Origin: Candidatus Hodarchaeota archaeon
GTDB lineage: Archaea; Asgardarchaeota; Heimdallarchaeia; Hodarchaeales; Hodarchaeaceae
Direction of reading: 5' to 3'
Length of the DNA: 35,655 bases
Assembly (NCBI GenBank): GCA_016840035.1
Contig: JAEOTC010000162.1
Coordinates: forward strand, 1 to 35,655
The translations under genes were made by a program, and so were the position numbers. How positions within the stretch are numbered: position 1 is the first letter of the stretch; the number at the start of each line of letters is the position of its first letter. Positions 1 through 35,655 of the stretch are shown piece after piece. The notes beneath the pieces were generated by a model that was given only the letters and a program-made list of their open reading frames with translations, did no database searches and had not been told where the DNA came from.

Positions 1-714
1 AGATGTTTCATATATTGAGGGAACATCGATTCCACGCATTCGGTCTTTATACCTTTGAACCACCTCCTCCATCGATTCGGGATGAATGTTCTTCTCAAAT
101 CTTGTACCAATAATGTCGTTGACAGGTTGGCCAGACATATCAGCTAAAGAGGAATTTAAAAATTTAACAATACCATCTTGTATTATAGCAATTCCGTCAG
201 TAGCCCGCTCTACTAATGTACGATATTTTTCTTCTGATTCAATAAGTGCTTGATTGGCCTCAATAATATTTGAAATATCACTTGCAAACACCGCTACTCT
301 AACGACTTCATTTTTAGTATTTAGAATTGGATGAATCCAATTTTCAAAAACCATGCCATCACGTGTATCACTGAATCGAACAGGGATCTTCTTTATGATA
401 GCTTCAGTGATAAATTTCTCACGATTTTCACGCACAGACACAGGAAAATGATCATAAATAGATGTACCAACCATTTCATCAACAGTTTTTCCAAGACGTT
501 CTGCAGCTACTTTATTTAATGTGATAACTTCCCCATTTTTTTTCAAAAGTAATGACGACTCAGGTGATACATTTAACAATGAATCAATGTCAGTAACTGC
601 TTGTTCATGTGAAGCAATAACCAAATTATCCTTTTTTAGTAGTAGTTCTTCTTGAATGGCTTGTTTTACGTCCTCAGGAACGTCTTTTCGGTTTAATATT
701 GATTCCCATTTCAT
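1..714 (-). CDS. Multi-PAS domain sensor protein (probable histidine kinase N-terminus), truncated by the window edge
   Basis: Absent from the ORF track because it has no stop in the window. Manual translation from ATG at 714 stays open to base 1 (238 codons): MKWESILNRKDVPEDVK...LLNVSPESSLLLKKNGEVITLNKVAAERLGKTVDEMVGTSIYDHFP...PILNTKNEVVRVAVFASDIS...LIESEEKYRTLVERATDGIAIIQDGIVKFLN...IHPE. This is two PAS domains joined by the typical SEEKYR linker. Confidence 0.85.
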   Translation of the reverse strand, partial: MKWESILNRKDVPEDVKQAIQEELLLKKDNLVIASHEQAVTDIDSLLNVSPESSLLLKKNGEVITLNKVAAERLGKTVDEMVGTSIYDHFPVSVRENREKFITEAIIKKIPVRFSDTRDGMVFENWIHPILNTKNEVVRVAVFASDISNIIEANQALIESEEKYRTLVERATDGIAIIQDGIVKFLNSSLADMSGQPVNDIIGTRFEKNIHPESMEEVVQRYKDRMRGIDVPSIYETS

Positions 715-844
715 TGTATTCACATTAAGAAGGATCAGAAATTTGCATCACAAATGAACTTACGATGTTGTTATTTATATCAATCCATTTCGATTCATTG
801 AAACAAAGCTTACATTAAATCTGATATGTTCTGGTAGAGAGACC

Positions 845-1477
845 TTGAATAGGATAAAATTCGTAATATTTGACTTGGATGACACATTAATCCACTCTGG
901 AATAGATTACGTTGCTATTCGTGAGAAGATTTACAGATTTTTTCCCCCAAATTTTCATCTTTCCAACCTCCAGAAAACACCTATCCTCAAACTTGCATCT
1001 CAACTCAAAGTGATTGATGAACACCTGTATCTTCAAGCTAAGGAAATAATTGAGCAACATGAAGAAGAGTCAGTTGAAAGAGCAACAATTATTGAAGGAG
1101 CAGACGATTTACCTAAACTTCTTGATCAAAAGCATTTACTGAGTGCAATCTACACTAACAATACGACAAAATCAGTGAGTCTATACCTCCAAAAACCAGA
1201 ATTTATATTCTTAAAATATTTCGATTTTCTAACGAGAGAAGCAGTTTCGCATCCAAAACCTAATCCAGAAGGAATTTTAACCCTTCTCAAGAAATATAAT
1301 GTCGCGAAAGGGAACACAATCTACATTGGTGATTCATTTATTGATGCAGGAGCCGCTCAGAATGCTGGAATTAGATTTATTCTATTTAATTCAAGACGGC
1401 TTGACCTAGAAGCTTATGAAATATCACCCTTTGCAACTATTAACCGATGGTCAGAATTTATTTCACTTCTTGAATGA
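845..1477 (+). CDS. HAD-superfamily hydrolase (phosphoglycolate phosphatase-like)
   Basis: Motif I FDLDDTL, motif II YTNN, motif III PKPNPEG, motif IV YIGDSFID. Confidence 0.9.
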   Translation: MNRIKFVIFDLDDTLIHSGIDYVAIREKIYRFFPPNFHLSNLQKTPILKLASQLKVIDEHLYLQAKEIIEQHEEESVERATIIEGADDLPKLLDQKHLLSAIYTNNTTKSVSLYLQKPEFIFLKYFDFLTREAVSHPKPNPEGILTLLKKYNVAKGNTIYIGDSFIDAGAAQNAGIRFILFNSRRLDLEAYEISPFATINRWSEFISLLE

Positions 1478-2202
1478 ACTTTGAATCTATAGTATGGAGA
1501 GTACTAGCAATGGGAAAATCTGACATAAAAACTCAATTAGCGACCTTATTTCAATTATCAGTACAAAATTCATCATTTAACTCCGCACTTCATCCAAAAT
1601 CATGTGGGGGAGATGATGAATTCAAATATTTAGCATTGTATGGGGATGCTATTCTTAACCTTCTTCTGCTTGATTTGATGTCACGCAATGATTTAAGGGA
1701 TTCTGGCCAGATTACAGAGGCCCTTCAGACGTTTCATAACGAAGAGACATTATATCAACTTGCTAAGGAACTAAAGATTGATGAGATCATGCGAGCTCAA
1801 CATCAAAATGTAAATCTTACAAAAAATGACTTAAAAGAAAGTGTGGAGGCTCTGCTAGGTGCTACCTATCTCAATCAGGGATTGAATCCATGTAAAGATG
1901 TGACAAAGACTCTTGTCCAACTAGCACTTTCAAAAAATCTTTTCAATTCAAATCCTAAGGGTGTTCTTCAGGTATTTTTTCAAAAAAAGAATTTACCAAT
2001 TCCTAAATATATCTCAAAACGCGTAGGGGGCCCTGACCATCAACAAATATTTCAGACTACAATAATAGGAGATTATAAAGGAAGAAAATACATGATTCAA
2101 AGTGATCTTCTTCCTAGCAAGAAGAACGCTGAAAAAAATGCTGCTGAAAAGTTTTTAATTGAATTGGGAGAGGAGGAGTTAATGAAAAACTCCTTCTTTT
2201 AA
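1474..2202 (+). CDS. rnc: Ribonuclease III family protein with C-terminal dsRNA-binding domain
   Basis: Signature variant KYLALYGDAILNL and second catalytic helix LKESVEALLGATYL. dsRBD: NPKGVLQVFFQKKNLPIPKY...GGPDHQQIF...SKKNAEKNAAEKFL. ATGA overlap with the HAD gene; an alternative start ATG 1510 has GGAG upstream. Confidence 0.85.
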   Translation: MNFESIVWRVLAMGKSDIKTQLATLFQLSVQNSSFNSALHPKSCGGDDEFKYLALYGDAILNLLLLDLMSRNDLRDSGQITEALQTFHNEETLYQLAKELKIDEIMRAQHQNVNLTKNDLKESVEALLGATYLNQGLNPCKDVTKTLVQLALSKNLFNSNPKGVLQVFFQKKNLPIPKYISKRVGGPDHQQIFQTTIIGDYKGRKYMIQSDLLPSKKNAEKNAAEKFLIELGEEELMKNSFF

Positions 2203-2239
2203 AACTTAATGATATTGAACGCTTTTAAGAAAAAAGTGT

Positions 2240-2258
2240 AAAGAGAAAATTCTAAGAA
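2240..2258 (+). repeat. 19-bp intergenic sequence AAAGAGAAAATTCTAAGAA, copy 1
   Basis: Exact match to 22400-22418; both copies are intergenic. Confidence 0.5.
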
Positions 2259-2341
2259 TATCAGATTAGAAAGGTAATACCAAGTATTAATAAATGTGGA
2301 ATTATTGATTCGATTTAGAGAAAAATTAACACAATTTACTG

Positions 2342-2563
2342 GTGTATATTATGCGGAAATTTGCCTTTCAAGAACTAGCGTATGCCATTGTGGTCGCAAG
2401 TAGTTACGGGCTGTTGTTAGGCTTACTTTATAACACATCTTCTGATTACTGGATCTTTTTTGTTTGGATCCTCGTCATTACCTTACATTTTGCTGGTATC
2501 GTGTTAATTGAATATCTTGAGACTAACAAACGTGAAAAACAAAAACTGGATGACAATAATTAG
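2342..2563 (+). CDS. Small two-TM membrane protein, unknown function
   Basis: Two hydrophobic segments (AYAIVVASSYGLLLGLLY; YWIFFVWILVITLHFAGIVLI) and a charged tail; the ORF fills the intergenic gap. Likely start ATG 2351. Confidence 0.6.
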   Translation: MYIMRKFAFQELAYAIVVASSYGLLLGLLYNTSSDYWIFFVWILVITLHFAGIVLIEYLETNKREKQKLDDNN

Positions 2564-2589
2564 CGTACTCTCTCGTTTTTCTATAATCC

Positions 2590-4689
2590 CTACCTTAATA
2601 GCCTAAGGGAGTTAAAGATAGTAAGAAGTGTGACGCCTACATCACCAAAGACTGCTACCCACATAGATGCTAAACCGACTGTTCCCAGACCAATAAATAG
2701 AGCCTTAATTCCAAGCGCCAATAAGATATTTTGTTTAGCGATTTTATTTGTGTCTCCAGCAATTGATATTGCATCATTCAATCGGTTAGGATTATCGTCC
2801 ATAATAACTAAATCAGCTGCTTCAATTGATGCATCTGAACCGATAGCTCCCATTGCGACACCAATATCCGCACGAGCTATGACAGGAGCATCGTTCATTC
2901 CATCTCCAATAAACATTACCGTCCCACCATTTTCTTCTGCCTTGTGAAGATACTTTTCCAAAATCTCTATTTTATTTAGTGGCATCAAACTCGAGTAAAT
3001 GTTTTCTTGCTTGATACCTAATTCTCCACCAACTCGTTCAGCAATATTCTTTGTATCACCAGTCAATAAGCCTATATGAGGAATGTTCCTTTTCTCTAGG
3101 TATTTTATCGCATCAAAAGCTGTAGTTTTAATCTTATCATCAATGATAATGTGCCCAATATAAACATCATTGAGTACTACATAAACCGCAGTCTCATCAG
3201 TAATACAGGCGGAATGCGGACATTCAATTTCGTGAACCATCTTGTCGTTTCCCACAACGATCGAATCACCAGACTTAGTCTTCATCTTAATTCCTAGAGC
3301 TGGTAATTCTTCGTACTCCTTAACTTGGGAAAGATCCACAGGTTCACCATAGGCTTCAAGAATTGATTTAGCGATTGGGTGATTTGAATGAGCTTCAGCA
3401 AGGGCAGCGTACATAATTACTTCTTGAGGAGAATAATTCTCATCAGGTACAACCATAACAACTTTAAATTTACCTTCAGTTAAAGTCCCAGTTTTATCAA
3501 AGAGAACTGCTGTTACTTCAGTTAATGAATCAATTACATTTGCTCCCTTCAATAACACCCCACTTCGAGAGCTTTTTCCAATTCCTGCGAAATACACAAG
3601 AGGTATTGACACAACTAATGCACAAGGACAGGAAATTACAAGAACTACAAGTGCACGATAAATCCATATTTCCATAGGTTCAGCTAAAAGTAAGGAAGGG
3701 ATTATTGCGATTGCAATTGCTAATATAAGCACAAATGGAGTATAATAACGTGCAAATCTAGTGATGAATACTTCTTTTTCAGATTTATTCTGAGTGGCAT
3801 TCTCTACAACATCAAGAATTCGACTGACTGTAGATTCAGAATGATCTACTGTGACTTTTATCTTAATGCTAGCACTAGTAATTGCTCCTGATAATACTTC
3901 GTCGCCTTTAACAATCGGAACAGGTCTTGATTCGCCAGTCAAAGCTGATAAATCAAGATTAGCATGTGAGGAAACTAGAATTCCATCAATAGGAACACGT
4001 TCTCCCGGTTTTACTAGAATTATATCTCCAGGTGTGATATCCTCAACTGCTACTGTTGTTATATCATCCATAGAGACTAAATGAGCAATATCTGGTCGAA
4101 TATCCAATAATTCACTGATGGATTTACGTGATTTATTAACTGCCCTGGACTGTAAATATTCCCCGATTGAATAAAAAACCATTACAGCCGCAGCTTCTGG
4201 AAGTTCATCGATAAGAATAGCGCCCAAAGTAGCTATAGCCATTAAGAAATATTCATTAGCTATGTCAAAATTTTGAAGTCTAAGAATCGCTTTACGTAAA
4301 ACATGAAAACCGGATACCAGATATGAACTGAAAAGTACCAAATGTCCTCCTAGAACAACTAACGGTGGAAAAGAAAAGCTTGTTAACAAAATTCCAAAAA
4401 ATAAGAGGATTATTGAAATGGAGATCCGTATAAGTAGGAAGTTTTCACGTTTTTTAGCACTCGAGAAGTCTTGCGATGTTTTCTCTGGAATTGCTATCGC
4501 TCCAGGTTCAATTCGTGAGATAATTGAATTAATCTCCGATATGTTATCCGACCCGATTTGTAGACGACGGGTTGTAAAGTTTAGTTTTACTGAAGAATAG
4601 CCTTGTTGTTTCAATGAGGATTCGATTTTTAATGCACAATCAGCACATGAAAGCCCTTGAAGTAGAAAATTATGCTTTTCCTGTGCCAT
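2590..4689 (-). CDS. cadA: Heavy-metal translocating P1B-2 type ATPase (Zn/Cd/Pb; CadA/ZntA)
   Basis: N-terminal HMA domain GLSCADC, TGES, SCPCAL, DKTGT, SNHP, GDGMNDAP, and the Asp in the last TM (AVFGDVG) typical of P1B-2. AAGGTGA RBS upstream. Confidence 0.93.
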   Translation of the reverse strand: MAQEKHNFLLQGLSCADCALKIESSLKQQGYSSVKLNFTTRRLQIGSDNISEINSIISRIEPGAIAIPEKTSQDFSSAKKRENFLLIRISISIILLFFGILLTSFSFPPLVVLGGHLVLFSSYLVSGFHVLRKAILRLQNFDIANEYFLMAIATLGAILIDELPEAAAVMVFYSIGEYLQSRAVNKSRKSISELLDIRPDIAHLVSMDDITTVAVEDITPGDIILVKPGERVPIDGILVSSHANLDLSALTGESRPVPIVKGDEVLSGAITSASIKIKVTVDHSESTVSRILDVVENATQNKSEKEVFITRFARYYTPFVLILAIAIAIIPSLLLAEPMEIWIYRALVVLVISCPCALVVSIPLVYFAGIGKSSRSGVLLKGANVIDSLTEVTAVLFDKTGTLTEGKFKVVMVVPDENYSPQEVIMYAALAEAHSNHPIAKSILEAYGEPVDLSQVKEYEELPALGIKMKTKSGDSIVVGNDKMVHEIECPHSACITDETAVYVVLNDVYIGHIIIDDKIKTTAFDAIKYLEKRNIPHIGLLTGDTKNIAERVGGELGIKQENIYSSLMPLNKIEILEKYLHKAEENGGTVMFIGDGMNDAPVIARADIGVAMGAIGSDASIEAADLVIMDDNPNRLNDAISIAGDTNKIAKQNILLALGIKALFIGLGTVGLASMWVAVFGDVGVTLLTIFNSLRLLR

Positions 4690-4704
4690 GAGATCATCAC
4701 CTTC

Positions 4705-5061
4705 TTAGCTAATATCTGCTTCTTTCATATGTGCTAATGTTTGAGCGAGGATGGGATGAAGATGCTCTTTTTCCAAAGTGTAGAAAATCTGTTTTCCATC
4801 ACGTCGGGATTTAACTAAACGATGTTGTTTTAAATATCTCAATTGGTGGGAGATCGCGGATTGTTTAGCATTCAAGGTAGTACTGATATCACAAACACAT
4901 AATTCTACTTCTGATAGTGCAAGAAGAATTTTAATCCGAGTTTCACCAGCTAATAGCTTGAAAAAACCTGCTACTTCGGTGGGATTACTATCCTCAATCG
5001 TTTTTTTAGCATGTGCCACGTTATCTGGATGAATTACAAATTCTTCACAATCATTTGACAT
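4705..5061 (-). CDS. cadC: ArsR/SmtB-family metalloregulatory repressor (CadC/SmtB-like)
   Basis: ELCVCDI motif, SAISHQLRYL helix, wing RRDGKQIFY, C-terminal H..AHMKE. Lies directly upstream of the P1B ATPase. Confidence 0.9.
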   Translation of the reverse strand: MSNDCEEFVIHPDNVAHAKKTIEDSNPTEVAGFFKLLAGETRIKILLALSEVELCVCDISTTLNAKQSAISHQLRYLKQHRLVKSRRDGKQIFYTLEKEHLHPILAQTLAHMKEADIS

Positions 5062-5117
5062 TTGGATTCGAACCTAGGAATTTCTCACTTTATTTTTGAA
5101 ATAAGATCTAAATAAAT

Positions 5118-5139
5118 CATATGAACGATCATTCATATG
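5118..5139. promoter_or_regulatory. ArsR/SmtB-type operator inverted repeat
   Basis: CATATGAA-cgatca-TTCATATG is a perfect 8-6-8 inverted repeat with the TGAA-N6-TTCA core of SmtB/CzrA/CadC operators, 56 bp upstream of the repressor start. It abuts a TATA-like TTTATTTA (minus strand, 5116-5109). Confidence 0.8.
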
Positions 5140-5319
5140 TGTTTGGTTTCACAAATTCGCAGTAGAACATCAGTTTGTTTGCGAAAATTTAACTGGTCAA
5201 TTAAGTACGCTAGAAATGATTAGGTATATTTTCTACTCTACGATTTTCGGGGATAGTGTATTAAAATTAATAAAGGAATTGTCAATAGTGAATTAACTTG
5301 AAATTAATGGTGAATTACT

Positions 5320-6723
5320 ATGTCTAAACTTGTTCTTTCCGAAGCCACAAAAATAATGGAGATCATCGATGCTTATCCATTCCTGACTGAGGTTTTAGTA
5401 GAATTAGATCCAATTTTACGACGTTTCAAAAATCCAATTCTGCGTAAAACTGTCGGTAGAAAAGCTACTCTAACCGATGTCTCTGATATGATTAACAAGG
5501 ACTTAGATGAGGTGATTTCGTTCTTTTCCAAAAAAATTGAAGATTCTACTAACGCTAAAGTAGAACGAAGTGTCGGATCAGAAAGAAAAAGTGGATGGGA
5601 AGATGAACATACACGAAAGCGTGAAATGTTAAAGGCATTAGTACTCGAGCTACATGAGGGTGGGGAATTACCAGCATTGAAAACCAGATTTAATGAAATA
5701 TTGGGTGATGTTGAAGCAACAGATATTGCTTCGATGGAACAGGAGTTAATTGACTCGGGAGAACTAACTGTTGACCAAATAACTCTTCTATGTGATTTAC
5801 ATGTCGGGATATTTGAAGACACTCTAAGTGAACATCAAAAACCACAGGCTGTTCCTGGACATCCCATTCATACTTATATGGCAGAAAATTCAAAGGCGAA
5901 GAATTTAATTACTAAACTCCGAGAAAAACCATCTCCTGAGTTAATCAAGGAATTAGCAAAAATTGAAATTCATTACACACGTCTAGAAAATCAATTCTTT
6001 CCCATGTTGGAAAAAAAAGACTTTTCTGGACCCTCACAAGTAATGTGGGCAAAACATGATGAAACAAGGCAGTTGCTGAAGCAAGGTGAAGATGTCGATA
6101 TAGATGAGCTTACGGCTCAAGTTGAAGACATGATCTTCAAAGAAGAGACAATTCTTTTTCCAACAAGTTTGGAATTATTAACTACGCTTGATTGGCAAAC
6201 AGTAAAGCATGGTGAAGAAGAAATCGGTTTTGCTTGGGTTACTCCTGGAGATGAGTGGACACCTCTTACTCCAGAAATCATTCATCAAGCGTCAAAACTT
6301 GAAAAGACTACAGATTCTTTATCTTTGAACACAGGCAAATTATCACTCGAACAGATAGATTTAATGCTTACTCACCTTCCGATTGAAATTTCCTATATTA
6401 ATACTCAAGATGAGGTTCTTTACTATTCTGGAACAAAGGAACGAATTTTTCCTCGTAGTCCTGGTGTTATCGGGAGGAAGGTACAAAAATGCCACCCTCC
6501 AAAAAGTGTAGATAAAGTAGAGGAGATAATTAGTGCCTTTAGAGCAGGACATAAAGATCAGGCAGAATTTTGGATTACAATGGAAGGTAAATTTCTACAT
6601 ATCCGCTATTTTGCTGTTAGGAATGATGAAGGAATTTATCAGGGAACTCTTGAAGTTATGCAAGATGTAACCTCGATTCGCGCTCTTGAAGGAGAAAGAA
6701 GACTAGTTAATTGGGAAAAATAA
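5320..6723 (+). CDS. DUF1858/DUF438 + hemerythrin-like + PAS_10 domain protein
   Basis: N-terminal F..NPILRKTVGRKATL, LHEG, LCDLHVGIF, GHPIHTYMAEN, HYTRLENQFFP, VMWAKHDE, MIFKEETILFP. C-terminal PAS: RIFPRSPGVIGRKVQKCHPPKS...YFAVR...GTLEVMQDVT. GGTGA RBS at 5309-5313. Confidence 0.88.
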   Translation: MSKLVLSEATKIMEIIDAYPFLTEVLVELDPILRRFKNPILRKTVGRKATLTDVSDMINKDLDEVISFFSKKIEDSTNAKVERSVGSERKSGWEDEHTRKREMLKALVLELHEGGELPALKTRFNEILGDVEATDIASMEQELIDSGELTVDQITLLCDLHVGIFEDTLSEHQKPQAVPGHPIHTYMAENSKAKNLITKLREKPSPELIKELAKIEIHYTRLENQFFPMLEKKDFSGPSQVMWAKHDETRQLLKQGEDVDIDELTAQVEDMIFKEETILFPTSLELLTTLDWQTVKHGEEEIGFAWVTPGDEWTPLTPEIIHQASKLEKTTDSLSLNTGKLSLEQIDLMLTHLPIEISYINTQDEVLYYSGTKERIFPRSPGVIGRKVQKCHPPKSVDKVEEIISAFRAGHKDQAEFWITMEGKFLHIRYFAVRNDEGIYQGTLEVMQDVTSIRALEGERRLVNWEK

Positions 6724-6742
6724 CTGCAAGAAGGAAATTCTT

Positions 6743-7756
6743 ATGTCAATACAAAGAAATCTGGGATTTACTATTAGTTACGACTTTTTATCTCCTAAAG
6801 AAACTCATAGCCTTTTAGAGATCATGGATAATTCTGCGTTTACACATATCTTTGTACCAGAAGTGTGGGGATATGACTCCTTTCTAGCCTGTGCTCGAAT
6901 GGCTTCTCACACTAGGAATTTGATCTTTGGCACTGGTATTGTGAATATGTACTCCCGATCACCCGCAACTATGGCACAAGCTGCAGCGAGTATTGATGAA
7001 CAATCTGAAGGACGTTTCATCTTAGGGCTGGGATTGAGTGGACCTAAGGTAATACAAGGTTGGCATGGCTTAGATTATTTTAATGGTTCTCCCATGCAAC
7101 GCACACGTGAGTACCTAGAAATTCTACATTTGATTTTCTCGGGGGAAACTGTTAATTATCCTACAGGAGAAATTTTCAAACTCAACAATTTTAAAATTCG
7201 AAGTTTTGATACTCCAGTTGAAGTACCGATCTACCTAGCAGCTTTTGGTACGAAGAATGTACAACTCGCAGGTGAACTCGCAGATGGTTGGTTACCTATT
7301 TGGACCTCTTATCCCGAAATACCAAGTCTGAAAGAGAATTTTGAAAAAGGATTAGCCCAAAATTCTACCAATGTGAATAAAGAAAAAGATATTGCTCCCT
7401 TTATTGTAACATGCGCCTCTGAAAATCCTAAGGCAAAATATTTTGTCAAGAAGCAATTGTCTTTCTATATCGGTGGCATGGGTACATACTATGCGAGAGT
7501 TGTTAAGCAGTACGGTTTCTCTCAGGAAGTGGATAAAATCAGAACCGCTTGGAATGCAGGTGAAAGAGAAGATGCTCTTCAAGAAGTAACTGATGAGATG
7601 TTGGATCGGCTAGCTGCAGTAGGTCCCCCTGATAAAGTTTTAGCACGCTATGAAGCTCTGAGAAAAGCCGGTGTGACAAACCCCGTTGTTTGGTTACCCG
7701 TCGGATGTCCTCCTGAACTAGCTTTGGAAACAATTCATACTTTCCAAGACAGTTAG
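6743..7756 (+). CDS. LLM-class (luciferase-like, probably F420-dependent) oxidoreductase
   Basis: PEVWGYDSF, GTGIVNMYSRSPATMAQAAASIDEQSEGRFILGLGLSGPKVIQGWHG, PIYLAAFG, LAGELADGW. Confidence 0.88.
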   Translation: MSIQRNLGFTISYDFLSPKETHSLLEIMDNSAFTHIFVPEVWGYDSFLACARMASHTRNLIFGTGIVNMYSRSPATMAQAAASIDEQSEGRFILGLGLSGPKVIQGWHGLDYFNGSPMQRTREYLEILHLIFSGETVNYPTGEIFKLNNFKIRSFDTPVEVPIYLAAFGTKNVQLAGELADGWLPIWTSYPEIPSLKENFEKGLAQNSTNVNKEKDIAPFIVTCASENPKAKYFVKKQLSFYIGGMGTYYARVVKQYGFSQEVDKIRTAWNAGEREDALQEVTDEMLDRLAAVGPPDKVLARYEALRKAGVTNPVVWLPVGCPPELALETIHTFQDS

Positions 7757-7767
7757 CAGGAGAAGGG

Positions 7768-8283
7768 CTAAATGTTTTCATCTAATGCGGTATCTATTTC
7801 ATTAAAATAATGAAGATAGTCTCCCTCAATTCGAGGTTTTTCTAGTTTTTTCAAACAATAATTTAACTGTCCCCGGTGATAGATTGTATGAGTAATATAC
7901 TGTAAATAAAAATCTAACTTCATCATACAAAAACTGTCTCCGTCGTTTCGAGGGACTGCCACTGTGCCGTCTGAATTATTTTGAATCTCGGAAACAAGCT
8001 GATTATCCAACTGTTCCCATAATTGAATAAGCTCTGATTGAGAGTATTGATCCACTATTTGATAGAATCCTCCTTCAATGTGCAGGTCAAAAAACTCTAG
8101 ATCCTTTTTTAAAAGGGAAAAGCAACGTAGCAAGGCAGAGCAGATATGTACAACTTTATTTTTCGTAGAACCAAGAATAGGGTCTAAATTTCGGAAGAAT
8201 TCCTCTTCTGACAGACTTTGTAGAATTTCTCTTGATTTATCTCCAACCCAGAGATGGTAATTGGCTAGATTCTTCATACCCAT
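7768..8283 (-). CDS. DinB/YfiT-family four-helix-bundle protein
   Basis: YHLW..., first His in VVHICSA, C-terminal THTIYHRGQL. Start chosen at ATG 8283 (GGAGA 7 nt upstream); the ORF track extends to 8328. Confidence 0.8.
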   Translation of the reverse strand: MGMKNLANYHLWVGDKSREILQSLSEEEFFRNLDPILGSTKNKVVHICSALLRCFSLLKKDLEFFDLHIEGGFYQIVDQYSQSELIQLWEQLDNQLVSEIQNNSDGTVAVPRNDGDSFCMMKLDFYLQYITHTIYHRGQLNYCLKKLEKPRIEGDYLHYFNEIDTALDENI

Positions 8284-8459
8284 GGTATAGTCTCCGAATA
8301 CTGGAAAATTTCTAAGATGTTGTTCCAATAAAGGTCTAATTTTTAACCCCCCTGTTTCTAAGATAGTAATTTCAAATATTATACTACAGAGTTTTTTTAC
8401 TAGATTGCCTCAAGTAGTAGCATTAAATATACTGAATGGTCTCATTCGCTGGAGTCAAA

Positions 8460-8810
8460 ATGGGAACCGAAATTGCGTATTGTGGTTTGATATGTACCGA
8501 ATGTCCAGCATATCTCGCAAAGCGAACAGATAATCAAGATCTACGAAAACAAACGGCAAAAGAATGGTCAAAAGGGAATTTGAAAGTCACCCCAGACCAG
8601 ATAAATTGTGATGGTTGTCATAATCACGAGGATATCTTTATTTACTGCGAGAAATGTGTTATCCGGCAATGTGCTACAAAAAAGAACATTGCTACATGTG
8701 CTGAATGTGAGGAGTATCCCTGTAAAGATAAATTAGAAGATTTCTGGTCAAATTTTAACATACACCAAGCTAAAGCAACGCTAGACTCCATTCACAATTC
8801 TCTGGCATAA
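8460..8810 (+). CDS. DUF3795-family cysteine-rich protein
   Basis: IAYCGLICTECPAY...CDGC...CEKCVIRQCA...TCAECEEYPC pattern. GGAG precedes ATG 8460 (ORF track start 8436). Confidence 0.85.
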   Translation: MGTEIAYCGLICTECPAYLAKRTDNQDLRKQTAKEWSKGNLKVTPDQINCDGCHNHEDIFIYCEKCVIRQCATKKNIATCAECEEYPCKDKLEDFWSNFNIHQAKATLDSIHNSLA

Positions 8811-8859
8811 TATGAAGATAATAACAAATACTGTGTTTATGTAAAGGTGAAAATCCATT

Positions 8860-9930
8860 ATGAAAATGCAAGAAGCTGGTATCACATATAAAAAAATTGA
8901 AGAAATCCTTGTAGCAAGTATTAGAACTGGAATAAAGTCTCCAGATGATATCGTAAATGCAATACATCGATTAGAATCAAAAATTCCGAAGGAAAAAATA
9001 AACGGAGTAGCTTTTAGTCGAACAATTTGGATTAGTTCTCTACCTCAAGATCAAGGAATAGAGATGGAAATTGGTTTTCCTGTTACTTCGGAATTTTCAG
9101 AGGGTGAAATTAAGTCAAGACTGGTTCCAGCAAGAGAAGTTCTATCAATAACTCATACGGGGACAATTGAACAGAAAAACAAAACTTCTAAGATATTATG
9201 GGATTATGTGCGAGAAACAGGATTTATTTCAGATGAGTTCTATTTTGAGATTTATCATGATTCAAATAATCCAAGCGGAGAAAGAATAGAAATCCAGTTT
9301 GTAATACACAACTGGCAAGAACTGTTTCATAGGCATACAGAACGAGTTTTAGGGACAGAAATTGCTGAAACTATTATCCCAGAGCCATTAGAATTGGAGG
9401 CGACTCTTGATTCCCGTTTGGATTGGGCAAAAAAGGCGATTGTTAAAGTGAATTGCCATGCTAATGATGATGCCACTTATGACATTCTCTCGAGTAGTGC
9501 TCATGTCTTCCCCTCTGAACCTATTGATAAAATGAGAATTACATATGAGACTGCAAGAAAGACCATGCCACCATTAGTTGCGATTGATCAGGTACTTACT
9601 ATGATGTCTCATGATAGAGCATGGGGAGATACGCCAATTAGGGATGGAAACATCCTGATTACAACAAAAAATCCAGCGAACAAAGAAGCATATGAAAAAG
9701 CAACTACAAAAGCAGAAAAACGACGCGCAGCATGCTTTTGTCCAATAATACGGAATCATCTTGATGATGATAATATTCCTAATGAATATTGCTTATGTAG
9801 TGCAGGTTGGTTTCGACGTCAATGGGAAGGAGCATTAGCACAACCTGTAAAAGTTGATGTATTGAAATCGGTTCTTCAAGGAGACGATGTTTGTCAATTT
9901 GTAATTCATATTCCAGAAAATCTAATTTAA
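8860..9930 (+). CDS. GyrI-like small-molecule-binding domain fused to a Cys-rich V4R/DUF6144-like domain
   Basis: N-half GyrI-like (IEMEIGFPV, VLSITHTG, LWDYVRETG, FEIYH, IEIQF). C-half CFCPII...YCLCSAGWFRRQWEGALAQPVKVDVLKSVLQGDDVCQFVI. GGTGA RBS at 8846-8850. Confidence 0.7.
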   Translation: MKMQEAGITYKKIEEILVASIRTGIKSPDDIVNAIHRLESKIPKEKINGVAFSRTIWISSLPQDQGIEMEIGFPVTSEFSEGEIKSRLVPAREVLSITHTGTIEQKNKTSKILWDYVRETGFISDEFYFEIYHDSNNPSGERIEIQFVIHNWQELFHRHTERVLGTEIAETIIPEPLELEATLDSRLDWAKKAIVKVNCHANDDATYDILSSSAHVFPSEPIDKMRITYETARKTMPPLVAIDQVLTMMSHDRAWGDTPIRDGNILITTKNPANKEAYEKATTKAEKRRAACFCPIIRNHLDDDNIPNEYCLCSAGWFRRQWEGALAQPVKVDVLKSVLQGDDVCQFVIHIPENLI

Positions 9931-9970
9931 GGATAAAAAATATAAACCAAGAGCCAGAAGCGTTAATGAT

Positions 9971-10417
9971 ATGCATTTAGAGCCAATTGGATATGTAAAA
10001 TCACCTGAATCTGATCAAATAGACCATGGTTGGGGGAAAATAATTTCTGAGATCCACTTAGAACAATCTTTTCGACCAGGGTTGTCTGGATTAGAGGAAT
10101 TTTCTCATGCACTGATTGTATTTCACATGCATAAAGCATCCATGAATATAGAAACAGACTTGGTCCGGAGACCACAGGGACGAGAAGATATGCCTAACTT
10201 AGGAATTTTTTCACAAAGAGCTAAACATAGACCAAACCCCATTGGAGTTACAACGGTAGAAATAATCTCGGTTGCTGACGGAGTTCTTAAAGTAAGGGGA
10301 TTAGATGCCATAAACAATACCCCCATTCTAGATATTAAGCCATATTTTCCCCAATTCGACAGAGTGGAGGCCAAGACTCCTGAATGGGTAAATGAGATCA
10401 TGAAGAATTACTTCTAA
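9971..10417 (+). CDS. trmO: tRNA (N6-threonylcarbamoyladenosine37-N6)-methyltransferase TrmO/TsaA family (single-domain form)
   Basis: LEPIGYVKSP, GLSGLEEFSH, GIFSQRAKHRPNPIG, GLDAINNTPILDIKPY. Confidence 0.88.
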   Translation: MHLEPIGYVKSPESDQIDHGWGKIISEIHLEQSFRPGLSGLEEFSHALIVFHMHKASMNIETDLVRRPQGREDMPNLGIFSQRAKHRPNPIGVTTVEIISVADGVLKVRGLDAINNTPILDIKPYFPQFDRVEAKTPEWVNEIMKNYF

Positions 10418-10505
10418 TGATCTCTTATTTTGAATCTCCAGCTCATAGGTCGCATATCTATAAGATTTTATATGTAATAAACCTCATCAAAATTTAGGTT
10501 CTAGT

Positions 10506-10766
10506 ATGAATCAAAATGAAATCCCACGAGAATTAGCAATCACCCTTTGTAAAGAAGTAAACCAAAACTATTCTACAAGCCGAATTAGATATTTGAAATT
10601 TGGTTACTGGCAATGTTGGGGTTGTCAGCGATTTGGTAATAAGGATGGATCATTTTCCAACATTTGTGCCCTAAATGAAGAAGACAACAGGGGATGTAGA
10701 ATGGTTAATAATATGCTTGAGAAGAAAAATCTGAAGAAGGGGACAAAAACAGAGATCATTCATTAA
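10506..10766 (+). CDS. Small Cys-rich hypothetical protein
   Basis: 86 aa, ATG start, C...WQCWGC...C-x8-GC pattern; the ORF fills the intergenic gap. Confidence 0.6.
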   Translation: MNQNEIPRELAITLCKEVNQNYSTSRIRYLKFGYWQCWGCQRFGNKDGSFSNICALNEEDNRGCRMVNNMLEKKNLKKGTKTEIIH

Positions 10767-10825
10767 CTTGTTTTTTCCAGATTTCTATTACCTCTGATTA
10801 CATCCATTTTTAAATTTTAATTCGA

Positions 10826-11362
10826 TTAGGGAAAATTCCTTTGACCAGCAGGGATTGGAACCTCTAGAAAGTTTTCAGGTGGAACTAGAGTGCAACTATA
10901 CCTATCATTAAAAGCACAATACGGGATGTAGGCTAAGTTAAAATCAATTCTGTATAAACCCTCATTAGTAGGTTCCAATTCAATATATCGACCTCCTCCA
11001 TACGATTCTGTCCCAGAGGTCTTATCTTTGAATGGAACAAAAAGATAATCATCGTCCAAGTGTTTAAAGACTGTTAAGCGATTTTTTGCTTTTTCGTGAT
11101 TAAATTCGAAATATCCATACCGTAGATATCTTCGTTCATCTCCCTTAGTCGCTAAAATGGTGATTTCCTCTGGATTCTCATATTTCTTAAGATTAACAGA
11201 GAGATTTAAGTTTTCCTTAACAGAAAAGTAAGATAAACCCATAAATGATTGTTTTTGCTCTATTGTTAACGGGGATTCATCAGAGGATTTAAAAAAGTTG
11301 TCCAGATTCTCTCTAATTTGATTTATTTCCTTTAAATATAAATTTTCGGTCATAAAAATCAC
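10826..11362 (-). CDS. DUF1684-family protein
   Basis: FFKSSDESPL, FMGLSYF, LFVPFKDKTSGTESYGGGRYIE, DFNLAYIPYCAFNDRYSCTLVPPEN. Confidence 0.9.
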   Translation of the reverse strand: MIFMTENLYLKEINQIRENLDNFFKSSDESPLTIEQKQSFMGLSYFSVKENLNLSVNLKKYENPEEITILATKGDERRYLRYGYFEFNHEKAKNRLTVFKHLDDDYLFVPFKDKTSGTESYGGGRYIELEPTNEGLYRIDFNLAYIPYCAFNDRYSCTLVPPENFLEVPIPAGQRNFP

Positions 11363-11540
11363 ACAGAGGGAGTGTCAAAGTTTGGAAGAAAAGAAAAAAA
11401 TGATAATTATAGATATTGTGGTATTTTCAGATGATCATCTTTTTGGGTCAATCTAGTAACTTTATAGTAGACTTCTTTACAATATTCAACAAAGCTTAAT
11501 AGTATGGAATCTTTGGATATGGAATAAATTTCTAAGAAAG

Positions 11541-13409
11541 GTGATTATGGTGCCGAGATCACAGAGATCTTGTACAATTCTTATACTTGGGATTTTAGTA
11601 CTTACAATAACAGGGTGTATAGACCCCACAGAGGAGGAAACGGAGGGGCCAAAGGAAGACCTATTTGATTATTATTTTAATGCTCCTACATGGGATGCAA
11701 CCTATATCAATGAGAGTATTATGGACCAATTTACCGCAGGGCTCAATCATCCTGATGAGTCAAAATTTAACATTTCTTCAGACGATCCTCATGATAGTAC
11801 TGCCCCCCCGGTATATTGGCGTTTAGGAAGTCTCAGTAATTATGAATATACAGGAAAAGTGCCCTATACAACTGGTTGGAATACTGGAATTGTATTCAAC
11901 CGGACGCTTTCACCAATCCCCAATGAACCTAATGATACTTTTTCAAATATACTTTCTTCTAGCTCTCGTACTGCAAGATTTCAAGTTGAAATGCCTATAA
12001 ATTATAATAGATCCACTTTAGCAACTATTCATCCGAATTTCCTACATTCATTACCCGTCCCTTGGAACGGACGGTATGGTTCATATGTTAGTTCAGATTC
12101 TATACAACTACTAGACGAAAATAGTGATTTAGTGTCACCATTATCCAAAAAAGTAGTCGAATCATATCCATCAATATTGTCTGGTGATCTTGCGGGTGTA
12201 TCATTGCAATTAGAGCTTGATGATTCAATCACAGGAATGGGAACCGTAAGATACACAGTTGATTATCAAGCACCAGATCTTCAGACCGTTGCAATGTACT
12301 CTTTATCCCGTTCGGAGGCAGATTATCTTAATTGTGGATTAAATGCCAATAGTTGGAATTCAATTAAATCTCTCTACTTACAACTTCCTGGGATCATACC
12401 TGTAGGTTATTCTACCTATCAGGGATGGGCACCAACGGTAACACAGAATGCTATCAACTGGAATGATTCTCTCCAAACTGTCTTTGAACAAGCCTATTCT
12501 AATTTAGTGAACCTTGGTAACATGTCAACTTTTACATTTGATATGGAAATGTGGCTTGCAAACCAGTATAATGTAGAAATGGATCATCCTGCCCAATATG
12601 AAGATTATAATGAATGGTTCATGCAACGAGGTTCAGGTGTATCAATTCATTTCGCTTCAGCGTTAACTACAATTAATAGACTGCAAAATATTCCTTCTCG
12701 TGTCGCAATAGGTTACTTGGTAGGGAATGATTCTTATATTTATGCAGGAAAGCGTGCCATATCTTCTCGATTTTTACATGCTTGGACAGAAGTGCTTGTT
12801 CCTATCGATCCGAATCCGCTCTTACCTGGTGATGAATATGTAGATTGGATCAGCTTCGATCCATTACTCCCTGTATTATCAGCAGAATATGGTATGGAAA
12901 CACCCATGGATGTCGTAACTCCAATGTATGCTGAGAATCATCTGTTTATTCGTTCAGATTATGATCTAGAAGGGAATGGATTAATCAAAGCCTATACTGA
13001 CCATGCATTGGCACAGATTACTGGAGAATGGATTTTTGAACGCTGTACAGTTAATAACAGTGTACTTGGCAACGGATCAGCCCTTCAACATGGTGAATCG
13101 ATTAAAATTTCCAGTCGGTTAATTGGTATATCGTCACCAACGCTTTGGTTTCCTGCTCAAGCAGTGAATGTGAGCTTTTATATTGGGGGGAAATATGATA
13201 ATCATTCTTTTTGGATAGAGGATGGCGGAACGTTTATCGGTAGTGTAATCACAGATTATCAAGGTATTGCGACTCTGTTCTACACCATCGACATTGTTTT
13301 TACCGGAATTCGAGAAATTAGATTCTGGACTGTAGTAACATTCAATGAAAACAGCCCCAATGAATATACACACAGAGCATGGTCACTCTGGTATGTTATA
13401 ACATTATAA
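11541..13409 (+). CDS. Transglutaminase-like domain lipoprotein (catalytic Cys replaced by Ser)
   Basis: Lipobox-type signal ILILGILVLTITGC; YWRLGSLSNY (TgpA-like); core GSGVSIHFASAL...IPSRVAIGY...HAWTEV...WISFDP. GGTGA at 11540-11544 suggests the start is 11547 or 11550. Confidence 0.8.
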   Translation: MIMVPRSQRSCTILILGILVLTITGCIDPTEEETEGPKEDLFDYYFNAPTWDATYINESIMDQFTAGLNHPDESKFNISSDDPHDSTAPPVYWRLGSLSNYEYTGKVPYTTGWNTGIVFNRTLSPIPNEPNDTFSNILSSSSRTARFQVEMPINYNRSTLATIHPNFLHSLPVPWNGRYGSYVSSDSIQLLDENSDLVSPLSKKVVESYPSILSGDLAGVSLQLELDDSITGMGTVRYTVDYQAPDLQTVAMYSLSRSEADYLNCGLNANSWNSIKSLYLQLPGIIPVGYSTYQGWAPTVTQNAINWNDSLQTVFEQAYSNLVNLGNMSTFTFDMEMWLANQYNVEMDHPAQYEDYNEWFMQRGSGVSIHFASALTTINRLQNIPSRVAIGYLVGNDSYIYAGKRAISSRFLHAWTEVLVPIDPNPLLPGDEYVDWISFDPLLPVLSAEYGMETPMDVVTPMYAENHLFIRSDYDLEGNGLIKAYTDHALAQITGEWIFERCTVNNSVLGNGSALQHGESIKISSRLIGISSPTLWFPAQAVNVSFYIGGKYDNHSFWIEDGGTFIGSVITDYQGIATLFYTIDIVFTGIREIRFWTVVTFNENSPNEYTHRAWSLWYVITL

Positions 13410-13556
13410 CACCTCTAGAAGAAGAAAATCAATCCTTGTGATTATTTGCATTTTTCTTTCTAATTCGAATAACCAAGAAAGAAACACTTACTAAACAAGA
13501 AAGAATCAAAAATACTTACTGATATTCAGAATTTTTACCATAATAAGGGATCAAAA

Positions 13557-13982
13557 TTGTCAAACATGGAAATTCCATTCAATATTGGATTTAAAATAGG
13601 AGAATTAAAGCGTCAAGCGGAAAACGTTGAACGATTTGCCAAAAATCCCTCAAAACAAAGACCACGTCTTGAGGTTATTCATGTGTTTGACAGCTTACGA
13701 TATATTCTTCATGAGATAGAGCTATTAAATATTTCTGAACCCGTGCTCGTTGAAATTCGTGACTATCTTGATGATCTAAGTGGAGGAAAGTATTCGGCAG
13801 CTATGGAAGAAGTAAAAGAGAAATCGGACGAAATGATTCTTGCTCGTATTAAAAAATCGTTGTATAATCGAATTAAATCAATGAATCGTGATATGAAGCA
13901 AGATGAGGCTCAAAAACTGTCTCTTAAGTTATCCCTTTGGCGGGATCGTATCAGTAATGACTTCACAAGAGTAGAAAGATAG
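13557..13982 (+). CDS. Hypothetical alpha-helical protein
   Basis: 141-aa ORF with a charged helical composition and no recognised motif. Confidence 0.65.
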   Translation: MSNMEIPFNIGFKIGELKRQAENVERFAKNPSKQRPRLEVIHVFDSLRYILHEIELLNISEPVLVEIRDYLDDLSGGKYSAAMEEVKEKSDEMILARIKKSLYNRIKSMNRDMKQDEAQKLSLKLSLWRDRISNDFTRVER

Positions 13983-14015
13983 TCGAGTCTTCACCTAGCT
14001 CAAAATAATTGGTTT

Positions 14016-14651
14016 TTACTTATCAAAGTAAGGAATCTGGTCTCCACGCCAAACGCGATAGACTTCAGGGATTCGTGAAACATGACCAGGATCAATATTA
14101 GTGGGTAAATCATCTTCATTAAACCATTTTATATCTAGAGACTCTTGAAGATGGGAAGGAGCGTCCAACTTATTATCATCCAAGGGTTTGCACAGAAATA
14201 CTATTTGATACAACTGCAAAGGATATGTTGTACCACAGAATCGAGAATCAAAAATTCCAACGAGAGCGACGACTTTGCATTTCAACCCTGTTTCTTCAAA
14301 CGTTTCCCTTATTACCCCCTCACTTGGAGTTTCCCCTACTTCTAACATACCTCCTGGCATTGCCCACATCTTATTATCAGAACGTTGAATAAGTAATATT
14401 TGCCCTTTCTCATTTATAATCGCTGCATCTCCACTCAATATTGGGCTTGGACGTGAGAAAAGAGTTTGACGAAGAGGAACCAGCTCTTCTAGTGACCAAT
14501 TAGTGGCAACAGTAAACATCTCCATAACTACATCTTGAATCTTAGTATATCTTTCCTGATCATACATGTTAGTAGAATATTGTAACCCCTGTGCAGCAAG
14601 ATCCCTAAGTTTATCAGCCCAGAGTGTAATCTGTCTTGTTGTTAACTTCAT
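14016..14651 (-). CDS. Nudix hydrolase with N-terminal helical domain (YjhB-like ADP-ribose pyrophosphatase)
   Basis: Nudix box GGMLEVGETPSEGVIRETFEETGL; N-terminal LAAQGLQYSTNMYDQERY. Confidence 0.9.
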   Translation of the reverse strand: MKLTTRQITLWADKLRDLAAQGLQYSTNMYDQERYTKIQDVVMEMFTVATNWSLEELVPLRQTLFSRPSPILSGDAAIINEKGQILLIQRSDNKMWAMPGGMLEVGETPSEGVIRETFEETGLKCKVVALVGIFDSRFCGTTYPLQLYQIVFLCKPLDDNKLDAPSHLQESLDIKWFNEDDLPTNIDPGHVSRIPEVYRVWRGDQIPYFDK

Positions 14652-14712
14652 TAGAATCTAACATCCGTTGCTAGAACTTAATTCATTAATTCGTTTAAAG
14701 AACTTAGTTTCT

Positions 14713-15762
14713 TCATGTATTTACTTGACGAATCTTTTTCCACAAAGTTGTGATGGAATATTTATCTCTCCAGATAACTCGCATGTAACACAAAAGACAA
14801 TTTATGCTTATAAAAACAAATAGAAAAGGGAAAATAAGGAAACCAGCATCCCCAGTCAGATCTAAGGGAATTTGAACAAGGATTTCATCCGAGATATCAT
14901 AGTAGATAACTGTCTGTTCACCTTGAAATAGGAAAGAGAGAATTGTCAATACAGTGAACAGATCCAAGTACATTATGGGAGTAAATGATTGGTTATTTAC
15001 AACGAAGCTAGCGAAAATACTTGTAATTGCGAGAAAAAATCCAAAAACTAGAATGCTTGAAAAGATTCGGTTAGTAAATAGGGAAGAGAAGGAGAGAACC
15101 ACAAGACTCAAGACAAAAACAACGATCTCTGCAAATACAATCACTCCAATCAAGACAGGGATTGCCTCCATAATATCAACGTTACTAATTCCGACAATCA
15201 GTAAACCCCATTCAATAATAGTTGGGATAACTAGTAGTAAATTACCAAAGAGAAGGATAGATCCAAATTTTCCGAATAGATATGTTCTCCGGGATATTTT
15301 AGATTCATAGATTTCATCCATTAAATTTCTTCGATCATCCGATATTAATCCCGCTCCCATGAGAATTAATCCAATTAGAAATAGAATGGAATACCCCGTA
15401 TCAAACATAGGATCGGTCTCATCAGGAGTTGCTATTAAAACCTGAAATCTAACAAAATTGCGGACAGTCCCCCATAAATGTTCCTCCAAAACATCATTAG
15501 GATTGGATGTCTGCCCTGAAGATAATGGGCCAAACAAAATCATGATATTAGAAAGAAGGTATAGAAAGAGAACTAAGGAAACTAATATTTTCAGGACTCG
15601 TGATCGATTCCACTGATGTTGAAGATTAACCAATGAAATAGTCCAAATTCTCCATATATTCCTCTTTCTGATTCCTGTAAAAGGCTTTAACTCAAATCTT
15701 CTGACGTAAGGCTCGTCCAAATATCCCCAATTCCATATGTAATTTGATTTAACATGAATCAA
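14713..15762 (-). CDS. ABC-2 type transporter permease
   Basis: About six TM segments and GAGLISDDRRN...ISRRTYLFGKF, the ABC-2 permease cytoplasmic loop motif. Start uncertain. Confidence 0.75.
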   Translation of the reverse strand: MIHVKSNYIWNWGYLDEPYVRRFELKPFTGIRKRNIWRIWTISLVNLQHQWNRSRVLKILVSLVLFLYLLSNIMILFGPLSSGQTSNPNDVLEEHLWGTVRNFVRFQVLIATPDETDPMFDTGYSILFLIGLILMGAGLISDDRRNLMDEIYESKISRRTYLFGKFGSILLFGNLLLVIPTIIEWGLLIVGISNVDIMEAIPVLIGVIVFAEIVVFVLSLVVLSFSSLFTNRIFSSILVFGFFLAITSIFASFVVNNQSFTPIMYLDLFTVLTILSFLFQGEQTVIYYDISDEILVQIPLDLTGDAGFLIFPFLFVFISINCLLCYMRVIWRDKYSITTLWKKIRQVNT

Positions 15763-15967
15763 TGCAAATGTAGTTTAAAAACTCTAAGCTTTCAATACCT
15801 AAGTTTTTCCCAGAGATGCTGGTTTGTGAAATAAACTACTCTAAATTAGATAAACGGCGACTAATCACTTTTGATAAAGTAAAACCGAGAATTGAAAATC
15901 TGTTCTAAAATATGGTTTTATATTATCCCTGACATTGTAATGATTGAAACAGGTTCTTGGTGATTCT

Positions 15968-17050
15968 ATGCTTGAACACGATCAACTGAGGAGTATTTTC
16001 CTTAAAAGTGTTTTAATGTTCTTGATAGTAAGTGCTATTACCCAAACTCCGATTAAAACTCATTTAATTACTTCGACAACTGGTAGTACTATGGATTCAG
16101 AACCTCTCATTGTACGAATAACTAATATCGAATGGAACCTGACAACACTTTACAAAGAATACAATACATTGAATATAACCCTCAATCTGACAATTGTATA
16201 CTTTAATGTTGAGATTGAGATCTGGAACCCGTCTTTCAACACTAAAACAGTAGAATTTCCTGATTCCGATGAGTTTTCTCCAATTATTGATGAGAATCTT
16301 GAAAATAAATCGCTTGATCTCACTCCTTTCTGGGGGAGCTTAACGGTTATTACTCCACGTAATTATACTACTGGTGTGATAACTAAATCATTCGCGTACC
16401 CATTCAGCTTTGAAAAACCCGGATTGACACAATTACCTAATGGTATCTATAGAATGGATTTAAAAATACCTACAACTTCTGGTACTGATGTGAGAATCAA
16501 TACTTATGGACTAGACATTAACGCTACAGACGAAGGTCATTCCATTGAGTATGATCCTTTTCCATACGAATCAACTGATATAAATGTCTCGTATATGGTA
16601 ACTTCATGTGAATGCGAAAATTATTCGAACTGGAATGAGGGAAAGGTTAATGTAACAGTGGAGAATCAGACAGTCTATTTTGAACAAATATTTATCTCCT
16701 GGTGCAACTTTGATAAACAAAGTCTGGAGATAAATGTATTTCAAGTCGGAGAGACATTGATCATTCAAGAAGACTATAGTTCTGCAATAATTACTGATTG
16801 TTTATGTGCCTATCAGGTCGTAGGGCAAATATCCAACCTTGAAGAGGGAAACTATTCCTTAATATTTCATTATCAGACTCTAACTCCATCTTTACAGGTA
16901 AGATTTACTTCTCTTTTCCCTATTTCGATTTCTGCAGGCCAAGATGAACTTTCACATGGTATTGTTGTACAATGGGAACTAATTCCAATCTTTCTCGGTA
17001 TTCTGTTCTCAGTAGAGCTCTTTGGTAGAGAGAAGAAGAGAAGAAAGTAA
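15968..17050 (+). CDS. Secreted/surface protein with C-terminal TM and basic tail
   Basis: N-terminal signal-like hydrophobic stretch, many N-X-S/T sequons, a Cys-containing second domain (CECEN, WCN, DCLCAY), and C-terminus WELIPIFLGILFSVELFGREKKRRK. GGTGA precedes ATG 15968. Confidence 0.7.
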   Translation: MLEHDQLRSIFLKSVLMFLIVSAITQTPIKTHLITSTTGSTMDSEPLIVRITNIEWNLTTLYKEYNTLNITLNLTIVYFNVEIEIWNPSFNTKTVEFPDSDEFSPIIDENLENKSLDLTPFWGSLTVITPRNYTTGVITKSFAYPFSFEKPGLTQLPNGIYRMDLKIPTTSGTDVRINTYGLDINATDEGHSIEYDPFPYESTDINVSYMVTSCECENYSNWNEGKVNVTVENQTVYFEQIFISWCNFDKQSLEINVFQVGETLIIQEDYSSAIITDCLCAYQVVGQISNLEEGNYSLIFHYQTLTPSLQVRFTSLFPISISAGQDELSHGIVVQWELIPIFLGILFSVELFGREKKRRK

Positions 17051-17199
17051 AAGGTACATAAATTTTACACTTCTATCGGGTTTAGATGTCCATATCCCAC
17101 TTTTACTTTAATAGCAAAGAGGAAAACCAAATGACTAACAGAGGGATTTATTATTTATTTTCAAGACAATCCTAACATATGGAAAGAGGTAGTTAAACT

Positions 17200-18141
17200 G
17201 TGGATCTATTAGATAAGTATCAATCTACCATCGACTGGTTACTAGAAGGAGATCCATCTATTAGATGGCAAACATACCGTGATATATGTAATTCCCCAAA
17301 AAAACAGATACAGAGTGAACGTTCAAAAATTGAATCGGAAGGGTGGGGAAAAACATTACTAGATAAGCAAGATCCTTCAGGAACATGGGATAATGGATTG
17401 TATAATCCAAAATGGACCTCAACAACTTATACATTGCTCTTATTACGAAGATTAGGTATAAACCCACTCAACAAACAATGTATAACTGGATGTCAAGTAT
17501 TACTCGATAATGGTCTCATGGAGGATGGGGGAATTAACTACTCAAGATCAAAAATTACAAACAGTGAAACCTGCATCACTGGCCTTGTTTTTGGAATTTT
17601 ATCCTACTTCAAGTATAAGGACAAACGATTAGATACCATCTTTTCGTATCTGGTTGAAAATCAAATGAAAGATGGAGGATGGAATTGTAGGTACCCATTG
17701 AAAGGGGCAACCCATGCGTCGTTTCATACTACTCTCATGGTACTAGAAGCCTTATTTGAATATCAAGAATCCTTTACTCAGAATTCTACTGAAATAGAGG
17801 CAATGCAAGAGCGAACACATGAATTTCTTTTACAACACCAACTCTACAAGTCACATAAAACGGGAGAAACAGTAAGTACGAAAATGACAATGTTGTCATT
17901 TCCTCCCAGGTGGTATTATACCGTTATTGCGGCTCTTGACTACTTTCAGAAGATAAATCATGAGAAAGATAGCCGTTTTACTGATGCTATCAGCCTAATT
18001 ACAAAAAGAGAAAAAAATGGGAAGTGGCCTGTTCAAGCTCCCATTAGAGGGAAAATTTGGTTTGAATTGGAACCGATACGACAGCCTAGCCGGTGGAATA
18101 CCTTAAGAGCCCTTAGGATATTGCAATGGTGGAACAGGTAA
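17200..18141 (+). CDS. Prenyltransferase/squalene-cyclase-repeat (alpha/alpha barrel) family protein
   Basis: WLLEGDPSIRWQ, QW-like repeats KQDPSGTW and NQMKDGGWNC, PKWTSTTYTL, SFPPRWYY, SRWNTLRALRIL. Confidence 0.7.
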   Translation: MDLLDKYQSTIDWLLEGDPSIRWQTYRDICNSPKKQIQSERSKIESEGWGKTLLDKQDPSGTWDNGLYNPKWTSTTYTLLLLRRLGINPLNKQCITGCQVLLDNGLMEDGGINYSRSKITNSETCITGLVFGILSYFKYKDKRLDTIFSYLVENQMKDGGWNCRYPLKGATHASFHTTLMVLEALFEYQESFTQNSTEIEAMQERTHEFLLQHQLYKSHKTGETVSTKMTMLSFPPRWYYTVIAALDYFQKINHEKDSRFTDAISLITKREKNGKWPVQAPIRGKIWFELEPIRQPSRWNTLRALRILQWWNR

Positions 18142-18216
18142 ATTAATGACAAAGAAGTTAATAGATTCACAAGGTTAACCAGTTGATCAGAGATACAATG
18201 TATCAGGTATGAATTA

Positions 18217-19260
18217 TCAAGTGAAAGCTTCGATAATTACTTCCCCCTTGTCCCAAATAGAATGGATTACCCTTGAGAAATTTGCCTTCAGAAGCTTACG
18301 TTTTATAATTTCTATTGTGGCACTTCCCTGTTGTTTTCTCGGGATCTCTAAAGAGTGGACAAAACGCTTCATAGATTTATAAAGAGAAATTTCGCAATCT
18401 GGATAATGCAACCAACTACTATCATCATCGATATTTGTCACAACAACTAACCGTCCATTTCTCGTTAAAGATTGCTTCAATTTTGAGAAGAAATCAACAG
18501 AAAAAACACCAGCATCACATTGCAATATTAGATCGAAGTTTTTCGGTAGATCATCCCGTAAAAAATCAAGTGGAATATATTTAATTCTATCTCCCAACGA
18601 GAATTGTTCCGCAATTTCCCTGCCATGAATACATACATTCTCAATATCGATTATCACAGCCGAAAGCGAAGAATAACATTTTAAAAGCTCTATTGACATT
18701 ACACCTGAACCTCCACCAATATCCAGTAAATTACTAATCCCAGACATATTGAAATTCCGAGTAAATTTCTCTGCAAACGGTAAATGATACTCAAACAACG
18801 CGTTAGTGAATCTTTTGGCATATTCTGAATCCTCCCTCATTTGATCAAACCAATTTGGAGGAGGTGAAGGTTGTTTATCCCATAAAGACCCAGAGAACGC
18901 AATCGTAGAGGGTAAATTTACAAAGAGGGGGGTATGTTTCTGCACTTCTTTAGCAAGAAAAGTCCAAGTATCGACGCTGTAAGTGTCAAGAATATTATCC
19001 TGTGTAATAGTGGATACTGAATATGCATCCTCATGTTTATCCAATAAACCGAGCTTATGCAGTAAATCCAATAAAGCTTGACATCGATGGAGAGGTATAT
19101 TTACTTCTTCTGCAATTTCAGAAGCTTTATTTATGTCACTCGATAATTTCCAAAATATACCTAGATCTAAAGCTGTGTGTAGAGCACTTGAGGGTATAAA
19201 CATATTTAGAAGCTGATAGACATCTTGAGTAGATGATATTTTCATTTTCAATCTCACCAT
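18217..19260 (-). CDS. SAM-dependent O-methyltransferase (dimerisation wHTH + Methyltransf_2)
   Basis: N-terminal ALHTALDLGIF...EIAEEVN; motif I LLDIGGGSG; RIKYIPLDFL. Confidence 0.85.
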   Translation of the reverse strand: MVRLKMKISSTQDVYQLLNMFIPSSALHTALDLGIFWKLSSDINKASEIAEEVNIPLHRCQALLDLLHKLGLLDKHEDAYSVSTITQDNILDTYSVDTWTFLAKEVQKHTPLFVNLPSTIAFSGSLWDKQPSPPPNWFDQMREDSEYAKRFTNALFEYHLPFAEKFTRNFNMSGISNLLDIGGGSGVMSIELLKCYSSLSAVIIDIENVCIHGREIAEQFSLGDRIKYIPLDFLRDDLPKNFDLILQCDAGVFSVDFFSKLKQSLTRNGRLVVVTNIDDDSSWLHYPDCEISLYKSMKRFVHSLEIPRKQQGSATIEIIKRKLLKANFSRVIHSIWDKGEVIIEAFT

Positions 19261-19354
19261 TAAGTTCTGAAGTCATTTAGAGATACTATGAATTCAGTTA
19301 GAATTTAAAATAATTGATTGTTTGATAAATGTAGATTTTGGATGTGGAGTAAAA

Positions 19355-20656
19355 ATGAGAAATCCAGTCATAAAAATAATGATCATGATCACACTGTTTT
19401 TGACAGTTCATAATATGAATATACTAATTACAAATGCACCCATGCCGATAATAGACGTCAACTCAGACTATTATTCTTTAGATGTAACTCCTGGTGAAGT
19501 TAAATTATACGAAATTACCTCTTTACAAATACTACAACCAGATGGTAATTATAGTCTTCAAAACACAACTTTGGTGTCGGTAGGAGGAAAAATGAAACCA
19601 TTGACTTTAACATTACACGACAAAATTCAAGTAGCTATCCTAGATATTAATGGTACTCATATTCAATTGACAGAGCAATATCAAATTGCAAATGGTTCAA
19701 CGATTACCTGTGATCCTTTCTATCAAGATCTGGGTAAGGTAACCTTTGATTCCTACATCATGACCTCAAATACCAGTCTTATTGGGGATGTAATTAACGA
19801 AGCTAAGCTTGACACAACTACTCTATCGTCATCGTCAGTGTATTTTGAAGACTCAGATACTCTCTCAAATATAACTGGTTTAACCAGAGGGTGGGGAACC
19901 CGATATGAATTACCCAAAGGTTGGTTAGAATCTATAATTTACGAGACTTATAATATTACTCAGAACCCAATCACTTACTTCAAGCTTGAACAATACAGAG
20001 AGCCCGAACCTGATGATCCATTGGCTGTTAATCCCCAGTCTAATACACTAGGGGTGACTGTGGGGGATGAACAAATCCTTGAAATAGTCAAAGTTGAATC
20101 ACCCGAACTAACAGACCTCCAAGAAGGAGATAGAATGAAGTTTATAATTCTGAATATAACACAAGATACGATTCTGATCTCACAACAGTCTTTGGACCGG
20201 TTTGGGAATATTGTTGATGAGTTTGAAAACGAGCAAAATAGGAGTTTACTAAGTCCCCTTCAACCTATTCTTACCACAAATATCACCTTAATTCATGAGG
20301 TATTCGATGATAATCCTGATTATAATACCCTTTATTCCGACGAATTTGTAACTATTAACTTCACCTTCACCCTTCTGTCAACCGCTCTTGATGTTGAGAT
20401 GATATTCGACCTACAGACAGGATGGCTTGTTAGTTATCATATTATTATGGAAACAGAATCAGAATTAACAGAAATATGGATGATAGCAATTTCAGAGCTA
20501 ACAACCTCTATTACACCATCCTCCACAAGTACAACCACAACAGAGAAAACAGATCCAAAACCATCAACTACAACTACAACACCTAGAATCAGTTCTTTCC
20601 CAGGAATTGTAACATTCCTATTGTTAACTTTGGTGGTTATTAAAAGGCGACAATAA
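19355..20656 (+). CDS. Cell-surface glycoprotein with two tandem homologous domains, Thr-rich stalk and C-terminal sorting signal
   Basis: Signal peptide and many sequons. Internal duplication: SLDVTPGE/TLGVTVGD, IMTSNTSLI/ILTTNITLI, YELPKGWL/FDLQTGWL. Stalk TTSITPSSTSTTTT...TTTTTP; tail SSFPGIVTFLLLTLVVIKRRQ. GGAG precedes ATG 19355. Confidence 0.8.
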   Translation: MRNPVIKIMIMITLFLTVHNMNILITNAPMPIIDVNSDYYSLDVTPGEVKLYEITSLQILQPDGNYSLQNTTLVSVGGKMKPLTLTLHDKIQVAILDINGTHIQLTEQYQIANGSTITCDPFYQDLGKVTFDSYIMTSNTSLIGDVINEAKLDTTTLSSSSVYFEDSDTLSNITGLTRGWGTRYELPKGWLESIIYETYNITQNPITYFKLEQYREPEPDDPLAVNPQSNTLGVTVGDEQILEIVKVESPELTDLQEGDRMKFIILNITQDTILISQQSLDRFGNIVDEFENEQNRSLLSPLQPILTTNITLIHEVFDDNPDYNTLYSDEFVTINFTFTLLSTALDVEMIFDLQTGWLVSYHIIMETESELTEIWMIAISELTTSITPSSTSTTTTEKTDPKPSTTTTTPRISSFPGIVTFLLLTLVVIKRRQ

Positions 20657-20673
20657 ATTCGTCGTTGTGAGGT

Positions 20674-21612
20674 TTAGACCAGCTCTTCAAGCTGTAAACT
20701 AAAAGCTAGGACTCTACTTAGTAATGCTGGGAGCTGCTCTCGTTTTTCTTTTAACCTATCTTTATGAAAACCGAGAAATAACACCATTCCTGCTTCTAGA
20801 AAGTTCACAATAAAGACACGATTATTGGATTCGAACAGAATGGAGGAAGAGGTTTGATCTTTAGAATTTGCTAGATTTTTTGCTACTGCATCAAACACTT
20901 GTCTAACCTCGTTAAGAGCAATATGGTCAAAATTCACAATATTTTCAAGTTGAATTAAAGGAACTCCAGCCTTAGTAAAAATTTGAGCCATTTCTGCATC
21001 ATTATGTTGAATAAAGGTATCTACAAGTGGGACGAGAGATTCATTTACTCCATATGTCCTTCCGAATACATCTCCCATTGCATTAAAGATTGAGGACTTG
21101 AAAACAGAGGTTTCATAATATCGAACATGCAATGGAAGGTTTACTAGAAGATGATCAGAAACCGTATTACGAACTTCTTCTTTCAATTGCTCTGGAATAA
21201 GATCGGTTTTGTGTTGAAATAAGTACGCATACGCTGTGGGACTATATTCAACGAGTTTGGTTAAGGAAACATCCAAGTAGTATTTAGCTTGTTCGAGCTC
21301 CTTTACCTTAACTGAGTCTACAACAAAAATAAGTGCTTTCACACCAGTAAAGATCAGATCTGATAAGCCATCAGTAAAGCGGTCTAAAAAGGAGGTCTGT
21401 CCTCCCATATCAAAGATAACTATTTCATGACCCGCAATCATAACTTTTTTTCGCTCATAATCAATTGTAGGAAGATATTCATCCTCTTCTATTGGAATTT
21501 GACCTTTAGTCACTGCATTAATGATAGTCGTTTTTCCAGACGCTTGTAATCCTAAGATAAGGATTTTGTTGATATCTTTTTTAGCTAGATATGACAAAAT
21601 GATATTCCTCAT
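20674..21612 (-). CDS. Rag/Gtr-like small GTPase with C-terminal roadblock/longin-like domain
   Basis: G1 GLQASGKT, G2 YLPTIDY, G3 DMGGQ, LIFVVDS, Rag-type G4 HKTD, G5 ETSV, followed by an about 125-aa alpha-beta-beta-alpha-beta-beta-beta-alpha extension. Confidence 0.85.
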   Translation of the reverse strand: MRNIILSYLAKKDINKILILGLQASGKTTIINAVTKGQIPIEEDEYLPTIDYERKKVMIAGHEIVIFDMGGQTSFLDRFTDGLSDLIFTGVKALIFVVDSVKVKELEQAKYYLDVSLTKLVEYSPTAYAYLFQHKTDLIPEQLKEEVRNTVSDHLLVNLPLHVRYYETSVFKSSIFNAMGDVFGRTYGVNESLVPLVDTFIQHNDAEMAQIFTKAGVPLIQLENIVNFDHIALNEVRQVFDAVAKNLANSKDQTSSSILFESNNRVFIVNFLEAGMVLFLGFHKDRLKEKREQLPALLSRVLAFSLQLEELV

Positions 21613-21853
21613 AATTATTTGGCATGTGATAACTGCAAGAGCTGATTGAATTTTGAAGGAAGATAACTATTATTTGGAATCGATTTTTCCTATATAATGA
21701 CATATTAATACTCGGTTGAAACTCAAAAAGGTATCTAATGAATTTCTCCGCAAATCTAGTATTTATAAGCGGATTCACCAAGAAAGAAGTCAATCAATTG
21801 GTATTCAGTCTCACTACAAAACTAATCGAGATAAAGGACTTCCCGTGGGCACT

Positions 21854-22378
21854 ATGAAAGAAAAACGATCTCCAGTTATATCATTTCTCCATGTTATCTA
21901 TATACTAATCAGTGCAACAGTTCTGAGTTATATTCTAGCATTTGTCATCAGAGAATGGATCGGAAAAGATATTTTTGTGGAAATTTTGTTATTTCCTGCA
22001 GAGATTTTCGCTCCCTTTCCTCTTAATCTCTTGGGATTATTCACTGTGGGACTTGGATTTTTATTGGTATTTTTCGCTAATTTTCATCTCTTATTTATTG
22101 GTAAGATTGGTTTAGAGGATCGAGAACCTTTCCATACCCCCTCCACACTAGTTACTTCAGGACCTTATCGATTCAGTAGAAATCCCATTTACTTCGGTGT
22201 AGTTCTAATTACACTTGGTTTAGCGATAATAACTATAAGTTTAACAATTTTAATTTGTACAATAGGATTATATTTATTTTTCTGGAAAGTATTTATAAAA
22301 TGGGAGGAAGAAAAGCTAGATGATACTTTTGGTGAGGATTACCGAGAATATAAACAACGTGTACGAAGGTGGATCTGA
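21854..22378 (+). CDS. Isoprenylcysteine carboxyl methyltransferase (ICMT)/PEMT-family membrane methyltransferase
   Basis: LVTSGPYRFSRNPIYFG and EEEKLDDTFGEDYREYKQRVRRWI, with multiple TMs. ATG 21854 preferred over the TTG at 21716. Confidence 0.88.
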   Translation: MKEKRSPVISFLHVIYILISATVLSYILAFVIREWIGKDIFVEILLFPAEIFAPFPLNLLGLFTVGLGFLLVFFANFHLLFIGKIGLEDREPFHTPSTLVTSGPYRFSRNPIYFGVVLITLGLAIITISLTILICTIGLYLFFWKVFIKWEEEKLDDTFGEDYREYKQRVRRWI

Positions 22379-22399
22379 ATAACACCCTTATAGATAGAA

Positions 22400-22418
22400 A
22401 AAGAGAAAATTCTAAGAA
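22400..22418 (+). repeat. 19-bp intergenic sequence AAAGAGAAAATTCTAAGAA, copy 2
   Basis: Exact match to 2240-2258. Confidence 0.5.
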
Positions 22419-22551
22419 ATCACTTGTTAAAACTTCTTAGACAGTTTTTGAACAGCAGGGAGATTAATTTCCCTTACTTCCTTTTACATCCAAGATTAGT
22501 CTTAAAACCTAGTACTTAACACATTCATACAGATTCTTGAGAGGACAAGAA

Positions 22552-24039
22552 ATGATTAATGCCACCATCGAGGGTTTTCTACGCATTTGGCCACGAGTAT
22601 TTCCTACAATGCTAGTGTTCCTAGGATTAGGAACCATCCTGGCTACTATAATTGTCTTACTATCTGCTTTTTTTTCTGGATTAGCACAAGAGAAAATGAT
22701 AAAGAAGTACGTCTTTCTGAATGGCTATCCTGTGAAGTTAGGATCTTTCAAAGGATCTTTAAAGTATTCCAGTTTTGATATCATCCTGACGTTGTGGATA
22801 GCTGTATTACTAATGCCAGTCATTAGCTTCCTTCCCATCATGCTATTTGATGCAAGTATCTTACTAAGAGATCTGTTAATCATAGGTTTCATACCAGGAT
22901 TTATTCTTTCCCAGATTATCATGAGACGAGTTAATAGACGGTTTGAAGAAACCAAAATTTACTTTTATTCGAGTGGAATAGGCTTAAATAGGTTGGGAAA
23001 GGATTATATTTACCCAAATAAAGCAATTAAAAGATTGCGAGTAGATAGAGAAAAAAAATGGTTAGCAATGGGAGTAAAATATCGGTTTTTCCCTGAAAGT
23101 TGGGGGAATATTTATCTCGAATTTACTTCCCTCGAAGAATTAGAAAATTGTGTAAAGACGATTGTATCAACGATCGACATACCTGTGGATAGCTTCTCAT
23201 TTAAATCTTTATATTATAAGCTCGTTACTATACACAAAAATGTACAGATAATACCTTATTCAGATCTAGCTATAGTGATTCATCCTAAGACCCAACGCAT
23301 CTTAGAAGGAGAGGAAGAATACCTACCTACTCTAACCTCAACTACCATAGAAGATAAGCAAATTAAGTGTCCATTATGCTTTACTATATATACAAACTAT
23401 CGGAAGGGGTGTCCAAAATGCACCTATAGGATGAAGATCCTTGGATCATATCCATATCTAAGATATATGGGTTGGGTAATATTTACAACTGTGGTATTTA
23501 CTCTTTTACCACTAGTAATTCCAGGTGTTCTGGAATGGCAAGCATCAGATGAATATTCGGTCCTATATTTATGGGCTTATAGTTTGGGACTATTAACTTT
23601 ATTAGGTTTTATGACTGATAGATTTCATTTCCAAAGTCATGTCTACCAACATAAACCCCGGGAGTTTGTGCTAACATTAATAGTCGGACTTATACTGGTT
23701 ATAGAAACATTTCTTTGGGTATTTTTGACGATCCAGCTACCCTTAACTTATGTTTCAGAGCTTCGGTATTTCTTTGTAACTCCACTTACTGCTTATATTA
23801 TGGGAGGATTCTTTATCTACTTTATTATCGTGAAATTTCGAATGAGAACCTCTTTAATCGACATAGCAGATGTGGATATAAAGACACAGATCACACAAGC
23901 TAAAGAAGGGGGGGAACAAGGAGATTTACGATTTTGTCCGCACTGTGGTAAGAACAGGTATCAATCAGGTAAATTTTGTATCTCATGTGGATATCAGTTT
24001 GAAGAAGCTACTGACAAGGTTCATGGGAGGTTTAATTAG
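22552..24039 (+). CDS. Polytopic membrane protein with two zinc-ribbon motifs
   Basis: About seven TM segments; CPLC-x9-CPKC and C-terminal CPHC-x10-CISCG; a soluble middle region. GAGGA precedes ATG 22552. Confidence 0.75.
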   Translation: MINATIEGFLRIWPRVFPTMLVFLGLGTILATIIVLLSAFFSGLAQEKMIKKYVFLNGYPVKLGSFKGSLKYSSFDIILTLWIAVLLMPVISFLPIMLFDASILLRDLLIIGFIPGFILSQIIMRRVNRRFEETKIYFYSSGIGLNRLGKDYIYPNKAIKRLRVDREKKWLAMGVKYRFFPESWGNIYLEFTSLEELENCVKTIVSTIDIPVDSFSFKSLYYKLVTIHKNVQIIPYSDLAIVIHPKTQRILEGEEEYLPTLTSTTIEDKQIKCPLCFTIYTNYRKGCPKCTYRMKILGSYPYLRYMGWVIFTTVVFTLLPLVIPGVLEWQASDEYSVLYLWAYSLGLLTLLGFMTDRFHFQSHVYQHKPREFVLTLIVGLILVIETFLWVFLTIQLPLTYVSELRYFFVTPLTAYIMGGFFIYFIIVKFRMRTSLIDIADVDIKTQITQAKEGGEQGDLRFCPHCGKNRYQSGKFCISCGYQFEEATDKVHGRFN

Positions 24040-24069
24040 GAGTTTTCTGCGCTCCTTTTTCTTGAATGA

Positions 24070-26538
24070 TCACTCAAGATTATTATTCAAGGAAATCTCC
24101 ATGAATGGATTATTCCATATTTTAATCTTAATTTCATGATCTTTAGGTATTTCTTTGAGGGTTATCTCTTTTGAAATATTCGGAATAAGGTGGAAATAAT
24201 TATCATTTGGTTCAAGTTCATTAGGAAGATGAACTAAAAGAGCTAGCTTACTCGATAACAGAGTAAGAGAATTACCGTTTAAATTAGCATCAATTTTCGG
24301 AGTAGGAAAACGTATATCCCTTGGATCAGACATGAATATAATATCTTCTACCTTAACATTATCATTTGTGAATTTGACCCATAAAAGATCACTTTTTTCT
24401 AATTTTAACTCACCTAAATCAATTTTTGTCTTAGAATTTGATTCAATAGAAATTTCGTATGTGTTCTCCCAAAGAATATCTCCTTCTAGATTTAAATTCT
24501 TAACTTTTAGTTCTCCGTTTACTGAATGAAGTAGATCACTGATGACGACAAATGTATTCTCATTTGGAACTTTTACAATAATCACTGGATTAAATGACCT
24601 TTTCACAAACCAATATGCCATCTTAGGAATACCATAGTAGTCTATTAAAGACCAACAAATCGTGGGCCATGGCTCATTAAACTGCCATATGAGTGCACCA
24701 GCTGTATTAAATTTTCTCGCTCTCCATGTCTCTATGGCAAATTTCATGCCGAATGCTTGAGCTGCCTGAGTATATAATATCCACTCATCAATATTAGTAG
24801 GTTCACCCATTTTTTTCATATTAATTTTTATTTTGGGGAGAATTAAATTATGGAATTCCCAGATTGTGTTTGGTTTTACTTGTGTTTGTCTACTAAAGAT
24901 CTGATTTATTGTAGATCTTGATGGAAAGCTTTGAATCCCAAATTCAGTAATAAATTTAGCATGATTCTCGGCATATGCATCATATTCTGGAGGTTCGAGA
25001 TTCGGCTGCCCAACGCCATGCCAGACACACCAATCATGATTGTTCCCTTCGTCCATTGAGTTTGGATCAAATTCATGATTATTATCTGAAGAAGGACTCC
25101 ATGGACTTGATCGCCAGTAAGGTCTAGAGGGATCTAATTGGGAACAAAGGTGTTTCTTCATCTGATGGAGCTTATCCCCGAATTTATTCTCAAGACGAAT
25201 TTGGGGCAATAAACTCTGATAATCAATCCATTCATTTTCATTATTCCCACACCAAAGAACAATTGAAGGGTGGTTCCGTAATCGTCTGATAATAGAAGAG
25301 ATTTCTGTTTCAACCACAGAGAGAAATTTATCGTGCTCAGGATAAACACTACAGGCAAATTGAAAATCATGCCATATCATAATCCCAAATTCATCACAAA
25401 TATCATAAAAACGGTCATCTTCAACAACCCCACCTCCCCAGATCCTGATCATATTGAAATTACCATTTTTCGCTAGTGAGAGCAATTTTCGATATCTCCA
25501 TTCATCTCCAAAGTTTGTCAACGAGTCTGTCGGTACCCAATTTGCTCCCCTAGCAAAAATCTTCTTACCATTGACTTCAAAAATAAACGAATTCTCCCCT
25601 TCCTCCTCAAGAATGAGATTAACAGTCCTTATTCCGAATCTCTCGTTGATTTTGAACTTTTTTGTTGATTCAAACAACCTTAATTCGTAAAGAGACTGTT
25701 TACCCGTTCCATTCGGCCACCAAAGATTGTAGTTTTCAATTTTGACATTCTTCTTTAACGAATTCATTCCTAACTTGAGTTCTACGGGAAAAGTATCTTG
25801 AAATATAGTTGTAGGATTGTTAACTTGAGAAATCTCAAGTATGAAATCCAACGGACCCTCAATCTCACTATTCAAAGTAACAGAGAATGAGAGTTCAGCG
25901 AATTTATCTGATAATTTTGTAGTTTCGACAAATAAATCCGAAAATTCAACGCTATTCTCAATTAAAACCTTAGATTCTCCGATTCCAACCAAAAGCGATC
26001 GTGGAGCAAAGTCCCATCCATAATTATAGGTAGGTTTTCGAATAAATACTCGGTCTTTATATTCTACTTCTGGTAGATCTATTTCTTTATCAACAAAACT
26101 CATTGGGGGAGAAATAATTAGTGATACTGTATTAACTGATTGAATAAGATCGGTTGGTAGATGAAATTTATATTGAATATGAGCGCTGGAAGTATTTCTT
26201 ATTTCAACCCCATTGAAGAAAATTTGGGCCATTGTATCAATATAGTCAACCCAAAGACAATAATCCCGGTCAAGATCAGATAGGGGAAATTCAGCATGAA
26301 GGAGAAGGTAGTATTCCTCTAAATATTCCAATTTTTTCATATTGTCTTCAAAATACGGATTAAGATCTGTTAAACTTGCGATGTTTGATTGTAATGTCCC
26401 TGGAGTGTAAAAAGGCTTCATTTCCTTCCTTATAGATTGTAATAAGACAGGATCGGAAAGACTCTTAACAATATCCTCCTTATCATCTAATTTGAAAATT
26501 TTGAAGGTCCAATTGTCTAATTTTAAGTCAGTACTCAT
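24070..26538 (-). CDS. Glycoside hydrolase family 2, beta-mannosidase
   Basis: RKPTYNYGWDFAP, WWPNGTGKQSLY, GANWVP, NMIRIWGGG, WHDFQFAC, acid/base WCGNNE, nucleophile FITEFG, WQFNEPWP. No signal peptide. Confidence 0.92.
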   Translation of the reverse strand: MSTDLKLDNWTFKIFKLDDKEDIVKSLSDPVLLQSIRKEMKPFYTPGTLQSNIASLTDLNPYFEDNMKKLEYLEEYYLLLHAEFPLSDLDRDYCLWVDYIDTMAQIFFNGVEIRNTSSAHIQYKFHLPTDLIQSVNTVSLIISPPMSFVDKEIDLPEVEYKDRVFIRKPTYNYGWDFAPRSLLVGIGESKVLIENSVEFSDLFVETTKLSDKFAELSFSVTLNSEIEGPLDFILEISQVNNPTTIFQDTFPVELKLGMNSLKKNVKIENYNLWWPNGTGKQSLYELRLFESTKKFKINERFGIRTVNLILEEEGENSFIFEVNGKKIFARGANWVPTDSLTNFGDEWRYRKLLSLAKNGNFNMIRIWGGGVVEDDRFYDICDEFGIMIWHDFQFACSVYPEHDKFLSVVETEISSIIRRLRNHPSIVLWCGNNENEWIDYQSLLPQIRLENKFGDKLHQMKKHLCSQLDPSRPYWRSSPWSPSSDNNHEFDPNSMDEGNNHDWCVWHGVGQPNLEPPEYDAYAENHAKFITEFGIQSFPSRSTINQIFSRQTQVKPNTIWEFHNLILPKIKINMKKMGEPTNIDEWILYTQAAQAFGMKFAIETWRARKFNTAGALIWQFNEPWPTICWSLIDYYGIPKMAYWFVKRSFNPVIIVKVPNENTFVVISDLLHSVNGELKVKNLNLEGDILWENTYEISIESNSKTKIDLGELKLEKSDLLWVKFTNDNVKVEDIIFMSDPRDIRFPTPKIDANLNGNSLTLLSSKLALLVHLPNELEPNDNYFHLIPNISKEITLKEIPKDHEIKIKIWNNPFMEISLNNNLE

Positions 26539-26712
26539 TTTAAATTTCTCATAGAAAAGAGACTTTAAACCAGAGGTGCCATTAGTTGATATTATTTAAC
26601 GATATTTAATAATAATCTCACCAACCATCTCCTTCCTATTTTCCCTCACCAGAATTATGAACTAGTTAAAATCTCATATTAGATACTCTTTAGGAATTAT
26701 GAGGTTTCTGAA

Positions 26713-27327
26713 ATGGAAATTTATGATATTTCACTTGAGATGAAAGCAAATATGATATATTATGCAGATGATCCTACATTTGTTTTAAACTCAGTCTTGG
26801 ATATGACAAAAGGAGATGAAATAAATCTCTCAGAGGTGAGTATGGGTGTTCATACAGGAACACATATCGATGCTCCTTTACACTTCGTAAATGGCGGTAA
26901 GAGTATAACTGAATTTCCCTTATCACACTTCTATGGTAAAGCTAAAGTAATAGATTTATCTCAATACGACTTTGGAAGTAAAATAACAGACACTGATTTC
27001 AAACCTTATAAAATCGAACCTGATACAATTTTACTCCTGAAGACAAAGAATTCGAGCATTTCAAAAAGTGAATTTCAGGATGATTTTGTCTGTTTATCAG
27101 TAGAAGCAGCAGATTTATTGATTAAATTAAAGGTTAAAGCCGTTGGAATTGATTATCTGAGTATTGGAAATGAAGATGTGCATAAAATTCTTCTCTCAAA
27201 TGAAATTATCGTTTATGAAGGATTGGTACTAGCCCAAATTTTACCAGGTAATTATACATTCATCGGTTTTCCTCTCAAATTAATGGGAAGTGAAGGATCT
27301 CCAACCAGAGCTGTTTTGATTCGATAA
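26713..27327 (+). CDS. Cyclase-family metal-dependent hydrolase (kynurenine formamidase-like)
   Basis: HTGTHIDAPLHF, VGIDYLSI, HKILL, EGL, GSEGSPTRAV. Confidence 0.9.
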   Translation: MEIYDISLEMKANMIYYADDPTFVLNSVLDMTKGDEINLSEVSMGVHTGTHIDAPLHFVNGGKSITEFPLSHFYGKAKVIDLSQYDFGSKITDTDFKPYKIEPDTILLLKTKNSSISKSEFQDDFVCLSVEAADLLIKLKVKAVGIDYLSIGNEDVHKILLSNEIIVYEGLVLAQILPGNYTFIGFPLKLMGSEGSPTRAVLIR

Positions 27328-27418
27328 TAGGTTTGAAGCAGACGTAAACAAACTTTTTTGATTACAGCTAAAAAGAGCAACCCCAATGAGATAACATAAC
27401 TCCGTAAGAAATGTTATA

Positions 27419-28042
27419 TCATTCCTGAATTCTTTCTTGAGATTCCCGCCATTTTTTGTAATTACCAAGACAAGAGGTGCAACAAAAGTAATGAGGAACC
27501 TGATCAAATCTTCCTATTTCAAAATTACTATCAATTGGTTTCCCACAATACTCACATCTTACATTCAACAATTTAGTGCCTTTCGGAATCCTATGGGGAT
27601 TTATATGGATTCTACTTTTTATAAAGGAAATTCTAGCATGTTTAACTTCTTGTCTTTTCATAAGAGACTCGAAAAATTGATCGGATTCAGATAAACTACA
27701 GTGTTGCGTAATTATATTAACATTATACTCATCAGTGACCTCATAAACAACTTTTACCAATTCAGAGGAGGACAGAAATTCAAAGAGTTGATCTTTTACC
27801 TCCGGATCGACTTTGAGATTGATTATTGCCGCTCTATCTGAGGTCATGGTATGTGGATTTAATTGAAGTCCAATATAATTGAAGACGCCCAACTTCTGTA
27901 GTTTTTCTATACGAGATTTAATAGTAGGAACAGAGAGTTTTAGTTCATCACCAAGCTTTGAATAGGTTATCCTACCGTTTTTATTCAAGCGTTCTAGAAT
28001 AATCAAATCCTTCTGGTCGAGTTCAATGGACACGAATTTCAT
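27419..28042 (-). CDS. Lrp/AsnC-family regulator with C-terminal TRASH metal-binding domain (archaeal CopR/CopT-like)
   Basis: LDQKDLIILERLNKNGRITYSKLGDELKLSVPTIKSRIEKL (Lrp HTH), RAM-like VYEVTDEYN, TRASH CEYCGKPI...YFCCTSC. ATG 28042 avoids overlap with the upstream gene. Confidence 0.85.
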   Translation of the reverse strand: MKFVSIELDQKDLIILERLNKNGRITYSKLGDELKLSVPTIKSRIEKLQKLGVFNYIGLQLNPHTMTSDRAAIINLKVDPEVKDQLFEFLSSSELVKVVYEVTDEYNVNIITQHCSLSESDQFFESLMKRQEVKHARISFIKSRIHINPHRIPKGTKLLNVRCEYCGKPIDSNFEIGRFDQVPHYFCCTSCLGNYKKWRESQERIQE

Positions 28043-28050
28043 CCAACCTA

Positions 28051-28725
28051 TCACGAAAAACAAGAGACAATCTTCTCTCTCCATTGAGTATTAGCAGTCA
28101 AGAGGGTAAGAAGACCAAGAGTATTAATCAAATGATTCACAGAGTTCCAATCTAGAGTACTGATGAGATTTGCTGTTTCCTCATCAGCTGATTTCAATAG
28201 AGTGGTGCTAGATTCAAACATACTCAACTTAAGCTCTTTGGCGAGAGTGCCTAACTCTTTAACACTATTAATTGTCAACCCTAAATGATCACCAAGTAGT
28301 TTGCTTAATACATTATCGAAAGTCTCGTGTTGGAGCTTAACTTCGGGATCAGGTTCAGTTTCTTCCATCTTGGGGAAGAACATCTTAGCTGTTCTCATAT
28401 AAAGTGTTTCAGTCTTTAACTTCTCGTTGGGAGAGGCCTTAACCCGTTTCCCTGCAGGAAGTACTAATTTGCCTTCCTCTAATTTTTTAAGATAACGATA
28501 AATCGATTTTGTAGATTTCTCATTTCCAATTGTTTTAAATGACACTTCCAGATCCTTAACCGTCATATAGGGAGTGGAACGCAAAAAAGTGAGAATTTGC
28601 ATAAGATTTTCGTCTTGAAAAAGTGTGAGAACATCTTTATCTGTAATTTCCAAAAAAAGGATTTGTTTACCTGTTATCGCATCTTCGATTTGAGTATTCT
28701 CCATACTAGACCACATAAGAGTCAA
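28051..28725 (-). CDS. Winged-helix (ArsR-like) DNA-binding protein
   Basis: ILTFLRSTPYMTVKDL...KSTKSIYRYLKKLEEGKLVLPAGKR...TETLYMRTAKMF, plus a helical C-terminal domain. Confidence 0.75.
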   Translation of the reverse strand: MTLMWSSMENTQIEDAITGKQILFLEITDKDVLTLFQDENLMQILTFLRSTPYMTVKDLEVSFKTIGNEKSTKSIYRYLKKLEEGKLVLPAGKRVKASPNEKLKTETLYMRTAKMFFPKMEETEPDPEVKLQHETFDNVLSKLLGDHLGLTINSVKELGTLAKELKLSMFESSTTLLKSADEETANLISTLDWNSVNHLINTLGLLTLLTANTQWREKIVSCFS

Positions 28726-28807
28726 TACGACTAGAATTATGAATTATCTCATTCTTGCCATGATAGGAATCTATTAATATATTCTTTGGGAACTGATTCT
28801 CATCAAT

Positions 28808-29746
28808 TTGAGAAAGATGAATATGATGAAAGTTACTTACAAGTATTACGAAAAAGACGCAGGACTTGAAGAACTACAAGCTAAAATCTATAATGAAAAT
28901 AATCCCGAAAACCCCCAACCAGTTACTGCAGAGGAGATCCAAAAAAGATTTGAGAACGAAAAAATCGATCCTAAAACAGTACGATATGCAATGAAAGAAT
29001 CAGGAGAACCTCTTGCATACGTACAGGCACGAGATTATTCCGAAGTGAAAGAAACACATCTAGGATATCCATGGGCACTCCCAGATTGTCCAGCAGGGGT
29101 ACAAAATAAAATATTTGATGAAATGCTAGCATATATTAAAACTAGAGATACAGGGTATGAAATTCGAGTAAATATTGCAGCAAATAATGATTCACACATG
29201 AAGTTTGTGAAGTCAAAAACAGGATTAGAAGAAAAAAGTCGGAGTTACAGACGGGAAATAGATGTTAAAAAAGTTAGTAAAATGACCCTAGATGAAGGAA
29301 AGTACAACATTCGAAAAGCAACGAAAGCAGATGAAGATATTTTAGTGAATCTAATAAAAGAAGACGGCCGATACACCTCTCAATTTGCATCAGATGAAGA
29401 AATTGGCAAATATTTTTCAGAACGAGTTCTTCCTGATGATCACTGTTATCTAGTCTTCCAGGATGAAAAACTAGTAAGAGCTTCGGCCCCACTAATAACA
29501 AAGCTTCCCAATGATACAGAGGAACGTCTGATCCTTAGGTTTCATAGCTTCCTACCTGATACTGAAGATGCATTCAAATCCCATATGATTTCAATAGCAA
29601 AAGAATGTGTGGAAACAGGCCTAGACACAAAGCCATTGTCCCTCTATGAATCAGAGAACGACTCCGAAACAATAAAATCCACTATCCAAGAATTTAATCC
29701 AGTTCATAGCGAGGTTCAAGGAATATCTTTTGGGTTAAAGAAGTAG
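28808..29746 (+). CDS. Hypothetical protein, probable tandem GNAT-fold acetyltransferase-like
   Basis: Long clean ORF. The second half starts KYNIRKATKADEDILVNLI (GNAT-like beta1-alpha1); no clear acetyl-CoA motif. Start probably ATG 28817-28826. Confidence 0.55.
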   Translation: MRKMNMMKVTYKYYEKDAGLEELQAKIYNENNPENPQPVTAEEIQKRFENEKIDPKTVRYAMKESGEPLAYVQARDYSEVKETHLGYPWALPDCPAGVQNKIFDEMLAYIKTRDTGYEIRVNIAANNDSHMKFVKSKTGLEEKSRSYRREIDVKKVSKMTLDEGKYNIRKATKADEDILVNLIKEDGRYTSQFASDEEIGKYFSERVLPDDHCYLVFQDEKLVRASAPLITKLPNDTEERLILRFHSFLPDTEDAFKSHMISIAKECVETGLDTKPLSLYESENDSETIKSTIQEFNPVHSEVQGISFGLKK

Positions 29747-29845
29747 AACGAGATGTCTTTAGACTGAAAGATAACATGGAAATGAAACAAAAAGGCTATT
29801 TTCCCTCATTCCCTCTTTTGAGCTCATACTTTCAATAGGGGGAAA

Positions 29846-30553
29846 CTATTTTTTGATTTTGAAGGCACAAGATTCGTCTCCCTCACGAATACAGGCCATT
29901 TTTATAGCCATATGATCAGTTAATTCTTTAATGACAGTTTCGGTTAGTTTACACACCAAAGGCTCTTCTAATACAACATCATAGTACAAACAATTATGAT
30001 TTTTTATGATGAAATGGTCTTCATCCTCTGATAATTCTGGTATCTTCCCATTTTGTTCAAAGAGTTCAATGATTTTATCTAATTCTTGTTTCACAACTTC
30101 AGGTGATTCAGAGTGTAATTTCTCCTGGGATAACTTAAAATTCATCCGAGTTGCAATTTTTCTCCCAATTTTTTCAAGAAGATCGATGATGACTTTCTCA
30201 CCAAATTCTGACTTAATTTCCTTCAAAAGATAAATACTGAGTTCTGTGTATGCTTTAGGAAAAGTATTCAAACCTGTTCCAGTTAATGAGTAAGTCATCG
30301 CAGGTCGACCAGCAGCCCCCCTTTTTTCAGATAACGAAACAAGTCCTTCACTTTCAAGCATAGTCAAATAATGTCTCGTTCCAGTTGGGCTAAGCGTTAC
30401 GGCGGTAGCAATTTCTTTTAGAGTACAACCCTCATTTGATGAGGAACAATTTAGCAGGAGATAATGTAAAATACGATCTCGTTTAGTTAGATGTCCTTCT
30501 ACTGGTTTTTGTGACATTAAGTTCATTCCTTGAAGATGAGAGGGTAGATTCAA
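29846..30553 (-). CDS. HTH transcriptional regulator with C-terminal Cys-ligand sensor domain (COG2345/SufR-like)
   Basis: RDRILHYLL...TLKEIATAVTLSPTGTRHYLTMLESEGLV...GRPAMTYSLT..G...FPKAY; C-terminal HNC-x12-C...CIREGDESCAF. Probable start 30526 or 30517. Confidence 0.85.
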   Translation of the reverse strand: MNLPSHLQGMNLMSQKPVEGHLTKRDRILHYLLLNCSSSNEGCTLKEIATAVTLSPTGTRHYLTMLESEGLVSLSEKRGAAGRPAMTYSLTGTGLNTFPKAYTELSIYLLKEIKSEFGEKVIIDLLEKIGRKIATRMNFKLSQEKLHSESPEVVKQELDKIIELFEQNGKIPELSEDEDHFIIKNHNCLYYDVVLEEPLVCKLTETVIKELTDHMAIKMACIREGDESCAFKIKK

Positions 30554-30582
30554 TGACAGATTGAAAATTGAATCCTATTTCT

Positions 30583-30607
30583 TACATAAAATGCTATAAT
30601 TTATGTA
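30583..30607. promoter_or_regulatory. Inverted repeat, candidate autoregulatory operator of the SufR-like regulator
   Basis: TACATAAA-atgctataa-TTTATGTA is a perfect 8-9-8 inverted repeat just upstream of the regulator gene. Confidence 0.5.
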
Positions 30608-30665
30608 GATATTTCCAAAATAAATCGCTTTACAAAGAATTCCTGAGAGTAGCATCAATCAAGCT

Positions 30666-31178
30666 TCAGACATTCAGAATTCTTAGATATTGAATCCACG
30701 GACCAACGGTTTCTTTATAACGTAAGGCCAAAGATTCCGCGATTTGGAATAAATGAGTCAAGTCGTGAACAACCCAAGTAGCTAGATGTTGTTCTAAGGT
30801 GACTTCACCAAACTCAGGATGAATACCTGTTTTATGAAGATCAGATTCGGTTACAAGTGCTTTCAAAGTCTGGATATTTTTTGTACGAAGCGTTTCAAAC
30901 TCGTTTAAGCGCTCAATAAAGCTAACACTCTGATCAAAGCCCTCTCGATCAAAAGGGGGAAATTCTTTGACTCCTTCCTCTGAGAGCATTATCTTTGAAC
31001 GTAGAATCCAATCGGTTTTTTCTCCTGCAATAAGGTGACCAATAACTGCAGAGGGAGAAAAAGCATTCTCGTGTTTCTGAAAATTCACCCATTGGTCGTC
31101 TAGACCTTCTAACAACGCACGTAAGACTTGGGGAGTGCGTGATAGTAAATTCAGAGCTTCAGGGATATTGTAAACCAT
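30666..31178 (-). CDS. DinB/YfiT-family protein (thiol S-transferase-like)
   Basis: LSRTPQVLRALL, VIGHLIAGEKTDW, GIHPEFGEVTL, WVVHDLTHLFQI, VGPW. Confidence 0.88.
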   Translation of the reverse strand: MVYNIPEALNLLSRTPQVLRALLEGLDDQWVNFQKHENAFSPSAVIGHLIAGEKTDWILRSKIMLSEEGVKEFPPFDREGFDQSVSFIERLNEFETLRTKNIQTLKALVTESDLHKTGIHPEFGEVTLEQHLATWVVHDLTHLFQIAESLALRYKETVGPWIQYLRILNV

Positions 31179-31291
31179 AATTATATTTTGGTTCAGATGA
31201 TATAAATAACTATATTTGTTGGTATTTACTGATAGAATGTCATTCCTACGAATAGATCTAATAGCTGGGTATAACGGAAAATAATTTTCAG

Positions 31292-31735
31292 TTAATGAAA
31301 GTTTGATCTTACCAGAAATAAATAAATTCCAAACAATGCCGAAACTACTAGTGAGATCATCTGAGGGTCTGCAGGATTAATCGTAGAAGGAAGGGAGAGT
31401 AGGCCACTGCCAACATAGAGGATAATTCCAAGAATATGTAACCACAAGGCAAAAGTGCTGATTTTCCATAAACCTAACCCGATAATGAAGATAATAACTC
31501 CAACAATGATTAGGCCTCCCATAAAAATAAGGAATAAACCACCAAATATCGCGGTTAAATCTTCACCAAGAATGGTTTCAGGTGCATCACCTAACTCCAT
31601 AATGGCGGTGATAATGGTATAAAAACCAAGTAACGCGACTCCAACACCAGTAAGCATTTCTAATAAACCAACAATGCGTGCTGGCCAGGTAGTCCAATGT
31701 TTAGAATCATTAGGTTGAAAGATTTCATAGGTCAT
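31292..31735 (-). CDS. Four-TM membrane protein, unknown function
   Basis: Four Gly-rich hydrophobic segments; ATG start with GGAG upstream. Confidence 0.7.
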   Translation of the reverse strand: MTYEIFQPNDSKHWTTWPARIVGLLEMLTGVGVALLGFYTIITAIMELGDAPETILGEDLTAIFGGLFLIFMGGLIIVGVIIFIIGLGLWKISTFALWLHILGIILYVGSGLLSLPSTINPADPQMISLVVSALFGIYLFLVRSNFH

Positions 31736-31946
31736 TTGAAAAAAGTCTCCAGTAAGTCAATTGAGCCTGTGTAAATTAAAACTATAGAGTACTATCAGAT
31801 TGGGAAGTTTGGAAATATGATAACCAATACTCACTTGTATTAGGAACTATAAAACTGTCCCTGAATAAAAATAAAGTCCAATGCCTCTGATATTTTACTA
31901 AGAAATTACGCATAAAGATAAGATATATAGACATAGAAGAGAAAAT

Positions 31947-32915
31947 ATGAAGAGTTTGCATCCGAAAGTAGCAATAATAGGCGGAGGGAACGTGGGAATC
32001 CGCTATGCATATGCATTGATGATTAGAGGATTGGCGCGTCAGATAACGATCGTAGATATCGATCAACATAAAGTCGAAGGGGAAATCATGGATTTATCCC
32101 ATGGAACTCCTTATACTTCTCCTGTGAAACTAGAAGTAGGAACTTATGAAGATATTAAAGGAGCAGATCTTGTTGTGATTACCGCAGGAAAAAATCGTTC
32201 TCCAGGAGAGACAAGACTTGATTTGACCAAGGCTAATGTCCAATTATACAAAGATATAATCCCTCAAATCATGAACTATGCACCAGCAGCCCTATTTTTA
32301 ATAGTGACCAATCCTGTCGATATTTTAGCATATGCAGCATATAAATTTTCCAAAAAACCCGCATCAGAAGTAATAGGTGCAGGTACAGTCTTAGATACCG
32401 CACGCTTTCGGAATCTTATTGCTACTCATTGCAAAGTAGATCCACGCAATGTTCATGGATACATCTTAGGTGAACATGGAGAAACCGAATTTCCAGTTTG
32501 GAGTCGAGTATTAGTGGGAGGAACTCTGATACAGGACTATTGCCCAATCTGCGATAACTGTAAAATGTGCAATCATAAGGAAGAAATGAACAAGATCTTC
32601 TTAGAGGTACGTGATTCAGGTGCGAAAATTATCAGGAGAAAAGGCGAGACTTCTTATGGGATCGGACTTGCACTGGTAAGAATCACTGCAGCACTCCTTA
32701 AAGATGAAAATTCAATTTTACCAGTATCCAGTCTGGTAGCTGGTTTTCTTGATATTCATGACGTATATCTGAGTTTACCAGCAATCCTTACGAAGAAAGG
32801 GATCAAAAAAGTGTTAGAAATCAAACTCAATGATCAAGAGCAGCAACAATTAAAGAAATCAGCAGCTACATTGAAAGCTATGATTAAAGAAATTGATCCC
32901 ATTTTGAATGAGTAA
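31947..32915 (+). CDS. ldh: L-lactate/malate dehydrogenase family protein (LDH-type scaffold, Arg at the specificity position)
   Basis: GGGNVG, DLSHG, TAGKNRSPGETRLDL, TNPVD, GTVLDTARFR, GEHG, KGETSYGIG. Confidence 0.85.
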   Translation: MKSLHPKVAIIGGGNVGIRYAYALMIRGLARQITIVDIDQHKVEGEIMDLSHGTPYTSPVKLEVGTYEDIKGADLVVITAGKNRSPGETRLDLTKANVQLYKDIIPQIMNYAPAALFLIVTNPVDILAYAAYKFSKKPASEVIGAGTVLDTARFRNLIATHCKVDPRNVHGYILGEHGETEFPVWSRVLVGGTLIQDYCPICDNCKMCNHKEEMNKIFLEVRDSGAKIIRRKGETSYGIGLALVRITAALLKDENSILPVSSLVAGFLDIHDVYLSLPAILTKKGIKKVLEIKLNDQEQQQLKKSAATLKAMIKEIDPILNE

Positions 32916-33028
32916 ATTCTAAGTGATGATTGAATCAAGATCGTTTGACCTGGATAATTGAAAATAGGTGACTTTGAATTGATTATATTGGAAAAGATCT
33001 AAATTAAAAATATAATTACTAAACACAA

Positions 33029-33142
33029 ATGTCTTCTTTTAGCCCAAATGAGGGAATTGTGATATTACTGGGGATTGGAGCGGCATTAATAATAATACAA
33101 ATGAAACGGAAGAAAAAATATGAAAGCATACCTTGCCTATAG
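33029..33142 (+). other. 37-codon ORF encoding only a TM + basic tail (microprotein or remnant of a surface-protein gene)
   Basis: Manual translation MSSFSPNEGIVILLGIGAALIIIQMKRKKKYESIPCL*, with an in-frame TAA at 33020-33022 upstream. Confidence 0.4.
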
Positions 33143-33183
33143 TATATTAGATTTAAAAAATCTATTTCCCATCATAGTCTCAG

Positions 33184-34254
33184 TTGAGAATTGTGAAACA
33201 GAGAGAGAAAAACCTCACAAACAAGGCAATTCCAAATTTTAAGGAAGGAATCCTTTTATTCAGTATATTTCTTCTATTTCTGTTTACTATTCCAAATTCA
33301 CACGGGAATTCTGTTCCCATATTATCACAAGATAGGAGCAGCAACTTTGAAGTTGACTTAAGAGTATCTTCGGACAATAGATTGAATATTACTAATCCCA
33401 AAGAGGGAGATATTATATCTGGAGTAATTACAATAGAGTGGGTGGTAGAAGAATCATATGTTGACGCTTCTACATCATATCAGGTTCAATTTTCGCCAGA
33501 TGATGGAGATAATTGGATAATATTAACTATGTATACTCTCAACCCCAGCTATGTGTGGAATACGACATACTACGAAGAGTATAATTCCCATTGCAGAATA
33601 CAAATCTTTTTTCAAAGCAAGAATTTTGATGATTTTTCAGAGATCTCGGGGAGATTTACCATCGACAACACAATACAACCCACTCCTCCAATGGATCTGA
33701 CACCATATATTCTAGTAGGCGCATCAATAGTAATATTAGGGGTAGGAGTATGGAAATATCGCCCATTTTGGGGCCAAAAATCAATTTTACAAGCTATACA
33801 GTCAGAAAAATATGTCTGGTTGACGACATTAAGCCATAAGATTATTATAGGACTGGACAATATTAAAAGTGAATTCATAGAAGAATTCCCGCAGATTCCA
33901 GAAGTTAAAACCATATCATTAACAACCTCAATTGCAGATATCTTTCCTCAGAACCTTAGATATGATCTACAACATAATATGAAGGGAAGAACAGTACTGA
34001 CACTAATCGAAATGGCCTACCTGGGGCCAGATGATACGACACCCACAAAGATATCGAAAAGTTTGAACATACCCCTACCAACACTTTCGAAGGAAATAAA
34101 AAAGTTAGAAACGGCAGGCTATGTGGAAACGTACTTGACAACACAGATGCTGCAAGATGCAAGAGTAAAAAATTTTGTAATAACAAAAAAAGGGTTTGAG
34201 CTATTATTAAATTTAGACACAGCATTGAAAATTGCTATTCAGCGGATGAGATGA
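33184..34254 (+). CDS. Membrane-anchored transcriptional regulator: signal peptide, Ig-like ectodomain, single TM, C-terminal MarR-like wHTH
   Basis: Signal ILLFSIFLLFLFTIPNSHG; ectodomain LNITNPKEGD..ITIEW..YQVQFSPDDGDNW..YVWNTT..FTIDN; TM YILVGASIVILGVGVW-KYR; wHTH TTPTKISKSLNIPLPTLSKEIKKLETAGYV...DARVKNFVITKKG. Confidence 0.8.
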   Translation: MRIVKQREKNLTNKAIPNFKEGILLFSIFLLFLFTIPNSHGNSVPILSQDRSSNFEVDLRVSSDNRLNITNPKEGDIISGVITIEWVVEESYVDASTSYQVQFSPDDGDNWIILTMYTLNPSYVWNTTYYEEYNSHCRIQIFFQSKNFDDFSEISGRFTIDNTIQPTPPMDLTPYILVGASIVILGVGVWKYRPFWGQKSILQAIQSEKYVWLTTLSHKIIIGLDNIKSEFIEEFPQIPEVKTISLTTSIADIFPQNLRYDLQHNMKGRTVLTLIEMAYLGPDDTTPTKISKSLNIPLPTLSKEIKKLETAGYVETYLTTQMLQDARVKNFVITKKGFELLLNLDTALKIAIQRMR

Positions 34255-34392
34255 AAACTTCTATTCCCACCCTCTCAGTGAAAGATTGTTTCTATTTAGA
34301 AACAAGTATTCTCTTTTATTTAGTCCATTCCTAGGTTGACTTCTGAAGCAGGTCATAAAGATCTGATGATCTAACAAAAAGGAGAAAATGAA

Positions 34393-35655
34393 ATGAAAAG
34401 AAAAATGGTTGGAATGATCATAGTGTTGTCAATGATTGTGATCACGGCTAGCACCGTTAGTTTGACCACAAAAATTGCAGCAAAATCAGTAAATATGAAC
34501 GATTATGTCCTATGTAGTTACTTAGGAGGCTCAGAAGATGATCTAATCAGAGATATGGCGGTAGATTCGGAAGGAAATATCCTAGTAACAGGAGATACAC
34601 TATCCGAGAATTTTCCAGTAACAAACGATGCCTATCAGATAACTTTTGCAGGTGGGGAACAAGATGTTCATACAGTGAGTGGAGATGCATTTGTCGCAAA
34701 ATTCTCCTCATTAGGGGAGTTACTTTGGGCAAGTTATCTTGGAGGATCCAGTAATGATGGAGGAACAGGAGTGCATGTGGATAGTGAAGATAATATCTAT
34801 GTGGTAGGAGTAACTAATTCGTTGAATTTTCCCGTGACAGGTGGAGAGAATGCACATGGGGGATCAGACGGATTTATAACAAAATTCACTCCTGAAGGAA
34901 GTCTGGTATTTTCAAAATGTATTGGAACCGCGGGAGGAGAAAATCTGGAGGGTTCAGTAATGTACGCAGACATTTTAACAGTAACAGGCAGTACCCCTTC
35001 GGCAAGCTTTCCGATAACAGCGAATGCAGAACAAAGCACTTTTCGAGGAGGAGCAGATGGAACAATTGTGCAACTCTCAACGAATGGAACAGTAATCTAT
35101 TCAAGTTTTTTCGGAGGAACAGGGTTAGATGTGGTAGGAGAGATCTATACGAGTGTAGATGGACAATATATTTTCAATGGGTATTCGGATAGTCCTGACC
35201 TCCCATTCACAGAGAACGCATATGCTACTGAAATCTCTGGCCCTGGAAGAGATTTTTTCATTGCAACATTGACCACCGATATGCAAATCGAGTATTGTAC
35301 GTATTTTGGTGGATCTGGGATGGATGATAGTTTTGGCTGCACATTCGATTCAGAGAAAAATCTAATCTTTAGTGGTAGAACCTGGTCACCAGACTTTCCT
35401 ATAACTAATGCGTGGCAATCGGAGTATGCAGGAGAAGAAGGCGAAATTAATGGCGTGGATGCATTCGTAACCAAAATGGATCCCACAGGAGAATTGGTTT
35501 TTTCGAGTTACTTTGGAGGCCCTTCATGGGATACGTTACATTTTGTCGATACAGATGAGCAAAATAACATCTTTACCTGCGGAGACGCACCAACAAACGA
35601 TTATCCTATATCCAAGAACGCGATTCAAAATGAAACTGCTGGATCCTCAGATATC
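34393..35655 (+). CDS. Secreted SBBP-repeat beta-propeller protein, truncated by the window edge
   Basis: Absent from the ORF track because it has no stop in the window. Manual translation from ATG 34393 (AAGGAG 8 nt upstream) is open for 421 codons: signal MKRKMVGMIIVLSMIVITA, then repeats SYLGGSEDD...AVDSEGNILVTGDTLSENFPVT...DAFVAKF, SYLGGSSND...VDSEDNIYVVGVTNSLNFPVT, TYFGGSGMD, SSYFGGPSWD. Confidence 0.9.
   Translation, partial: MKRKMVGMIIVLSMIVITASTVSLTTKIAAKSVNMNDYVLCSYLGGSEDDLIRDMAVDSEGNILVTGDTLSENFPVTNDAYQITFAGGEQDVHTVSGDAFVAKFSSLGELLWASYLGGSSNDGGTGVHVDSEDNIYVVGVTNSLNFPVTGGENAHGGSDGFITKFTPEGSLVFSKCIGTAGGENLEGSVMYADILTVTGSTPSASFPITANAEQSTFRGGADGTIVQLSTNGTVIYSSFFGGTGLDVVGEIYTSVDGQYIFNGYSDSPDLPFTENAYATEISGPGRDFFIATLTTDMQIEYCTYFGGSGMDDSFGCTFDSEKNLIFSGRTWSPDFPITNAWQSEYAGEEGEINGVDAFVTKMDPTGELVFSSYFGGPSWDTLHFVDTDEQNNIFTCGDAPTNDYPISKNAIQNETAGSSDI

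Follow-up and report, generated by a model that had tools for sequence, protein, structure and literature searches.

A probable class-1-type RNase III with a remodelled metal site, conserved in a deep, mostly Asgard clade

Results

An RNase III-like gene downstream of a HAD hydrolase gene

The window (the whole stretch of DNA analysed, 35,655 nucleotides) contains a forward-strand open reading frame at positions 1474-2202 that encodes an RNase III domain together with a domain for binding double-stranded RNA (dsRBD) in 242 amino acids, just downstream of a gene for a HAD hydrolase. The features of this region are as follows; catalytic residues carry E. coli numbers, and residues of the window protein are counted along the 242-residue translation.

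845-1477, + strand: HAD-IA family hydrolase, 210 aa (HAD_2 E 2e-23; HAD-SF-IA-v1 above cut-off)
1474-2202, + strand: longest open reading frame of the RNase III-like gene, 242 aa; the genome's sole PF00636 match
1496-1499, + strand: GGAG, Shine-Dalgarno-like motif, 10 nt 5′ of ATG 1510
1510-2202, + strand: probable true coding sequence, 230 aa, N terminus MGKSD, from start agreement with orthologues
1594-1614, + strand: clade-specific motif PKSCGGD, replacing the H(K/R)S loop that precedes the signature
1612-1911, + strand: RNase III catalytic domain (Pfam envelope, residues 47-146)
1624-1647, + strand: altered signature KYLALYGD (E38 to K51, E41 to A54, D45 = D58)
1702-1704, + strand: Ser77, equivalent of E. 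coli E65 and Aquifex E64 by alignment to solved enzymes
1837-1848, + strand: ESVE (D114 to E122; E117 = E125)
1954-2163, + strand: dsRBD (Pfam dsrm, residues 161-230), with GPDH loop and KKNAEKNAA helix

The first-pass annotation of this DNA had the gene translationally coupled to the HAD gene through an ATGA. The overlap of ATG 1474 with the HAD stop TGA (1475-1477) is there, but the coupling is probably an artefact of taking the longest-frame start, because the three orthologous genes begin at the Met equivalent to ATG 1510 and have in-frame stops upstream of it. From ATG 1510, the two genes lie 32 nt apart. A protein with 80% identity to that of the window (P0002) is 230 aa long, and residues 2-14 of the 242-aa AlphaFold model have pLDDT below 50. 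The GGAG at 1496-1499, which aligns with GGAA in the orthologues, is a putative Shine-Dalgarno sequence. Rfam and tRNA scans of the window gave no matches.

Domains, fold and predicted dimer

Pfam scores and fold place the protein in the RNase III superfamily, with matches to Ribonucleas_3_3 (PF14622; E 9.3e-12, 45.7 bits against a cut-off of 35, residues 47-146) and Ribonuclease_3 (PF00636; E 6.6e-9, 36.9 bits against a cut-off of 27), and the dsrm match (E 2.4e-10, residues 161-230) spans positions 1-65 of the 66 in the profile, so that the dsRBD is complete. The domain assignment made in the first pass therefore holds, as does that of the upstream HAD protein (HAD_2, as listed). One RNase III domain followed by one dsRBD within about 220-250 aa is the architecture of class-1 Rnc; the Rnc equivalog model TIGR02191 gives 84.5 bits, below its cut-off of 166.25, and identity to the solved enzymes is about 22-24%. 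The AlphaFold model (pLDDT 88.1) has as its best Foldseek match the Aquifex RNase III bound to dsRNA (2nug, E 8.5e-9), with a Foldseek probability of 1.00 to both this structure and 7r97.

Homodimer prediction with residues 13-160 gave an ipSAE of 0.82, the best of three controls reaching 0.00; on calibration, 20 of 30 solved one-chain pairs and 1 of 23 single chains attained the ipSAE mark. The runs share at least 92% of contacts with partner pLDDT of at least 88, and the predicted interface (residues 47-81 and 137) includes the signature helix. The protein is thus predicted to form a homodimer through its RNase III domain, a result that may stem from likeness to solved RNase III dimers.

A remodelled and conserved metal site

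Aligned by HMMER to the RNase III of Aquifex (1yyk), the protein has Lys for E37, Ala for E40 and Glu for D107, and it keeps D44 and E110; in E. coli numbering these changes are E38K, E41A and D114E with D45 and E117 retained. The replacement of ERLEFLGD by KYLALYGD and of DxxE by ESVE, and the retention of the D45 and E117 equivalents, had been noted in the first pass and can be read directly from the sequence and the alignment. Only G44 and D45 (and L40) of the class-1 signature survive, and the four carboxylates E41, D45, D114 and E117 become A, D, E and E, that is, three carboxylates, one of them lengthened. One change had escaped the earlier annotation: the E65 equivalent is Ser77. The Q165 equivalent is Q170, and Gln is kept there in 45 of 58 clade rows.

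Judged from the alignments, these substitutions are the conserved pattern of a clade and not random decay. Ala at E41, Glu at D114, D45 and E117 occur in all 58 clade rows. The E38 position is Lys in 44 of the 58, and the E65 position is Thr in 23, Ser in 20, Lys in 9 and Glu in none; Glu occupies it in 67 of 87 canonical rows. Among 30 sequences with 42% mean column identity, A54, D58, E122 and E125 are 4 of 21 invariant columns, and within PKSCGGD the residues P41, G45 and G46 are invariant and K42, S43 and C44 at least 90% conserved; K51, A54 and D58 are invariant in the clade profile, A2. P0079, a further row that branches within the clade, lacks the equivalents of A54, D58, E122 and E125, and it is one of four degenerate RNase III-like rows (with P0088, P0156 and P0159) in which D45 and E117 are lost.

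Every one of the 61 rows with Ala at E41 has Glu at position 114; where E41 is Glu, this holds for 2 of 86 rows. An independent-pairs sign test of this pairing gave p 0.125, and in an AU test on 76 of the 155 rows the grouping of all 30 A41/E114 rows in one clade was not rejected (p 0.525); neither test supports recurrence of the pairing. We therefore dropped a convergent origin despite a free quick tree that needed five changes for this state; on these comparisons one event could explain all cases. One of three A41/E114 outliers, P0139, is without a close match in 400 Asgard genomes, and the state thus exists beyond the sampled Asgard.

Structural work on the E. coli enzyme describes metal A as bound by E41 and E117, metal B as bound by D45 and E117, and D114 as no direct metal ligand (PMC9291653). 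Deep mutational scanning of the E. coli enzyme found D114 tolerant of substitution, and in vivo E41 tolerated none (PMC10037077); E41A had weak activity in vitro and low dsRNA binding according to a table in a review (PMC8708148).

Host, clade and distribution

The host is a Hodarchaeales-type Asgard archaeon whose genome is 87% complete. Gene order in the window is common to contigs of Heimdallarchaeota B3_Heim and Hodarchaeota YT2_065, and a Gtr1/RagA-type GTPase is encoded in it, bearing out the archaeal, possibly Asgard, origin suspected in the first pass. The protein falls in a 59-row clade with SH-aLRT 99. All members of the clade that could be placed in genomes, at 14 loci plus the two genes of the window genome, are Asgard, and so the protein is not a recent bacterial transfer; with the shared synteny, this membership leads us to reject recent transfer or contamination, and the conservation in 58 of 58 rows removes the possibility, raised at the outset, of an ordinary import with unconserved substitutions.

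We delimited the clade by the PKSCGG loop, the motifs [F/Y]KxLAxxGD and KExxEAL, a residue other than Glu at E65 and a score of 164 bits or more to A2. The window protein has all of these; its 342 bits to A2 are partly circular, the protein being itself a row of that profile, and independent support comes from the tree and the motifs. The clade is present in 15 of 400 Asgard genomes. Its proteins are either of a short form (about 230 aa) or of a long form, the latter carrying a second dsRBD-like domain. The window genome also encodes a long paralogue (G000:C184), which is 39% identical to the short form, lies on another contig and has its second dsRBD-like domain at residues 276-352 (model pLDDT about 95). 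Neighbours annotated at 13 further clade loci were mutually unrelated and revealed no conserved gene partner. At one locus (L048), the genes upstream encode an SF1 helicase, an unknown protein and a PLD nuclease.

RNase III profile matches (E ≤ 1e-5) occur in 142 of the 400 Asgard genomes, so the rarity of RNase III in archaea, on which the first-pass annotation had leaned, does not extend to Asgard, from which rnc genes have in any case been published (Bastiaanssen et al.). Within the window's own group of 22 genomes including this one (g1), 5 have only the divergent type, 12 only the canonical type (2 of these on weak or fragmentary matches), and the remaining 5 lack any match; the two types never co-occur. 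The divergent type appears to stand in for the canonical one, on weak evidence in that these relatives are not independent. At 87% completeness, the window genome may hold an unassembled canonical rnc.

Literature searches found no published description of the A41/E114 clade, supplements of bioRxiv work aside, and found Asgard rnc treated only in Bastiaanssen et al.; the words "Heimdall" and "Hodarchae" are absent from the text of that preprint.

Relation to RNA silencing

RNase III domains are the core of Dicer and Drosha, and the first-pass annotation had proposed relevance to the origins of RNA silencing if the host were Asgard. We found no tie of the window gene to silencing. Piwi has no match in the window genome at 87% completeness; it occurs in one of five other clade-bearing genomes, on a different contig, and in none of the five does it adjoin a clade gene. 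Affinity to the eukaryotic domains was judged by PDB rankings alone, in which bacterial RNase III leads by sequence profile (E 5.4e-19, against 1.5e-9 for Drosha and 9.4e-5 for a Dicer-like protein) and again by fold in Foldseek. The protein has a single RNase III domain in 242 aa and not the two per chain, with helicase, PAZ or other modules, of Dicer and Drosha.

Discussion

We consider it somewhat better than an even bet that the window gene encodes a class-1-type RNase III, a homodimeric, metal-dependent dsRNA endonuclease with a rebuilt catalytic valley and a housekeeping role. Its product is probably functional, if unusual in its active site, rather than the remnant of a decayed copy or a gene lately acquired from bacteria. 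This reading starts from the fold, the domains, the residue pattern and its conservation, clade membership and the predicted dimer; from these we infer catalysis, the compensation of E41 by E122 and the cellular role. The homodimer would cut double-stranded RNA with divalent metal ions; class-1 enzymes depend on Mg2+ for this cleavage and leave 2-nt 3′ overhangs. Ala takes the place of E41, the direct ligand of metal A, and the Glu that lengthens D114 (E122) may assume that ligand role, with D45 and E117 unchanged. The swap of the acids at the ends of the valley (E38 to Lys, E65 to Ser) would give a tighter grip on dsRNA. Since the divergent type seems to substitute for canonical RNase III among related species, it would probably do the same housekeeping on structured and sense/antisense RNA. 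The enzyme is apparently dispensable for rRNA and tRNA processing of the bulge-helix-bulge (BHB) type, as the genome encodes its own endonuclease for this (PF01974, two copies). LSU rRNA is absent from the assembly of this genome. Against our reading stand the intolerance of E41 to substitution in E. coli, the weakness of E41A, the TIGR02191 score below cut-off and the possible single event behind the E41A/D114E pairing.

The same loss of one of the four catalytic carboxylates, at a position where E. coli tolerates no change, would also suit a catalytically impaired or dead dimer that binds dsRNA and masks it, chaperones it or hands it over uncut, in the manner of mL44 or of binding-only mutants. 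The dsRBD is intact, Foldseek also finds mitoribosomal mL44 chains (for example 7o9m_c, E 2.3e-6), and K38 with S/T65 reduces negative charge on the RNA-contacting surface, a change that stabilizes the E. coli protein-RNA complex (PMC9291653). Against this, decay in the four degenerate rows has meant the loss of D45 and E117, but all 58 clade rows, deeply diverged as they are, keep D45, E117 and an acid at 114 and have specifically Ala at E41, and the type appears to replace the canonical enzyme in related species. We regard the dead binder as unlikely, if still to be taken seriously.

The charge changes also invite a bolder speculation, by analogy with the engineered "bacterial Dicer", which we rate as a long shot: the clade, with Lys for E38 and Ser, Thr or Lys for E65, might be its natural counterpart, holding long dsRNA tightly and cutting it cooperatively ("inside-out") into discrete duplexes of ~22 nt, not ~11 nt, on an A-D-E-E site, as a pre-eukaryotic, Argonaute-independent form of dicing in which the second dsRBD-like module of the long form would resemble Dicer partners. 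If true, this would place dicing without Argonaute in the archaeal group closest to eukaryotes.

Short and long forms coexist in the window genome, and the dimer helix is conserved between them, which might point to an active nuclease formed chiefly by pairing with the long paralogue, the two RNase III domains of this heterodimer being joined asymmetrically as in Dicer. We find this improbable: among the genomes scanned, two clade-type matches occur in just 1 of the 15 that bear the clade (the window's), the two genes lie on different contigs and, with one residue pattern common to both proteins, neither can make up for what the other lacks.

In the window, the HAD gene and the RNase III-like gene lie on the same strand, 32 nt apart (or with the ATGA overlap if ATG 1474 is used). 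This pairing, whose conservation the first-pass annotation had proposed as a check, persists in 3 of 3 close orthologous loci, but these three share their whole neighbourhood (P-type ATPase, ArsR, DUF438), which amounts to simple synteny between near relatives. Clade loci L006-L010 have no homologue of the window's HAD gene beside them, and in 5 of 5 congeners the HAD homologue is located elsewhere, without rnc. A two-gene module in which RNA cleavage would be followed, for example, by end dephosphorylation is thus very unlikely, the HAD protein resembling a small-molecule phosphatase of the IA subfamily, and HAD as a conserved rnc partner is rejected, the pairing being confined to the nearest relatives. 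At locus L022, the second gene upstream of a long form encodes an unrelated HAD-fold protein.

Returning to an active, class-1-type enzyme, its interest lies in E41 being regarded as an essential metal ligand in every RNase III domain, those of Dicer and Drosha among them. If active, the clade would show that the active site can be built in another workable way, and it would supply natural mutants for probing the two-metal mechanism. Reviews hold that archaea lack RNase III or possess it by accident (PMC8708148, PMC3867540); this textbook line needs correction, with about a third of the scanned Asgard genomes carrying RNase III, of at least two types that seem to substitute for one another between related species. 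As regards how RNA silencing arose, the outcome is sobering, as the gene shows no Argonaute link and no special likeness to Dicer or Drosha.

Comparison with known systems

Mini-III (class 4; 2GSL, 1U61) has Ala at the E41 position, in the motif LAYIGD. The likeness drawn to it in the first pass is confined to this one residue: Mini-III is an RNase III domain alone, whereas the window protein has a dsRBD, and the 2gsl profile match is marginal (E 0.55). The non-catalytic RNase III-like proteins, such as mL44 and the editosome partners of trypanosomes (PMC9508840), share an RNase III-like fold with a dsRBD. The loss of the D45 and E117 metal ligands that marks the mL44 type does not apply to the window clade, which strictly keeps D45, E114 and E117. 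Dicer and Drosha are labelled classes 2-3 in one source (PMC5141509) and III-IV in another (PMC8708148).

Within Asgard, rnc is known beside Argonaute in rnc-asAgo-helicase clusters (Bastiaanssen et al., 10.1101/2023.12.14.571608; Nat Commun 2024, PMC11217426), which likewise pair an RNase III domain with a dsRBD in one protein; the window genome differs in being without Piwi. The canonical-type RNase III of other Heimdall-group genomes (NQRLETLGD or FERLEFLGD, DLADxVEAIFG) resembles the window protein in size, domains and host group but keeps E41, E65 and D114 and scores 93-100 bits to the clade profile, where the clade scores at least 164. The long form of the Asgard clade has FKxLAxxGD, KExxEAL and PKSCGG in common with the window protein, whose gene, being of the short form, does not encode the second dsRBD-like domain at the C terminus.

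The engineered E. coli enzyme termed "bacterial Dicer" (E38A and E38A/E65A/Q165A, 7R97) has lost the valley-end charges of E38 and E65, as the window protein has, but the changes in the latter are natural, with Lys and not Ala at E38, Q165 kept and E41 also changed (PMC9291653). The bacterial class-1 enzymes of Aquifex aeolicus (2NUG, 1YYK), E. coli (7R97) and Campylobacter jejuni (3N3W) share with it the domain order, a length of ~230 aa, the fold and the predicted signature-helix dimer. From these the window protein departs by E38K, E41A, E65S, D114E and the PKSCGG loop before the signature, and with them it keeps the equivalents of D45, E117 and Q165.

A conserved alteration of the RNase III catalytic site

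The window ORF 1474–2202 (+) encodes 242 aa, in which Pfam places an RNase III domain at residues 47–146 (PF14622, E 9.3e-12; PF00636, 6.6e-9) followed by a complete dsRBD at residues 161–230 (PF00035, E 2.4e-10), confirming the domain assignment of the first-pass annotation. The NCBIfam equivalog TIGR02191 matches the protein end to end but at only 84.5 bits, where the cut-off is 166.25, and among solved structures the best sequence matches are bacterial RNase III (3n3w, 7r97, and 1yyk; E about 1e-8). The AlphaFold model, built on 30 relatives (mean pLDDT 88.1), has a helical nuclease domain and an alpha-beta-beta-beta-alpha dsRBD; its top Foldseek match is 2nug, Aquifex RNase III with dsRNA (E 8.5e-9), with mitoribosomal mL44, Drosha, and Dicer among the others. 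Alignment to Aquifex RNase III locates two altered motifs.

1624–1647, + strand: altered signature KYLALYGD
1837–1848, + strand: ESVE, within the second motif KESVEAL

In E. coli numbering, the window protein carries E38K, E41A, and D114E and keeps D45 and E117. KYLALYGD for ERLEFLGD and ESVE for DxxE, with D45 and E117 retained, had thus been read correctly from the DNA; an additional change, absent from that reading, is Ser77 at the E65 equivalent. Only 21 columns are invariant in a 30-sequence alignment (mean column identity 42%), among them K51, A54, D58, E122, and E125. After profile alignment of the collected proteins, we compared 58 rows of the clade with Ala at E41 and Glu at D114 (A41/E114) with 87 canonical, E41-keeping rows.

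Residues at catalytic-site positions (E. coli numbering) in clade (n = 58) and canonical (n = 87) rows
E38: clade K 44, E 10, D 3, R 1; canonical E 49, Q 10, K 4, N 2, D 2, unaligned 20
E41: clade A 58/58; canonical E 87/87
D45: clade D 58/58; canonical D 87/87
E65: clade T 23, S 20, K 9, no E; canonical E 67/87
D114: clade E 58/58; canonical D 51, N 24
E117: clade E 58/58; canonical E 87/87
Q165: clade Q 45/58; canonical Q 73/87

Glu at D114 accompanies Ala at E41 in 61/61 rows, as against 2/86 rows with Glu at E41.

The account of the EcEEQ structure describes four carboxylates per cleavage site, with E41 and E117 as MgA ligands, D45 and E117 as MgB ligands, and D114 without direct metal contact; E38 and E65 lie at the valley ends on the RNA-contacting surface, and their removal gives a stabler complex and cooperative cutting of long dsRNA to 22-nt duplexes (PMC9291653). 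In a deep mutational scan of the E. coli enzyme, E41, D45, and E117 tolerate no mutation and D114 is tolerant (PMC10037077), and E41A has weak activity in vitro (PMC8708148). Because the indispensable ligands are kept, Ala alone occupies E41, and the longer Glu always stands at D114, the clade pattern reads from its sequences as a remodelled, not decayed, catalytic site, in which E122 would reach MgA and replace E41. The main rival, that the window protein binds dsRNA without catalysis, draws on how E. coli RNase III responds to mutation of E41 and on the altered charges; we disfavour it, since D58, E122, and E125 are strictly retained and the genuinely decayed rows (P0079, P0088, P0156, and P0159) have lost exactly these residues.

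A homodimer predicted for residues 13–160 scored 0.82 against 0.00 for the best of three controls; in calibration, the pass mark was reached by 20/30 solved one-chain pairs and 1/23 single chains. At least 92% of contacts recur between runs, with partner pLDDT of at least 88. The predicted interface lies on the signature helix, K51 and A54 of one chain contacting S77 of the other. This is the expected RNase III dimer, and the pass may reflect likeness to solved structures.

Two forms and a single main clade

A word-indexed search returned 41 proteins: 31 lie close together (E 1e-27 or better), and a further 9, at E 1e-10 to 3e-4, are ordinary RNase III. Two architectures occur among the 31, a short form (about 227–242 aa) and a long form (about 358–376 aa), and the window genome has one copy of each, the long one 39% identical to the window protein.

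G000:C184:45933–47036 (L014:7934–9037), + strand: long paralogue, about 367 aa from the likely start, with the same altered motifs

Its C-terminal 90 residues are modelled as a second alpha-beta-beta-beta-alpha, dsRBD-like module (pLDDT about 95) that has no Pfam match. Nearby are an RmuC-like gene, a zinc-ribbon membrane protein, a rhomboid-like gene, and, on the opposite strand, an XPD/DinG-type helicase. In one congener a long-type gene (L006 / L021, G004:C135) stops at TAA after the first dsRBD, leaving a 228-aa frame, which makes it a truncated gene or else a short derivative of natural origin; a gene with a PIN domain is close by.

When 1.84 billion representatives were searched exhaustively by profile, there were 10,659 matches at E<=1e-3 and only 44 at E<=1e-30. 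The highest score of a canonical-motif sequence against the clade profile in the representative search, 131 bits, belonged to P0082, a 2391-aa metagenome protein with a canonical RNase III domain and dsRBD embedded at residues 1207–1392. In a quick, unrooted maximum-likelihood tree (LG+G4) of 155 non-eukaryotic rows, from which 18 rows with <75% of columns filled and proteins <190 or >700 aa were left out, the clade sequences form a single group of 59 rows (SH-aLRT 99), including the degenerate P0079. Its sister (support 94) is the pair P0086/P0096, both keeping E41; P0086, at 380 aa, has the long architecture, aligns full-length with long forms, and finds its nearest genome matches in Asgard archaea (41–44% identity). 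Three rows, P0126, P0139, and P0151, combine Ala at E41 with Glu at D114, lack Glu at E65, and fall outside the main clade, among canonical sequences, in the free tree, which needs five changes for the A41/E114 state. Two of them have Lys at E38, and P0139 has no close match among 400 Asgard genomes. We dropped a claim of repeated origin of the E41A/D114E pairing: a single clade for all A41/E114 rows was not rejected by an AU test on a 76-row subset (p 0.525), and a paired-comparison sign test on the pairing gave p 0.125.

Host and distribution

The window corresponds to contig C126 in a genome of 4.3 Mb and 293 contigs (87% complete, 4% contamination). Close homologues carry the labels Candidatus Hodarchaeales and Heimdallarchaeota, and matching loci, 61–64% identical, occur in species-representative genomes of Heimdallarchaeota B3_Heim, Hodarchaeota YT2_065, and another Heimdallarchaeota MAG, all sharing with the window the order HAD hydrolase, rnc, P-type ATPase, ArsR, and DUF438/hemerythrin. 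The window also encodes archaeal TRASH and MetOD1 regulators and, at 20674–21612 (-), a small GTPase of the Gtr1/RagA type (PF04670, E 4.2e-27), one of the eukaryote-like proteins that mark Asgard archaea. These labels, this synteny, and these genes identify the host as a Hodarchaeales-group Asgard archaeon, as the taxonomy check proposed at first pass was to establish; the homologue labels and common gene order rule out bacterial contamination.

A clade-profile scan of 400 genomes of the phylum matched 142 at E<=1e-5, which contradicts for Asgard archaea both the earlier premise that most archaea lack RNase III and the statement, in reviews, that archaea lack it or have sporadic cases (PMC8708148, PMC3867540). 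Sixteen matches in 15 genomes, all with altered motifs, score 164–358 bits; across a clean gap, the next, at 99 bits, is canonical, and canonical-type matches below this gap read NQRLETLGD or FERLEFLGD, with DLADxVEAIFG. The clade is widespread but patchy in Asgard archaea, spanning six families, some of them in other classes, with Promethearchaeota MAGs as named examples. A canonical-type match is also present in 4/15 clade-bearing genomes. Within the window's own group of 22 related genomes, the window genome included, 5 have the altered type only, 12 the canonical type only (2 weak or fragmentary), none both, and 5 no match; in the window genome, 87% complete, the canonical-type query P0086 matched only the two altered genes. 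This distribution is suggestive, not proof, of the altered type standing in for canonical RNase III in this lineage, the genomes being kin and incomplete.

Gene neighbourhood

The ATGA overlap of rnc with the stop of the upstream HAD gene is present in the DNA. The translational coupling drawn from it at first pass is not supported, since orthologues start at the Met equivalent to ATG 1510, 32 nt after the HAD stop, with in-frame stops preceding and a GGAG/GGAA motif 10 nt upstream; the additional 12 N-terminal residues from 1474 are modelled at pLDDT <50. Co-transcription of the two genes is likely; a functional link between them is not supported. The pair is adjacent in only three orthologous loci, the closest ones, whose entire neighbourhood is shared. 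Five congeners with canonical RNase III have a HAD homologue (43–46% identity) elsewhere, without rnc, and clade-gene neighbours vary between lineages.

Adjoining rnc, at 2590–6723, is a metal-homeostasis set whose order is conserved in Heimdall relatives: genes for a heavy-metal P-type ATPase and an ArsR regulator, both on the - strand, and a + strand gene for a DUF1858/DUF438/hemerythrin/PAS_10 protein. Between rnc and the ATPase gene lies a small ORF (2342–2563, +) of 73 aa whose core is hydrophobic. In another family, a flavodoxin/4Fe-4S protein preceded by a HAD hydrolase lies upstream of a long form on the same strand (L022:2207–3633, G031:C65); tblastn at 1e-3 detected no relation of this HAD to that of the window, and its position is probably coincidence. 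In Promethearchaeota 33X4 (L048:720–7086, JAHLWS010000077.1), a run of genes on one strand ends in a long-form RNase III, preceded in order by an SF1 helicase (Upf1-like AAA_11/AAA_12, 863 aa), an unknown 372-aa protein, and a PLD-like nuclease (510 aa); the run could be an RNA-surveillance or defence cassette.

Cellular role and comparison with known systems

In the window genome the BHB splicing endonuclease family is matched twice, indicating that the usual archaeal rRNA/tRNA processing route is present; LSU rRNA was looked for there and is not assembled. Piwi has no match in this 87% complete genome and occurs in 1/5 other clade-bearing genomes, on a different contig from the clade gene. 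Ranked by profile, structures of bacterial RNase III (5.4e-19 to 1.2e-11) precede Drosha (1.5e-9) and plant Dicer-like proteins (9.4e-5 and weaker). The suggested relevance to the origin of RNA silencing is unsupported, given the lack of Piwi in the window genome and this ranking, and Dicer-like product sizes for the clade enzyme have a low probability. What stands of the divergent dsRNA nuclease first proposed is a conserved, altered RNase III in an Asgard host, without the silencing link or the HAD coupling.

We found no description of the A41/E114 clade or its residue pattern in the literature on Asgard RNase III; in print (PMC11217426), Asgard rnc appears only as a neighbour of Argonaute. 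Judged by its residues, the clade is probably a conserved alternative RNase III active-site design. Bacterial RNase III outranks Mini-III as well, whose profile match to the window protein is at E 0.55. The protein has the build and, we predict, the working of a class-1 RNase III, but it scores below the cut-off of the strict Rnc equivalog and departs from its signature and catalytic tetrad.
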